Shown: piece after piece, positions 1 to 64,000 of the stretch
How positions within the stretch are numbered: position 1 is the stretch's first letter
How the letters are laid out: each line of letters begins with the position of its first letter
NCBI GenBank assembly: GCA_963675745.2
Contig: CAXXWX010000004.1
Span: 52,964-116,963, forward strand
Direction: 5' to 3'
DNA: 64,000 nt
From: Phycisphaerae bacterium
Lineage (GTDB): Bacteria > Planctomycetota > Phycisphaerae > UBA1845 > Fen-1342
The notes under the pieces: generated by a model
The model's database searches: none
The model's input: the letters and a program-made list of their open reading frames with translations, nothing else
What the model was told of the DNA's origin: nothing
Translations under genes and position numbers: made by a program

Positions 1-1110
1 GCACGCCGTCGTTGTCGTTATCGCTGTCGCAGACGTCTCCGAGGCCATCGTCGTCGCGGTCGGCCTGGTCGGGGTTGGCCACGGTGGGGCAGTTGTCCAC
101 TACATCCGCGAAACCATCGCCGTCACTGTCATCGTCGCACTCGTCGCCGATACCGTCCTCATCCAGGTCGGTCTGCGCGGGGTTATAGGCCAACGGGCAG
201 ATGTCCACGTCGTCCGGGACGCCGTCGTTGTCGTCATCGGTATCGCAAACGTCACCTTCGCCGTCGTCATCGTTGTCCGCCTGGTCGGTGTTGGCGGTCA
301 GCGGGCAGTTGTCGATGTTATCCGCAACACCGTCCGCGTCGTCGTCATCGTCGCAGGCGTCGCCCAGGCCATCCAGGTCCGTATCCACTTGAGTGGCGTT
401 GGCGGTCAACGGGCAATTGTCGTCGGTGTCGGCGATCGTGTCGTTATCGTCATCGTCATCGCACAGGTCGCCGATACCGTCCCGTTCGTTGTCTTCCTGA
501 TTGGGATTCACAACGAGCGGGCAATTGTCGGCGGCGTTGGTTACGCCGTCGTTGTCGCTGTCGGTGTCACAGGGATCGCCGATGCCGTCGCCATCCGTAT
601 CGGATTGATCCAAGGCGGCAAAATCCGGGCAGTTGTCACAGGCGTCGCCGATGGTGTCCCCATCGTGGTCAGTCTGATCGATGTTGCCGACGAGCGGGCA
701 GTTATCGCAGGCGTCCCCCAGATCGTCGTTGTCGGAATTCACCTGGTCGGCATTGGGCGTAGCGATGCAGTTATCGACATCATCGAGCACGCCGTCGTTA
801 TCCACGTCGAAGTCACACACGTCGCCTTCGCCGTCGTCATCCGCGTCCGCCTGGTCCGTATTCGCGTGCTGCGGACAGTTGTCGCAGGCGTCGCCGACAG
901 TGTCACTATCGGTGTCGGTCTGATCCACGTTGGCGGTTTCGGGGCAGTTATCGCAGGTACTGATGATCCCGTCCCCATCGGTATCCAATGCGGGATTGTC
1001 GGCGATATCGCACTCGTCGATGATGCCGTTGCCGTTGCAGTCGCCGCACCATGGTGACCCATCGCAGTTGGCCAGATCGTTCGGATCGTGAATGTCGTTG
1101 GCATTACAGT
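1..1110 (-). repeat. Coding array of roughly ten thrombospondin type-3 (DNCP...DQ.D.D.DG.GDACD) repeats
   Basis: Recurrent + strand 'gggcagttgtc' / 'gtcgtcatcgtcgcag' motifs; Asp/Cys-rich translation on the minus strand. Confidence 0.85.
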
Positions 1111-2650
1111 CGGTGATGATCTGGATCCCGAGATCCTCCTCGGTAGTCACGCTGATCTGGTTCCTGACCTTGACGGTCAGTTGAATGATCGCCGGTGCCA
1201 GCGGATCGGTATCCAGTTCGTATTCATAGTGCAGTGAGTCGACGGCGGTCATCTCTGCTTCTTTCACACCGTCGATGAACAGCTCGACGCTGGTCTGCTC
1301 CCAGTAGTCCTGGACCGTGGCAGTGATGGTCACGGTGCCGTTGACGCGTGGCGGCGTGTATGAATCGTCCATCGGTGTGGCGCTGATGGTCAGCTCGACC
1401 GGTTTGTTGGGTGCGTTGTAGTTATACATGAGCTGGTCTGACTGCCCGCACGGGCCGGACGGACAATAGAAGGCGTCCATCGATACCCAGCCGGTGTGAG
1501 ATTCGTAATTGACGTGGTACTTGCGACCGCCACCGACATCACTCCATCCGTCGCAGACGAAGGCGTGACGCTTTCCGGTTGCGTCTTCCAACCGGTAGAA
1601 GATCGGACGGTTGACATTGATCTCGTCCTTGATGTAGCCAAACCACGTATCCGGGTCCGCGGTGCCCGAGCGCGTCCGCTCCAGCGCGAAGGCGTAGAAA
1701 TCGAAGTTGTCCTTGAAGCGCCCCGGTGCGTTGGCCGGCTGCGAGTCAGTGAAGCACACACCGAAATCCGCTTCCAACGCCACCGCTATCTCGTAGCACA
1801 ACTCACCTACCGCATCTTTCTCGGCCTGCGAACTGCCCGTGGTCAGCTCATCCGGCATATTGGCGTAGTCGAACGGTGTGGCCAGATCCACACTGAGCGG
1901 GCCGGCGCCGGTCGAGTGTCCGGCGTCACACGAATTGTCCCCGTCCCAATTGTGATCGGTCGACGCTCCATTGCGGTTGGTCCCTTGCGCGGGCCATTCG
2001 TGGAAGCGCATGATCTGGGCCATCGAGATTGCCGCCGAACCCAGCAGCGTCCGCCCACCGTCGCCATTGGGGCACAGGGCGTTGTATGGATCGTCCTGCA
2101 TCCACGTGGTGGTCAACAGCGGCCCCACCTCGGCCGCCCTCCCCGTGAGTCGCTGCTGGAACCGCTGCGGGTCGTACAGGAGCGTGTTCCACTCCTGACG
2201 ATTACCGGGATCCAGCATTGGCTGACCGCGTTGCGGTTGCGGCGTATCGATGCTGCCGTATTGGTCGATGTAGGAATCGATGCGGCTCTTGAGTTCGTTG
2301 CGCAGCATGGTCTCAAAGCCTGCGGTTCCGTAAACGTCGAGATTGCTCGTGTCGGAGTAGGCCTTGACCGGTGGCAGTTCCATCAGCGCCGGTACGACGA
2401 CATAACCGCGCGGGGCAATGTGAAAGCAGCGCCCCACCAACCGGCCGTCAACGACGATGTCATCGAGTCCGCGCACCGTCGGCGTTGTGTCCCCGGCCCA
2501 AGCGCCATGCTGGTACACCATGAGCGTCAGCCAGTTCTGACAGACTGTCTCCATCTGGTCCAGAGTTGCCGCGTCTGCCGACGCGCGCGGCGCTGCGTGC
2601 ATCACGAAACATAGCGACAGGACGACCGCGAGGATGGTGGTTGTGCGCAC
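1..2650 (-). CDS. Secreted C10 (streptopain)-like peptidase homologue with Ig-like domain and thrombospondin type-3 Ca-binding repeats; 3' end runs off the window
   Basis: Not in the ORF track because there is no stop in the window. Hand translation: GTG start at 2650 with AAGGAG RBS; signal peptide; VGPLLTTTWMQDDPYNALCP..GSAAISMAQIMRFHEWP; RPIFY..RHAFVCDGW; NGTVTITATV..VELFIDG; then DNCP..N.DQ.D.D.DG.GD.CD repeats, all in one frame. Confidence 0.88.
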   Translation of the reverse strand, partial: MRTTTILAVVLSLCFVMHAAPRASADAATLDQMETVCQNWLTLMVYQHGAWAGDTTPTVRGLDDIVVDGRLVGRCFHIAPRGYVVVPALMELPPVKAYSDTSNLDVYGTAGFETMLRNELKSRIDSYIDQYGSIDTPQPQRGQPMLDPGNRQEWNTLLYDPQRFQQRLTGRAAEVGPLLTTTWMQDDPYNALCPNGDGGRTLLGSAAISMAQIMRFHEWPAQGTNRNGASTDHNWDGDNSCDAGHSTGAGPLSVDLATPFDYANMPDELTTGSSQAEKDAVGELCYEIAVALEADFGVCFTDSQPANAPGRFKDNFDFYAFALERTRSGTADPDTWFGYIKDEINVNRPIFYRLEDATGKRHAFVCDGWSDVGGGRKYHVNYESHTGWVSMDAFYCPSGPCGQSDQLMYNYNAPNKPVELTISATPMDDSYTPPRVNGTVTITATVQDYWEQTSVELFIDGVKEAEMTAVDSLHYEYELDTDPLAPAIIQLTVKVRNQISVTTEEDLGIQIITDCNANDIHDPNDLANCDGSPWCGDCNGNGIIDECDIADNPALDTDGDGIISTCDNCPETANVDQTDTDSDTVGDACDNCPQHANTDQADADDDGEGDVCDFDVDNDGVLDDVDNCIATPNADQVNSDNDDLGDACDNCPLVGNIDQTDHDGDTIGDACDNCPDFAALDQSDTDGDGIGDPCDTDSDNDGVTNAADNCPLVVNPNQEDNERDGIGDLCDDDDDNDTIADTDDNCPLTANATQVDTDLDGLGDACDDDDDADGVADNIDNCPLTANTDQADNDDDGEGDVCDTDDDNDGVPDDVDICPLAYNPAQTDLDEDGIGDECDDDSDGDGFADVVDNCPTVANPDQADRDDDGLGDVCDSDNDNDGV

Positions 2651-2997
2651 GAAATTCTCCTTTGCAACCTGGCCCGCGCCCGGACCGTTGACGGTGGGAC
2701 GGCGTCAGTGCGGCACCCCCAACTGCCTCCCGCAGCTCAATATATTGGGTCGCAAACTTCGCGTCCAGACTGATCCGGCGCTGGACCGGCGTCGGGTGCA
2801 GTCTTGCGGGCGAGTTGCCCGGTGCGAAACCCGGATCTCGGCCGACAATGAGCGGACCCCCTATGATCTGTTGCCACGCGTGCTACGCGTGCTACGCGCG
2901 CCACGCTCACGCTGGTACGATGCAGCCCGCACAGACGGCCATCTGCTGGTCGAGCGCGCGCGGGACATGGCCAACCAGGGATGTGGAGATACGACGA

Positions 2998-5709
2998 ATG
3001 GCGGCAACCATCGATAGATTCGAGGCTTACACAACACTCATTACCCAGGGCGGCCCCGTCGGCATCTATCGGCTCGCAGCACTTGAGGATGCCCGCCTGA
3101 CCAGGCTCGCCACGTTGCCCTACTCGATTCGAGTCCTGCTCGAAGCCGTACTGCGCAATGTCGATGGCTTTTCCGTACTCGAAGATCACGTCAAAGCACT
3201 CGCCGCTTTCGACCCCCAAAATGTCGGCGAGCAGGAGATACCGTTCAAACCGGCGCGCGTCGTTCTGCAAGACTTCACCGGCGTGCCGGCCCTGGTCGAT
3301 CTGGCAGCCATGCGCTCGGCGATGCAGCGGCTGGGCGGCGATCCGGCTAGGATTAACCCACAAATACCCGCCGACCTGGTAATTGACCACTCGGTGCAGG
3401 TCGACCATTTCGGCAGCCCTCAGGCACTGGGGCTTAATGCCGAGATCGAGTTCAGCCGGAATCGCGAGCGCTATGAGTTCCTCCGCTGGGGGCAGAACGC
3501 GTTCAACAGCTTCCGCGTCGTCCCCCCCGCGACGGGCATCATTCACCAGGTAAACCTGGAGTACCTCGCACAAGTGGTCGTGCGCCGCGACGTCGGCGGG
3601 AGAACGCTGGCCCTGCCCGATACGCTGGTCGGCACCGACAGCCACACAACCATGATCAACGGGCTCGGCGTGGTCGGCTGGGGGGTCGGCGGCATCGAGG
3701 CCGAGGCCGCCATGTTGGGCCAGCCGCTCTATATGCTCATCCCCGAGGTCATCGGATTCCGCCTCACCGGCGAGATGCCCGAGGGGGCCACAGCCACCGA
3801 CCTCGTCCTGCGCGTAACCGAGTTGCTGCGGGCGCACGGCGTTGTGGGCAAGTTCGTCGAGTTCTACGGGACCGGGCTGGCCGAACTGAGCCTGGCCGAC
3901 CGGGCGACAATTGCCAACATGGCCCCGGAATATGGCGCCACGATGGGTTTCTTCCCGGTCGATGACCGCACGCTCGAATACCTGCGCCTGACCGGGCGGT
4001 CGGCCGACACGGTCGATCTGGTCGAGCGCTACTGCAAAGAGCAGGGGCTTTTCCGCACGTCCGACAGCCCGAATCCAAACTACACCGACACGCTTTCGCT
4101 CGATATCAGCACGATTGAGCCCGCTTTGGCCGGGCCCAAGCGCCCACAAGACCGCGTTGCGCTGCGCGAGATGAAGTCCACGTTCAATGCGGCGCTGGGC
4201 GCGCCGGTCAAACAGCGCGGCTTCAATCTCAGTGACGAGGACCGGCAACACACCGCGGATGTGACCATCGACGGCGTTACCAGCACGCTGCGGCATGGTT
4301 CGGTCGTCATCGCCGCTGTGACAAGCTGCACAAACACAAGCAACCCGGCGGTAATGCTGGCGGCCGGACTGGTGGCGAAAAAGGCCGTCGAGAAGGGGCT
4401 CAAGGTCAAACCGTGGGTCAAAACCAGCCTCGCCCCCGGATCGCGGGTCGTCACGGACTATCTCGACAAGGCCGGCCTGACGACCGCGCTCGACCAACTG
4501 GGATTCCAGACGGTCGGCTACGGCTGCACGACCTGTATCGGTAACAGCGGGCCGCTGCCCGACCCGATTCGTGACGGCATCCAGCGCGCGGGCCTGGTAG
4601 CCTCGTCGGTACTGAGCGGGAATCGCAATTTCGAGGGGCGTGTGAGCCCGCATGTCAGGGCCAATTACCTCGCCTCGCCTCCACTGGTCATCGCGTACGC
4701 GATCGCCGGCACGACCGACATCGACTTGACGACCGAGCCGCTGGCTGAGGATTCAGGCGGCAAGCCCGTCTATTTGAAGGACGTCTGGCCGACCGCGCGG
4801 GAGGTGCTGGACACGGTCGCCCGCTGCGTCACGCCGGAGATGTTCACAAAACGCTATGCAGATGTCTTCAAGGGCAGCGATCAGTGGCAACGGATTGAGG
4901 CTGGCGCTGATCCCGCCTATCAATGGCGTGACGACAGCACATATATTCAGGAGCCGCCATTCTTCAGCGATCTGAAGCGCGAGCCGGACCCGATCCAGGG
5001 CCTGGCCGGCGCTCGTTGCCTGGTCATGGTTGGTGACAGCACGACCACCGACCACATCAGCCCCGCCGGCCCGATCGCGCCGGATTCGCCCGCGGGCGCG
5101 TATCTCCAGCAAAACGGCGTGAAACCGGCGGATTTCAACAGCTACGGCTCACGCCGCGGCAACGATCGCGTAATGACGCGCGGCACCTTTGCCAACATCA
5201 GGCTGCGCAATCTGCTGGCGCCGGGCACGGAGGGGGGTATCACGATCCACTTGCCCAGTGGTGAGCAGATGCCGGTCTACGACGCGGCCATGAAATACCG
5301 TCAGGCCGGCACGCCGCTGATCGTGCTCGGCGGGAAGGACTACGGTATGGGCTCGAGCCGCGACTGGGCCGCCAAGGGCACGCTGCTGCTGGGCGTGCGG
5401 GCCGTGATCGCCGAGAGCTTCGAGCGCATCCACCGCACCAACCTGGTCTGCATGGGCGTGCTGCCGCTGGAGTTCAAGGCGGGCCAGACGCGTGATTCAC
5501 TGTCTCTGACCGGCCACGAGATGTTCGATATCCCTGATCTGAACGACGATCTGCACGCGGGCCAGGAGCTGACCGTGGTGGCCAGCGACCCGGATAGTGG
5601 CCAGAGGAGCGAGTTCGTGTGCCGCTGCCGCATCGACACCCCGATCGAGGTGGACTACTACCGACACGGCGGCGTGCTCCAGGCGGTGCTGCGCGGGATG
5701 CTGGACTAG
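2998..5709 (+). CDS. acnA: Aconitate hydratase A
   Basis: [67 protein letters not shown] 2998 with GGAG upstream. Confidence 0.97.
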
Positions 5710-6013
5710 TGCCGATTTACGGGCGTTATGCACGATAAGTGGTGCGGACGGGGTTTCCGGCGCGGCCGCTCAAGCTGCCGATCCTGCGTCCCGCCCCCCT
5801 TGGCAACCGCGGATCAAACACTTATGATCCTCGGGCCTTATAGAGCGTTGCACGCCGTCTCACGTGGGTCGCCTGACCGCGGGGGGTGGTGTGTGCAGTG
5901 GACTTCAGGCGGCCGCGCCCAATGGGCGGCGTGGCTGGGAGTGGTGGCAGGTACGCGAACCTGGTCAGCGGCACGAGTGTCGCCGCGTCCGGGTCGCAGC
6001 GGAGGATCGGCTC

Positions 6014-6271
6014 GTGCCGGAATTGGCTGAAATCGAGACCAAGGTCAAAAAGATCGTCAGTGAGCAGATGAACGTCGCCGAGGATGAGATCTCACGCGAG
6101 ACCTCATTCGTTAACGATCTGAACGCCGACTCGCTCGACACCGTCGAACTCGTCATGGAGCTCGAGGACGAGTTCGAGTTGAGTATTCCCGATGATGAGG
6201 CGGAAAAAATCCAGACCGTCGGCGAGGCGATCGACTACATCAAGAAGCACCTAGACAGCGCCGGCTCCTAG
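6014..6271 (+). CDS. acpP: Acyl carrier protein
   Basis: [25 protein letters not shown] at 6001 precedes GTG 6014; directly upstream of fabF. Confidence 0.95.
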
Positions 6272-6292
6272 GCGCACTGACGGGAACGACTG

Positions 6293-7531
6293 ATGACCGA
6301 TCGGCGAGTCGTCGTCACGGGTATGGGTGCAATCACTCCCGTCGGCGCTAATGTTGCGGCCACCTGGGATGCGCTGGTCTCAGGGCAGAGCGGCGTGACT
6401 ACGATCACGCACTTCGATGCGACGCCATTTGACGTTCGCATCGGCGGCGAATGCCACGATTTCGACCCCTTCGAATACATGGATCAGCGGCTCCTCAAGC
6501 GGATGGACCGCTTTGCACAGTTGGCCTATGCCGCCGGCAAGGTCGCATTTGCCGACTCCGGGCTGGTGGCCGGCAGCTACGATCCGGCGCGCGCGGGCGT
6601 TGTCTCCGCCGCCGGAATCGGCGGCCTCCAGGAAATCGAAAACCAACACCGGCGTCTGCTGGACAAGGGGCCGGGCAAGGTCTCGGCCTTCACGATCCCC
6701 AAGCTGATGGCGAATGCGGTCGCCGGTCACCTGTCGATCCTGCTTAATTTCCAGGGCGTCAATACCACGGTTGTCACCGCCTGCGCATCGGCGGGCAACG
6801 CGATGGGCGATGCTTACAAGGCGATTCGTTACAACATCGCCGACATCGTCATGACCGGTGGCTCTGAGGCGGCGGTCACCCCGCTCGGCATCAGCGCATT
6901 TGCGGCGATGAAGGCGCTCAGCACGCGCAACGACGATCCGCCGGCCGCCTCGCGGCCCTGGGACAAGGATCGCGACGGCTTTATCCTCGGCGAGGGAGCC
7001 GGACTGCTGGTGTTTGAGGAGTATGAACACGCCCGGGCGCGCGGCGCGCGGATTTACGCCGAGGTCCTGGGTTTCGGTGCCACGGGGGATGCCAGCGACA
7101 TGGTCCAGCCTGATCCGGCGGGCAAGGGCGCCGCCCGTGCGATGCGTGCCGCGCTTGACGACGCTGGCATCAACGCCGAAGACATCGATTACATCAACGC
7201 TCACGGCACCAGCACGCCGCTGGGCGATATTGCTGAGACTCGCGCGATCAAGGCGGTTTTCGGGCCCCATGCCAGCAAGCTGGCGATCAGCAGCACCAAG
7301 AGCTGCATCGGACATCTGCTGGGTGCCAGTGGCGGCGTCGAGGCGATCGCCACGCTGCTGACGATTCAGAACAAGACCATCCCGCCCACGATCAACCTCG
7401 ATAACCCGGACGACGAGTGCGATCTCGACTACGTCCCCCACACGGCCCGCGACGCCAAGGTCAGCACCGCCATGAGCAACTCATTCGGCTTCGGCGGCCA
7501 CAACGCATGCCTGGTGTTCAGGGGGGTTTAG
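6293..7531 (+). CDS. fabF: 3-oxoacyl-ACP synthase II
   Basis: RRVVVTGMG, TACASA, NAHGTST, KSCIGHLLGA, SNSFGFGGHN. Confidence 0.96.
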   Translation: MTDRRVVVTGMGAITPVGANVAATWDALVSGQSGVTTITHFDATPFDVRIGGECHDFDPFEYMDQRLLKRMDRFAQLAYAAGKVAFADSGLVAGSYDPARAGVVSAAGIGGLQEIENQHRRLLDKGPGKVSAFTIPKLMANAVAGHLSILLNFQGVNTTVVTACASAGNAMGDAYKAIRYNIADIVMTGGSEAAVTPLGISAFAAMKALSTRNDDPPAASRPWDKDRDGFILGEGAGLLVFEEYEHARARGARIYAEVLGFGATGDASDMVQPDPAGKGAARAMRAALDDAGINAEDIDYINAHGTSTPLGDIAETRAIKAVFGPHASKLAISSTKSCIGHLLGASGGVEAIATLLTIQNKTIPPTINLDNPDDECDLDYVPHTARDAKVSTAMSNSFGFGGHNACLVFRGV

Positions 7532-7552
7532 AGCATTCTCGGAAACGAACCG

Positions 7553-7576
7553 GTGTGCCACTGCTCTCGAGCAGTG
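7553..7576. repeat. REP-like palindrome (GTGTGCCAC family)
   Basis: GTGTGCCACTGCTCTCGAGCAGTG; related copies at 43242-43266 and 57563-57635. Confidence 0.55.
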
Positions 7577-7674
7577 CGGTTTCGATGCGCAGTTCACTGC
7601 GCGCGTGCGACGCGCAGGCGCGGCTTCTTTTGCCAGGTACCTCGGCCAGCGATGAAGCACTCTGAGCCGAGCCC

Positions 7675-8250
7675 TCACCACCCCACGCCGACGCTTACCG
7701 GGCCGATGCCTACGCCTACGCCGATGTGAACGCGGCGGTGGTGGGGTTTCTTGAACTTGATCTTTTTGTCTTTGGTTTTCAGTGGCTGGTCGGTTTCGGG
7801 GGCGTAGACCGCAGCGTGGAGACGTAGCTCGTCAGGGTCGTAAAACGAGCGTGGCGGCAGGTCGATCAGCACGCGGGCCTCGAACTCGACCTCGTGGTCG
7901 TCCACGTCACTCGGGCGATCGAGCGGAATCACGATCTCCAGCGGCTGGATTTCCACCTCGTCCAGGCGTTCCGGGTCGCCGCCGTGGCGTCGCGGTGCGG
8001 GTTGCTCCGCCAGTTGCCGGCCGTGCTCGGTGACGAACAGCACCAGGTCCAGTGGCGGGGCCGTATTCGTGCCTTTGACCTCGACCTCATAGCGCACTTC
8101 GAGCACCCACGCCCCATCGAGCCGCAGAAGCTCGCCCTTCAACTCGTCGATCTCGATTTTCGGATGGTCGCCGCGCTCGTGGTCTTTGGCGTGGGCGAAC
8201 GGGGCGGCCAGGATGGCGGCGGCGATCAGCAGGCAGACTTTTCGGCTCAT
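7675..8250 (-). CDS. Hypothetical exported protein
   Basis: Signal peptide MSRKVCLLIAAAILAAPFAHA; GGAG RBS; GC-type codon usage. Confidence 0.7.
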   Translation of the reverse strand: MSRKVCLLIAAAILAAPFAHAKDHERGDHPKIEIDELKGELLRLDGAWVLEVRYEVEVKGTNTAPPLDLVLFVTEHGRQLAEQPAPRRHGGDPERLDEVEIQPLEIVIPLDRPSDVDDHEVEFEARVLIDLPPRSFYDPDELRLHAAVYAPETDQPLKTKDKKIKFKKPHHRRVHIGVGVGIGPVSVGVGW

Positions 8251-8385
8251 GGGAAGCTCCACAACTCGGCTCCGTCGGTTGGTTCCGCATCGTAAGACCC
8301 GCGTGGCGCGAGTAAGTTAGTGCCGGGCAGGGTTGTTCACATGGTGCGGAGTTATCGGCGATCCACGGTCGCCACGGGGCGGCCG

Positions 8386-9666
8386 TTACGGCCTGCGTCG
8401 TGCGCGCGTAGGCAGGCCGGCCCGATGGCGCAGCGAGCCGAGCAGCAGAGCCAGCGCGATCAGCATCGCCAGATGCGCGCCATACAAGCGCGCCGTCGGC
8501 GAGAGCCACGCGAGCATGCCGACCAGCCACAACGCAATCGCCAGCCAACCAAGCCGGCGGCGCAGGCTGCCCAGATTGCGATCGGCCGCCGCCGCCGCCA
8601 GTAGCGCCAGCGCCGGCAGTGCCCAGACCAGGTAGTACTGGCGCAGCAGCGGCGAGCAGAGCAGCATCGCAAGTGCGTAGAGCGCTGCTTCGAGGCGTGC
8701 GCGCCGGCCCGACAGGTCGCGCAACGGACGCCGGGTGGCGGCGATCAAAGCGAGCGCGATCAAACCCAGCCCCCAGCGCGCAGCCAGCCCAGCCCGTGCC
8801 GCGCCGAGCTCAAGTGGTTGCCAGGGCGTGCGATATGGATGTTGCGGATCGAGAGTGCGGGCCGCCACGGCCGTGATTGACTGATTTCGGTGGTCGATGA
8901 AGTGCTCACGCAACTCCGGGGCGACCATCCCGCGCCCGGCGGCCCCCGCAATGTTGTGCTGCCACCACTGTTTGTGATACTCCCAGGTGCGTGCGGGACC
9001 GAACACGGCGAGGCAGGGTGCGAGGACGATCACTATCCCGAGCAGCAGAAACGCCAGTGTGGCTGTCCAGCGGCGTTTGAGCACCAACCAAATGAGAAAG
9101 ACGCCCGGCAACAGCTTTATCGTCGCCGCCAGTCCGAGCAGCGCCCCGCCGCGCCACGAGCGCCCGCGCACGACCGCTTCGGCCCCGGCCAACACCAGCG
9201 CCAGAATCAGAAAGCTGAGCTGATTAAACCGCGCGGCCTCGTATACGACCGGCAGTGCCAGCAATCCCACGATCACCATCACCTGCTCGGCGGTAACATC
9301 CAGCCGTCCGGCGCGGCGCACCCAGCCCAGAAGGATCGCCAGCACCGTGCCCAGCGCGGCGACCTGCATGACAGCCCAGACGACGGCTGCCCCGCGCGGG
9401 CCCAACGCCGCCAGCGGCGCCAGCAGGATTGACACAGTTGGCAGATAAAACGGCAACTGCCGGCGATCTTCGAAGGGGCCCTCATCGATGACCGGATTCA
9501 ATGCGCCGTGGTGCCAGACATACTCGGCGTCTCTGTAGAAATGGTGGAAATCAAACTCGAAGTTCAGCCCGCGCCATAGCGAGACGGCCGCCACGAGTGC
9601 CAGCAGAATGGCACACGTCAGCAGCCACCAATTGCGCCGGGCGGAATGTTCAGCGGTCTGATTCAT
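8386..9666 (-). CDS. GT-C fold membrane glycosyltransferase (GT87/DUF2029-like)
   Basis: N-terminal DFHHFY, FYLP, NQLS, GLAATIKLLPG, NQS motifs; polytopic membrane protein. Confidence 0.8.
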   Translation of the reverse strand: MNQTAEHSARRNWWLLTCAILLALVAAVSLWRGLNFEFDFHHFYRDAEYVWHHGALNPVIDEGPFEDRRQLPFYLPTVSILLAPLAALGPRGAAVVWAVMQVAALGTVLAILLGWVRRAGRLDVTAEQVMVIVGLLALPVVYEAARFNQLSFLILALVLAGAEAVVRGRSWRGGALLGLAATIKLLPGVFLIWLVLKRRWTATLAFLLLGIVIVLAPCLAVFGPARTWEYHKQWWQHNIAGAAGRGMVAPELREHFIDHRNQSITAVAARTLDPQHPYRTPWQPLELGAARAGLAARWGLGLIALALIAATRRPLRDLSGRRARLEAALYALAMLLCSPLLRQYYLVWALPALALLAAAAADRNLGSLRRRLGWLAIALWLVGMLAWLSPTARLYGAHLAMLIALALLLGSLRHRAGLPTRARRRP

Positions 9667-9714
9667 CCGGGTAGTATCTTGTCCACGGTGGCTCGGGCAT
9701 CTCGCCCGAGGTTA

Positions 9715-11127
9715 TCACAGGCGCGACGCCTGTGCCACGTCGGGTTGCGGCAGCGCGCCCGGATCACGGCGCAGCCACAGCAGCACGCCGATGACCGGTA
9801 CACCCAGGAGGAACGTGCCCGCCAGCAATGTGCCGCGGGCTTCCACCGGTTCCAAGGCATCGAAATTGTGCAGCAGCAGCAGCGTGATGTGCAGGCCCAC
9901 CAACAGCGCCAGACACCCGCCGGTCAACCGTGCCCACCAACCGCGGTGACGGGCGTAGTGCAGGCCCGCCGCCAGCAGCGACAATGCAGGAAACGCCAGG
10001 ATCACGTGATACCGCCGCATCACCGGCATAAGCCAGAGCATCGCCAACAGGAACAGTGCCCATTCAAAACGCATCTGCCAGACGCTCAGCTTGCGCGCGG
10101 GCCGGCGTGCCAGCCATATCAGCCCCGCCACGCAGAGTCCGGTCAAAACCGAGTGCAGCGTTGCCAGTGCCGGTAGTGGTAGATTGGCAACGTTGAAGTA
10201 CTGCGGTTTTTCGTCCAGATGCGGCCAGCGCGGATCGTTCTCGAAGCGCGTTGCGTAGCTCGTGCGGTGGAGCCAACGGGTCAGCACGGCGCCCGTGGCC
10301 TGGTTGCGCCAATCCATCTCGCGCTGTTCCAGAATAAGTGCCCGCTGTGAGCTGCCCACCGCGCTGCGACGCACCCAACTGGTGTACTGTGCGGCGGCTC
10401 TTTCCGGCCCGAAGACAATCGTGTCGCTGACCGGGCCGGCCACGATGATGGTCAGCACCGCGATTGCGACAACCCGGAACTCCCGCTTGAGCGCGTACCA
10501 GATCACCAGCAGGGCCGGAGTGAGTTTCAGCAGCACCGCCAAGCCGATCCACAAGCCGGCGGCGTCGCGGTGGCCCTGCCGCCAGTGTACAAAGCTCGCC
10601 ACGATAAGTAGCAGTGTCAGGTTGTTGATCTGGTTCAGGCGAAACTCCCAGGACCACGCCGATACCAGTATCAGGAACGGCACCAATTGCACCACCATCC
10701 AATCCTGCTTCGGCAGGTCCATCAGGTGTTGCCCGACGACTCGCAGCGTGGTCAGCATCATCAGGACGTTGAGGCACAACCAGACGATGCCCGCCACTTG
10801 CGGCGGCAGCAGTGCCGGTATGGTCATCATCCGCGAGACGAACGGGAGATACCACTCGATGGTTCCCCGGCGCTCGATACCTCCGCCGGGGACGCGTTCG
10901 ATACCTCGATCCAGGCTGCCGCGCTCCAGCAGTGTCGCGCCGCCCTTGTAGAAGTACTCGAAATCCGGCTGAACTTCGCGCGCGGCCGGCAATCCCGCCA
11001 TGAACATGTTCAACGCGGCCAGGGCGAAAAACACCCCACATACCCAGCGAATCCAACGCGGGGCGACTCTCGTATCGGGGACGGCGGTGAGCTCGGCCTC
11101 GGGGGTGGCCGATTGGGTCGCGTTCAT
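9715..11127 (-). CDS. GT-C fold membrane glycosyltransferase (GT87/DUF2029-like), paralogue
   Basis: DFEYFY, WYLP, NQIN, GLAVLLKLTP, NQA motifs parallel the neighbouring gene. Confidence 0.8.
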   Translation of the reverse strand: MNATQSATPEAELTAVPDTRVAPRWIRWVCGVFFALAALNMFMAGLPAAREVQPDFEYFYKGGATLLERGSLDRGIERVPGGGIERRGTIEWYLPFVSRMMTIPALLPPQVAGIVWLCLNVLMMLTTLRVVGQHLMDLPKQDWMVVQLVPFLILVSAWSWEFRLNQINNLTLLLIVASFVHWRQGHRDAAGLWIGLAVLLKLTPALLVIWYALKREFRVVAIAVLTIIVAGPVSDTIVFGPERAAAQYTSWVRRSAVGSSQRALILEQREMDWRNQATGAVLTRWLHRTSYATRFENDPRWPHLDEKPQYFNVANLPLPALATLHSVLTGLCVAGLIWLARRPARKLSVWQMRFEWALFLLAMLWLMPVMRRYHVILAFPALSLLAAGLHYARHRGWWARLTGGCLALLVGLHITLLLLHNFDALEPVEARGTLLAGTFLLGVPVIGVLLWLRRDPGALPQPDVAQASRL

Positions 11128-11195
11128 TGGCTGCGATTCTAAGTAGCGGCCGGAGACGTCACAACCGCGACGGGTCGCCGCGGGATCACGGACTG

Positions 11196-12368
11196 TCAGA
11201 AGCGGATGATACGGGTGGGGGCGGCCGCGCGGCGTGTGAGCGTTTTCTCGTCCACTTTCACGCCCAGCCCGAAGCCCGTTCGCGGCTTCAGGCGCCCGCC
11301 AAAGCCGAATTGCACGACATAGCGTGTGACATCATCTTTGAGCAGCCAGCGTCCGAAAGCGCCTTCCACAAAGCGCACTTCGGGGCAGGCTTCGAGAAAC
11401 GCGGCGCCGGCGGCGCTGAGCAGACTCGTCTCGCCGACGAGGCAGCCGAGCTGTACATCGAGCCCCGCGTTCAGCGCGGTCCGTGCTATTCGCAGTGACG
11501 GCATCAAGCCGCCGTTCTTGGCGATACGGATGTTGAGCACCTTGACGCCACCGCCATCGATCAGGCGCCGTGCATCTTCGAGTGTCAGCAGTGACTCGTC
11601 GGCGATCAGGTCGCAGGCGGTCTGTTCGGCCAGCCACGCCAGGTCGCCGTCGGCGGCTTCAGGTAGCGGCTGTTCGAGCGCGCTCACGCCATGCCGTTCG
11701 AGCACTGGCAGGGCGTTGTGGGCTTCCGCCAGCGTCCAGGCGCCGTTCGCGTCGGCACGCAAAGTGGCGCGCCCGGCCTTGATCGGCTTTGCCAGGTTGC
11801 GACCGGCCCACGCAAGGCGCTCCTCCCAGCCGTCGACGCCCACCTTGATCTTGAAATCACGCAAGCGGTACGCCCGCTGCATGTTCAGGAACAATCCGAG
11901 CCGGCGCCGGGATTTCCCGATAATCATGCCGGAGTAGCGCGCCGTGCGAATGCAACCAGGTGGACCGAACCCCGGCAAGCCCATCCAGCCGGACATATCC
12001 GCCGCACGACGCCGGAATGTCCGGCCGGCCAGATCAACCAGTGCCAGCTCCAGCGCCGCCCGCGCGGCACACACGATCCTACCCTCCGCCTCAAACGGCA
12101 GTTGCTCGATGAACTCCAGCGCATCGGCGAAACTCTGCGGCTGAAAGCTGACCAGCAGCGGTGCGAACTCACGCGTGAGGTCTTCCATCACCGACGCCGG
12201 AGTCTCGCCGGTCACATATGGCCGTGCCAGCGTTTCACCATAGCCCGTGAGCTCGGCATATGGGGCGGCGGCGGCCAGACGCACGACGAGCGGGTCGGCT
12301 GTGTCACGCACGGCGGAGGCGTGCTCAAACCGGGCGCGCATCGGGATTGCCAGTGGCGTGATCCGCAT
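11196..12368 (-). CDS. Enolase-superfamily enzyme (muconate lactonizing / dipeptide epimerase subgroup); start uncertain
   Basis: GYGE, FKIKVG (KxK), ADANG, LEQP, ADES, IAKNGG, GCLVGET. Confidence 0.85.
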   Translation of the reverse strand: MRITPLAIPMRARFEHASAVRDTADPLVVRLAAAAPYAELTGYGETLARPYVTGETPASVMEDLTREFAPLLVSFQPQSFADALEFIEQLPFEAEGRIVCAARAALELALVDLAGRTFRRRAADMSGWMGLPGFGPPGCIRTARYSGMIIGKSRRRLGLFLNMQRAYRLRDFKIKVGVDGWEERLAWAGRNLAKPIKAGRATLRADANGAWTLAEAHNALPVLERHGVSALEQPLPEAADGDLAWLAEQTACDLIADESLLTLEDARRLIDGGGVKVLNIRIAKNGGLMPSLRIARTALNAGLDVQLGCLVGETSLLSAAGAAFLEACPEVRFVEGAFGRWLLKDDVTRYVVQFGFGGRLKPRTGFGLGVKVDEKTLTRRAAAPTRIIRF

Positions 12369-12516
12369 TTCGCGGATTCTCAGCGGGTCTTTGGCTCTCT
12401 GAATAATGGTAATTGCTCCATCGGGGCCGCCCGGCCCTGTTTTGCACGATCCGGTTGACCGCATACACTAACGGCTTCAATCAGGACTGTATATCACAGG
12501 CATAAGGGACGCATTG

Positions 12517-14024
12517 ATGGCCGAAAAGACGACGATCGACCAGCTAAGTAAACACATTGGACAGCAGGTCACGCTCCAGGGTTGGCTTCATAACACCCGC
12601 TCGAGCGGCAAGCTGCTGTTCCTGATCCTGCGCGACGGCACCGGCCTGTGCCAGTGTGTGCTCGAGAAGACCGACGCAAATGTCGAGGCCTTCAACGCCG
12701 CCAAACACCTGGGCCAGGAGTCCTCGTTGGAGCTAACCGGCGAGTGTCGCGCCGACGAACGCTCGGTCGGCGGACACGAGCTGGCCATCAGCGGCCTCAA
12801 CGTCGTGCAAGACGTGGAGGGCTACCCGATCACACCCAAACCGCACGGCGTTGACTTCCTCATGCAACGCCGGCACCTTTGGTTCCGTTCGCAACGCCAA
12901 TGGGCCATATTGCGCATTCGTGCCACGCTGGTTGACGCCATCCGGCGTTACTTCAACGACAACGGCTTTGTTCTGATTGACACGCCCATCTTTGCGCCGT
13001 CAGCGGGCGAGGGCGCCCAGACGCTGTTTCAGGTGGATTACTTCGGCGATCCGGTTTACCTGGCGCAGACCGGCCAGCTTTACGTTGAATCCGCCTGCAT
13101 GGCCCATCGCAAGGTCTATTGCTTCGGGCCGACATTTCGCGCGGAGAAGAGCAAGACGCGGCGGCACCTGACCGAGTTCTGGATGGTTGAGCCGGAAATT
13201 GCGTATGCGGAGCTCGACGATGTGGTCACCCTGGCCGAGGATTTCACGTGCAGCATTGTGCAGCGCGTCTTGCGGGATCATCGGGCGGAACTGGAGACTC
13301 TGGGACGCGATCCCGCGGCGCTCGAGCGGATTCAGAAGCCTTTCTATCGACTGACCTACTCCGAGGTGGCGGAAATCCTGCGCTCCGAGCGCGTCGCGGG
13401 CATGCTCGATGACGAGCTCGCCGCCACGCGCGGCCGGGTCACGGAGCTGACCAAGCTTATCGACGAGAAGGAAACGGAGCGGACCGCCCAAGGCACCAAG
13501 AAGTGGAAACAGGAGAAGCTGGCCCAGGAAGTGGCTGAGCTGCGCGAGGAGCTCGCCGAGCGCGAGGAGGACGCGCGCAATATCCCCCATCACAAGGAGC
13601 TGGCGCGGGCTTCGAGTGGGGCTCCGATCTGGGTGGGTCCGACGAGACCATCATTGCCCGCATGCACGATCGGCCGGTTTTCGTGACGCACTATCCACGC
13701 GCCACCAAGGCGTTTTACATGAAACGCAACCCGGAGGATCACCGGCTGGCCAACTGCTTCGACATGCTGGCCCCCGAAGGCTACGGCGAGATCATCGGCG
13801 GCTCACAGCGCGAAGACGACCTCGATGTCCTGCTGGACGCCATGAAAGCCCAAGACCTCAAGGAAGAGGATTACACCTGGTACCTCGACCTGCGCAAGTA
13901 CGGCACAGTCCCGCACGGCGGCTTCGGCCTGGGCGTCGAACGCACGCTGGCCTGGATCTGCGGCCTAAAGCACATCCGCGAGACAATCCCCTATGCACGG
14001 ATGATGGGGCGGGTGTATCCGTAG
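12517..14024 (+). CDS. asnS: Asparaginyl-tRNA synthetase, split by an apparent single-base frameshift near 13600
   Basis: OB fold (FLILRDGTG), [29 protein letters not shown]; continues in the -1 frame as [43 protein letters not shown]. Confidence 0.93.
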
Positions 14025-14053
14025 CAGAACATCGCGTCGCACAAGTGGTCGAG

Positions 14054-14929
14054 CTAATCCGGAATGTGCAATGCAGCTACGAGCCGCAGAACTGCGTTCC
14101 ACGCATCTTCGAAGGGAATAAAACGCTCGCCGGTTTGGCGCCTGATGCTCGCATCGTACTCCGTCGCCGCGTGCGCTCGAACCTCCTCGTCAAACGCGGA
14201 TTTCCGTGGCTCGATATCTCGCTTCTGGCACTTCCGGATGAAGAGCCGCGTGATCTTCAGAGGATCAAGTTGCGCGTTTGGCTTCAGCCAGTAATGGGCC
14301 ACGTCGTAGACATCCTGTGGACGCAGGCGATTCCGCAATGGCTGCTGGAGCATCGCCCGTAGCTTCTCCGCAATAATGTCCTCGAGCGTGCATGTTCTGA
14401 CCTCGGCCCAGTCGTCATCAGAGAGCTTAAGGCCGCGTGTTTCGCATACGGCGTCATTGAAGCTCACTTCCAGCAGAATCGTGGTTGAAACCGGCTTGGA
14501 ACCGAAGTGTGCGTAGTAGCGGTCGCCGGGGAACTGATAGCCGATCTTTATCTCGTAGGTTGGCCGGGTTGCGCGAGGCGCGGGTGGGTTTCGCCGCACG
14601 CGCTGGCAGTTTGCCCTGATGGTGTATCGCTGCTCCACTTGTCTTAGCGCGTGGTTCACCCGTTTTCGCAGCCAGTCCGCATCATCCAGTATGCCGTCCC
14701 CGTCTACGGTGAAGTCCAGATCCAGCGTGCTTCGTGGACTGTCGTAGCCGAAGCGGAGGGCGTTACCACCCTTGAAGGCGAGACCGTCACCCAAGATGGA
14801 ATCCGCTCCGAGGCACCGCAATGTGACAATACTGACGAATCGTCTGCGCCCCTCTACGCGCGGGAATCCACTGTCATGACACCATTTGTCGATTTCGCGT
14901 TCAGAGGTTGGGAATGGCCGCGGCGCCAT
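14054..14929 (-). CDS. abiEii: AbiEii-family nucleotidyltransferase toxin (type IV TA / abortive infection)
   Basis: LAFKGGNALRFGY..RSTLDLDF and IIAEKLRA..RPQDVYD motifs; ATG overlaps the upstream stop (TAATG). Confidence 0.88.
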   Translation of the reverse strand: MAPRPFPTSEREIDKWCHDSGFPRVEGRRRFVSIVTLRCLGADSILGDGLAFKGGNALRFGYDSPRSTLDLDFTVDGDGILDDADWLRKRVNHALRQVEQRYTIRANCQRVRRNPPAPRATRPTYEIKIGYQFPGDRYYAHFGSKPVSTTILLEVSFNDAVCETRGLKLSDDDWAEVRTCTLEDIIAEKLRAMLQQPLRNRLRPQDVYDVAHYWLKPNAQLDPLKITRLFIRKCQKRDIEPRKSAFDEEVRAHAATEYDASIRRQTGERFIPFEDAWNAVLRLVAALHIPD

Positions 14930-15822
14930 TACTTTGCCCTCAGTTCCGCCAGCAGGTTGCTCGGAATATTGATTGATAGATTCCAACGCTCCGAGTGTGC
15001 CGAGGCAAATGGCCGATCGGCTATCAGTTTCGCGGAGCCACCGCGCTTGGATCGCTGTGCCCACTCGTCGAGGGTCTGGCGCCTGGCGCCAAGCTTCTCG
15101 AGCACGAAACCCACGCGTTGACAGAGCAACGCTTGCCCGAGTCGTTCCGCGTATTTCACAATCTCGTCCACGCGGATCAGCGGGGCGGCGCGCGCCCAGG
15201 CACGTACGACTGCCAGCACGTCACCGCAACGCTTCGGGAAGCGCAGCGAGTCCACGAGTGTTCGCTCCAGGTCAGTGACGTATATGGGCGCCCCTTTGGC
15301 ATGGCCGATCATGACACCGAAATCCGCTGGGTCTGTTGGCCGCAGCCAGTTTACGCGCCGGCCACGCAGAGTTGCCACCAGGCGGTAACGCGGGGCCGGA
15401 ACATCGAGCCAATCCTCAGCGGTTGTGCCGAGTGGAGGGCGAGCGGTGGAGTTGCCATAATGTGTCGCGCACAAATCGCCCGGGACTTCGTCAATCAACT
15501 CATGGTATGCAAATGCGCTCAGGTGGCTTAGAACGGCCGTGGGGTTTGCCTCCTGCAAAATCGCTTCGTCAGATACCGGAATGGATGAGGCGTAGGGGAC
15601 GGTGACGAGGTAAACCCCCCCTACGTCCTCCAATTGAGATATGCTGCCCTCTGCCAACAAATCCCTGACGACGGATTTGACGCGCGCTCTGTCGGGAGGC
15701 GAGAATCCCTGGTGCCTTGCCACGCAGTCGTAGATTACGAAGAATCGCCAATCCGCGACTATGGTGCGTTGTTCATCACCAAGCGTTTGTAGGATGCAGG
15801 ACGAGATTCGCTTTCTATGCAT
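14929..15822 (-). CDS. abiEi: AbiEi-family antitoxin / transcriptional regulator
   Basis: VLSHLSAFAYHELID, IYVTDLERTLVDSLRFP, QRVGFVLE, ERWNLSIN; translationally coupled to abiEii. Confidence 0.85.
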   Translation of the reverse strand: MHRKRISSCILQTLGDEQRTIVADWRFFVIYDCVARHQGFSPPDRARVKSVVRDLLAEGSISQLEDVGGVYLVTVPYASSIPVSDEAILQEANPTAVLSHLSAFAYHELIDEVPGDLCATHYGNSTARPPLGTTAEDWLDVPAPRYRLVATLRGRRVNWLRPTDPADFGVMIGHAKGAPIYVTDLERTLVDSLRFPKRCGDVLAVVRAWARAAPLIRVDEIVKYAERLGQALLCQRVGFVLEKLGARRQTLDEWAQRSKRGGSAKLIADRPFASAHSERWNLSINIPSNLLAELRAK

Positions 15823-15834
15823 ATGTCTATTGCC

Positions 15835-15885
15835 GGTTCAATGTAACGTCCTTAGGACGTTACATTGAACCATCATCAGTGTCAA
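15835..15885 (-). promoter_or_regulatory. abiE operon sigma70 promoter overlapped by a perfect 18-bp inverted-repeat operator
   Basis: Minus strand TTGACA (15885-15880), 17 nt, TAACGT (15862-15857); IR GGTTCAATGTAACGTCCT-T-AGGACGTTACATTGAACC at 15835-15871. Confidence 0.8.
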
Positions 15886-16300
15886 GGAGAATCTTTTCAG
15901 ATCGAGAAAGTCCTATAATCACCAAGCTGTTCCACGTTATATGGAGCTGCAATTGGAGTATCATACAACATTTCGATACGGTGGCCATCTCTCCTGGATG
16001 TGATTTGCTCGATTGGCTGATCTCGGGCCGCCCACAAACGTCCCGTGCCAGGTAACAGCCAGCGGCTTCAAGACGCAACAATGGTGAGGAGCGCTCACGG
16101 GTACTCGATGGGCAGAGCGGGCAGTCGCGCAGCAACGAGCCGAGCCACAGCAACCCACCGGTGCTCGTCTCACGCTGCCTACCACATCCTCGATCATGGT
16201 CCGCACTTTGGAGTCGTCCTGGTTTGCCGCCTCCACGTTGTCATTGTGTGGTCTAGCGGCTAGGCTTCGCCGACTTGACTACGCAGAGGGAGAGAACGTA

Positions 16301-17503
16301 TTGATCGCCGTGTTTCCCGGGTTTGACTCGGTGCTTGTCGCCGTGTGGTTCTGGCTCACGCTTCTGATCGGGCTGATCTGGCTTAAGCGCCATATTGACA
16401 TAAACCAGGGCCAGGCCGAGCCCGCGCTGTGCGCGGATGATGCGCGCACTCCCGCCGACGAGCTGCCGGAGCTGTCGATGCTGGTGGCGGGCAAGGAGGA
16501 AGAGGCCAATATCGAGCGGTGCCTGACGGGATTGCTCGCGCAGGACTACCCCCGGCTTCAACTGATCGCCGTCAATGACCGCAGCGAAGATCGCACCGGG
16601 GAGATCCTCGACGAGGTGGCCGCCGGCGACGAGCGTCTGACCGCCGTCCACGTCAAAGAGCTCCCCGCCGGCTGGTTCGGCAAGAACAACGCGATGCGCG
16701 AGGGGCTCGAACGGGCGACGGCCGATTGGTTCTGCTTCACCGACGCCGACTGCAAGTTTGACTCGACCAAGCTGCTTGCGGCCGCGGTTTCGTATGCCGA
16801 GCGGGAGAATATCGAGTTTCTTTCGGTGTTGCCCGAACTGGAGGCCCTGACGTTCTGGGAGTGCGTAGTTCAGCCGGTCGCCGGCGCGATCATGGTCTAC
16901 TGGAACCCGCCCCGGAAGGTCAATTCCCCCGACTCTTCGTGCGCCTATGCCAACGGCGCGTTCATGCTCATGCGGCGAGAGGCGTACGAGCGTCTTGGTG
17001 GCCACGACGCGGTCAAGGCCACGCTGAACGAAGACATGCACTTCGCACGCCGGGCCAAGGCCCTGGGTGTGCGGCTGCGCGTCATACGCAGCCGAAACCT
17101 GTACCGTGTGCGCATGTACACGGGGCTGACGAGAATCTGGCGCGGCTGGAGCCGGATTTTCTATGGCAGCTTCGGCACGATGACGCGGCTGATTCGCAGC
17201 GCCCTGCTGATGACCGTTGCCAGTCTGTCGCCGTACGTCACATTGGTGCTGTCTCCGCTGGTCGGTGCAAACTGGCCATGGCTGGCGGCGGCGGCGGCGT
17301 TGACGATCCTGGTGCAACAGTCCGTGCTATGGCGTTTCTACAAGCTCTCGGGGCTCGCCGGGCCGTGGGCGCTGACATACCCGCTGGGCACGATCTGCTG
17401 CATCGGCATGACGTTCAACGCCATGAGCAAAGCCCTCGGCACGACCCAGACCAACTGGCGCGGCACAACCTACACCGGCGGATCACACCAACCGGCGCAA
17501 TAG
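16301..17503 (+). CDS. Family 2 glycosyltransferase with TM helices (carotenoid/hopanoid-type GT2)
   Basis: LLAQDYP, VNDRSEDRT, LPAGWFGKNNA, FTDAD, ANGAFML, EDMHFAR, RMY; TTG start after a GGGAG RBS. Confidence 0.85.
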   Translation: MIAVFPGFDSVLVAVWFWLTLLIGLIWLKRHIDINQGQAEPALCADDARTPADELPELSMLVAGKEEEANIERCLTGLLAQDYPRLQLIAVNDRSEDRTGEILDEVAAGDERLTAVHVKELPAGWFGKNNAMREGLERATADWFCFTDADCKFDSTKLLAAAVSYAERENIEFLSVLPELEALTFWECVVQPVAGAIMVYWNPPRKVNSPDSSCAYANGAFMLMRREAYERLGGHDAVKATLNEDMHFARRAKALGVRLRVIRSRNLYRVRMYTGLTRIWRGWSRIFYGSFGTMTRLIRSALLMTVASLSPYVTLVLSPLVGANWPWLAAAAALTILVQQSVLWRFYKLSGLAGPWALTYPLGTICCIGMTFNAMSKALGTTQTNWRGTTYTGGSHQPAQ

Positions 17504-17510
17504 CGGCAGG

Positions 17511-17735
17511 GTAGGGTAGGTCGAGCGCGGCGAGACTGGCCGTCGCCGCTTGCGCTATTCAGTCCATAGCCGACAGGAGTGCATCCGCCGCCTGAGCGGG
17601 CGTTCTGATCTCCTGCGCTACTTCGTCGCTGACTGCGGCGTCGAATTCATCCTCAATCGTCATCGCAAACTCGGCCTCGGCGAGGTTGCGAATGCCCTCG
17701 GGGTGGCCGGTCTCGCTGCGCTCGATCTACGCTAC
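17511..17735. repeat. REPIN-like inverted pair of GTAG-type REP units
   Basis: GTAGGGTAGGTCGAGCGCGGCGAGACT (17511-17537) and inverted GGTCTCGCTGCGCTCGATCTACGCTAC (17709-17735); third copy at 31451-31477. Confidence 0.7.
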
Positions 17736-17804
17736 GGCTACCCCACGGCGGGTCTGCGGCAGTGCCCCCTCAGCGCGGTCGCGTTGATTGCCGGTGTGGC
17801 GGTG

Positions 17805-18782
17805 CTACATGCGGCGGGCGAGGACGAAGTCGGCCATGGTGGCCAGGCTCGCGCGGGCGTCGGATTCGGGCAACGCCGCCAGCGCGTCGCGGGCTTCGGC
17901 GATGTAGCCGTCGGCAACGGTGCGGGCGTAGTCCACGCTCCCGCAGTCGGCCAGCAGCCGGGTGACGTCGTGGTGCCGCGCGGGCGGCCCGCCGTCCAGC
18001 AGGACACGCAGCGCGGATCGTGTCGCGGAGTTGCCCGTGTGCAGGCAGTGAATCAATGGCAGCGTCAGCTTGCCTTCGGCGATATCCCGCCCGAGCGACT
18101 TGCCGACCTCGGCTTCGTCACCGATCAGGTCGAGCACGTCGTCGGTAATTTGAAAGGCGGTGCCCAACGCCATGCCGAACCGCCGCATGCCCCTGACGGT
18201 TTCTGGATCGGCGTCGGCGAACTCGGCTCCGAGTTGGCAGCATGTGCCAATCAGCGACGCCGTCTTGCGGGCGATGATCTCGAGGTAGAGCTCCTCGTCG
18301 AGCTCGTAATTGTAGCGGTTGGCGACCTGCATCATCTCGCCCTCGCAGATCGTGTTCGTCGTGTGGCCGATGACGCGCGCGGCTTCCTGGGAATCCAGGC
18401 TGCTGCACAGATGAAAAGCATGACTGATCAGAAAATCGCCCATCAGCACCGCCCGCTCATTACCCCACAAGCGGTTGACCGTGGCGGCCCGACGCCGAAT
18501 GTCGGCCTCGTCGAGCACGTCGTCATGCACCAGGGTGGCGATATGCACCATTTCAACGACGGCGGCGAGCACGTGGTGGGCGGGCGTGACCATGCCACAG
18601 GCGCGGGCCGTGAGCAGGAGCAGCGCGGGGCGGAGGCGTTTGCCGTGGAAGCGGGCGACGTGGTTGCACAAATCGCTGATGAAGCCTTGGTCGCTGATCA
18701 GCTCGTCGCGGAAGATCCGCTCGCAGACGCTCAAATCGTCAGTGATCGGGCTGTATAGCTCGGCGAGTTCGAGTTCGAGCAT
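17805..18782 (-). CDS. Polyprenyl diphosphate synthase (IspB-like)
   Basis: GKRLRP, LVHDDVLD..RR, GDFL, KTASL, FQITDDVLD, GKSLGRD. Confidence 0.93.
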   Translation of the reverse strand: MLELELAELYSPITDDLSVCERIFRDELISDQGFISDLCNHVARFHGKRLRPALLLLTARACGMVTPAHHVLAAVVEMVHIATLVHDDVLDEADIRRRAATVNRLWGNERAVLMGDFLISHAFHLCSSLDSQEAARVIGHTTNTICEGEMMQVANRYNYELDEELYLEIIARKTASLIGTCCQLGAEFADADPETVRGMRRFGMALGTAFQITDDVLDLIGDEAEVGKSLGRDIAEGKLTLPLIHCLHTGNSATRSALRVLLDGGPPARHHDVTRLLADCGSVDYARTVADGYIAEARDALAALPESDARASLATMADFVLARRM

Positions 18783-18948
18783 AGAAACCGCTCCGCCAGC
18801 GCGCGGCGAGCCACAGACTGGCATACGCCAACTGTGATCATGGTCGAACAGACGGTGTTTATCCAATTGTGATTGAAATTTTCACAACGATTGAAAATCC
18901 GGGCCCCGGGGCGCGGTGAGAAACCGTATGGCGCCGCCCGCCGCCGGA

Positions 18949-19827
18949 CTAGCCGCGCCCGAGCAACACATCCAGCAGCCGCGCCGTCTCGCCTTTGCGC
19001 TTCACGATCAGAACCGGCTTGGCGACGGCTGCAATGATTCGCTCGGCGGTGCCACCCAGCAGGGCCACCGCACTTGACGTGACGCCACGGCTGCCCACGC
19101 AGATCATGTCCATTTTGCGGGAGGCGGCCAGGTCGCTGATGGCATGCTCGGGCACCTCCGAGCATGAGCAGACCAGCTCAAAGTCAACTCCACTCGTGTC
19201 GATATCCGCCACAAACGCCGCCAGCCGCTTGCGCGCCAGATCCTCCATGCGCTCGGAGGCTTCTTCGAGCGTGAGACCGGACTTGGAATAGCCATAGTCA
19301 ACGCAGAACACCGTTTGCACGACGACCTGAGGCGTTGCTTCCTCGGACGAACGGGCGATATCCAACGCCGCGTCGATCGCCAACCTGGAGTGCTCGGAGA
19401 AGTCGACCGGCACCAGGACCCGCGAGAGGTGTACATGCGCGTCCTGCGGAATCAGGAACACGCTGCACGGCGCCTTGCGTGACAGGCGGTTGAACGCGTT
19501 GCCGACGGCCACCTGATTCGAGGGCAGCGAGCGGCCGGCGAGCACGAGGTCGAGCTCTTGGTCCCGGGCGGCCTTCAGCACGACGTCAACGGCCCCCGTC
19601 TGGTGGACTTCGAGCGTCAGGCGGTCATGGAGCTCGGCCGGCAGGTGTGATTTTACGAATTGCTCGTGTTTCACGGCGCCCGGCGCATCCGGGTGATGCC
19701 GTTGCAGGTAGACGCACAGGATCGATTCCGACTCGGCCAGGAGCGCGATTCGGCCGGCGAACGCCAGTACATCCTTGTCGTCGGCCCACTCGTCCAGGTA
19801 AACCGCCAAACGCTTGAGCTCTTTCAT
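18949..19827 (-). CDS. Universal stress protein (tandem USP domains)
   Basis: RKAPCSV, VLVPVDFSEHS, ICVGSRG, LLGGTAERII, PVLIV. Confidence 0.9.
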   Translation of the reverse strand: MKELKRLAVYLDEWADDKDVLAFAGRIALLAESESILCVYLQRHHPDAPGAVKHEQFVKSHLPAELHDRLTLEVHQTGAVDVVLKAARDQELDLVLAGRSLPSNQVAVGNAFNRLSRKAPCSVFLIPQDAHVHLSRVLVPVDFSEHSRLAIDAALDIARSSEEATPQVVVQTVFCVDYGYSKSGLTLEEASERMEDLARKRLAAFVADIDTSGVDFELVCSCSEVPEHAISDLAASRKMDMICVGSRGVTSSAVALLGGTAERIIAAVAKPVLIVKRKGETARLLDVLLGRG

Positions 19828-19974
19828 CACCGGCCCTCGTTCGATGTTGCTCGGCCCGCACCCACAATGCGCTTGCGGCCGGCCAAAGGTACAGACTTGT
19901 CGACGCGCACTTTACAGCGCGTCGGCGGAAGATCAAAGCTGTGCGCGACCGCGGCCTGTCGCGGGCTCGGCCGG

Positions 19975-20265
19975 TTACTCGTCGTCATCGGCGACTGCGT
20001 CGAGTGGTTTGAACAGCAGCGCGATGCGGCCGACACAGCGCACGAGCTCGCACGGGATTCTGCCGGCCAGATCAGCCGCAAGTGCGGTGCGGGCCTTGCC
20101 CGTCTGCGCGGGCAAGCGCACCTTGATCAGGTCGCGGTTGCTCAGGCAGTGGCGGACCTGGTCGACGACGCCGTCGGTCAGACCGTCGTCGCCGATTGTC
20201 AACAGTGGCTTCAGGCGATGGCTGCGGGTGGTCAGGTCGCGCCGCTGTCTGCCGTTCATGGCCAT
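19975..20265 (-). CDS. yhbY: YhbY/CRM-domain RNA-binding protein
   Basis: HRLKPLLTIGDDGLTDGV..LIKV..VGRIALLF. Confidence 0.88.
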   Translation of the reverse strand: MAMNGRQRRDLTTRSHRLKPLLTIGDDGLTDGVVDQVRHCLSNRDLIKVRLPAQTGKARTALAADLAGRIPCELVRCVGRIALLFKPLDAVADDDE

Positions 20266-20369
20266 GGATACCTCTCTACCGATCCCGCATACTGTACAGC
20301 CGACCGCCTGCCGTTACGATAGCGGTCGATGTTGAGTATCCCCGGCCACAACTGTCCGCAAAGAGGAAC

Positions 20370-22316
20370 ATGAGCAGCCACAAGCGAACCGCTGAAACCG
20401 AAGGCCCGACACTGTTCGACCGCCCGGCCGGTGAGATTCCGGTGGTTTCCGTCAGTCAGGCGACATTTGTCGCGGCCGACGAAGACGTCGAAGTCACACC
20501 CGCGCCGCGCCCCGCCAAGAGCCAGCGCGACGCGGCCCCGCGCCAAAACGCGGGCTCCACAAAGCGCAATCGCAAGCCGCGGACCGTAACGGCCGAGACG
20601 CTGGCCAAGGGCCAGCGCGACATATCGGTTTCGGAGTTCTTCGCCAAAAACCGCCACCTGCTCGGATTCGACAACAAGCGCAAGGCATTGCTCACGACCA
20701 TCAAGGAAGCCGTCGACAACGCGCTTGACGCGTGCGAAGAGGCCGGCGTGTTGCCCGAACTTCACGTCGTCATCGATCAACTCGCCGAAGAGCGCTTTCG
20801 GGTAACCGTGCGCGACAACGGGCCGGGCATCGTCAAGGGCCAGATACCGAACATCTTCGGCAAGCTGCTCTATGGATCGAAATTCCACCGTTTGAAGATG
20901 TCACGTGGGCAGCAGGGCATCGGCATTTCGGCGGCCGGCATGTACGGCCTTCTGACCACCGGCAAGAGCGTGCACGTTACTTCGCGCACCAGCCCGCACA
21001 AAGAGGCCCACCACTTCCGCGTTGCCATCGACACGGCCAAGAACCGCCCGGACGTGATCAAGGACGAGACTGTCGAGGTGGATTGGGAGCGCGGCACCGA
21101 GGTGACCATCGAGCTCATCGCCAGCTACTCCAAGGGCAAACAGTCGGTCGACGAGTATCTCGAACAAACCGCGATCGCCAACCCGCACGCGCTGATGTAT
21201 TACAAATCGCCGATCGGGCAGCGCCGCGAGTTTCCGCGCGGCAGCGATGAGTTGCCCGCCGAGACCAAGGAAATCAAGCCGCACCCGTATGGCATTGAGC
21301 TCGGCGTGCTGATGAAGATGCTGAAAGAGGCCCGCGGGGTAAAACTGGCTGGTTTCTTGCAGCAGTCGTTCTCACGGCTGTCCCCGTCGGTCTCGCAACA
21401 GGTCTGCGCCTTGGCCGGTCTGAGTTCGCGCGCCGCGCCCAGCACGATTCCCAATCCCGACATTGAGCGGCTTTACCAGGCGATGCAATCGGTGAAGGTG
21501 ATGGCGCCGCCGACCGATTGCCTGGCGCCGATCGGCGTGCGCGCGCTGCTGGCCGGACTGCTCAAGGAAGTCAAAGCGGAGTTTTTCACGGCCACGACGC
21601 GGCGGCCAGCGGTTTACCGCGGCAATCCGTTTGCCATCGAGATTGCCCTGGCCTATGGCGGCAACGTGCCCGCCGATGGAACCGCGCGCGTCATCCGCTT
21701 TGCCAATCGCGTGCCGCTGCTCTACCAGCAGTCAGCCTGCGCCGCGTTCAAGAGCGTGCTGGAGGTTGACTGGCGCAATTACGGGCTGTCACAGCCGGGC
21801 GGCGGCCTGCCGGTCGGCCCGCTCGTAATCATGGTACACATGGCCAGCGTGTGGGTGCCGTTTACGTCGGAGAGCAAGGAAGCTATTGCCGACTATGACG
21901 AGATTCGCAAGGAAATGGCGCTGGCGCTGCGCGAGTGTGGGCGCAAGCTGGCGACATACGTTCGCCGCCGCCGCCGCCAGAAGCTCGAAGCCGATAAGCG
22001 CGACATTTTCACGCGCTACATTCCCGACGTGGCCGAGGCCCTGGCCAACCTGACGGGCCAGAGTGAAAGCCGTCTGCTAACCGATCTCCGCCAGGTCGCG
22101 AAAGCCCGCACGGCCGAAGCCGACGTCGTGCTCGACGAGGACGGCAAGCCCATCGAAAAGCCGAAGGACAACGGCGACCTCGACCGCGACGATTCGATCA
22201 TCATCGTGCCGGAAAACGAGGCCAACGATGTGCCCGAAGCGCTGTTCAACGGCAACGGGAATGGGAATGGCGGGAAGAAGGGGCGGAAGCGGACGAAGAA
22301 GCGCGGTCGGCGTTAG
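20370..22316 (+). CDS. top6B: DNA topoisomerase VI subunit B
   Basis: ISVSEFFAKNRHLLGFD, KEAVDNALDACEE, DNGPG, LYGSKFH..SRGQQGIGISAA, ANPHA, KPHPYG, RFANRVPLLY, VPFTSESKEAIA; ATG 20370 after GAGG. Confidence 0.95.
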   Translation: MSSHKRTAETEGPTLFDRPAGEIPVVSVSQATFVAADEDVEVTPAPRPAKSQRDAAPRQNAGSTKRNRKPRTVTAETLAKGQRDISVSEFFAKNRHLLGFDNKRKALLTTIKEAVDNALDACEEAGVLPELHVVIDQLAEERFRVTVRDNGPGIVKGQIPNIFGKLLYGSKFHRLKMSRGQQGIGISAAGMYGLLTTGKSVHVTSRTSPHKEAHHFRVAIDTAKNRPDVIKDETVEVDWERGTEVTIELIASYSKGKQSVDEYLEQTAIANPHALMYYKSPIGQRREFPRGSDELPAETKEIKPHPYGIELGVLMKMLKEARGVKLAGFLQQSFSRLSPSVSQQVCALAGLSSRAAPSTIPNPDIERLYQAMQSVKVMAPPTDCLAPIGVRALLAGLLKEVKAEFFTATTRRPAVYRGNPFAIEIALAYGGNVPADGTARVIRFANRVPLLYQQSACAAFKSVLEVDWRNYGLSQPGGGLPVGPLVIMVHMASVWVPFTSESKEAIADYDEIRKEMALALRECGRKLATYVRRRRRQKLEADKRDIFTRYIPDVAEALANLTGQSESRLLTDLRQVAKARTAEADVVLDEDGKPIEKPKDNGDLDRDDSIIIVPENEANDVPEALFNGNGNGNGGKKGRKRTKKRGRR

Positions 22317-22422
22317 GGGAACGTTCGGGATTGGGGGGTGTGGTTGGCGCGCTCGTCCAGTGCAGTTAGGATCGAGGTCGAGCACAGATTCGGCGGTTAC
22401 CAATGCCCTTGGGGAGGTTCAC

Positions 22423-22700
22423 ATGAAAAGGGACGTCATCGTTCGCCTGCACGGCAAGTTCGAGGAGATTGTCCGGATGTGGCCGGAGACCGGGATCGAG
22501 TTCTGGCTGGCGCGCGACCTCCAGGAGGTGCTCGGCTACGCTCGCTGGTAGAACTTCCGCAAGGCCATCGAGAGGGCCGTAACCGCATGCCAGAACGCAG
22601 GATACGACCCATCGGACCATTGTCTTGACGTCACGAAAAAGGTCGAACTGGGGTCGGGTGCTGTGCGCGATGCGGGGGACGTCGCCTTGACGCTCACCGA
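22423..22700 (+). pseudogene. DinD / BRO-N-like DNA-damage-inducible protein fragment
   Basis: MKRDVIVRLHGKFEE..EFWLARDLQEVLGYARW*NFRKAIERA..C..DH..DVTKKVELGSG..DVALT; in-frame TAG 22549-22551; homology ends just before a palindromic element. Confidence 0.75.
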
Positions 22701-22708
22701 TGTGCACT

Positions 22709-22858
22709 CGCCCCGAAGGGGCGCGCGTCAGCAGCCGGGGGCGCAGCCCCCGGAAACGGGCCAAACAGTTACCATCGCTCCGCCGGGGCTCGATTGTCAT
22801 GGCGCGCGTTACCCGGGGGTTTCACCCCCGGCTACTAACCCGCCGCCCCTTCGGGGCG
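22709..22858. repeat. Composite palindromic element (REP/PATE-like) with 15-bp terminal inverted repeats
   Basis: CGCCCCGAAGGGGCG ... CGCCCCTTCGGGGCG; inner hairpins CCGGGGGCGCAGCCCCCGG and CCGGGGGTTTCACCCCCGG. Confidence 0.75.
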
Positions 22859-22909
22859 AAGTACTCGCGCCGGGAAGTCAGCCCCTTGCCGATGCGAGCA
22901 TCCGACGGC

Positions 22910-23962
22910 TCAATTCGCGACGCAAACGCGGTGATCCTGGCGGGCGGTTACTCGACCGGCGCAGGCGGCACAGATCGCGTGAGCGCTGACCAGTTGTGCC
23001 ACCAGTTCCTCCGCCCGCTCCTCCGGCACGCTCAGCAGCAGGCCACCCGAGGTTTGGGCGTCCATCAGGATGCCGAGCAGGGTCTCTTCGACGTTGTCGG
23101 CCACGTGGAGCTTGTCGCCGAGGTATGCGCGGGAGTCTTTCCACATGCGCGTCAGCACGCCGGCGCGGGCGAATTCGAGCGTATGCTCCATAAGTGGCAC
23201 CGCCGATGCGTTGATCGTGATCGTTACGTCGCTGGCCTCGGCCATCTCGAACGCGTGGCCGACCAGTCCAAAGCCGGTGACGTCGGTGCAGGCGTTGACG
23301 CCGACCTTCATCGCCGCGTCGCGTCCGGGCTTGTTCAGCGCGCGCATAACGTGGATCGCCTCGGCGAGGTCGGCCTGGGGCAGTTTTCCGCATTTGGCGG
23401 CGCTGCACAGCACGCCGCTGCCGAGCGGCTTGGTGAGCACGAGCAGGTCGCCGGGCTTTGCGCCGGCGTTTGTGATATAGCGGTCCGGATGCACACGCCC
23501 GGTCACGGCCAGCCCGTACTTGATCTCGCTGTCGCGGACGCTGTGTCCGCCGACAATCACGGCCCCGGCCTCGGCGACCGCATCATGCCCGCCGCGCAGG
23601 ATTTCGCCGAGAATCTCGTAGTCCAGCACCTGATCGGGGTAGCCGACGAGATTTAGGGCCGTCATTGGCTCGCCGCCCATGGCGTAGATGTCACTCAGTG
23701 CGTTGGCGGCCGCGATGCCCCCGAACTCATAGGGGTCGTCGACCAGGGGTGGGAAGAAGTCCGCCGTCTGTACCAGGGCCAGGTCATCGGCGACACGAAA
23801 GATCCCCGCATCGTCGGCCGTGTTCATGCCCACGAGCAGATCCGGATGGTGCATCGGGGTCAGTTGACGCAGAACCTGCGCCAAGCCGCTCTGCGGCAGT
23901 TTTCCCGCTCACCCGGCACAAGACGCGTAATCGGTCAGTCGGATTTTGCGTGCCTCGGTCAT
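22910..23962 (-). CDS. selD: Selenide, water dikinase (selenophosphate synthetase), selenocysteine-containing
   Basis: MTEARKIRLTDYASCAG-TGA-AGKLPQ in frame with the 22910..23884 ORF (DDAG, QTADFF, ANALSDIYAMGG, GGHS, TDVTGFGL, QTSGGLL); TGA at 23909-23911. Confidence 0.93.
23864..23884 (-). promoter_or_regulatory. Putative bacterial SECIS hairpin
   Basis: UUGGCGCAG-GUU-CUGCGUCAA stem-loop, loop about 34 nt 3' of the UGA; apical GCAG-GU(U)-CUGC resembles the E. coli fdhF SECIS. Confidence 0.7.
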
Positions 23963-24070
23963 TGTTCTCAATGGAAACCGCGGATACAAGGATGCGATGA
24001 TCCAAGGGGGCCATCAGTGCGCCGCCCTTGAACCTTCGATCCAGTAGACCCTCGGCCCCGACTATCTCCG

Positions 24071-24949
24071 ATGCCTGGTCAGACCTTCTCTGAGATTCGG
24101 TCACTGCTCGTGTCGGCGGGACTAGCGCCCCAGCACCGCTTCGGGCAGAACTTCCTCACTGACCTGAATCTTATGCGAAAGCTGCTCCGTGCGGCAGAGC
24201 CCCAATCCGCCGACGTTATTCTGGAGGTCGGTCCGGGTACCGGCTCGCTCACCGAGCTACTGCTGGAAACCGGGGCTTGCGTGATCGCCGTCGAGCTCGA
24301 CCGCGGGCTGGCCGAGCTGCTTCGCGGTCGGCTGGGCCGGCGCGAGAACTTCACCCTGATTGAAGCGGATATCCTGGCCCACAAGCATGAGATCAACCCG
24401 GAGGTGCTGCGGCTGCTGAGCGAAAACGTCCCGGGGCCGGGCGGCGGGCGCAAACTGATCGCCAATCTGCCGTACCAGATTGCCACTCCGCTGATTATGG
24501 AACTGCTGTATTCTGATCCGCCCTTCAAATCACTGACCTGCACGATTCAGAAGGAGGTCGGTCAGCGACTGGTTGCCGAATTGGGTTCTGAGGCGTATGG
24601 CCCGCTTTCAATCATCGCCCAGACTTTGGCGGATGTGAGCACGATCACGACAATGCCGCCGACGGCGTTTTGGCCGGTCCCCAAAGTTCACTCGGTAATG
24701 GTGCGGATTGTGCCGCGCTGCGACTCCGAGATCGGCAGGGCCGACGCACTGCCGTTTGCGAAGATCGTGCAACGCGCGTTCAGGCAGCGGCGCAAGATGC
24801 TGCGGCGTAGCCTGCGCGACTGGGACATCGCCGAGCCCGAGGCGGTTCTGGCGGAAGTGGGTGTCAGTTCAGATGCTCGTCCTGAGGCGCTCTCGCCCAC
24901 GAAGTGGCGCCGGTTGTACTCATTGCTGAAGCGCTGCCGCTCTCAATGA
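24071..24949 (+). CDS. rsmA: 16S rRNA dimethyladenosine transferase
   Basis: FGQNFL, LEVGPGTG, ANLPYQI, QKEV, FWPVPKVHS, FRQRRKML. Confidence 0.95.
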   Translation: MPGQTFSEIRSLLVSAGLAPQHRFGQNFLTDLNLMRKLLRAAEPQSADVILEVGPGTGSLTELLLETGACVIAVELDRGLAELLRGRLGRRENFTLIEADILAHKHEINPEVLRLLSENVPGPGGGRKLIANLPYQIATPLIMELLYSDPPFKSLTCTIQKEVGQRLVAELGSEAYGPLSIIAQTLADVSTITTMPPTAFWPVPKVHSVMVRIVPRCDSEIGRADALPFAKIVQRAFRQRRKMLRRSLRDWDIAEPEAVLAEVGVSSDARPEALSPTKWRRLYSLLKRCRSQ

Positions 24950-25658
24950 TGTGGCTGGCCAGCTTGGCCTCCACAAAGTTGGGATTGGTTACGTCGGTAT
25001 GGCCGCCGTAATAGCCGTACCGCGCCCACTCGCGGCGCCAGCGGATGTTGACGACACGGTCCTTGTGTCGCGGGGGCTTGAGCCCGACGGCGCCGGCGCC
25101 GTCCACCCCCAGCTTGCCGTCGATCGTGCCGAAGATCTTCATGGGCCCCGCCAGGATCGCGTCCTGCGGCGAGTAGTAGTTGATGATCTGCCCCTTGATG
25201 CCGCGCAGGGCGGGGTCTATGTCGTAGTTACACGAGATGCTCCCGCTGAGCAGCAGGACGTTATCGACCTGATAGTCGTCATCTAGCCGTTCGCAGGCGA
25301 ACAGCGCTACCCCCGTCCCCGCCGACAATCCAACCAGGTTGATGGGCCGGCCGGGGAATCGATCGGCGTAGCGTTTAATGGTGCGTGCCAACCGCATGCC
25401 GCCCACGCGGGCATTGAGCTTGACGGCCTGATCAATCGCCGGATTCAGCGAAATCGTCCATAGGACGCTGGCGACTTCGCCCTTGTAGCCGGCGGCCTCG
25501 AGTCCTTCGCGGATACCGCGATCGCCGAAATCGACATTGCCCGCGCCGGGGCAGTAGAAGGTAATGCCGTTTTTTGCCTTGGAGGAGAAAGACGGACCGC
25601 ACCCGGCCAGGCTGATGCCCAGCAGTCCAAGTAGAGCAAGACCCCTCGCCTGTCGCAT
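24864..25658 (-). CDS. Lipoprotein with alpha/beta-hydrolase-like fold
   Basis: Lipobox LAGC; nucleophile elbow GLSAG; SPQD; GGH; AGGAG RBS. Confidence 0.75.
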   Translation of the reverse strand: MRQARGLALLGLLGISLAGCGPSFSSKAKNGITFYCPGAGNVDFGDRGIREGLEAAGYKGEVASVLWTISLNPAIDQAVKLNARVGGMRLARTIKRYADRFPGRPINLVGLSAGTGVALFACERLDDDYQVDNVLLLSGSISCNYDIDPALRGIKGQIINYYSPQDAILAGPMKIFGTIDGKLGVDGAGAVGLKPPRHKDRVVNIRWRREWARYGYYGGHTDVTNPNFVEAKLASHIIESGSASAMSTTGATSWARAPQDEHLN

Positions 25659-25835
25659 TGCCGCGCTCCTTGTTGATGGTGCAAGCAACGATGGTTGTAA
25701 ACAGCGGGTGGCCTTCGGCAGCTACCGCCCACGAAACGTCAGACCCTGCATGATAGCGGCAGGTTAGTCCTGTGGGAAACGGCGCAGGGGTTGGGGATTG
25801 TTCGTATTGCGGGCCGTGCGTGTGGCTGGCAGTGA

Positions 25836-26234
25836 TTATCCGTGATCGCTGGCACCGGCCTTGAATCCGCCGATGCGCAGGTTCTCCACCGGTTTCTCGT
25901 CAGGATGGACGGCGAACACCTCGACGCGCGCGATATCCTCGAAGGGGACGACGATCACGTAGGCGCCGACGTTGTAGTTCTCGTCAACGGGGACACACTC
26001 GAAAGCCAGGGCACTGCTGGTGCCGATTTCGGCGATCTCGCGCATCTCGTAGCTCAGGCCGTCCTTCAGATACAGAACGATGCGCGTCTCCAATTCGTCC
26101 ATGTACTTCTGACGCCCATTGGAGCCGTTCTTGCCTGACTTGGCATTAGGGAACTTCCGGGCTGCGCAGCGTCGCTTGGCCTCCTGGACTTGGCTGGTCA
26201 GCCCGGCTCCATGGAACCAGTCGTAATTGAACAT
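25836..26234 (-). CDS. Hypothetical protein
   Basis: ATG after GAGGA; typical codon usage; no recognisable motif. Confidence 0.7.
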   Translation of the reverse strand: MFNYDWFHGAGLTSQVQEAKRRCAARKFPNAKSGKNGSNGRQKYMDELETRIVLYLKDGLSYEMREIAEIGTSSALAFECVPVDENYNVGAYVIVVPFEDIARVEVFAVHPDEKPVENLRIGGFKAGASDHG

Positions 26235-26314
26235 GAACGCTCCTCTGCTGTCCTGCTCTGGCCACGGCATCAGCACTTGGCTCCGTAGCACCTGCGGTAG
26301 TACTATCGTCTGGA

Positions 26315-27382
26315 ATGACGCCTGACGCGAACGCCCAGATCATTAAAAGGCTGGCGCGCGAGACCGGTTTCGATCTGGTCGGGATCGCGCGGCCGGAGCC
26401 CACCGAAACCGCGGACCATTATAGGGCGTGGCTCGCCAACGGCTATGCCGCGGGGATGGCCTATATGGCCGAGCACGCCGACATTCGCGCGCAGCCGCTT
26501 CTGATCATGCCCGCGGCGCGCTCGGTTATCTGTGTGGCGGTTAACTACAGACAGCCACAGAAGTTACATGCAACCAGCGAGGGGGCGGCGCGTCGCCCCA
26601 AAGGCGCCGGTTCAGCCGCCGGGCCGGTTGGCAAAGTGGCGCAGTATGCACGCGGCAGCGACTACCACGTTGTAATGAGGCGGATGCTCGAAGAGCTCGC
26701 CGTACGCATGCGGGACGAACTGGATGTGGCGTTTGACCACCGCGTGTGCGTGGATACGGCTCCGATTCTGGAGCGCGAGCTGGCGCGGCGCGCGGGGTTG
26801 GGGTGGGTCGGCAAAAACACAATGGTCCTCAGCCGCGAATTGGGATCATACGTGTTCCTCGGGGAGCTTTTTACCACGCTGGACCTGCCGCCCGACGCGC
26901 CGGCGACGGACCACTGCGGCACCTGCACGCGTTGCCTGGATGCCTGTCCGACTCGCGCCATTGTGCGCCCGCGCGTGCTCGATGCCACACGCTGCATCTC
27001 ATACCTGACGATCGAACACCGCGGCGACGTGCCGCGCGATCTCCACGACCGGCTCGGCACATGGGTCTTCGGCTGTGATGTCTGCCAGGATGTCTGCCCT
27101 TTCAACCAGCGGGCGCCGCGCGCCACGCACCCCGATATCACGGCCGAAGTCGTGCCCGCCGAACTCGATCTGCACGCGCTCATTCAGCTAGGCAGCGGCG
27201 ACTATCGCCGCCTGACGCGGGGTTCGGCGACGGTCCGGGCGCGTCGCGGCATGTGGCGGCGCAATGCGGTTATCGCTCTTAAGAACACGCAGCCGCGCAC
27301 AGCGGCGGCCGAGCGGATGCTGGACGCGGCTCGCCGCGATGCCGACGCGCATGTGCGGCATGCCGCCGGGGGAACGCTCTGA
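26315..27382 (+). CDS. queG: Epoxyqueuosine reductase
   Basis: YARGSDYH, VDTAPILER, GWVGKN, CGTCTRCLDACPT, RCISYLTIE, FGCDVCQDVCPFN. Confidence 0.95.
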   Translation: MTPDANAQIIKRLARETGFDLVGIARPEPTETADHYRAWLANGYAAGMAYMAEHADIRAQPLLIMPAARSVICVAVNYRQPQKLHATSEGAARRPKGAGSAAGPVGKVAQYARGSDYHVVMRRMLEELAVRMRDELDVAFDHRVCVDTAPILERELARRAGLGWVGKNTMVLSRELGSYVFLGELFTTLDLPPDAPATDHCGTCTRCLDACPTRAIVRPRVLDATRCISYLTIEHRGDVPRDLHDRLGTWVFGCDVCQDVCPFNQRAPRATHPDITAEVVPAELDLHALIQLGSGDYRRLTRGSATVRARRGMWRRNAVIALKNTQPRTAAAERMLDAARRDADAHVRHAAGGTL

Positions 27383-27578
27383 CACCGCCGGCGGTCCGGC
27401 GCCTGAAGATTCCGAGCACGCAGGCGGCCCGTGACGCCCCGGTGCCGCAAGCTCCTGACGGCGTCGCCGCCGTTGCGATTTCGGGAGGCTGGAGGACGTT
27501 TGCCGGCTACCTCTTCGTGGGTCAAACGAGTAAAGTGACGGACTGGACAAAATGTGTTCCTCGATGTGGAGACCTGGT

Positions 27579-28694
27579 GTGCACACGCAGATAGACCTTT
27601 CAAGCCCGGACATCACGCAGGCTGAAATCGACGCGGTTGTCGCTGTTATGAAGACGCCGCGGCTGAGTCTGGGGCCGAAGGTAACCGAGTTTGAGCAGAC
27701 TTTTATTGATCGTCTGGGCGTCAAGCACGCCATCGCGTGCAACAGCGGGACGGCGGGGCTGCACCTGATCTGGAAGGCACTCGGCGTGGGGGCCGGTGAC
27801 GAGGTCATCACAACACCATTCTCATTCATCGCATCGAGCAACAGCGTGATGTTTGACGGCGGCCGACCCGTGTTCGTCGACATCGATCCGGCGACGTGGC
27901 AGATTGACGCGAATCTGGTTGAGGCCGCGATCACGCCGCGCACAAAAGCCCTGTTGCCGGTGGACGTATTCGGAACCACGCCGGACATGGACGCGTTGGC
28001 TGAAATTGCCGGTCGGCGTGGTCTGCGGCTGGTGGAGGACAGTTGCGAAGCGTTGGGAACGGTGTACCAGGGGCGGCCGGCGGGAACGCTGGCCGAGGCC
28101 GGCGCGTTCGGTTTCTATCCGAACAAGCAGATCACGACGGCCGAAGGCGGGATGGTCGTGACCAACGATGACGAACTGGCCACCACGGCTCGGGCCTTGC
28201 GCAACCAGGGTCGTGACGCCGACGCGGGCTGGCTGGCCCACACGCGTCTGGGCTACAACTATCGCCTGGCCGACATCAACTGCGCGATCGGCGTCGAGCA
28301 GATGCGGCGGCTTGATGAAATCCTCGCCACGCGCGAGCGCGTCGCCGGCTGGTATCGCGAGCGCCTGAGTAGCGAGCAGCGCGTCACCATGCAGGCGGTT
28401 TTGCCAGACGTGACGCAAAGCTGGTTTGTCCTGGTTGTGCGATTGGCGGACAGCTATACACAGGATGACCGCGACGGGATGCTCCGCGCGCTGGCCGAGA
28501 GTGGCATTGGTTGCAGCAACTACTTCACGCCGATTCACCTGCAACCGTTTTACCGCACGCAGTTAGGGTATAAGCCGGGTGACTTCCCGGTTTGTGAAGC
28601 TCTCGGAGCCCGCACTATAGCGCTGCCGTTCCACAATTACCTGTCAGAAAGTGAAGTGGACCGCGTTGTCGCCGCTCTGCGCGAACTGCTGTAG
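27579..28694 (+). CDS. DegT/DnrJ/EryC1/StrS PLP-dependent sugar aminotransferase
   Basis: NSGTAGLH, GDEVITTPFSFIAS, VEDSCEALG, FYPNKQITTAEGG, GYNYR. Confidence 0.93.
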   Translation: MHTQIDLSSPDITQAEIDAVVAVMKTPRLSLGPKVTEFEQTFIDRLGVKHAIACNSGTAGLHLIWKALGVGAGDEVITTPFSFIASSNSVMFDGGRPVFVDIDPATWQIDANLVEAAITPRTKALLPVDVFGTTPDMDALAEIAGRRGLRLVEDSCEALGTVYQGRPAGTLAEAGAFGFYPNKQITTAEGGMVVTNDDELATTARALRNQGRDADAGWLAHTRLGYNYRLADINCAIGVEQMRRLDEILATRERVAGWYRERLSSEQRVTMQAVLPDVTQSWFVLVVRLADSYTQDDRDGMLRALAESGIGCSNYFTPIHLQPFYRTQLGYKPGDFPVCEALGARTIALPFHNYLSESEVDRVVAALRELL

Positions 28695-29024
28695 CGGCCG
28701 AGAGCGTCGGCTTGGCGATCAAACGATGTGACGGCCGGCGCCCCGCCGGCCGCCGGGCGTCGCAGTTCGCGTGCGACCGCGCGTGATACTGCCGGCGCCG
28801 CTTTCTCGTTCCATCAACCGGCGGCGGCGGAGATGACGGCGAGAAACAGCCTCGAACTCGTCGCGATTTGGTTGATATCCTCCATCGATTTCCCAGAAAA
28901 AGTCCAATGATCCGAGATTCTTCGCCATGCGCGGTAAGATTCAGCGCGGGTTGTGCAAATTGTGATTGTGGAACAGTGAGCCGCACGAAACGCGGCGAGT
29001 GTTCAGCAAGCGAGGGATTACAAA

Positions 29025-30536
29025 ATGGCAACCTGGCGACTGGTACTCGTGACCTGCCTCATCACCGTTTTCCATGTTGGATGCACCCCGACCGAGCAGA
29101 TCCCCGTCACACTGGATGACGACGCACAGACGCAGACCTCAAGGGATGCGGCGTCTCCCGAAGATGGGGCGGGCGGCACGGCTCCGGCGGACGATTCCGC
29201 GTCGGAGGGAGACCTTGCCGACGGGAACGGTGGCGGCGAAACATCTGACCTGCCGACGCCACAACAGCCGGTACCCGAGCAGCCGGCGTCCCCATCTGAT
29301 CCCAGCGGTGGCGGACAGACTCCGGAAGACCCGGCGGCGGGGGGTGACGATCCGCCGCCATCAACACCCGACCCGGTGGAGCCGCAGCCGCCGATCGTTG
29401 ACCCGCCGGCGGATGATCCGCCAGCAGATGATCCACCTGCTGATGATCCGCCCGCAGATGATCCACCTGCTGATGACCCACCTGCTGATGATCCGCCTGC
29501 GGATGACCCACCCGCGGACGATCCACCCGCTGACGACCCGCCTGCGGATGACCCTCCCGCTGATGACCCACCCGCTGACGACCCGCCTGCTGATGACCCT
29601 CCCGCGGATGATCCCCCTGCGGACGATCCGCCGCCGCAAGATCCGCTGGCCGACCCGGTCGTGCTGGCACCGCTGTTGTTTGGTGGGGGCAGCTTTGTCA
29701 CCGGCATGGCGGACCACTACGTCGAGTTCCTGGTCGATACCGTCTTCGCAGCCAGCGCTCATAATGGCGGCGTGGTTACGCTCCACGGGACGCTCACGCA
29801 GTCGGCGGACCAGCAGTGGTCATATGACCCCGACCCGCCCGATCGCTTGGTTTCTGTGTTCTTCGGCGGACAACCGATCGAGTTTCAGATCACGCAGTTT
29901 GACGGGGACACCCAATCCGGCGCTTCGAGCGTGGCTTGGGGGCAGCACACGCTTCAGTTCAACGTCTTCCACGCCGGCGAGTGCGATCTCTATATCGATA
30001 GTGTTGCCACGCCGACTGTGCAGTACACGTCGAGTTGGCAGCGCCACATCACCGGAGAGGCGGTCATGGGCGACCATGTCCTGGACGTCGATCTGATGTA
30101 CACGGGAGAACGCTATTGGGAGATCGTCGGCGTGTATGAAGATCGCTCCGACGAGGGGGATGCCAGCGGTACGATACAGATTGGCGATGCCCTGATCACC
30201 GTTGCCGACGCTTACTTCAAGCGTCACTATCTCAGCGGGATCACGGTCCTGGAGTTCTTCAGCATCGGCACGCACAGCTCGGCCCAGGTCGACGGCCTCA
30301 CGTATGTGTATGACCGGAACGGGGAAAACGCCGGCGTGCGATGGGAGCTGGACGCGATGGCCGGCACCGTTTACGACTTTGAGTATTGGATTTGCGACGG
30401 CGGGCTCTTTCTCGATGACCAGTTGCTGGGCAATATCGAGTTCACCGGGCCGGTGGCGCCGTACACGAAGGGCCCCGACCTCGAACTACAATTCACGAAC
30501 GGCCAAACCGCGCTGCTGCACACTTTGCTTCAGTAG
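29025..30536 (+). CDS. Lipoprotein with acidic proline-rich stalk and beta-rich C-terminal domain
   Basis: Signal peptide ending HVGC; (DPPAD)15 tract; acidic beta-strand-rich C-terminus. Confidence 0.8.
   Translation: MATWRLVLVTCLITVFHVGCTPTEQIPVTLDDDAQTQTSRDAASPEDGAGGTAPADDSASEGDLADGNGGGETSDLPTPQQPVPEQPASPSDPSGGGQTPEDPAAGGDDPPPSTPDPVEPQPPIVDPPADDPPADDPPADDPPADDPPADDPPADDPPADDPPADDPPADDPPADDPPADDPPADDPPADDPPADDPPADDPPPQDPLADPVVLAPLLFGGGSFVTGMADHYVEFLVDTVFAASAHNGGVVTLHGTLTQSADQQWSYDPDPPDRLVSVFFGGQPIEFQITQFDGDTQSGASSVAWGQHTLQFNVFHAGECDLYIDSVATPTVQYTSSWQRHITGEAVMGDHVLDVDLMYTGERYWEIVGVYEDRSDEGDASGTIQIGDALITVADAYFKRHYLSGITVLEFFSIGTHSSAQVDGLTYVYDRNGENAGVRWELDAMAGTVYDFEYWICDGGLFLDDQLLGNIEFTGPVAPYTKGPDLELQFTNGQTALLHTLLQ
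29400..29639 (+). repeat. Coding 15-bp tandem repeat, 15 x DPPAD plus DPPPQ
   Basis: GAY-CCN-CCN-GCN-GAY units with synonymous variation between units. Confidence 0.95.
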
Positions 30537-30575
30537 AACGCGGTGAGACGCGTTAAGCCAAGCGCGAGCACGATG

Positions 30576-30623
30576 AAGGTGTCAGGAAAATCTTCCTGAC
30601 ACCTTTTTCTGACACCTTTTTCT
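30576..30623. repeat. Palindrome with stuttered arm (possible bidirectional terminator / REP end)
   Basis: AAGGTGTCAGGAA-aatc-TTCCTGACACCTTTTT followed by a second CTGACACCTTTTT; lies between convergent genes. Confidence 0.6.
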
Positions 30624-30628
30624 GTGTG

Positions 30629-31393
30629 TTACGGCGCCTTCGGCCGGATGTCGCCGTGCTCGGCGGCGATGCCTGAGCGTTCGGCGATGAACTCGGCCAC
30701 GGTCTTCAGCCTCTCGTTCTTGATGGCGTTGTCGCTGCCCAACATCTCCAGCGCCGGCCCCGACCCGAACGTCACCCGCACGTTCGGCCGCATGAGGACT
30801 CCGATCGGCGCCACAAGCCGCTCGTAGACGCCGATGTGCCTGACGTCCGCGTAATCCTGCTCGCACACGGCGACGAGCCCGGCTTTGAACCTGATGCCGC
30901 TGTCGTCAACGATCGTGCCGTTGTTCCAGGCATAGAACGACATCAGCATCCCCAGCGTCCCCAGGAACACGACCACGATCAGAAACGCCCGCTGCTCGTC
31001 AAACCCGTTCTTCGTGGCTTCGTATCGGTCGTGCAGTTCGACGTCGCCTTCCATCCACCAGGTGACAAATGCCCGCACGGGCGCGTAGCTGACGATAAAC
31101 GCAAACACCAGGCCCGCGCCGAACCACGGTACGGCACTCCGGTCGCTGTAGAAGGGTTGGCAGTCGCGGCCATGGACGCTCAAGTCCAGCGCATTCAGCA
31201 GCCAGGTGAGCAAGACGGTCGAAGCTCCGACGGACATGAGCGTGACGCACACGCCATATCTGTCCAGGCGTCTGATCCGCGGCGCAAGCGCCGCCATCTC
31301 TTCGTCGGACAGCAGCCGCGACTCGTCAACCGGTGCCAGCCGCCTCAGCAGCGCCTTCCCGATCGTCTGCTCGAACTGCCCCATTTGGTGCAT
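30629..31393 (-). CDS. Hypothetical membrane protein (about 3 TM helices)
   Basis: 254-aa ORF with three hydrophobic segments; start uncertain. Confidence 0.65.
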   Translation of the reverse strand: MHQMGQFEQTIGKALLRRLAPVDESRLLSDEEMAALAPRIRRLDRYGVCVTLMSVGASTVLLTWLLNALDLSVHGRDCQPFYSDRSAVPWFGAGLVFAFIVSYAPVRAFVTWWMEGDVELHDRYEATKNGFDEQRAFLIVVVFLGTLGMLMSFYAWNNGTIVDDSGIRFKAGLVAVCEQDYADVRHIGVYERLVAPIGVLMRPNVRVTFGSGPALEMLGSDNAIKNERLKTVAEFIAERSGIAAEHGDIRPKAP

Positions 31394-31450
31394 CCCGAAT
31401 CGCGTGAGTTGGAGCCTGTGCTCAGCCTCTCAGTCTACCGCGGCGCGGCA

Positions 31451-31556
31451 GGTCTCGCTGCGCTTGACCTACGCTACGGCTGAGCTCCCTTGGTTGAAGA
31501 ACATGCCGACGCGAACAGACGTCGGCATGGCACCCGATGCCGTCGGCATGGCACCC
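31451..31556. repeat. REP-like cluster (GTAG-family unit plus CATGCCGACG..CGTCGGCATGGCACCC hairpin with duplicated arm)
   Basis: 31451-31477 matches 17709-17735; GTCGGCATGGCACCC occurs twice. Confidence 0.6.
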
Positions 31557-31652
31557 AATGCACGGTTGCCCTCGGTCGACGAGTACGTGGGCCGCTACGG
31601 TGGGGGGCTGCCATTGCATCCAGCGGTGGAGCGCTGATCAGGCATCGCCTGG

Positions 31653-32543
31653 TTACTCGGGGGACTCAGGTCCGGGGCCCAACTCCCGTGGCGTGGTTGG
31701 TTGGGTGATCGCCGGGCGGCCGTGTTTGGGCATGTCTTTGGTGGGCACGATCGTCAGGAACTCGGGACGCAGGATGCCGCCTGACATGATTGTGCGCACC
31801 GCGTCTTCAACACTCCAATCCAGTTCGACCAGTTCCGCGCGCCGGAGGATTTGCAGATAGCCGGTGGTCGGGTTGGGTGTGGTCGGGATGAAAACCGTGG
31901 CGAGCTCTTCGCCGGTAACCGAGTCTTTGAAAATAGCCGTGATGAAGCCGACGCAGCGCATGCGCTCCTGGGGGAAGGGGATCAGGGCCACACGCTGGAA
32001 ATTCTGCGTCTGATCGCCGCCGAACGACGCCACGATCTGCTTGATCGCGCGATAGATGGTCTTGACCATTGGCACGCGGTCCACCGCGGAGTCGATGGTC
32101 TCGACGATGCGCTTGCCGAGCAAGTTCGCGGTGAACAGTCCGATGGTGTACAGCACGATGAAGGTGAGCACGACCGAGAACGTCGCGATACCCCACTGCA
32201 AGTACCACGGCATGAGGTTCAGAAAGACGTCGCCGCCGGTCGGCATGCCGAGCCCTTCGCGTGCCTGCGTGATCTCGTCGAGTTTCTCGAGGTCGATGTC
32301 CCAGCGCTCGAGCACGGTGCGGCCGCTTGGCGTCAATAGGTACCACTCGATGAGGCGTTGCGATGATCCGCGAATGAGCCCGAACACAAGCTGGATCACC
32401 CAGATTGTCACGATGACCGGCAGGACCGTAATCAACCCGGCCGAAATCCGCGTGCGCAGCAGCGCCTTGAGCGTACCCAGCACGGTACGTCGTCGATGAG
32501 CCGATTGGCCGGGCTCTTTACTATCCTGCGCCGTCATGGGCAT
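31653..32543 (-). CDS. DUF502 family membrane protein
   Basis: AGLITVLPVIVT, RVPMVKTIY, VFIPTTPNPTTGYL, SVEDAVRTIMSGG. Confidence 0.9.
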   Translation of the reverse strand: MPMTAQDSKEPGQSAHRRRTVLGTLKALLRTRISAGLITVLPVIVTIWVIQLVFGLIRGSSQRLIEWYLLTPSGRTVLERWDIDLEKLDEITQAREGLGMPTGGDVFLNLMPWYLQWGIATFSVVLTFIVLYTIGLFTANLLGKRIVETIDSAVDRVPMVKTIYRAIKQIVASFGGDQTQNFQRVALIPFPQERMRCVGFITAIFKDSVTGEELATVFIPTTPNPTTGYLQILRRAELVELDWSVEDAVRTIMSGGILRPEFLTIVPTKDMPKHGRPAITQPTTPRELGPGPESPE

Positions 32544-32765
32544 CGCCCTTTGTGTTGGTTCAGTGCAACCACCGACCGACACGATATCGCGTCGGCGCAA
32601 GCGGGCAAGTGTTTCGTCCAATCGCCGCGCGGAGCCGGCCTCGACAAGGCACCGCTCGACCGGCTACGCTGTCCGGGTCCCAGCCGACGGTGGTGCGGCC
32701 ATACCGGACATCTCCTATGGCCGCGGAGCCGGCGAGTCAACATCTCACTGCTGGAGTATACGGTC

Positions 32766-34211
32766 ATGATCAGAACCAAGATTATCGCGACCCTCGGGCC
32801 GGCCTCGGCCAACCGCGAACGCCTGTGCGAGATGCTGGACGTGGGGCTGGACATATGCCGGCTGAACTTCAGCCACGGCACTCACGCGAGCCATGCCGCC
32901 ACGCTCGAGTTGGTGCGCACGGTTGCCACCGAACGCAACAAGCCAGTCTGCGTGATAGGCGATCTGTGCGGGCCGAAGATTCGGCTGGGGTCGTTTGCCG
33001 ATGGGGCGGTCATGATCGAAGCCGGCCAGACCGTGCGTTTCGTGCGCGGCGACGCCGCATGTACCGCCGAACGGCTCACCGTGTCGTGGCCCAGTCTGAT
33101 CGACGAACTTGCCGAAGGCCAGCGGGTTTACATCGACGACGGGCTGGTGCGCCTGCTGGTGACCGGGAGCGCGGCTGATGAAGTTGTGTGTACGTGTACT
33201 ACCGGCGGCGCGCTGTCCAGTCACAAGGGGGTCAACCTCCCCGACACGACGCTCTCGACGCCGGCGCTGACCGAGAAAGACCGCATCGACCTGGCGTGGG
33301 CGATCGATCACGAGCTCGACTACGTGGCCCTGTCATTCGTGCGCCATCCGGAGGACCTCTACGAGCTCAAGCGACTGATCAAGGCGCGCGGCAGCGACAT
33401 CAAGGTTGTCATCAAGATCGAGAAAACGCAGGCGCTCGATCACCTCGACGAGCTTATCGCGAACACCGATGCCGTCCTCGTGGCGCGCGGCGATCTCGGC
33501 GTGGAAACAGATATCTGGCGTGTGCCGCTCATTCAGAAAGACCTGATATCGCGCTGCCGGGATGCCGGCGTGCCGGTGATCGTGGCCACGCAGATGCTCC
33601 AGAGCATGGTCGATAGCCCAATACCGACGCGGGCCGAGGTAAGCGACGTTGCCAACGCGATATTCGACCGAGCGGATGCCGTCATGCTCTCGGCGGAATC
33701 CGCCGTCGGCAAATACCCCGGCCTGGCGGTCGATATGATGAATCGCATCGCCGATACGACCGAATCATACCTCGCCACGCTGCCGCCGGTGGACCGACCG
33801 TGCGGCGTTGGCGGATTTACGCGGCCGACTCTGGCGGTGGCGCATGCGGCGGTGCGTGCCGCGCTTGACTTGAACGTGCGTCTGGTCGCGGTCTGGACTG
33901 CGACGGGCGCCACCGTGCGCCAGATCGCACAGCACCGACTGCCGATGCCGGTGGTTGGCTTGGCGTATGACGAACACGTGTTGCGGCAGATGAACCTGCT
34001 GTATGGCGTGATTCCGGTGCGGGTCGAACCGGTTGACCATCCACGCCAGATGGCGGCGGCGCTGGAGGCGCGCCTGCTGGACGAGAGCGACGGCAAGGTC
34101 AGCCGATTGGCGGCCGAAGGTGACCTGGTCATCGTTGTGACATCGACTCGCACGCACGCTCCCGGCGGAACCGATACCGTGCTTGTGCATCGTGTCGGCG
34201 CCGGTACGTGA
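32766..34211 (+). CDS. pyk: Pyruvate kinase
   Basis: RTKIIATLGPAS, RLNFSHG, GPKIR, KGVNLP, KIEK, VARGDLGVE, ATQMLQSM, PTRAEVSDVANA. Confidence 0.96.
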   Translation: MIRTKIIATLGPASANRERLCEMLDVGLDICRLNFSHGTHASHAATLELVRTVATERNKPVCVIGDLCGPKIRLGSFADGAVMIEAGQTVRFVRGDAACTAERLTVSWPSLIDELAEGQRVYIDDGLVRLLVTGSAADEVVCTCTTGGALSSHKGVNLPDTTLSTPALTEKDRIDLAWAIDHELDYVALSFVRHPEDLYELKRLIKARGSDIKVVIKIEKTQALDHLDELIANTDAVLVARGDLGVETDIWRVPLIQKDLISRCRDAGVPVIVATQMLQSMVDSPIPTRAEVSDVANAIFDRADAVMLSAESAVGKYPGLAVDMMNRIADTTESYLATLPPVDRPCGVGGFTRPTLAVAHAAVRAALDLNVRLVAVWTATGATVRQIAQHRLPMPVVGLAYDEHVLRQMNLLYGVIPVRVEPVDHPRQMAAALEARLLDESDGKVSRLAAEGDLVIVVTSTRTHAPGGTDTVLVHRVGAGT

Positions 34212-34391
34212 TATGCCGCGGGCTTAAGCGCACTTGAACGCGCGCAGCAGGCCGACTAGACTGCCACGCGTCTGTCATAGTCAAGATGTATGCCTTCAGG
34301 CGTGCGCGGGCAGACGAATAATGTGTTGATGAACCTGGGCACGCCGTGCCCATCTGGTCTTCGTTGTGGAAGGGAGATTCCCGTGCGGTTG

Positions 34392-34622
34392 ATGAAGCAA
34401 TACCTGCGGCTTAAAAAGTCCGCCATTCTCGCGGTGATGGGTGTGGCTTTTGCCTTTCCGTTCGGCAGTTGCAACTTCGATGAGTTCACGGTGACCACGG
34501 CCGTTGATCCCGCCGGCCTGTTGGCATCTGTGTTCCGCACGGCGATTCTGACGCCGATCGACGAATTCGTGACGAACGGGATCAACAATCTCTTCGACGA
34601 ACTCAAGGGCGAAGGCGATTAG
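34392..34622 (+). CDS. Small putative lipoprotein
   Basis: MKQYLRLKKSAILAVMGVAFAFPFGSC..; GGGAG upstream (alternative GTG start at 34383). Confidence 0.55.
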   Translation: MKQYLRLKKSAILAVMGVAFAFPFGSCNFDEFTVTTAVDPAGLLASVFRTAILTPIDEFVTNGINNLFDELKGEGD

Positions 34623-34720
34623 GCCACGCACCGATCATGGCGCGGCCGGTGCCGTTGGCGCGGTACAGTCGCCGGTGCGACCAGCGCTGGGCATTCCTGC
34701 CCCCGAGTGGAGAATTACGC

Positions 34721-35797
34721 GTGAAAACTAGGCGATTGCTGCTTGCGGTTGTGTTGGTCGGTGTGGTTGCCGCGTGCGGCTGGGCGGATGTTGTGACTTT
34801 GTCTGACGGGAGCCGCCTGGTTGGTGTGTTCGGGCGCCTCGATGGCGACAAGCTTATCATCGAGACACTGTTCGCCGGCACACTCGAGATCGATGCCACG
34901 CATGTCGTGAGAATCGAGACCGAGGGCCCGAAATTTGTGGAGATGTCCAGTGGTGATCGGCTTGTCGGGCGCATCGAATGGCAACCGGCCGCGGACACGG
35001 CGGTTGTTCAGACCGAAATGGGTGGCGTCCCCATCAAGGTGGACAACGTCGTAGCTGTCTGGGGGCCCGACGACAAGAGTCCGGAGCAGATGCGCCACGA
35101 AGCCGAGATGGAAGCCAAGCGCCCCCGGTGGGCGTTCGAGGCGGAGATCGGCGCCACCAAGAAGACCGGCAACACCGAGACCATGGACTTTCACGGCCGG
35201 CTCGAACTTCGCCGCAAGACCGACAAGGATCTGCTGAAGTTCTTCGTAACCGGGGTCTACGGAGAAGAGGATGACCTGCGCAACACGGCCGAAGTCATCG
35301 GTGGCGCGGAGTACGAATATCTCTTCACGGACCGGGCGTTCGCCTACGCCCGCAACACGTACGAATACGACGAGTTTGAGAATATTCAGTTGCGCGTCGT
35401 CCTGGCCGCCGGCGGCGGGTATTACTTCATCAAAGAGGAAGATCACGAACTGAAGGTCCGTGGCGGCGGCGGTCTGCGACACGAGAGCTATCTGGAAGAC
35501 GCCAACGGCAATACGGCGCCCAGCCAGACCGATCCCATCGCCGACCTCGGGCTTAACTACCGCCTGGACATCAAACCCTGGCTGCGCTTTACACACTCGA
35601 CCGGGTATACCCCGTCACTCGAGGAGTTCGGCGACTACCGGCTGGAGTTTGACACGGCGTTTGTCGTGCCCCTCGGAGCGGACGACAGGTGGAAGTGGAA
35701 GCTGGGCGTGCGCAACGACTATGACTCGCGGCCGGCGCCGGGCATCGAGCGCCTCGATACGCTGTACTACACGAACGTCCAGGTGACGCTGGAATAA
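34721..35797 (+). CDS. DUF481/YdiY-like outer-membrane beta-barrel protein
   Basis: Signal peptide, N-terminal DVVTLSDGSRLVG domain, TGNTET, GGGYYF, alternating beta strands. Confidence 0.8.
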   Translation: MKTRRLLLAVVLVGVVAACGWADVVTLSDGSRLVGVFGRLDGDKLIIETLFAGTLEIDATHVVRIETEGPKFVEMSSGDRLVGRIEWQPAADTAVVQTEMGGVPIKVDNVVAVWGPDDKSPEQMRHEAEMEAKRPRWAFEAEIGATKKTGNTETMDFHGRLELRRKTDKDLLKFFVTGVYGEEDDLRNTAEVIGGAEYEYLFTDRAFAYARNTYEYDEFENIQLRVVLAAGGGYYFIKEEDHELKVRGGGGLRHESYLEDANGNTAPSQTDPIADLGLNYRLDIKPWLRFTHSTGYTPSLEEFGDYRLEFDTAFVVPLGADDRWKWKLGVRNDYDSRPAPGIERLDTLYYTNVQVTLE

Positions 35798-35861
35798 CGC
35801 CGCTTATGAGAAGCTGGGGGAGGTTGTCCGCTACCGGCGTGGGATCAGCCAGGGGCCATCA

Positions 35862-37577
35862 TCATTGAGCACGATCTGATGACCGGGGACGGCGCCTGCC
35901 GGCCCGGAGCGTTTGTCGCACGGCTGACGCCATGCGCAAACCAACCTGCTCTTCCTCGTCGACGACCACCTGCGCGCCGGCGACAGTCAACTCCCAACGG
36001 TACACGTGATAGCGCGCCCGCGCGATGATGGGTGTCTGTGGCGAGCTCGCGTGAACCTGCTCTATAACGTGGCGTGCCGCCGTAGGGTCGGGCAGTGTCA
36101 CGGCGACGGCGCGAGCGGCGTCGATGTGGAGGTGTTCCAGAGTCTCTGTGCGAGTCGCGTCGCCTTGATACGTCCGCAAGCCATAAGCGCGCGCGACAGC
36201 GCTGGACTTGGCGCTCAACTCGACCACGACCAACAGTGATTTGTGTCGTCCCATCAGCGCCTCGGCGATGCGGCGGCCGGCGGGACCGAAGCCCACGATC
36301 AAGATATGGCCGCGCAGCGCGGCCGCTGCCCCGGGGGCGCTTTTCTCACAGCGCCCCTGTGCCTCCAGCGCGCGCGGCAGGTATCGTCCCACAATGCCCG
36401 CGAGTTGCGGCGCCAGCGCGACCATATAGGGAGTCAGAAAGAGCGTGCCGATTGTCGCAGCCACGATCAACTCGAACAGATCACCATCGACCACTTGACC
36501 TTCCCGGGCGACTTCGGCGAGCACGAATGAGAACTCGCCCGCTTGCGCCAAGCAGACACCTGTGGCGATGGAGTGCCCGGGCGACGAGCGAAACATGCTC
36601 ACAACACCGGCGATGACCAACGTTTTGCCGAAGACGATCATCACGACCACACCGACGACCAACACCCAGTGATCCATGATCCAGGCAGGGTTGGCCAGCA
36701 TTCCGATTGAACTGAAGAACAGCGTGACGAACAGCGTCTTGACGGAAGCTATGTCGGCGCGAATCTGGGTGGCGAATGGTGATTCGGCCAGCAGCAGACC
36801 CGCTATGAATGCACCCAACGCCGGCGAGAGCCCCAGTTTGTGAGATGCCCATGCCGCCCCGACCGCGGTAACGATTGCGAGCAGGATCGGCAGATCGCGA
36901 TTCCGCGCGGCTTGTTCAGAGCTCAGCAGCAGCGGCACGACGTAATTCAGCAACAGAAACAGTGCAGCCACCATCAGCGCCGTAACGCCGGCCGCGCGGC
37001 CCAGCTCCCACCCAATCTGGCCCGCCGAACTGGGGCCGTCACCACCCAGGGCCGTTACGACAAACACGAGCGGCACGACGGCAATATCCTGGAGCAACAG
37101 AATGCCGAGCGTATTACGGCCATGAATGCTGTCAATTTCCGCGCGGCTGATGAGCAATCGCAATACACAGGCGGTACTGCTCAGCGCAACCATCGCCCCG
37201 ATCGCCAATGCCGGCCGATTGCCGAGTCCGAGCGCCAGACAGACCGCCGCGGTCAGGCCGCCGGTCAGCAGCACCTGGAGAGTTCCGCCCCCCACGGCGA
37301 TCGGCCCGATGCCGCTCAGCCGGCGCCAGGAGAATTCAAGTCCGATCGCAAACAGCAGCAACGCCACCCCCAGTTCGGCGATTGCGGTCACCGCCTGGTG
37401 ATTCGGCATCAAATCCAACGCGTTGGGGCCCAGCAGCGTGCCGGCGAGCAGATAGCCGAGAATGGCACTCTGTCGCAGCCGTTCGCACAGCGCGCCGAGC
37501 AACATTGCCGTCAGCAGCAGGATCAAAACATCCAGCAGCGCCGTCCACACATCCACGGGTTTCTCCGCCAGCGCCAA
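35862..37577 (-). CDS. CPA2 (Kef-type) cation:proton antiporter with TrkA-N domain
   Basis: AELGVALLLFAIGLEFS, ALSSTA, LLLQDIAVVP, LGAFIAG, LAQAGEFSFVL, IVGFGPAG, GDAT. Confidence 0.92.
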   Translation of the reverse strand: MALAEKPVDVWTALLDVLILLLTAMLLGALCERLRQSAILGYLLAGTLLGPNALDLMPNHQAVTAIAELGVALLLFAIGLEFSWRRLSGIGPIAVGGGTLQVLLTGGLTAAVCLALGLGNRPALAIGAMVALSSTACVLRLLISRAEIDSIHGRNTLGILLLQDIAVVPLVFVVTALGGDGPSSAGQIGWELGRAAGVTALMVAALFLLLNYVVPLLLSSEQAARNRDLPILLAIVTAVGAAWASHKLGLSPALGAFIAGLLLAESPFATQIRADIASVKTLFVTLFFSSIGMLANPAWIMDHWVLVVGVVVMIVFGKTLVIAGVVSMFRSSPGHSIATGVCLAQAGEFSFVLAEVAREGQVVDGDLFELIVAATIGTLFLTPYMVALAPQLAGIVGRYLPRALEAQGRCEKSAPGAAAALRGHILIVGFGPAGRRIAEALMGRHKSLLVVVELSAKSSAVARAYGLRTYQGDATRTETLEHLHIDAARAVAVTLPDPTAARHVIEQVHASSPQTPIIARARYHVYRWELTVAGAQVVVDEEEQVGLRMASAVRQTLRAGRRRPRSSDRAQ

Positions 37578-37636
37578 CCCCAGGGTACGGTATCAGCACG
37601 CGGCGTGATTGGCACGCAGCGCCGCTCGTGTCGTCG

Positions 37637-37936
37637 CTAATAGCTGATCTCGAATCGTTCCTCGGCGGCGCGGGGTGCCAGATCGCAGCCGGCGACCTGC
37701 TGGATGTGTGCGTTGAAGTGCTTCGCGACTAAGGCCAGAAAGGCCGTCACGGCGTCTCGCTCGCCTTCCGCCTCGAGCTCTACCGTCCCGTCCGGCAGAT
37801 TCCGCACAAACCCGACAATGGGATGATCCTGCGCCAGCGCCCGCGTCGTGTAGCGAAAACCGACACCCTGCACACGACCGGTGTAGATCATCCGGCGGCG
37901 TACGATTTCTGGTTGTTCGGTGCTACCCGCGCTCAT
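37637..37936 (-). CDS. acyP: Acylphosphatase
   Basis: [21 protein letters not shown]. Confidence 0.92.
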
Positions 37937-37991
37937 GTGAGCTCCCGTATCACACAACGGCATCCGCCGGACGTGCCGGCCGGGGCGGCGG

Positions 37992-39653
37992 TTAATCCTC
38001 GATCGCGGCGATGTGTTCGAGCAGACGTTGCATCCGTGCCAGTGTGCGCGCCTGGCCCAGCAGCTCCAGACTCTCGAAGATCGACGGACTCACGGTTGTC
38101 CCGGTTACAGCGATTCGCAACGGCTGGGCGACTTTGCCCAGACCTAGGTCGTGCTGGTCCGCATAGGCGCGGATCACGGATTCCAACTCTGCGGCACTCC
38201 ACACGCCGACGCGCTCCAATTCGCCGCGCAGCGCCTCCAGTATGCGCACGCCGGCGCGCTCTCCTTTGAGCAGCCATTTCCTGACCGCCGGCGCGTCATA
38301 CTCGATTTCCTGGTCAGCGCGGAAGAGCGCGCCGGCTTTGAACTCGGCATCGCTGAAGGTGCGCAGCCCGGCGCAGAGTTCGAGCACGCGCGCAAGCTGC
38401 TGATCGCCGAGCGCGGCGAAGGGTGAACCCGCGTTGACGTCGGCGTAGTCGCGAAACGCCGCCAGCAAGTGTTCGGCATCGGCCGCGGCCAGCGCCGACG
38501 TGTTGAAGCTGAGCAGCTTCTCGCGATCGAACTTCGCATTGGTTTTGCCGATTCGCTCGACGGTGAACGCTTCGCACAATTGGTCAAGCGTGAATGTCTC
38601 GCGATCATCTCCGGGCGACCAGCCCAGCAGAGCGATGAAGTTCAGAATCACCTCGGGGAGATAGCCGCTGACGCGGAAATCGTGGATCTCGATCTCCGGC
38701 AGTGTGACGCCGAGGTCGGCGGCCAGGGCCGCCAGGCCATCCTTGTCGAGCTGTGTTTTCTTCTTGCGCCAGGCCCGGAGCGCGTCGTCGTCCGCACACC
38801 CTGACAGCTCCAGCAAGCGCCCTTCATCCAGCGTTCCATTTTTCAAGGCGACGTTGACGGCGTCGCGCACGGCCTTGTCTTTTTCCCGCTTGCTCATCTT
38901 CGCGCCTTGCATCGTCAGGATGATCGGCAGGTGGGCATAAGCCGGGGTCGGATACTGGAGGGCTTCCTGCAGTGCCATGTGGTTGGCTGTGTTGAGCAGA
39001 TGCTCCTGGCCGCGAAGTACGTGCGTAATCCGCATGGCCGCATCGTCGAGCACGACGGCGAAATGATAGGTCGGCCAGCCGTCGGCTTTCACGATCACGA
39101 AGTCGCTTAATTCCGCCGCGTGTACCTCCACGTCGCCAAGTATCTGATCGTGGATGATCCAGTCGCGATCGGGCATTTTGAACCGTACGGCCACTGGGCG
39201 GCCGTCGGCGCGCGCCTGTCGCGCCTCTGATTCCGAGGGAAACCGTTGCGGCCTGGGATAGCGAAAGCCGCGCGCGCCGTCCTTCTGGGCCGCCTGCCGC
39301 ATGGCGTCAAGCTCTTCGCGCGTCTCCATGGCGTAGTATGCCCGGCCGCTATCCAGCAGCGTGCGCGCCTGCTGGTCATACGATTCGCGGCGCTCGCTCT
39401 GGCGGTATGGTCCGAAGTCTCCGCCGACCTCCGGGCCTTCGTCCCACTGCAACCCGAGCCAGCGCAAGTCGTCGAGCAGCTTCTGATCGGCCGCGTCGAT
39501 GTTGCGTGTCTGGTCGGTGTCCTCGATCCGCAGGACGAATTTGCCGCCGGCTCGTTTCGCCAGCAGGTAGTTGAACAGCGCCGTGCGGGCTCCGCCGATG
39601 TGCAGGTAGCCGGTTGGCGATGGTGCAAAGCGTGTTCGGACGATATCGCTCAT
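37992..39653 (-). CDS. gltX: Glutamyl-tRNA synthetase
   Basis: [50 protein letters not shown]. Confidence 0.96.
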
Positions 39654-39660
39654 GCTCTCC

Positions 39661-40422
39661 TCAGTCCGCGCGCGGCGTGATCACCAGGCGCACCGGCGTA
39701 CCTCTGGCGGGCAACGTGTCCGGGTTGACCTCCAGCCCCACGGTCTCACCGCGATACGGGTTGCCCACGTCTTCCATCAGGTTAAACATCGCCGATGGAT
39801 CGTACCAGAGCGCTACCATCGAGCGCTCGATGTCCGCCATGTACTCCTCGGTCTGCGCATCAGACCCGCTGTAGAAGTACGAACCGGTAAACCCCCAGGT
39901 CAGCCGTTCCGGCGCGCCGCCGCTGCGACGATCGACCAGCAGGTGCTCGATTGGATAGCGCTCCCACGACTCGTCCGGCTGGCGCACATCCAGGTCGAGC
40001 ATAACGGGGGTCGGCTCGTCGGTGCCCGCCCAGTGTCCGGCGGGCGGTTCGGGCAGGCGCGGCGCTCCTTCCGGCCGTTGATCGCCGCTCGCCGCGCTGT
40101 CGGTGCGGTAGTCCCCGCGCAAAGGCGGTGCCAGCGGGCCGGCCTGGTATCCGGCCATCAGCAGGGCGGCGTGAAGCTGTGACGGCCGGCAGTTCAGCAT
40201 GAGAATGCTCTCGTAGTCCTTGCCGCCTTCAGTGACGGCGATGTATTCGAGAATTCCCCGCTCAATGCACACCGTACCGTCAATACACACGACTTTGTCA
40301 CGGTCATTGAGCGTGACGCCGGGAAAGAGCTCGCGCGGGGCGCTCGTTGCCGCGCAGCCACCGAGTCCGACAACAACGGCGGTCAGGAATAGCGCTGGCA
40401 GATTGGCTCGCTTTGCATACAT
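39661..40422 (-). CDS. YdjY-domain-like lipoprotein
   Basis: Lipobox LGGC; LEYIAV..GKDYESIL, LHAALLMAG, WGFTGS, LPARGTPVRL. Confidence 0.7.
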   Translation of the reverse strand: MYAKRANLPALFLTAVVVGLGGCAATSAPRELFPGVTLNDRDKVVCIDGTVCIERGILEYIAVTEGGKDYESILMLNCRPSQLHAALLMAGYQAGPLAPPLRGDYRTDSAASGDQRPEGAPRLPEPPAGHWAGTDEPTPVMLDLDVRQPDESWERYPIEHLLVDRRSGGAPERLTWGFTGSYFYSGSDAQTEEYMADIERSMVALWYDPSAMFNLMEDVGNPYRGETVGLEVNPDTLPARGTPVRLVITPRAD

Positions 40423-40462
40423 GGTTTTTCTCGCGTAGTTGCAGTGGTTGCCGCGCGGCCGA

Positions 40463-40660
40463 TCACCGGTCCCTCCCGGCTGGCGGCGCGGTATCGGGTT
40501 CATTTTCGTCGGTTCGCTCGCATTCGAGGCTGTATTCGCCGCTGAACCAGCGTCCCAGATCCACCCAGCGGCAGCGCTCGCTGCAAAACGGGTACAGCTC
40601 GGGCAGGCCTTGCTCGAATGCAACTTCGCGCTGGCAGATTGCGCAGCGGTAGGTCGGCAT
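40463..40660 (-). CDS. yacG: DNA gyrase inhibitor YacG
   Basis: CAIC...PFCSERCRWVDLGRWFSGEY. Confidence 0.9.
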   Translation of the reverse strand: MPTYRCAICQREVAFEQGLPELYPFCSERCRWVDLGRWFSGEYSLECERTDENEPDTAPPAGRDR

Positions 40661-40842
40661 ATCATGCACTCTGATGACAACACCACAACAACGCCCGGCC
40701 GTCCACGCGTCGTGCGTCGCGGAAGCCACGGCCCGGATTGTACCGCATTCAGCCCGCAGGGCACGCCGGGAGCCGCTACCGTTGTGAGGGCGTGGTGAGT
40801 CCGGTACACTTGGCGTGCTTCGCAGGTGACAGGAGACGCCCA

Positions 40843-41229
40843 ATGGCAGACGAAGAAAAGAAGATCATCGTCGATGACGATTGGAAGGCCGAAGCCCAGA
40901 AGGAAAAGGAACGGCTGGCCAAGGAGGAGGAGCAGGCTCCGACGGGCCCGCTACCCGATCCGAACTTCGCCGAGCTTGTCAACATGATCGCCATGCAGGC
41001 GATGGCCGGCTTCGGCATGCTGGCGGGCCCCGGTGGGCAGCGCATCCCGCCCAATTACGAGATCGCCAAGCACTACATCGACATGCTCCAGGTAATCGAG
41101 GACAAGACCAAGGGCAACCTGACCGACGAAGAGAAGAAACTGCTCGATCAGGTGATGTACGAGTTGCGCATGCAGTTCGTGCAGGTGTCGGGCGGTGGCG
41201 GGGGGGCGCCCCCTGCTGCGGGTCCCTAG
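40843..41229 (+). CDS. DUF1844 domain protein
   Basis: IIVDDDWK, AKHYIDML..KTKGNLTDEE..LRMQFV; AGGAG RBS. Confidence 0.85.
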   Translation: MADEEKKIIVDDDWKAEAQKEKERLAKEEEQAPTGPLPDPNFAELVNMIAMQAMAGFGMLAGPGGQRIPPNYEIAKHYIDMLQVIEDKTKGNLTDEEKKLLDQVMYELRMQFVQVSGGGGGAPPAAGP

Positions 41230-41368
41230 TCGACGAGCGCCTTACCAGCCGGGCGCGCGCCGTGCCGCCTTGACGAACCACGTAGAATTGATTCGGCGCG
41301 ATACGGGCCCGCCGGCGGCGTGACGATAGGTGTTTGCTGCGCCCGACGAATGATGTGACGCCTTAGCG

Positions 41369-42439
41369 ATGACTGCCAAACCACAGGCCACCCCGCCCCG
41401 TGCAAGCGCGCCGGCCATCACGGTCGACACGCAACCCGATCGCGAAGCCCGCAATCCGTTCTTTCGCTGGTCCATGCATGTCGGTTTGCCGTTGGCCCTC
41501 GCGCTGGTGTTCCATGTGTCCGTGCTCGCCACCGCGGCCCTGGTGCGCTTTGCGGTGGTGACCACGCCCGCGATCGAGGTGGGCGAGTACGAGGCCAGCC
41601 TGCACGATGTGGACGTCTCGGGTGGTTTCACCTTCGACGAGACTCCCACATTCGACACCAGCGAAGACATTCAATCGCTCGACGACCTCCAGTTTTCCGA
41701 GATCTCGCCGACCGACCTTACCATCGACGACGCCACCGATATCAGTGATTTTGGTAGCGGCGATTTCGGTTTGGGGTCCGGCGAAGGTGGGGGAATCCTC
41801 GGGCTCGGTGGCGGGGCCGGCGAGGCCGGCAGCGGCGGTCTCGGGAGTGGCCTCGGGCAACGCATGCGCATCGGGAGCGCCGGTGTCTGGAATCTCAACG
41901 TCGCCGCAAACCGGATCATCTACGTCGTCGACTTTTCCGGCTCAATCATCACTGTCGACGAGGATCTCAAACGCGAGCTCAAACGCTCTGTCGGCCGGCT
42001 GCGACCTTCGCAGTCGTTCAACGTGATCCTCTTCTACGGCGAGCGCCGCGCGGTTGCCGACCCGTTCGCGCCGGCGCTGGTGCCGGCCAACGGTGAGAAC
42101 AAGGCGCGCTTCATTGAGTGGATCAGAGCCAAGGCGCCCCAGGGGCGCACCGAGCCGCTCGCCGCCGTCGAGCGGGCCCTCAAGCAACAACCCGAGGCGA
42201 TCTTCTTCTTTTCCGACGGTCGCTTTGAGTCGAGCGTCGTCGACGAGATCACCAGCCTCAACCAGCGCGCCAACGCCCAGATCGTGTGCCTGTTGTTCGA
42301 CGAGGCCGTTTTTGAGGACACGAGCGGTTTGCCGCCCGGCATCAATGACCAGGCACAACGTCTGCGCAATCTGGCCGAGCAGAACAAGGGGCGCGGCAAG
42401 AAGGCGGCGTTCAAGATTGTGACGCTGAAAGATCTGTAA
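41369..42439 (+). CDS. Membrane-anchored vWA-domain protein
   Basis: TM helix with His (ALVFH), acidic/Gly-rich linker, YVVDFSGS, FNVILF, GRTEP, IFFFSDG. Confidence 0.85.
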   Translation: MTAKPQATPPRASAPAITVDTQPDREARNPFFRWSMHVGLPLALALVFHVSVLATAALVRFAVVTTPAIEVGEYEASLHDVDVSGGFTFDETPTFDTSEDIQSLDDLQFSEISPTDLTIDDATDISDFGSGDFGLGSGEGGGILGLGGGAGEAGSGGLGSGLGQRMRIGSAGVWNLNVAANRIIYVVDFSGSIITVDEDLKRELKRSVGRLRPSQSFNVILFYGERRAVADPFAPALVPANGENKARFIEWIRAKAPQGRTEPLAAVERALKQQPEAIFFFSDGRFESSVVDEITSLNQRANAQIVCLLFDEAVFEDTSGLPPGINDQAQRLRNLAEQNKGRGKKAAFKIVTLKDL

Positions 42440-42450
42440 CAGCACTTGCA

Positions 42451-43218
42451 GTGAGGAACCGCATGAACGGTATGCAGCGTACCAGCGTGATCGTGACCAT
42501 GGCCTTGGCGGGTGCTGTGCCGGCGCTGGCCCAGGAGGCCGCTGGCGACTCGAAATCGATCCTGGATATCATCTGGGATGGGATTGAGTGGCCAACCTAT
42601 TTCATCGTGCTAGGGTCGATCGCATCCCTGACGCTGATTGTCGAGCACTTTCTGAGTGTGCGTCGCGGCACGATTGCGCCCGCCGAGCAGGTCAAACAGG
42701 CCAAACAGCTCATCGAGACGCGCAACTTCCGCGAGTGCATGGACGGTCTCAAAAAGAGCAAGACATTCTTTGCGCGGGTGATGACCTCGGCGATGCAACA
42801 CGCGCGCCATGGATTCGACGCGATGCACGAAGCCGCCATCGAGAAGTCCGGCGAAATGGGCGGGGCGATGTTCCGCAAGGTCGAATACCTGAACATCATG
42901 GGTAATCTCGGCCCGCTGCTCGGCCTGCTGGGCACGGTGCTGGGCATGATTGAGGCCTTTGCCGCGATGGGCGAGGGTGGTGGCGGCAGCGACGCCGGCG
43001 GACTGGCCGGCGGGATCAGCAAGGCCCTGGTCAATACCATGCTCGGGCTGGCGCTCGCCATCATTGGATTGGGCTTTTTCGGCGTGTGCCGCAATCGTGT
43101 CGACTCGCTTACGACGTCGGCGACGGTCCAGGTGCTTGACTTGCTCGAGTACTTCCGGCCGGCGGCCAAGCGCGCCAGCCAGCAGGCCGCCCAGCAACCG
43201 GCTCAGGCGGCGAGCTAG
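42451..43218 (+). CDS. exbB: MotA/TolQ/ExbB proton channel
   Basis: GPLLGLLGTVLGMIEAF, LAGGISKALVNTMLGL. Confidence 0.9.
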   Translation: MRNRMNGMQRTSVIVTMALAGAVPALAQEAAGDSKSILDIIWDGIEWPTYFIVLGSIASLTLIVEHFLSVRRGTIAPAEQVKQAKQLIETRNFRECMDGLKKSKTFFARVMTSAMQHARHGFDAMHEAAIEKSGEMGGAMFRKVEYLNIMGNLGPLLGLLGTVLGMIEAFAAMGEGGGGSDAGGLAGGISKALVNTMLGLALAIIGLGFFGVCRNRVDSLTTSATVQVLDLLEYFRPAAKRASQQAAQQPAQAAS

Positions 43219-43241
43219 TACATTTTCCCGGCGCGTCAATG

Positions 43242-43266
43242 GTGTGCCACGGTTATGTGAGCCGTG
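43242..43266. repeat. REP-like palindrome (GTGTGCCAC family)
   Basis: GTGTGCCACGGTTATGTGAGCCGTG, near-identical to 57563-57587. Confidence 0.6.
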
Positions 43267-43330
43267 CGTCTTCGCCGGCACCGAAGTGCGGCACGCAGTC
43301 GTCGGGCTGTCGAACAACTGAGAGCGCAAG

Positions 43331-43810
43331 ATGTTCAAGCCTCCCAAACCAGCAAGCATGTCCTTGAACCTGGCGCCCATGGTGGACGTCATGATGTGCC
43401 TGATCATCTTCTTTCTGCTGGCCAGCGCGCTGATCGACCAGGAGAACTACAAAGACCTGCTGCTGCCCTGGGCGGCGGCGGCCGAGGAAGTGAAGAAGAG
43501 CGAGCTGGGGCGACGTGTGACTGTCAACGTCGTACACGAAGATGGAGCCGAGCCCCGCTATGTCACGGCCGAGTGGGACGGCGAGCAGATTCGCCAGACC
43601 GAGCGGACTCCCGAGGCGATCGAGCGCTTGCTGCTGGAACGCGCGGAGCGCGCCCGCGAAGTCGGAGAAGAGCTGCGTTGCATCATCCGCGCTGACGCCG
43701 AAGCCACCTACGCCGACGTGGAGGCCGTCCTGCGTGCCGCCGGACAGGCCCAGATAGCCAAGATCGTATTCTCCGCCAACCACGGCGTCGGGCCGGAGGG
43801 CGGATCATGA
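43331..43810 (+). CDS. exbD: ExbD/TolR family protein
   Basis: NLAPMVDVMMCLIIFFLL; IIRAD. Confidence 0.9.
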   Translation: MFKPPKPASMSLNLAPMVDVMMCLIIFFLLASALIDQENYKDLLLPWAAAAEEVKKSELGRRVTVNVVHEDGAEPRYVTAEWDGEQIRQTERTPEAIERLLLERAERAREVGEELRCIIRADAEATYADVEAVLRAAGQAQIAKIVFSANHGVGPEGGS

Positions 43811-44262
43811 GCCGGAATCGCATGGAAGGCGGCGGCGAAGCCTGTCCCAACATGGCCCCGTTGGTTGACGTCGTGATGGTCCTGCTGGTTTTCTTCCTGC
43901 TGAACGTCTCGATTCAGTTCGCCGAAGAGGGCATTCTACAAACGGAGCTCGACCCCAGCAGCGGGCCGGGCGAAGGTGTGGCCGTTGCGCTTAATCCGAC
44001 GATCCAGATCGCGCTGGAGGACGTGCGCGACGGTGAAGGCTGCAATATCTACGTCATGGAAGAGCCGCTCGACGGGAATTCATTCGACGACCTGTTGAGC
44101 TTCATGGCGGCGCGCAAGCGACTCGGCGCGGACACCACGAACGCGGTCGTCATCGGGGCGGGGATGAGCGTCCGCTGGAAATACGTCGTCAAGGCCATGG
44201 ATGCGACCGTCCGCGCCGGTTTCAGGAACGTGCAGTTTGCCGTGAGCTTTGACGACACGTAA
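43807..44262 (+). CDS. exbD: ExbD/TolR family protein (second copy)
   Basis: NMAPLVDVVMVLLVFFLL; ATGA overlap with the previous gene. Confidence 0.9.
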   Translation: MSRNRMEGGGEACPNMAPLVDVVMVLLVFFLLNVSIQFAEEGILQTELDPSSGPGEGVAVALNPTIQIALEDVRDGEGCNIYVMEEPLDGNSFDDLLSFMAARKRLGADTTNAVVIGAGMSVRWKYVVKAMDATVRAGFRNVQFAVSFDDT

Positions 44263-44288
44263 CCACTCGCGCCCCCAAGGCGGAACCG

Positions 44289-47138
44289 ATGATCCGATGC
44301 ATGTTGATAGGTGCTCTCGTGGCCATGTTCGGCGCCGCGGCTCCGGTCGTGGCCCAGGATCAGCCGTCTGACGAGATCGCCGAACTCGTCGAGGCCGGCA
44401 AAGGTAGCCGGCTCGAGCGGCAATTGAACGGCGGTAGGACCGCGCGTGATTACGGGCTGTTGGCCAAGGCCTACGAGAACCAGGGCCGGCGCGAACGTCT
44501 GCCGGAAGATCGCGAGGCGGCTTACGTCAAATCCGCGGAGTATTACAAGAAGTGGACTGTGGCGCTGGAGAAGTCCGCCACGCTTCAGCCGCTCGAACAC
44601 CGGGCCCAGCGCGTCGCCGCACACCTGGGCTATGCGAGCATGGTGCTGTCCGGCTGGGCGGATCAGGACCTGCGCTACTACGAAATCACCGACGGGCGCG
44701 GGGGAGCGCCGGAGTCGCTGCTGACCAAGCTGCGCCTGGCCGATGAGCAATACGCCGAAGCCTGGAAAACACTCAAACCGCTGCTCGATGAACGTGATGC
44801 CCGCGAAGACGAATACTACGCGTTGGGCATCTACGACCTGGTACAGACTCAGCGGCTCGACATAGCGCTGGCGCGCAGTTGGACGAACTACTACCTGGGG
44901 TTGCTCGAACCCGAGAAGCCGACGCGCGACCAGGCGCTGCAGCGGGCGAGCGCCGGTTTTCGCGAACTGCTCGATTCGGCGTTCGCCGGGCAGATGATTT
45001 ACCAGTGTTACCTGGGGCTCGGCATGACGCTGGCCGAGCTCGGCGAATACGACGAGGCGGCGCGCGCCTTCGGCAACATTCCGCAGTACGACCCGGGTGC
45101 GGATGACGCTGACAGCGACGCGAGCATCGACCTGCGCGTGCGCGTGCGTTACGAGCTTGCGCGCATGTATCTCAAGACCGGCGCATACGACGATGCGCGT
45201 GAGGTGCTCGAACCTCTGCTCGAACGCGATGTCAACAACCTCAGCGATGAGGAGCGTCGCGCGGCGTTTTATTTCAATCTGGCCCCGCTGCTCGAAGCGG
45301 GCAGCTATCTGACGGAGGCCGATGAGATCCGGCGTGAGGCGGAGGGCCATCTCTCGGAGCGCTCGCTGCGCAAGCAGGCCGAGCGCACGCGCGCGCGTGG
45401 GTTGAGCAAGCTGCACCACCTGGCACAGCGTGGCAAGTCGTGGCCGGCGATAGTGCAGACCTACATCGCGGCCAGCGTGCCCGAGGATGCCGATCCGAAG
45501 ACGTTGTCGCCGGCCGAGTTGTTGTACTCCGCACGCGCTCTCGGCGCGGCGGGCAAACAGATGCGCGCGATCGAGCGTCTGCGCGAGGCGGCCGGCCGGG
45601 ATGACCTGGATGAAACGCTGGCCGGCGAGGTGCTGTTTGATCTGGGCGTGGCGCAATACAGGCGGTCGGACCTGCGTTCGGCGGCTGAGTCGTTCGAGCG
45701 GGTGGCCCGTGAGTTCAAGGAGCACCCCAAAGCCTCCGACGCGGCCGGCCACGCCTACCAGCTTTGGGCCAAGGTCGCCACCGAAAGCGGCAAGCCTGAC
45801 GACTATGCCCGGCTGGCGGATACGCTGCTGGAACTGCTCGAGACCTTCCCGCAGCATCCACACCGCCGCGAAGCCCAGTGGTGGTTGCCGGTAGCGCTCC
45901 AATCGGCCGGGCGGCTCGACGACGCCGTCCGCGAATTCGGCAAGATCCCGCCGCGCTCGCCACACTGGGAAGAATCCCAGTTCCGGCGCGCGCTTTGCGC
46001 GCGTCTGGCGGTCGAGCAAAAGCGCGACAAGCTATCGGCCGACGAGTATCGCCAGCGGGCGCTCGACGCCGTTACGCTGCTGACCGAGTACGCCGACGAG
46101 GCGCTCATACGGGCGGCGGCGGGCGGCGAAGCGACGGACGCCGGAAAGTGGGCGGCCCATGCGATAGTCAACGCCGCCGAGCTGCTGGCGTCGCAGGAGA
46201 TCGGCGACTATGCCCGGGCGCTCGCCACCATCGAGGGCTTTGAGGACAAACACCCGGACAGCGATCTTGTTGGACGCGTGCTGGGTGTGCGCATCCGCGC
46301 CTATCGCGGCGCGCGCGAGTTCGAGCGGGCGGCCGCGATTCTGGACGAGTACTTGAGCAGCGTGCCCGCCGAACGCGCCGGAGCTGTGCTGACGTTATTG
46401 GCGGCCGGCATGCAGGAGGAGGTGGAGCGGCTGATCGATGCCGGGCGCCGGGACGATGCGCGTGAATTGGCCGCCGAGGCCGTGACCACCTTCGAGCAAC
46501 TGCTGAATTGGTGCGAAGTTGATGAGTCGCGCCGGCAGAATCTCGGCGTGGTTCGGTCCGGGCTTGCGCGCGTTCAATACCTGGCCGGCAACTACGATGC
46601 GGCGTCCGAGCTGGCGACGGAGTTGCTCAAGGAAAATCCGCGCAGCGGCAATTACCAGCGTCTGATGGCACAGATTCTGACAGCGCGGCTGAGCGACACG
46701 CCGTCCGACGCCGAGCTGGCCCAAGCCAGGGCCGCGTGGGAGACGCTGCTGCGCGACGGTGGCCTGCGCAAGCGGGCGCCGCAGCAGTATTGGGAGGCAC
46801 GCTACAACTGGCTCAACCTGAAGCTGCGCGCGGGGCAAGCCGCCGAGGTTAAGACCGGCCTGACCCAGGAGCGCGTATGGAGCCCGGCGTTGGGTGGTCC
46901 GCCCTGGAAGGACCTGCTCGAAGGTTTGCTATGGCGAGCGCGACACGCGTGGTTCGCCGGTCTGGCCCAGGCCGCGGACAAGACCGCGCTCCGGGAGGCG
47001 GTTTACGAAGCCCGGGCCTGGCGCGATGAGGCCGGCGGCGGCGAGTGGAAACAGAAGATCGAGGCGCTGCGCGTTGCCGCTGCGGAGCATTTAGGTATCG
47101 ACCCGGAAGTCGGCGCCGAACAGGATGTTCCGGATTGA
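44289..47138 (+). CDS. Large exported TPR-repeat protein
   Basis: Signal peptide; repeated helical YLGLG..A / LFDLGVAQY..AAESF motifs. Confidence 0.8.
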   Translation: MIRCMLIGALVAMFGAAAPVVAQDQPSDEIAELVEAGKGSRLERQLNGGRTARDYGLLAKAYENQGRRERLPEDREAAYVKSAEYYKKWTVALEKSATLQPLEHRAQRVAAHLGYASMVLSGWADQDLRYYEITDGRGGAPESLLTKLRLADEQYAEAWKTLKPLLDERDAREDEYYALGIYDLVQTQRLDIALARSWTNYYLGLLEPEKPTRDQALQRASAGFRELLDSAFAGQMIYQCYLGLGMTLAELGEYDEAARAFGNIPQYDPGADDADSDASIDLRVRVRYELARMYLKTGAYDDAREVLEPLLERDVNNLSDEERRAAFYFNLAPLLEAGSYLTEADEIRREAEGHLSERSLRKQAERTRARGLSKLHHLAQRGKSWPAIVQTYIAASVPEDADPKTLSPAELLYSARALGAAGKQMRAIERLREAAGRDDLDETLAGEVLFDLGVAQYRRSDLRSAAESFERVAREFKEHPKASDAAGHAYQLWAKVATESGKPDDYARLADTLLELLETFPQHPHRREAQWWLPVALQSAGRLDDAVREFGKIPPRSPHWEESQFRRALCARLAVEQKRDKLSADEYRQRALDAVTLLTEYADEALIRAAAGGEATDAGKWAAHAIVNAAELLASQEIGDYARALATIEGFEDKHPDSDLVGRVLGVRIRAYRGAREFERAAAILDEYLSSVPAERAGAVLTLLAAGMQEEVERLIDAGRRDDARELAAEAVTTFEQLLNWCEVDESRRQNLGVVRSGLARVQYLAGNYDAASELATELLKENPRSGNYQRLMAQILTARLSDTPSDAELAQARAAWETLLRDGGLRKRAPQQYWEARYNWLNLKLRAGQAAEVKTGLTQERVWSPALGGPPWKDLLEGLLWRARHAWFAGLAQAADKTALREAVYEARAWRDEAGGGEWKQKIEALRVAAAEHLGIDPEVGAEQDVPD

Positions 47139-47174
47139 CAGCGTCGGGCGCGCTGCCCGCGGGAAACGGACGCG

Positions 47175-49256
47175 ATGAGCGGCTTTAGAATCGTCAGTGA
47201 CTTTGAGCCCAAGGGCGATCAGCCGCAGGCAATTGACCGGCTGGTCGAGAGCTTCCAGCGCAACGTCCCGCATCAGACGCTCCTGGGCGTCACCGGCTCG
47301 GGAAAAACGTTCACAATGGCCCACGTCATCGCCCGGCTGGGCCAGCCCGCGCTGGTGCTCTCACACAACAAGACGCTCGCGGCGCAGCTCTATGAGGAGC
47401 TCAAGGAGATCTTCCCGCACAACGCCGTCGAGTATTTCGTCAGTTATTACGACTACTACCAGCCCGAAGCGTACATTCCGCAGCGCGACATCTATATCGA
47501 AAAAGACGCCTCGCGCAACGACGACCTGGACCGGTTGCGCCTGGCGGCCACCAGTGCGATCGTGTCTCGTCGCGACACGGTCATCGTCGCCAGCGTGTCG
47601 TGCATCTTCGGCCTGGGGTCACCCGACGAGTACAAGGCCAGTGTCGTGCAGGTCCGCGTCGGCGACACGGTCGAGCGCGATGAATTGCTGCGCAAGTTTG
47701 TGCGGCTGCAATACGAACGGGCCCAGGTAGAACTCAAACGCGGGTCATTCCGCGTGCGCGGCGACGTGGTCGAGCTCTATCCGGCCGATGAGGAATATTG
47801 CATTCGCATCGAGATGTTCGGCGACGAGATCGAGCGCGTCTCGCTGACACACCCGCTCACCGGCAACGTGCTCCAGCAGCGCGATCACGTGTTTATCTAC
47901 CCGGCCGTGCACTACGTCATGCCCGAGGACAGCGTCGAAGAGGCTTGCCAGACCATCTCGCAGGAGCTCGACGAGCGCGTCATGCAACTGCGTCATCAGG
48001 GCAAGCTGCTGGAGGCGCAGCGGCTGCTGGCCCGCACAAAGTACGACATGGAGATGCTGCGCGAGGTCGGGTATTGCAGCGGTATCGAAAACTACTCGCG
48101 CCATCTGAATCAGACGCCGCCCGGAGCCAAGCCCTATACGCTGGTCGATTACTTCCCCGAGGACTTCCTCCTGATCATCGACGAGTCGCACGTCACGATT
48201 CCGCAGGTCGGCGCGATGTACAACGGCGACCGGGCGCGCAAGGAGACGCTGGTCGAGCACGGATTCCGGCTGCCCAGCGCGCTCGACAATCGGCCAATGC
48301 GCTTCGAGGAGTTTCAGGCCATGTGGCACCGCGTGCTGTTCACCAGCGCGACACCGGGGCCTTTCGAGCTGGACCTGTGCAAAGGTGAGGTGGTTGAGCA
48401 GATCATCCGGCCGACCGGCCTGGTGGATCCGGAAGTGGTCATCTCCCCGGCGCGCGGGCAGGTGCCAGACTTGCTCGAACGCATCGGCCGGCGCGAGGCG
48501 GCCGGCCAGCGCGTGCTGGTGACGACGCTGACCAAGCGGCTGGCCGAGGATCTCTCCAGCTATATCCAACAGGCCGGCTATCGTGGCCGCTATCTCCACA
48601 GCGAGATCGACACGCTCGAACGCGTTGAGATATTGCGTGAGTTGCGGCTGGGCAGCTTTGACGTGCTGGTCGGCGTGAATCTGCTGCGCGAAGGGTTGGA
48701 CCTGCCGGAGGTGTCGCTCGTCGCCATCCTCGACGCGGACAAGGAGGGTTTCCTGCGCTCCGCCACGTCGTTGATTCAGATGATCGGCCGCTGCGCGCGC
48801 AACGTGGATGCCACCGTCGTGCTGTATGCCGACAAGGTTACGGCGGCGATGCAAAAGGCGATCGACGAAACCAGCCGGCGGCGCAAGACGCAACTGGAGT
48901 ACAACGAAAAACACGGCATCACGCCGGACACCGTCCGTAAGGCGATCCGCAACAGCCTGATCGGCGAGTTGGCGGCGATGCGCCGCGTGCGCGAGGCGGT
49001 GCATGCCGACGAAGGCGAGTACGACCGCGATGAGCTGGTGACCGAACTCGAGCGCGAGATGCTCCAGGCCGCCGAGGAGCTTGATTTTGAAAAGGCTGCC
49101 GCCCTCCGCGACCACATCAAGGAATTGAAGGAATCGCCGGAGCTGAAGGTGTCGGCGTCACAGGCCCGGCCGAAGTCCCCGACCAAGCGCGGCAAGCCGG
49201 ACGAGAACTGGAAGCCACGCGGCCAGCATCGGCGACCGCAGAAGAAAAAGCACTGA
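47175..49256 (+). CDS. uvrB: Excinuclease ABC subunit B
   Basis: GDQPQAI, GVTGSGKT, YYDYYQPEAY, DESH, GFRLPSA, NLLREGLDLPEV, UVR domain. Confidence 0.97.
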   Translation: MSGFRIVSDFEPKGDQPQAIDRLVESFQRNVPHQTLLGVTGSGKTFTMAHVIARLGQPALVLSHNKTLAAQLYEELKEIFPHNAVEYFVSYYDYYQPEAYIPQRDIYIEKDASRNDDLDRLRLAATSAIVSRRDTVIVASVSCIFGLGSPDEYKASVVQVRVGDTVERDELLRKFVRLQYERAQVELKRGSFRVRGDVVELYPADEEYCIRIEMFGDEIERVSLTHPLTGNVLQQRDHVFIYPAVHYVMPEDSVEEACQTISQELDERVMQLRHQGKLLEAQRLLARTKYDMEMLREVGYCSGIENYSRHLNQTPPGAKPYTLVDYFPEDFLLIIDESHVTIPQVGAMYNGDRARKETLVEHGFRLPSALDNRPMRFEEFQAMWHRVLFTSATPGPFELDLCKGEVVEQIIRPTGLVDPEVVISPARGQVPDLLERIGRREAAGQRVLVTTLTKRLAEDLSSYIQQAGYRGRYLHSEIDTLERVEILRELRLGSFDVLVGVNLLREGLDLPEVSLVAILDADKEGFLRSATSLIQMIGRCARNVDATVVLYADKVTAAMQKAIDETSRRRKTQLEYNEKHGITPDTVRKAIRNSLIGELAAMRRVREAVHADEGEYDRDELVTELEREMLQAAEELDFEKAAALRDHIKELKESPELKVSASQARPKSPTKRGKPDENWKPRGQHRRPQKKKH

Positions 49257-49345
49257 GCGGTGTACCCTCGTTGGAATCTGGGGCCTAATGACGGGGCTGT
49301 GTCACAACCGCCGGGTGATCTCCCCTTGGCTGTTCCTGCCTGACT

Positions 49346-49531
49346 TGCCCCGCAGGGGCATCTGAATCCAGCCCAGCACGTAGTGCTGGGTTTGGATCGC
49401 CTGCGCAGCCACCAAGTCCCGCACGGGACGGCTGAAAGCTCAGCCGTCCCGGTGGGACTCGTGTTGTCACATGGCCACGATTGCCCCAGCACTTCGTGCT
49501 GGGCTATGTTCACTTCATCCCGGTGGGATGA
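49346..49531. repeat. Composite palindromic element (REP/PATE-like)
   Basis: Hairpins TGCCCCGCAGGGGCA, CCCAGCACGTAGTGCTGGG, central GGGACGGCTGA-aagc-TCAGCCGTCCC, CCCAGCACTTCGTGCTGGG, TCATCCCGGTGGGATGA. Confidence 0.72.
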
Positions 49532-49539
49532 GGCGGCTG

Positions 49540-51882
49540 CTACGGGGCTTCCTGATCAGGCGGCGGAGTTACCTCGTAGACCTTGTCATCGATTACGAAG
49601 ACGACGTGGTCGCCGAGAGCCAGGTAGCGGGCGAACGCCTTGTCCTGTTTGACCAATTCGAAGTACGCGTCACTGAAGGCCTCGACCTTGGTGGTCTCCC
49701 GCTTTCCGTCCCACTCGGTGTCGAGCCAGCGCACGCCGTCAAAGACAAATGTCTTCTTGCCGACGTGGCGGATGATCGACTTGCCATCGGGCGTGCGGAT
49801 GCCGAACTCCTCGGCATCCAGCGTGCCGTCCTTCTTCAGCGTCGCGAGCAACTTGGAGGCCTCGACGGCACCGCGACCGGAGTGCGCTGGCTGCACCGTG
49901 CTCTCGGGCACCATGGGGTCGAACGCGGCGTTCCCATAGGCGGGGGACTGGCCGGCGTCTTCCCGCGCCATACCACCGCCGCCCGCGGCCCGTCGATCTC
50001 TCCCGCCGCCTGCGTAGCCGAGCGACTGCAGGCTGGCAGGCTGGGGTCGGGGAGGACTCACGCGTTCCGCCCACGTTCTTCGCGTGTTGAATATTGGCCT
50101 TCCCGCCGCCAACGCCGTGTCTTCAACGATCAGCGCCGAGGTGTACGGCGTCACAATGCCGTACTTCTTCGCCAGGCGCTTGACCTCGTCAACCAGCTCC
50201 TGGTTCTGCCCGTGCAGGCGAATCTCGTCGAGCAGATAGCCGACCTTGCGCGTGGCCCACAGGCGCGGCAGAAACTCGTTCTCCTCGTTTTTCTTCGGGA
50301 AATCACCTTCATACGTCAGCGTCTGCCCGCGGTCGCTTGCCTGGCCGTCGAGATGGACGGCGTGGTGGCCTTCGCCGTCATAACGCCCGAGCACCACCAC
50401 GTCGGTACCGCGAAACAGGTCGGGCAGGCTCTTTGGATACGCATCTGACACGTTCAGCTCCCCGAAGCGCAGCTTGAGATCGCTGAGCAGTGGATCGGAC
50501 AGGCGCCCCACCAGCGCACTGAGCTTCAACTCCAGATTCTCATTTTCGATGCAATAGTCGCGCGTGCCGCGCGCGTCCTCGGCGAGAGTGTCGAGCAGTT
50601 GCGTGTTCACATCCGTGCCGACGCCCAACACGTGCAGCCGTACATGCCCCTGGTTCCGATCCGCGACGGTCTTCAGAATCCGCCCCGGATCGGTGACCCC
50701 GACCGTCGGTTGGCCGTCGGTCATGAAGACGATCAGATACGGCCGATCGTCATCTTTCGGATCGGCCGCGAGCGCCGACAGCAGCGCCTCGTTGATATTC
50801 GTGCCGCCGACGGCCTGGAGCTTGCTCACAAAATCCAGAGCCGCCTCGCGGATGTCAGCGTCAACCTTGACAAGCCCGTCGCGGAATGGATGTACCTCGG
50901 TGCTGAATGTCAGCAGGTTGAACCGATCGCCCGGGTTCAGGCTGCTGCTGCAGTATTCAAGGGACTTCTTGACCTGCTCGATCTTCCCGCCGGCCATACT
51001 GCCCGACGTATCGATCACGAAGGCGATGTCCTTGGGCAGCACCTTGTCGCTGTCGACTTCGATGCGCGGCGAAAGGCGCAGCATGAAATAGCCGGCTTCG
51101 CCCGCCGCGCGGTGCGTCAGCAGGCACAGGCCGAAGAAGGCGTCTTTGCGCTGGTAGTAAAGCTGGAAATCAGTCTCGGGCCTGACATTGGAACGTTCGT
51201 ACGTGACGGTCGCTTCGTGGTCGCTGGTTTGCTTGATCTCGCACTTGTGCGACGGACAGAAGACGCTCGTCAGCGGCAGGCGGCTGTGAATCTTCGCGTG
51301 AACCAGCAACTCGCCGATGCTCTTACCGTCGGGTAGCTCGATGCGCAGCGGATGGTGGAAGAGCCCCAGCCCGCCGCTCTCGGTCAGCGCGCCGGAGTAG
51401 TCCATCTCGACTTCGACCTCGCCGCGCGGTGGGATCGGGAAAACGCGCGCCTTGTACAGCCGCTGGCCGATGAACTCCAGCAAGCCCGGGTCGCGCATCT
51501 TGCGGACGATCTGCTCATATGTCTTGCTGGCCTGGTCGGCGTCGAGCACCTCGCCGCGCATGGTCTTGCCGCCGACCTTCATGACGAAGTCACCGACGGC
51601 GACGTCGTCCGGCAGCGGAAAGACGTAGGTGCCCTCGACCTGCTGGTTCAGCGGGTTGACGAAGGTCTGCTTGATGGTGGTGACCGCGACGCCGTCCGTG
51701 ATCTCGGTGTAGACGCGCTGGTACTTGATGTCGAGCGTAACGTCGCGTGACAGGCCCGGCTGGGGGATGGGGCGCATCGGACGGTCGATGTACACGCGTC
51801 CCTGGCCGAGAGCCACGCTCGCGGCCCCCAGGATCAACAGCGTGGCGATAGACCGGCGTGGCGTGGGGAATTCCAGGTTCAT
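49540..51882 (-). CDS. Exported VIT + vWA domain protein (inter-alpha-trypsin-inhibitor-like)
   Basis: QTFVNP..EGTYVFPLP, DPGLLE, FVIDTSGSM (MIDAS), GGTNI, TDGQPT, LWATRKV, IVTPYTS; GAGGAG RBS. Confidence 0.9.
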   Translation of the reverse strand: MNLEFPTPRRSIATLLILGAASVALGQGRVYIDRPMRPIPQPGLSRDVTLDIKYQRVYTEITDGVAVTTIKQTFVNPLNQQVEGTYVFPLPDDVAVGDFVMKVGGKTMRGEVLDADQASKTYEQIVRKMRDPGLLEFIGQRLYKARVFPIPPRGEVEVEMDYSGALTESGGLGLFHHPLRIELPDGKSIGELLVHAKIHSRLPLTSVFCPSHKCEIKQTSDHEATVTYERSNVRPETDFQLYYQRKDAFFGLCLLTHRAAGEAGYFMLRLSPRIEVDSDKVLPKDIAFVIDTSGSMAGGKIEQVKKSLEYCSSSLNPGDRFNLLTFSTEVHPFRDGLVKVDADIREAALDFVSKLQAVGGTNINEALLSALAADPKDDDRPYLIVFMTDGQPTVGVTDPGRILKTVADRNQGHVRLHVLGVGTDVNTQLLDTLAEDARGTRDYCIENENLELKLSALVGRLSDPLLSDLKLRFGELNVSDAYPKSLPDLFRGTDVVVLGRYDGEGHHAVHLDGQASDRGQTLTYEGDFPKKNEENEFLPRLWATRKVGYLLDEIRLHGQNQELVDEVKRLAKKYGIVTPYTSALIVEDTALAAGRPIFNTRRTWAERVSPPRPQPASLQSLGYAGGGRDRRAAGGGGMAREDAGQSPAYGNAAFDPMVPESTVQPAHSGRGAVEASKLLATLKKDGTLDAEEFGIRTPDGKSIIRHVGKKTFVFDGVRWLDTEWDGKRETTKVEAFSDAYFELVKQDKAFARYLALGDHVVFVIDDKVYEVTPPPDQEAP

Positions 51883-52231
51883 CGCGGCACTCCTCTTTGT
51901 TTGAGACTTCAGGGCTCCGATTTCGCGAGCCCACAGCCCGTCATCGGCGGCGACCTGTATGTATTCTGACGCGTTTTCCCCGCCGTGGTTCCCTGAGCAT
52001 CGCAAATTGGCGCGTACGGCCCCAACCAGGGCCGGCTCCCGCCTTGATTCGACGCCGCGATAGCCTTACGCTGGATATGTGGGCCTGCTGGACCGTTGTG
52101 TGCACCGGCGTCCACATCCGGGGGTGCGTGACGACCCATATTGCAGCCATGGCTTGTTCGCAACCGCATCCCGACGCTGACGTCGCCGCCGCTGGTGCGC
52201 GTTTATCCCGTTGAGATCACTGGAGTAATCG

Positions 52232-53464
52232 ATGAACCCTTGTGAAGATTGGTCTCCCGAGACAATGGCCGTTCATGCCGGTATTGAGCAGAGTGAGTTT
52301 CGCCCGGCGGTTCCACCAATCTATCAAACATCGACCTTCGGCTTCGCCAGCGCCGAGCACGGCGCGTTGCTCTTCGCGGGCGAAGGCAAGGGATACATCT
52401 ACACGCGCATGGGAAACCCCACGGTCGCGGCGCTCGAACGGGCGGTCGCCGCGCTGGAAGGTGGCGCATCAGCACTGGCCTGCGGCAGCGGGATGGCGGC
52501 GGTTCACACGGCTCTGGCCGGCCTGCTCAAGCAGGGCGATCATGTCGTGTGCAGCGAAGCGGTATACGGGCCCACCTGTACGCTGATCGGCTCGATCCTC
52601 TCAGAGTTCGGCATCGAATCGACCATGGTCGATACGTCGAATATCGACGAGACCAAAGCTGCGATGCGGCCGAATACGCGCGTCGTGTTTGTCGAGACGC
52701 CGGGGAACCCGACGCTTGTACTGGCGGACCTCACGCAGGTCTGCGAAATGGCCCATGCTCACGGCGCGTTGGTCGTTGTGGACAACACATTCATGAGCCC
52801 GATTCTTCAAAAGCCGTTGAGCCTCGGCGCGGACGTGGTTATTCACAGCATGACCAAGTTCCTCAACGGTCACGCCGACGTCGTCGCCGGCGTGATCGTT
52901 GTAAAGGATGAAGGCCTCTTTCCGAAAATGCGCCGCGCACTGCACCATTTCGGCGGCGTGCTCTCACCGCTGGAGTCGTTCCTGGTACATCGCGGCCTCA
53001 AGACGCTTCCATTGCGCATGAAGCGCCATTGCGAAAGCGCGCTGAAGATCGCCGCGCATCTCGAAAAGCACCCGCGCATTGAGTGGGTGCGTTACCCCTG
53101 GCTCGACAGTCACCCGCAGTGCGAGCTGGCCCGCAGGCAGATGGCCGGCGGTGGGGCGGTGCTGACCTTCTGTTTGAAGGACGGCATCGACGCCGGACGC
53201 GCCATGATGAACGCCGTCAAGCTCTGCATGCTCGCCGTTAGCCTCGGCGGGGTCGAATCGCTCATCGAACATCCGGCGAGCATGACGCACGCCTCGATGG
53301 GGGCCGAAGCGCGCAAGCAGGCGCACATCGACGACGGCCTGGTGCGCATCTCGGTCGGCATCGAAGATCCCAAGGACATCATCGCCGACCTGGAGCAGGC
53401 GCTCGAAGCCTCGACGGGCAGATCCAAGCGCACCCGGCAGGTGCCGGAAGCCGCCGTCGGCTAG
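52232..53464 (+). CDS. Cys/Met-metabolism PLP enzyme (methionine gamma-lyase / cystathionine lyase family)
   Basis: PIYQTSTF, YTRMGNPT, SGMAA, ETPGNP, VDNTF, HSMTKFLNGH, AVSLGGVESL, RISVGIED. Confidence 0.92.
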   Translation: MNPCEDWSPETMAVHAGIEQSEFRPAVPPIYQTSTFGFASAEHGALLFAGEGKGYIYTRMGNPTVAALERAVAALEGGASALACGSGMAAVHTALAGLLKQGDHVVCSEAVYGPTCTLIGSILSEFGIESTMVDTSNIDETKAAMRPNTRVVFVETPGNPTLVLADLTQVCEMAHAHGALVVVDNTFMSPILQKPLSLGADVVIHSMTKFLNGHADVVAGVIVVKDEGLFPKMRRALHHFGGVLSPLESFLVHRGLKTLPLRMKRHCESALKIAAHLEKHPRIEWVRYPWLDSHPQCELARRQMAGGGAVLTFCLKDGIDAGRAMMNAVKLCMLAVSLGGVESLIEHPASMTHASMGAEARKQAHIDDGLVRISVGIEDPKDIIADLEQALEASTGRSKRTRQVPEAAVG

Positions 53465-53492
53465 AGCAGTCCGTAGCGGACGCCCGCGGCGA

Positions 53493-55736
53493 TTATTTCA
53501 TGACGTCAATCGCCGTCGGCGTTTCAAAATCGCGGCGCAGCACGACCTGCGAGTGGTAGCCGGGTTCGGGGGCCGCCGGCTGCGCAGTTGTCTCGAACAC
53601 CAGCAGGCTGTTGCCATAGAAGAGCAGCAGGTCCGAACGGCCCAGCGCCGTCTCGCTGTTGCCGGTGTAGACGGTGATCCCGCCGCCGGCCACATCCGGA
53701 TGATGAACGGTGCAAAGCACGGACTGCTCGGCGTCGTCGTAGGCTTCACCTTCGATGCGAAAGCCGCCGTCAAACCAGGTCACCGGGCAGTCGGTACGCC
53801 GCAACAGCGCGCTGACGGCCGGATCGCGCACCGCGTCGCCCAGTATCAGTATCGCCCCGGACTCCAGGTCTGACGGTGTGAGCTGGTCGACGGTGCGGCG
53901 CGTTACGTCTTTCGAGTCGCCGCGACCGCTGAAGCGACTGATGACGGTTTCGTAGAACGGTGAGAGCTGCTCGCTCGCCGTGACAACCAGCAGCTTCGTG
54001 CCGGCGGTCGTGAGCCGCGCGGTCGGCAGCATCTCGCCGGGGCGCAGCCGGCGAAAAACGTCATAGTCCGGGTCGAGTTCAACCGAAGTGGGCGGCGCGT
54101 CAACCACCACCTGCACCGTCGTCACGGGTTGATCCACAGCCGCGATGATGTCGCGCGGCGGACCAAGTTCGTACAGGAGCCGCAACGGGACGCGCAGATC
54201 AAATGCCGGTCGGCCCTGGTCGACGGTGATGGACAGAGTGTGCGATTCCTCATCCCATTGCGCCTGCTCAAGCGTCAGGAACGGGGCGCCGCCCTGTCGC
54301 ACCCACTGCTGGAAGAAGCGCGTCAGATCCGCTCCGCTCTGCGTCTCAAAGAGTCGCTGAAACGTCTGCCAACTCGCGTACTTGCCCGTGTAACCGTCGG
54401 TCAGCCGCCGCAGGGCCGCCCAGAAATTCTCCTGGCCGACTCGCCGCGCGAGCATGTGAAAGACCACGGCGCCCTTGTTGTAACCGATAGTCCGGCCCGC
54501 GCCGTCCTCGTCGCCGAACGTGTCCAGCGGCAGGTCTTCGTCCGGCTTCAATTGGGTGAACGCATTACAGGCGTTTCGGCGGTATTTCCGCGCGCCGGCC
54601 GCGTCACCGTCCAGGATGTAGCCGTAGTGATTGGCCGCATAGCTGGTCAGCGCCTCGCACCAGTTTCCGTCGGTCGGATCCACGTAGATGCTGTTGCCCC
54701 AATAGGCGTGGAGCATCTCGTGATCGAGGTAGCCGTGCATCAGGGCGCGCGGTCCCATTTGCAGCAATCTGGGCGAAAGCAGTGTGAAGTGCGGGAACGC
54801 GAACCCCGAGCTGAAGAAGTTCTCGACGATGGTGAATTCGTCAAACGGGAATGGTCCGATCAACGGCTGGTAGCGCTGGACGTACTTGGCCGCCGCATCG
54901 AGAAACAGCTCTGCGTTGCGTTCCATTGCCTGATCTGGCGGGCCGGCGGACGGCTGCGCGTAGTGCAGGGCCAGGCTGACTCCGCCGGCGTTGCGGCGTT
55001 TGATCACGTGCGGTCCGCCGACAAGCGTCAGCCCGTCGAGCGGATACTTGCTCACCCAGGTCAGGTCGCCCGTTTTCGCCGACTCCTCCTTGTCGAATTC
55101 CGCACCGGCCACCAACTCCATACCGCTGACCGGTTCGACGGTCAGGCGATAGCGGGCCAGTTCGTCAACGTTGCCACCTGCTGTGCTGGTCTGGAGTGTT
55201 GGATACCAGCATCCGCCGCCGGCGAGGTAGACGCCCTTGGTGCCGATGTGCGCGTTCATCTCGAAGTTGTGAATCTGGCCGGGGCGCTCGCCGGCCTGAA
55301 CGTCCTGAACGAGCGTGCCATGATACTCAATCAGCAGCGTGAACTCGTTGGCGACTTCGCCCAGCGTGACGTGGTGTACGGAGGCCAACTCACCTTCCTT
55401 GGCGGCCGTGGTACGCGTGCCCCAATCGCTGACGCGCGCGTTTGTTCCCGAGACGCGCGTGATCGCCAGGTCGCGCTGCAGACCGAGGGCCACTTCAAGC
55501 GTGTCCGCGGGCGGGGTGGCCGGTTCGTCGCGGGACAGCGTCAATGCCGCGACCCCCGTAAGCTCGTGCGTCGCCGGTTGCAGGCTGACGTGGATGTCGT
55601 ATTGAAGCGTGCGCAGGCGCATCGGCGCGGGAGCGGATGTCACACAGCCACTCGCCGCCAGCACGACTCCACCGTAGGCAAGCAGGGTCAGTATTTGTCG
55701 CGTCGTACGGACATGACGTGCATACCTGTCAGTCAT
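53493..55736 (-). CDS. M1-family zinc aminopeptidase-like lipoprotein
   Basis: Lipobox ASGC; HEMLHAYWGN...WCEALT (HExxH..E); YNKGAVVFHML; true start 55736 with GGAG RBS. Confidence 0.88.
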   Translation of the reverse strand: MTDRYARHVRTTRQILTLLAYGGVVLAASGCVTSAPAPMRLRTLQYDIHVSLQPATHELTGVAALTLSRDEPATPPADTLEVALGLQRDLAITRVSGTNARVSDWGTRTTAAKEGELASVHHVTLGEVANEFTLLIEYHGTLVQDVQAGERPGQIHNFEMNAHIGTKGVYLAGGGCWYPTLQTSTAGGNVDELARYRLTVEPVSGMELVAGAEFDKEESAKTGDLTWVSKYPLDGLTLVGGPHVIKRRNAGGVSLALHYAQPSAGPPDQAMERNAELFLDAAAKYVQRYQPLIGPFPFDEFTIVENFFSSGFAFPHFTLLSPRLLQMGPRALMHGYLDHEMLHAYWGNSIYVDPTDGNWCEALTSYAANHYGYILDGDAAGARKYRRNACNAFTQLKPDEDLPLDTFGDEDGAGRTIGYNKGAVVFHMLARRVGQENFWAALRRLTDGYTGKYASWQTFQRLFETQSGADLTRFFQQWVRQGGAPFLTLEQAQWDEESHTLSITVDQGRPAFDLRVPLRLLYELGPPRDIIAAVDQPVTTVQVVVDAPPTSVELDPDYDVFRRLRPGEMLPTARLTTAGTKLLVVTASEQLSPFYETVISRFSGRGDSKDVTRRTVDQLTPSDLESGAILILGDAVRDPAVSALLRRTDCPVTWFDGGFRIEGEAYDDAEQSVLCTVHHPDVAGGGITVYTGNSETALGRSDLLLFYGNSLLVFETTAQPAAPEPGYHSQVVLRRDFETPTAIDVMK

Positions 55737-55938
55737 ATCTGTCTCCAATAATGGTGGCTCGGAAAGCGAGAGCTTAGCGGGCCGCGGTGGCGCGGTACAG
55801 GCCGCCGACCGCCGATCGTCGCGCCGCGGAGGAACACGCGCACTCTCGCCTGATCGGTCTTGGTGCCGACGCATACGCCGCCCGGTGCCGCTGCCCGTCC
55901 CATGGCCGACGCCGGTGCCCATCCCGTGGCCGACGCCC

Positions 55939-56140
55939 CGCCCCGAAGGGGCCGCGGCGTTTTGCCACGGGTGCAGCGCAGCGGAACCCGTGGATGCGAT
56001 TGTTTCCCGATCACTCACCGCCCCGGTAGGGGCGACGGCCTCCCTCGCCCCTTCAGGGCGGAACCACTGTCGAGCCGGCATCCTCCCCACGGGTCCGCTG
56101 CGCTGCACCCGTGGCCATGCGCCAGCGCCCCTGCGGGGCG
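55939..56140. repeat. Composite palindromic element (REP/PATE-like)
   Basis: CGCCCCGAAGGGGC ... GCCCCTGCGGGGCG termini; long inner IR GCCACGGGTGCAGCGCAGCGG(A)ACCCGTGG and its reverse complement. Confidence 0.75.
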
Positions 56141-56399
56141 GAGGGCCGACATTGTCATTGGTTGACTCGTCGGTGTCTTGGCTGCCGGTAGCCGCAATAT
56201 CCAGGTGTTCATGCTGTATTGACGTCGGATGCGCACATACATCGGTAATGCCTGCCGGGGCTCGCGGGCGAACACGCCGGGGCGGTGGTGCATCCGATGA
56301 TAACATCCGCCGGATTGCGTAATCGATGGACCGGGCCATGTGCCGTATACTGTTTACAGGACCGAAACCGCACACATCCGGCCGGCACTGGAGTTCGTT

Positions 56400-57509
56400 A
56401 TGAGCCTGTGGAAGAAAATCAAAGGCGAGCTGATCGACATCATCGAGTGGCTTGATCAGTCGCGCGACACGATGGTCTATCGCTTCGAGCGCTACGGCAA
56501 TGAGATCAAGCATGGGGCCAAGCTGGTGGTTCGCGAGGGGCAGGCCGCCGTCTTCGTCAACGAGGGACAGCTCGCTGATGTATTTCTGCCCGGCACGTAC
56601 ACGCTCGAAACGAAGAACCTGCCGATCCTGGCGACGCTGCTCGGCTGGAAATACGGGTTCGAAAGCCCGTTCAAGGCCGAAGTGTACTTCGTCAACACGC
56701 GGCGATTCACCGATCTCAAGTGGGGCACCAAGAACGCGATCATGCTCCGCGACAAGGAGTTCGGCCCCATGCGCCTGCGCGCCTTCGGCACCTATGTCGT
56801 GCGTGTGCAGGACCCGTCGGCGTTTATCCGCGAGATCGTCGGCACCGACGCGCACTTCTCGCTCGAGGAGATCACCGACCAGCTCCGTAACATGATCGTC
56901 TCGCGTTTCGCCGACATTCTCGGCGAGAGCGGCATCCCCGTGCTCGACATGGCGGCCAACTATGACGAGCTGGGTGAGTTCATCACGCAACGCATCCAGG
57001 AGGGGTTCAAGACCTACGGCCTCGAAGTTACCAAGATGCTGGTCGAGAACATTTCGCTGCCCGAGGAGGTCGAAAAGGCGCTCGACAAGCGCACCAGCAT
57101 GGGTGTCATCGGCGACCTGCGCAAGTACACGCAGTTTCAAACCGCCGAGGCCATGCGCGACGCCGCCCAGGCCGAAGGCGGGATGGCAGGGGCCGGCATG
57201 GGCATGGGGATGGGCTTTGCAATGGCGAACCAGATGGGCCAGGCGATGGCCGGCGGTGCGCAGCAACCCGGCGCCGCGGCCCCGCCGCCACTGCCGCAAC
57301 AGGCGGCCACGTACTTCGTCGCCATTAACAACCAGCAGGCGGGTCCGTTCGACATGCCGACGCTGGCGCAATACGTCCAGTCAGGCCAACTCACGCGGGC
57401 GACGCTGGTGTGGAAGCAGGGCATGGCCAACTGGCAGCCGGCCGGCGACGTGCCCGACCTGCAACAACTATTCGGCGCCACCCCGCCACCGCTCCCGCCG
57501 GCGGAGTGA
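56400..57509 (+). CDS. SPFH/Band-7 (YdjI-like) protein with C-terminal GYF_2 domain
   Basis: IDIIEW, LVVREGQAAVFV, SPFKAEVYF, KWGT, RAFG; QAGPF..TLVWKQGMANWQPA..PPPLP. Confidence 0.9.
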   Translation: MSLWKKIKGELIDIIEWLDQSRDTMVYRFERYGNEIKHGAKLVVREGQAAVFVNEGQLADVFLPGTYTLETKNLPILATLLGWKYGFESPFKAEVYFVNTRRFTDLKWGTKNAIMLRDKEFGPMRLRAFGTYVVRVQDPSAFIREIVGTDAHFSLEEITDQLRNMIVSRFADILGESGIPVLDMAANYDELGEFITQRIQEGFKTYGLEVTKMLVENISLPEEVEKALDKRTSMGVIGDLRKYTQFQTAEAMRDAAQAEGGMAGAGMGMGMGFAMANQMGQAMAGGAQQPGAAAPPPLPQQAATYFVAINNQQAGPFDMPTLAQYVQSGQLTRATLVWKQGMANWQPAGDVPDLQQLFGATPPPLPPAE

Positions 57510-57562
57510 GGTCAGAGACTGCGAGGCAAAGCTGGCCTGTGGCGCTGGTCTGGGAGCAGCGT

Positions 57563-57635
57563 GTGTGCCACGGCTCTGCGAGCCGTGTCTTAGCAACGCA
57601 GATTCTCCAAAGCAGCTCACAGAGCCGTGGCACAC
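57563..57635. repeat. REPIN-like inverted pair (GTGTGCCAC family)
   Basis: GTGTGCCACGGCTCTGCGAGCCGTG ... CAGCTCACAGAGCCGTGGCACAC. Confidence 0.7.
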
Positions 57636-57824
57636 GAATGTGGGACTAATTCGGATCACGTGGGACCGGCCTCTGGCCGGTCTGCCCTGGAAAAACGCGG
57701 GCCAGCAACGCGCAAAAATCATCCTGACATTTATTTGCCAACATCATCACAGGAGGCCACTCTTCGCGCAAGCGCTCATAAGCACAGTGTTGGCGCGAAC
57801 TTACGTACTATCTGAATGGCGTTC

Positions 57825-58037
57825 GGGACAGTCACCGATTGCTCATGCATGTTGCAGGACGATTCGGGAATGTATCGGCTTCGGTGGGCCACGCACCCGG
57901 CGGCTATTGGCCTCGGACAGCTTTCTCTGTAAGCTGGAGCGCAAACTCCGCGGGCGACTGCGCCCGCTGCCGATCGGCCGACCGCGGAAGGCGAAGCGAA
58001 AGGGCGCGAAATGAAGATGTAAACCGGTGACTGTCCC
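57825..58037 (+). mobile_element. 213-bp non-autonomous element, copy 1, with 13-bp terminal IRs and remnant Y1/RAYT transposase C-terminus
   Basis: GGGACAGTCACCG ... CGGTGACTGTCCC; encodes ..RRLLASDSFLCKLERKLRGRLRPLPIGRPRKAKRK*. Confidence 0.75.
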
Positions 58038-58047
58038 TATTATGCTG

Positions 58048-58195
58048 TTCTCTGTAAGCTGGAGCGCAAACTCCGCGGGCGACTGCGCCCGCTGCCGATC
58101 GGCCGACCGCGGAAGGCGAAGCGAAAGGGCGCGAAATGAAGATGTAAACCGGTGACTGTCCCTATTATGCTCTATTATGCTGTCCCTATTATGCT
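58048..58195 (+). repeat. Tandem duplication of the element's right 124 bp plus stuttered right ends
   Basis: 58048-58171 equals 57923-58046; further CTATTATGCT and CTGTCCCTATTATGCT copies to 58195. Confidence 0.9.
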
Positions 58196-58201
58196 CGAAG
58201 C

Positions 58202-58840
58202 ATGACATCAATTAGAGAGCGCACCAAGATAATCGCGGCCATCGTGCTCAGCGGCGCGGCCCTTGGCGTTCTTATGCTATTCGCACTGGTCCCCCCCGCG
58301 GAGATCCTATGCCACGTGATAGGCGAAACTGAGTATACACGCAATTACTCATGGTTCGCGTATTGCAAGGTTAGGCAGGGTATGACCCGCGCGGAGCTGA
58401 TTTCAACTTTGGGAGAGCCTTTCTGGGTGCAACGAGGCTGGGAGATCTGGTCATACAACAACCTGAACAGAGAAGAGGTGCGATTCGTTTTAGATCTGGG
58501 AGATGATGTCGACAAGGTTACCATCACCTGCAGCCGCGTCGAGACGCGACGGCCCCCCTCAGACCTTAAGAGCCAGACGCTGCAATCATGCGATGCGAAT
58601 CAGGAGCCTCGATGGCGAACGAAGCGGGACGGTGAACTGGCGGGATATCAGGGGGCAACAGCGGACGAAATCCGGGCTCGTTTTGGAGAGCCCCAGCATG
58701 TGCGCAAGGGACTACAGGACCGCGAGCTGTGGCGCTACTCCAGATCGCCGAGCGGCACCCACTACATTGCGCGAGTCGTGAGAGTGGACCCTGAGACTGA
58801 TAGAGTAATAGCACGGATGAGCTATGTGCACTGGGACTAA
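58202..58840 (+). CDS. Membrane-anchored protein with two SmpA/BamE-like 'GMT..E....LGEP' modules (cargo gene)
   Basis: N-terminal TM; VRQGMTRAELISTLGEP and GATADEIRARFGEP..WRYSRSP; codon usage less GC-biased than core genes. Confidence 0.7.
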   Translation: MTSIRERTKIIAAIVLSGAALGVLMLFALVPPAEILCHVIGETEYTRNYSWFAYCKVRQGMTRAELISTLGEPFWVQRGWEIWSYNNLNREEVRFVLDLGDDVDKVTITCSRVETRRPPSDLKSQTLQSCDANQEPRWRTKRDGELAGYQGATADEIRARFGEPQHVRKGLQDRELWRYSRSPSGTHYIARVVRVDPETDRVIARMSYVHWD

Positions 58841-58875
58841 CGCCAGGCCGCGCACAAGATCAGCGGTGCGATGCG

Positions 58876-59187
58876 TAGGTAACGGGTAGGTAACGAGGAC
58901 AGTCACCTGTTTCTCTAGGTAACGAGGGACAGTCACCTGTTTCTCATGCATATTGCAGAGGTAACGAGGGACAGTCACCGATTGCTCATGCATGTTGCAG
59001 GACGATTCGGGAATGTATCGGCTACGGGGGGCCACGCACCCGGCGGCTATTGGCCTCGGACAGCTTTCTCTGTAAGCTGCAGCGCAGGCTCCGCGGGTGA
59101 TTGCGCCCGCTGCCGATCGACCGACCGCGGAAGGCGAAGCGAAAGGGCGCGAAATGAATGTGTAAACCAGTGACTGTCCCTATTATG
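58876..59187 (+). mobile_element. 213-bp element, copy 2 (58968-59180), preceded by nested left-end stutters
   Basis: About 11 substitutions versus copy 1 by hand count; TAGGTAACG(A)GGGACAGTCACC left ends repeated at 58876, 58887, 58916 and 58959. Confidence 0.78.
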
Positions 59188-59373
59188 TCGACTGCAGAGA
59201 TGAACTGCTATAACGCATCGTGGGGTGAATGCTATGAGAGTGATGCGTGCAGGGACGCCGTCTGTGAGGTGGTCTCATCGGCGGTCTGTCCTATCGCCTG
59301 CCCAGCGGACGCCGTTGTAACATGCAGGACTGCTTTGGCAGGTGTTAGAATAATGTACGACTGCCCAGACTAG
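59185..59373 (+). CDS. Short Cys-rich ORF (possible orphan C-terminal tip of a larger protein)
   Basis: MSTAEMNCYNASWGECYESDACRDAVCEVVSSAVCPIACPADAVVTCRTALAGVRIMYDCPD; starts at the ATG in the element's TATTATG end. Confidence 0.4.
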   Translation: MSTAEMNCYNASWGECYESDACRDAVCEVVSSAVCPIACPADAVVTCRTALAGVRIMYDCPD

Positions 59374-59380
59374 AGCTAGC

Positions 59381-59887
59381 ATGAGTGCTTCCACCAGAAG
59401 ACTCCGATATATGCTCAACGTCATTGTGGCGCTAGTGTTTGTGCTCGTAGCCGCCGGATGGGGCGCGAGCATTTGGTATCGCCTGCTCGCAAAGCGCGAC
59501 GCGATTATTTCATTGAATGGCGGGCAGCTTGATATCATCTGGTATCGTGGGATACGAGAGCAAGAATACATCTGGTTTGTTGCCCCGCGCGAACAAGCAC
59601 GGGTGTTTGGCAAACATTTTCACGTGTCAGCGTCCTGGGCGGCCGGCTGTGGGAGGATTCACGTTCCGCTGTGGTTCGTCTTCATTTCAACAGGCGCGGC
59701 ATTCGCCGGTCTCTGCCCTTTCAGACAGCGAGCAGCACGTGAGGGCGAGTGCATGAGATGCAACTACAACCTTAGAGGAAACACAACTGGAGTGTGCCCG
59801 GAATGCGGCACACCGCTCAGGACGCAAGGGCGTACCGGTGACTTGCCTTATATAGCCTCAGATTCCAAAACAAATGCAGATGAGTGA
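59381..59887 (+). CDS. Membrane protein with C-terminal zinc ribbon (cargo gene)
   Basis: Two TM segments, VPLWF, CMRCNYNLRGNTTGVCPECG; atypical codon usage. Confidence 0.78.
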   Translation: MSASTRRLRYMLNVIVALVFVLVAAGWGASIWYRLLAKRDAIISLNGGQLDIIWYRGIREQEYIWFVAPREQARVFGKHFHVSASWAAGCGRIHVPLWFVFISTGAAFAGLCPFRQRAAREGECMRCNYNLRGNTTGVCPECGTPLRTQGRTGDLPYIASDSKTNADE

Positions 59888-60037
59888 GGACATGGGTCTC
59901 GGACAACATCGACAACGAGTTCGACGACTTCCAGGCCATCGACGTTGCCGGCCCGTACGCCGTCAGCGCCACGTACTTCAGCCAGCAGGGCGGCGTGACG
60001 GTTGATGAGTTTGCAACCGGGGCTGCTCCACAACTTC

Positions 60038-60090
60038 TGTGGCACCGGTTTCCAACCGGTGAGTCCCACTGGTTACAAACCAGTGCCACA
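60038..60090. repeat. REP doublet (GTGGCAC family)
   Basis: TGTGGCACCGGTTTCCAACCGGTG ... CACTGGTTACAAACCAGTGCCACA. Confidence 0.7.
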
Positions 60091-60196
60091 ACTCTGGGGT
60101 GGCTTCTCACGCGCTGAAGATGCCCACCGGCACGGTGCTGGAGAACTGCACAGGCGTGACGCCAGTACCACCGGCATGCCAGCGTGCGACAAAGGG

Positions 60197-61621
60197 CTAT
60201 GGCTCGAGCAGTATTTCTCCCCGGCCGCGGACGCGCAGGGCGACTGTTGATTGATCGCCGCCGGCGATCGTGTGGAAGACGGCGAGGCCCGGCGTGGGCA
60301 GGCCGTCGACTTGCTGGATCACGTCGCCCACGTGCAACCCGGCCCGATCCGCCGACGTGTGCGGTTGAACTTCCAATACCACCACTCCCCGTTGGTCCAC
60401 GCCATCATCGTCCGAACCGGCCACATCGCTGACCTGTCCCAGACGCGCGCCACGCCACAACAGGGCCTCGCCGCGCATCCAGGCAACGCGTACGCGATCG
60501 CGGCGCACGGCGGTGACCTGGGCCGCAAAACGCCGCCCGGCACGTTCGCAGATGATCTCGGCCTGCTGGCCAATGGGCGTGATTCCGACAAGGTCGGCGA
60601 ACTGGTCGGCCGTCAGGACGTCGCGGCCGGCGTATGCGACGATGATGTCGTCGACTTGCAGGCCGGCCTGATACGCGGGGCCGCCGACCTCGACATCGAC
60701 GATCTGCGGGCGTCGTTGCGGATGGGCCGTATCGCCGGTATCGACGTCGCGCAACGCCAGGCCGAGGTACGCGTGCTCGATCTGCCCGCCGGCCATGAGC
60801 GTGTTGATCGCCGCGCGACTGCTCGCGGTGAGCGGAATCGCGAATCCCACGCCTTCGTCCACGCCCGCGCGCGTATACACAGCGGTAACGACTCCGATCA
60901 CCTCGCCGCGGATATTCAGCAGCGGCCCGCCGGAATTCCCCGGATTGATGGCCGCGGTGGTCTGAATCATGTTTGTGTAGAGACGGTCGTCGTCCTCACC
61001 GAGTCCGGGCAGGCGGCGGCCGAGATTGGCAATCACGCCCACGGAGACGCAGGAGTGGCCGTCATCACCCAGGCCGTACGGGTTGCCGATCGCGACGGCC
61101 CACTGCCCGCGGCGCACGTCTTCCCACTCGCAGAATGTCGCCGGCTGCAACCCGTGGCGCGAGACCTCCAATACGGCCAGGTCGCTACGCACATCGGATG
61201 CCAAGACCGTCGCCGGAAGACGCTGGCCATCGTGGAAGACCACCTCGATGTCGGCGGCGGATTGCACCACGTGCTCGTTGGTCAGAATCAACCCGTCCGG
61301 GTGTACTACGGTGCCGCTGCCGTTGACGATGACGAACTGCTCGAAGTTCGTCGTCGGCGTCACCTCCAGCACACACCGGCGACTTACGCGAATGCCGACG
61401 ACGCTGGGGGCCACGCGGTCGGCGATTTCGGCGAATGCCCGTTGCAGCGTGTCCAGGTCGGGCGGTGCTGATGTCGGCGCAATCCGATCACGCGCCCAGG
61501 CCAGGTGCGCCACATCGACCAACGCCGCCATGACCAGCAACCCGACCGTCCAGGCGGCGTATTGGAATAAGCGTGCCCGCGTCCGATACCGGCGGCCGTG
61601 GGACTGACTCGCGCAGTTCAT
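60197..61621 (-). CDS. HtrA/DegP-like serine protease with two PDZ domains
   Basis: GSG, ILTNEHVV, SDLAVL, AIGNPYG, IQTTAAINPGNSGGPL, GVGFAIP, PDZ GL..GDVI. Confidence 0.92.
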   Translation of the reverse strand: MNCASQSHGRRYRTRARLFQYAAWTVGLLVMAALVDVAHLAWARDRIAPTSAPPDLDTLQRAFAEIADRVAPSVVGIRVSRRCVLEVTPTTNFEQFVIVNGSGTVVHPDGLILTNEHVVQSAADIEVVFHDGQRLPATVLASDVRSDLAVLEVSRHGLQPATFCEWEDVRRGQWAVAIGNPYGLGDDGHSCVSVGVIANLGRRLPGLGEDDDRLYTNMIQTTAAINPGNSGGPLLNIRGEVIGVVTAVYTRAGVDEGVGFAIPLTASSRAAINTLMAGGQIEHAYLGLALRDVDTGDTAHPQRRPQIVDVEVGGPAYQAGLQVDDIIVAYAGRDVLTADQFADLVGITPIGQQAEIICERAGRRFAAQVTAVRRDRVRVAWMRGEALLWRGARLGQVSDVAGSDDDGVDQRGVVVLEVQPHTSADRAGLHVGDVIQQVDGLPTPGLAVFHTIAGGDQSTVALRVRGRGEILLEP

Positions 61622-61716
61622 ACTTCACAACTCCGCTAGTGCTTCGACCAACGGAGCGGTGGCGCTGAGTGGGGATGGCCGATCAGGGCGGCGTGTCCGG
61701 CCGCGGCAATTGGCGA

Positions 61717-62841
<1,125 letters not shown>

Positions 62842-63006
62842 GACGATCCCTTCCCGGCCCCCAAGATCCGCGGCAGACAGCCGGAATCACAACGGGCCAC
62901 GCGGTGTATGAAGTGCCCTTCAGTGGCCCGTTACCATCATCCCGGTGAATGCGGGGAGCGGGGCTCACTGCGACCGCCGCCCGCGACAGGCCAGCCAACA
63001 TCATCC

Positions 63007-63034
63007 ATAGTACAAACAAACACCTAACTGTCAA
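63007..63034 (-). promoter_or_regulatory. Putative sigma70 promoter of recA
   Basis: Minus strand TTGACA (63034-63029), 16 nt, TACTAT (63012-63007) in an AT-rich island. Confidence 0.65.
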
Positions 63035-63757
63035 GAGCCCTCCCGGGTGACAGCGCGACTGTCTTGCCGGGGCACCAGGTCACGCGGCAGCCCGATGTCG
63101 GCCACTATCACCCGGCCGAGCACCGCTTTCGCCGTGGGCTTGTCGAACCCCGCTTTCGCCGCCAGAAGCGTGACCGTCGCATCGGCACGGAAACAGGGCG
63201 TGCCGGTCAGCCCGGTGTCGGCGTTCAACCCCGACGGCAAGTCCACGGCGATCTTGCGCGAGCCCGCGCAGGCATTGGCGAGCTCGATCAGCGCGGCGCT
63301 GCTGCCGCGCGGGTCGCCGCCCGAGCCGGTGCCCAGCAGCGCGTCCACGATCACGTTCGGCACCGTCGGCAAACGGGCGAACATCGGCAACGGCCGACTC
63401 CGAGCCGGCGTCAATCAGCGTGAGGCTCATGCGCTCCAGGATTGCCAGGTTGATGCCGGCATCTCCACTCGATCGTTCGCGGGGGGCGGCCAGAGCGACC
63501 GCCACGCTTACGCCGGCATTGTGCAGGTGTCGGGCAATCACAAACCCATCCCCGCCGTTGTTGCCCGCACCGGCCAGGATCAGCACGCGCGCTGTCAGCG
63601 GGTCGATCAGCGTGCCGAAAATGAACTCGGCGACATTGCGGCCGGCGTTCTCCATGAGCACCAGTCCCGGAATGCCGACGTGCTCGATCGCCAGGACGTC
63701 GAGTTCGCGAACCTGCTGGACCGTCAGGGGATCCCCGGCTTCGTATGGAATGGCCAT
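63031..63757 (-). CDS. nnrE: NAD(P)H-hydrate epimerase (YjeF_N), apparent single-base frameshift near 63356
   Basis: LMENAG and GAGNNGGDG in one frame; VIVDALLGTG, AVDLPSG, ADATVT and ADIG in the adjacent frame. Confidence 0.88.
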
Positions 63758-64000
63758 TCTCTCGCTCCGTACAGCAAGGGCGGCAGTCCGTCGACTTAAA
63801 GGAGCGCTTACCGTGGTGCTGGTGCTCCTGCACGTCGGTGAACCGCGCGGGCTGAGGTCCACGGCCGCTTGTTTCGCATACCCGTGGGCTGCCAATCACA
63901 GATTAGCATCACTGGCGGATCATGGAAACGGTATCTGCCCCCAGGACGCGGCGATGTGTGAATTCTCATCGTGTTATCATGTCCGTTTGCTACGCTGCCG

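Follow-up and report, generated by a model that had tools for sequence, protein, structure and literature searches.

TIRtrons are defined by a gene for a Y1-HUH transposase, TIRYT, that lies inside terminal inverted repeats with a GGGGWSAS-like motif, by dispersed solo, dimeric and clustered ends, and by the protein motifs NHxH, WQ, YIExNP and SS (Di Nocera et al. 2013, PMC3733652). The same enzymes form subclass 2.1 of TnpA-Y1, with the motifs NHVH, W[EQ], YIELNP and SS (Quentin et al. 2018, PMC6006769), and group 1 of the RAYTs (Bertels et al. 2017, PMC5581495). In size this group exceeds all other RAYT groups (PMC5581495), with members in 14.9% of the species sampled (PMC6006769). The literature searched yielded no substrate reaction or host benefit for this group, and the open texts on TIRYT, supplements excluded, describe neither gene capture nor TIRYT biochemistry. 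For its sister HUH enzyme, TnpA-REP of the REPtrons, cleavage and strand transfer of single-stranded DNA with low site specificity have been described, together with a model that gives unit duplication; sequestering of flanking genes has already been proposed for this sister RAYT, and the one-ended rolling-circle gene capture of IS91, ISCR and Helitron is named in the same work (Ton-Hoang et al. 2012, PMC3333891).

Here we place next to these systems a locus at positions 57563-60090 of a 64,000-nucleotide stretch of DNA from a Phycisphaerae bacterium (the whole stretch is referred to as the window). A previous sequence-only reading had seen in it a new, integron-like but integrase-free array that captures or shuffles small genes, an interpretation that is partly supported by the present analysis. 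Our own reading, to which we give a probability of roughly 55%, is that TIRYT joins its ends to loosely chosen DNA, with duplication, deletion or gene capture as the result.

Anatomy of the locus and its parent elements

The anatomy reported for the locus, repeats and cargo alike, is real (Table 1). The 213-bp element does end in perfect 13-bp inverted repeats (GGGACAGTCACCG/CGGTGACTGTCCC), its right 115 bp are repeated at 58048-58162, and the second copy, announced as about 95% identical, matches the first at 94.8%; the genome holds three full copies, with mutual identities of 93-96%. The true ends extend about 7-8 nt past the 13-bp core and are repeated as the nested stutters listed in Table 1. 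This repeat (family A) is an internally deleted TIRtron (TIRYT, Y1-HUH subclass 2.1): copy 1 consists of a left-end core, the last ~50 transposase codons with one frameshift, and a right end, and the tail that it keeps, 77% identical in amino acids over 35 residues to that of the full-length C15 element, is the C-terminal part of a Y1/HUH transposase, as had been proposed. Each element was said to encode this tail, which holds for copy 1, where it is intact, but not for copy 2, where it contains a stop and a D for G. The elements are non-autonomous, as supposed, with both ends retained, the transposase deleted and several copies present, much like MITEs. The 78 metagenome loci contain 35 minis of at most 300 bp; the exact mini-element pattern had 0 matches in JGI metagenomes.

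Table 1. Features of the locus, in window coordinates
Feature	Position	Strand	Details
REP pair, genome-wide family	57563..57635		Arm: 66 matches at <=2 mismatches; bystander
Solo outward-facing end of second TIRYT family (B)	57715..57737	+	22/22 match to C24 right end
IS4-family left-end remnant	57745..57824		76% to IS4-adjoining end in G018, and to G006
Mini-TIRtron copy 1 (family A)	57825..58044 (core 57825-58037, outer arm to 58044)	+	72% over 150 nt to C15 element
Right-end stutter	58045..58193	+	Three nested duplications, each ending TATTATG
Cargo 1	58202..58840	+	212 aa; N-terminal membrane anchor, BamE/SmpA-like motifs
Left-end stutter of copy 2	58878..58959	-	Three nested partial ends
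Mini-TIRtron copy 2	58960..59187 (core 58968-59180)	+	Mosaic of copy 1 and C5 copy
Cys-rich 3' gene remnant	59188..59373	+	8 Cys in 61 aa; cut by right end
Membrane protein, zinc ribbon	59381..59887	+	168 aa; C-terminal CxxC...CPECG
Rhs N-terminal fragment	59893..60149	+	94-95% nt to C5:6825-6710 and 6698-6658
REP doublet, second genome-wide family	60038..60090		29 matches; bystander inserted in Rhs fragment

A full-length Y1/HUH parent sharing the element ends exists in the same genome, at C15:67076-67835 and C28:1674-2433, with a transposase of 227 aa (PF01797, 41.8 bits against a cut-off of 23). The same end repeat flanks Y1 transposases in 80 GTDB loci, and both ends surround the transposase in 38 of these under a strict pattern, as well as in C15 and C28. 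Within the repeat, the GGGGWSAS motif reads AGGGACAG (7/8) in the window and GGGGACAG in many relatives. NH[VIM]H is present in 80/80 relatives and YxExNP in 75/80; the C15 and C28 copies carry NHTH, WQ, YIERNP and WSS, so that their HUH motif is atypical beside the hydrophobic middle residue of all 80 relatives. This motif, and the 72% identity of the mini to these copies, count against our reading. An HTH-like C-terminal extension has been reported for 20 TIRYTs of subclass 2.1 and is not required by the first TIRYT definition; in the clade of the window elements the enzyme ends in a basic GRPRK tail, and the C15/C28 enzyme matched no HTH family in Pfam at E<=0.01, a miss that weighs little. 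What had been called a new system thus belongs to the TIRtron/TIRYT group already named (PMC3733652).

As claimed, the cargo genes are foreign, and their codon usage is less GC-biased than that of the core: GC3 is 0.64 for cargo 1 and 0.57 for the zinc-ribbon gene, against 0.80-0.86 for SPFH, htrA and recA. Both of these ORFs lie on the + strand. The Cys-rich ORF lacks an independent start beyond element 2. Cargo 1 is flanked by TIR ends on both sides (right end > gene < left end). It reaches Pfam BamE at E=0.008, below the cut-off, and Atlas BamE clusters at 0.88-0.89, which serves as a lead only; one homolog (68%) was found, and this query did not recover cargo 1 from 400 genomes of the class. 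Cargo 1 may be immunity-like, and for the zinc-ribbon gene a putative immunity role would follow from its position only. No contig joins the right end at 58193 to the left end at 58878, as loss of cargo 1 by itself would; this is evidence neither way, as contigs drop rare variants. In read run X2, neither cargo lies under any contig and the flanks are covered, a gap that we do not count as evidence.

The right-hand cargo is no free-standing cassette but a fragment torn from an array of Rhs toxin modules. The supposed short gene-like fragment is no separate gene: it copies an Rhs N-terminal segment, with the REP doublet inside a 100-bp REP insertion (60009-60108) that interrupts it, and run X2 has the joint 60008>60109. 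The Cys-rich remnant is likely the tip of an Rhs toxin domain; the Rhs tips of C5 are also Cys-rich (19/177 and 18/154) and are positioned before a zinc-ribbon gene, and a search for a homolog or longer version of the remnant found none. The zinc-ribbon gene gave motif-level matches only; its type trails Rhs toxin tips in the arrays of this family, a layout repeated in G010, and CxxC...CPECG motifs are found within 2 kb of Rhs cores in 6/42 cases, against 1.2% of random positions. Four of the five family-A clusters in the window's genome are linked to Rhs, and the 80 loci contain 4 strong Rhs cores against 0.61 expected (Poisson p=0.004). The estimate behind this comparison, made from 50 of the genomes with two different profiles, is biased by short contigs. 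In C5, the sequence right of the mini does not continue the Rhs gene on its left; as no intact comparator was found for C28, this non-restoration counts for C5 only, with C15 and C28 judged by eye. In L289, an Rhs core is cut by ends at both sides, with non-Rhs DNA beyond.

On the left, the full element of family B lies at C24:43621-44372, and position 57729 within the solo end is the left breakpoint of a strain-variable insert: a contig joins 57729 to 59910, that is, the family-B end directly to the Rhs fragment, in a short related allele without the 2.2-kb insert. This allele is represented by one 207-220-bp contig per run in one sample, 88% and 92% identical on its two sides; at a likeness of 85-88 it could represent a paralogue from a different strain, and gain is indistinguishable from loss. 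In the reads, the family-B end has further continuations and a stutter. The IS4 remnant is joined to copy 1 at GGGAC of the latter's end repeat, and the IS4 transposase in G018 scores 177 bits with NF033592 (cut-off 115). The REP pairs, formerly counted as parts of the system, belong to genome-wide families and are generic bystanders. The site as a whole is a graveyard, with three REP families, two TIR families and one IS4 end. The locus would best be explained as built in several steps, in which a family-B end was joined to an Rhs-array piece carrying two family-A minis and, between these, one gene.

End stutters and genes between facing ends

Each duplication of the right-end stutter begins with 2-3 nt that match the flank, and one short-read contig contains the variant joint 58169>57897. 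A repeat of at least 8 nt of the outer arm is present at 28/97 ends against 12/624 control sites, a 15-fold excess, and one of at least 10 nt at 19/97 ends against 2/624. Each repeated end is followed by 1-3 nt shared with the flank, as predicted by the nick-extend-renick model for TnpA-REP (PMC3333891). The elements had been described as hairpin-ended; the folding of single ends does not exceed that of shuffles (z between +0.9 and -1.7), and the impression, gained by eye, that every end forms a small hairpin is unsupported for the copies folded.

The comparison covers 80 GTDB and 78 metagenome loci (158); 43 of 121 metagenome loci were short (360-1319 bp) and excluded from the main counts, and, checked later, they contributed a single further right/left interval, of 572 bp, but no additional pair of strains. 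A right end facing a left end across 301-3000 bp occurs in 9/80 GTDB and 7/78 metagenome loci (16/158), against 0-1 matches per 1.12 Mb in shuffles; 71/80 GTDB loci have no such pair, and 74/80 no Rhs piece. Interval GC lies below the rest of the locus in 12/15 (mean -0.097, p=0.008, kin not corrected) and not in the other 3/15; beside full elements the dip is small (-0.03) and has faded by 600 bp (n=71). Gene-sized intervals with an ORF fill of 0.80-0.88 are seen in L163, L174 and L194, and 4/16 intervals are poorly filled (0.18-0.37). As in the window, a single gene lies between two minis in L194 and L292. Two neighbouring symmetric elements yield the right/left order automatically, and the architecture alone is therefore no proof of capture.

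Does the cargo at such ends differ between strains, as had been suggested? At one junction it does: L163 and L174, the one full same-locus pair with different cargo that we found, have both flanks 92% identical, cease to match 6 nt beyond the end core, contain unlike genes there (281 aa at GC 0.28; 229 aa at GC 0.29) and differ in gene content again at the next end. The alternative allele in the reads agrees with the suggestion, but the strain difference at the window site breaks at the family-B end and not at the 213-bp elements. Four family-B pairs surround genes in the window's genome; for those at C26, C15 and C6 (C17 left out), no empty sites were visible in 5 relatives, which are too distant. 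Across 5 relatives, SPFH is followed by a different gene every time, and in the three genomes of the same genus its matches and those of htrA are on separate contigs, so that there is no cross-species empty site.

Two minis enclose foreign genes in the window, and in many other bacteria these end repeats surround single genes that vary from case to case; TIRtron ends are therefore likely to be sites at which an enzyme working on single-stranded DNA inserts new genes into the chromosome. The mini ends would be nicked in single-stranded form by a TIRYT (Y1-HUH) enzyme supplied from another locus, and the nicked end would be rejoined to loosely chosen DNA: a partner inside the element would give an end-anchored duplication, one further along the flank a deletion, and foreign DNA a gene capture. 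A captured piece would be sealed on its far side either through a second end, lying on the opposite strand, as around cargo 1, or through homologous recombination, as with the Rhs fragment on the right. Under selection, small membrane or immunity-like genes would be retained and toxin domains discarded. The data show the family identity, the stutters, the recurring architecture, cargo that differs between two strains at a single junction, and a related allele lacking the insert; the chemistry, the acting enzyme, the direction (gain or loss) at the window locus and the immunity role are inferred.

Alternative explanations

How much of this could be a passive scar? TIRtrons and minis may land in tolerated accessory DNA, Rhs orphan arrays for example, or reach it by local hops, with ordinary deletion and recombination between copies making the junctions and with genes that pre-existed or came by other routes. 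We regard this as possible, if doubtful. The crowding of the site with REP, TIR and IS4 sequences fits it, as do the recombinant mosaic of copy 2, Rhs arrays that are fragmentary without TIR elements too (L128), and the fact that most relatives are without cargo. What it leaves unexplained is the divergence of L163 and L174 so close to the end core into different genes, the several continuations of one family-B end in one study, the excess of end-anchored repeats, and Rhs pieces cut by ends on both sides, as in L289.

A strong form of the earlier interpretation, an integron-like array in which TIRYT excises circles of right end, gene and left end, reinserts them in order and so stores and shuffles cassettes, is improbable. 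No cargo with its ends turned up at a second site or in a different order, and the contigs showed no circle, which leaves an ordered, cassette-shuffling array unsupported; cargo is often cut mid-gene (59188 in the window, C5, L289), the junctions are imprecise and stuttered, and the window has one whole gene between ends and no series. The strong form draws on the gene-sized intervals, on serial units of gene(s) and end in L174 (three solo ends) and L290, and on the permuted layout of L291 (transposase tail, right end, cargo, left end, transposase start), which fits a circle.

That the cargo consists of ordinary integron cassettes, or is a plain Rhs island into which the elements inserted later, is very improbable, even with an Rhs-array piece on the right and attC-looking sequence, by eye, beside some relatives. 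Cargo 1 has an end to its left and another to its right, and in the genome (completeness 91%) no integron integrase exceeds the cut-off (best TIGR02249 score 84 bits against 265), in line with the integrase-free character claimed before. A simple pattern search, with no covariance model, found no RYYYAAC-N35-130-GTTRRRY on either strand of 57641-60200; a candidate attC after cargo 1 was rejected, the RYYYAAC..GTTRRRY pattern being absent.

An assembly artefact, a concern raised with the sequence-only reading, can practically be dismissed: the assembly has small indels relative to short-read contigs (CCTT missing after 57729, G after 58896), but in the run that covers the locus best, contigs over 57691-57854, 58180-58875, 58846-58997 and 59129-59976 bridge four element/flank junctions with zero substitutions, the element copies differ from one another, and stutters recur across many genomes. 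This run may be the source sample and therefore checks the assembly; it is not independent biology.

Comparison with known systems

Going further, we tentatively suggest that TIRYT and its dispersed end repeats could form a widespread integrase-free gene-acquisition system, with solo ends as reusable docking sites where the Y1-HUH enzyme ligates incoming single-stranded DNA, duplicating the end and building strain-specific arrays of toxin-immunity, toxin-antitoxin or surface genes. If true, integrons would have a counterpart built on HUH chemistry and the largest RAYT group a host function; gene acquisition would have a route that integron finders overlook, and a small enzyme would connect a short fixed site with single-stranded DNA of loosely selected sequence. 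The locus and its relatives offer a concrete putative substrate (the end repeat plus outer arm), a footprint that can be read (end-anchored, nested duplications, each joint with 1-3 flank nt) and a testable output (foreign genes joined at an end).

The available text of the TIRYT descriptions (PMC3733652, PMC6006769, PMC5581495) is without end-anchored duplications, genes between facing ends or strain-variable cargo. Unlike REPtrons with their REP-BIME/REPIN, the substrate here is a terminal inverted repeat with no GTAG-type hairpin, the enzyme scores 62-64 with NF047646, below the cut-off of 80, and the cargo is foreign and gene-sized. Rhs orphan arrays combine toxin tips with immunity genes; the locus resembles them in its putative toxin-tip remnant, downstream membrane gene and next Rhs fragment, as in C5 and G010, and differs in that its module no longer sits in the array and has TIR ends as borders.

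Integrons and recombinase-associated acquired immunity arrays hold small low-GC genes at a repeated site that vary between strains. The likeness lies in small low-GC membrane, toxin-antitoxin or immunity-like genes at a repeated, strain-variable site; here, however, there is no integron-type tyrosine recombinase and no attC, and the junctions are imprecise and often cut genes. IS91, ISCR and Helitron use HUH chemistry to join a fixed end to a variable point and pick up neighbouring genes, with two unlike ends (ori and ter) and larger transposases. The system proposed here would share with them the chemistry, the pairing of one fixed end with a variable point and the gene pick-up, whereas its ends are alike, both stutter, and its enzyme is a Y1 transposase of 227 aa.

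Elements and repeats at the locus

The two 213-bp repeats of the window (mini copies 1 and 2 of family A) have a third counterpart on contig C5, and the parent transposase presupposed by the sequence-only reading finds relatives in two full-length elements with the same ends, which encode a 227-aa Y1 transposase (PF01797, 41.8 bits). Their 3' part matches the minis at 72% over 150 nt; in a mini, the left and right ends enclose roughly the last 50 codons, which carry one frameshift, and its source is a sibling element absent from the assembly. In one short-read contig of run X1, the left end is followed at 57841 by an unlike interior, which may be where the true full-length parent begins. The same end repeat occurs in the best 80 GTDB relatives, most of which have Planctomycetota in their record titles. 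What had been put forward as a new system consists of members of an already named group, the TIRtrons with their Y1-HUH transposases (TIRYT), as described by Di Nocera et al. (PMC3733652), a group that corresponds to subclass 2.1 of Quentin et al. (PMC6006769). The HUH motif reads NHTH in the source-genome enzymes versus NH[VIM]H in 80/80 relatives; the two NHTH enzymes nonetheless are present as 98%-identical copies. For a second TIRYT family, family B, there are 22 end matches grouped into 11 clusters, including one at 57715. On C11, solo family-A left ends lie in a tandem duplication of ~195 bp that follows an operon of lower GC, with neither right end nor Rhs. Within the window, an inverted repeat with 58-nt arms from a multi-copy family resembles the repeats flanking a Y1 gene at C26:449165.

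The elements, the duplicated right half, both cargo ORFs and the REP pairs lie where the sequence-only reading had placed them, and cargo codon usage is indeed less GC-biased (GC3 0.57-0.64, versus 0.80-0.86 in flanking genes). The transposase tail thought to be encoded by each element contains a stop in copy 2, and folding of single ends gave none of the proposed hairpins. An assembly artefact had been a concern; the repeats are real, because four junctions are bridged by short-read contigs, from runs of one study that may include the source sample. At this locus the assembly departs from these contigs by two or three small indels. The families of the two REP pairs have 66 and 29 matches, and the right pair sits within a 100-bp insertion that interrupts the Rhs fragment. 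In copy 2 (58960-59187), positions 13-44 match copy 1 and 57-153 the C5 copy, while its stutter (nested, end-anchored partial repeats) retains C5-type bases, which points to conversion between copies once the stutter had formed.

Features of the locus and of related loci (bare numbers are window positions)
Feature	Position	Content
Mini copies 1 and 2, cores	57825-58037; 58968-59180	213 bp
Third mini copy	C5:1404-1616	
Full-length family-A elements	C15:67076-67835; C28:1674-2433	GGGACAGCCACC ends
Their enzymes	C15:67129-67809; C28:1727-2407	NHTH
Full family-B element	C24:43621-44372	
Solo family-A left ends	C11:8700-9130	
Inverted repeat	55931-56148	
Cargo 1	58202-58840	
Right-hand cargo	59188-59373; 59381-59887; 59893-60149	Cys-rich 3' remnant; zinc-ribbon membrane gene; Rhs N-terminal fragment (94-95% identical to C5)
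Small gene right of family-A copy	C15	barstar-family
Small genes right of family-A copies	C5; C28	unannotated, membrane or secreted
Inward-facing family-B pairs, single gene each	C17:100821-101563; C26:667709-668658; C15:275628-277068; C6:169471-171503	membrane protein; low-GC ORF; PEP-CTERM protein; rhomboid
Duplicated PEP-CTERM 3' part	C6:169300-169400; 171149-171440	
Stacked right ends	L289:1790-1870	
Permuted layout	L291:1981-5100	
GSCRTTC junctions	57745-57829; L079:3333; L090:7936; L108; L109:444; L101; L055; L087; L102; L126	

Cargo genes and the Rhs link

Cargo 1 combines a membrane anchor with weak BamE-like motifs; it had one homolog (68%) in a database search and no match among 400 genomes of the class. 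The order of the right-hand cargo is repeated in the Rhs array of C5, and the zinc-ribbon gene also precedes an Rhs fragment in a relative's genome, G010. The zinc-ribbon gene has company: the source genome carries a large membrane-protein family with a CxxCGYxLxG...CPECG zinc ribbon at 42 sites, a subset following Rhs tips here and in G010, and 6/42 have an Rhs core no more than 2 kb away, compared with 1.2% of random positions. This suggests an unannotated immunity-like family, a role that we infer; the Cys-rich piece, for which a homolog search found none, may be a toxin tip, a label given by position alone. At the family-A copies on C5, C15 and C28, Rhs coding sequence adjoins the left side and a small gene the right. 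Among the relatives' loci, 6/80 hold Rhs pieces (four strong cores, one weak, and one repeat region read by translation). The expectation is 0.61 cores, derived from 50 of the relatives' genomes, which have 209 matches in 249 Mb. The Rhs link is real but minor: 74/80 relative loci lack an Rhs piece.

Stuttered ends, facing ends and strain differences

Copy 1 is followed on its right by four recurrences of the end TATTATG, and copy 2 is preceded on its left by four recurrences of the end there; in each repeat the first 1-3 nt match the flank before a jump back into the element, with a further jump (58169 to 57897) in one short-read contig. Among relatives, an outer-arm repeat of at least 8 nt occurs at 28/97 ends, compared with 12/624 control sites.

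Under a strict 16-nt end pattern (0-1 matches per 1.12-Mb shuffle), a right end faces a left end across 301-3000 bp in 9/80 GTDB loci and in 7/78 metagenome loci, a count leaving out 43 further short loci examined separately; minis of at most 300 bp number 35 in those 78. Enclosed intervals are lower in GC in 12/15 cases (mean -0.097), two minis flank a single gene in L194 and L292 as they do cargo 1, and four family-B pairs enclose genes in the source genome. In L097 and L289, an Rhs core with its tip lies between facing ends, cut on both sides in L289, where a family-A right end is also stacked directly on a family-B right end ahead of an Rhs core fragment. Several family-B ends have their inner side fused to one arm of the common REP. 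On C6, beside the left-type end, there is a second copy of a PEP-CTERM gene's 3' part, on the far side of the rhomboid gene that the ends enclose; the homolog of this rhomboid gene in the relative G018 lacks such ends. L291 has its parts in permuted order: the tail of the transposase comes first, then a right end, 3 kb of small genes, a left end and finally the start of the transposase. A circle opened within the transposase would give this layout, as would two elements stripped of their outer halves. Against capture, the right/left order arises by default from two neighbouring symmetric elements. ORF fill is below 0.4 in 4/16 enclosed intervals, and the GC dip flanking full elements in general is small (-0.03) and has vanished by 600 bp. 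That the locus is a passive scar is possible, if on the unlikely side.

Cargo does differ between strains at relatives' ends: L163 and L174, 92% identical on either flank, represent one locus, diverge from 6 nt outside the end core into different low-GC genes, and differ in gene pairs at the next solo end too. L163 also has a window-like 142-bp end-anchored duplication, and L198 shares its mini and one flank with L168/L186, the other side being stutter plus foreign DNA (the contig ends before the far flank). Reads over the window itself yield one contig in X1 and one in X2, both of the same sample, in which 57729 is followed directly by 59910; this skips 2180 bp and sets a family-B end directly onto the Rhs fragment. 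The simplest reading would be a related strain's orthologous allele, because the assembly holds just one copy of the upstream REP-plus-end module and the Rhs tail is connected to htrA, a flanking gene, by a contig of 96% identity; at 207-220 bp and 88-92% identity, the joining contigs could also stem from a paralogue. In this allele, gain of the insert is indistinguishable from loss. The family-B end at 57729 has two other continuations in reads, one of them a stutter.

A separate junction, GSCRTTC|G[GT]GAC, falls at the end-repeat core in more than 10 unrelated loci, and its identifiable partners are the end of an IS4-family element. Both orientations are consistent with insertion into the 11-bp core GGGACAGTCAC; a complete IS4 insertion with both target copies was not seen among these junctions, and in another X1 contig the IS4 end is attached to a different target. 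IS231A has the target GGG(N)5CCC in Tn4430 ends, which such an end-core insertion would recall.

Proposed joining mechanism and known systems

We give a little better than even odds (roughly 0.55) to a trans-acting TIRYT that would nick single-stranded DNA immediately beyond the end core and then connect the end to another site of loose specificity; the chemistry and the acting enzyme are what we infer. A joining site inside the element would duplicate the end, one along the flank would produce a deletion and one on foreign DNA a capture, the far side being closed by a second end or homologous recombination. The locus would then be a composite of such joining steps, IS4 insertion into the left end of copy 1 and recombination between copies. 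The end repeats fit model B, put forward by Ton-Hoang et al. for TnpA-REP, a sister enzyme, in which a nick is followed by 3'-OH extension, a second nick and rejoining; that paper also shows strand transfer of low site specificity and proposes sequestering of flanking genes as possible (PMC3333891). Our search of openly readable main texts turned up neither end stutter nor gene capture described for TIRYT. That TIRYT ends form a general HUH gene-acquisition system is a tentative extension. Ordered cassette shuffling is improbable. The locus, once read as an integron-like array, resembles integrons in gene content but failed the integron tests. The elements likewise differ from REPtrons, whose tests they failed. 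In its working, the proposed mechanism resembles that of IS91, ISCR and Helitron elements, in which genes are captured by a one-ended HUH process.
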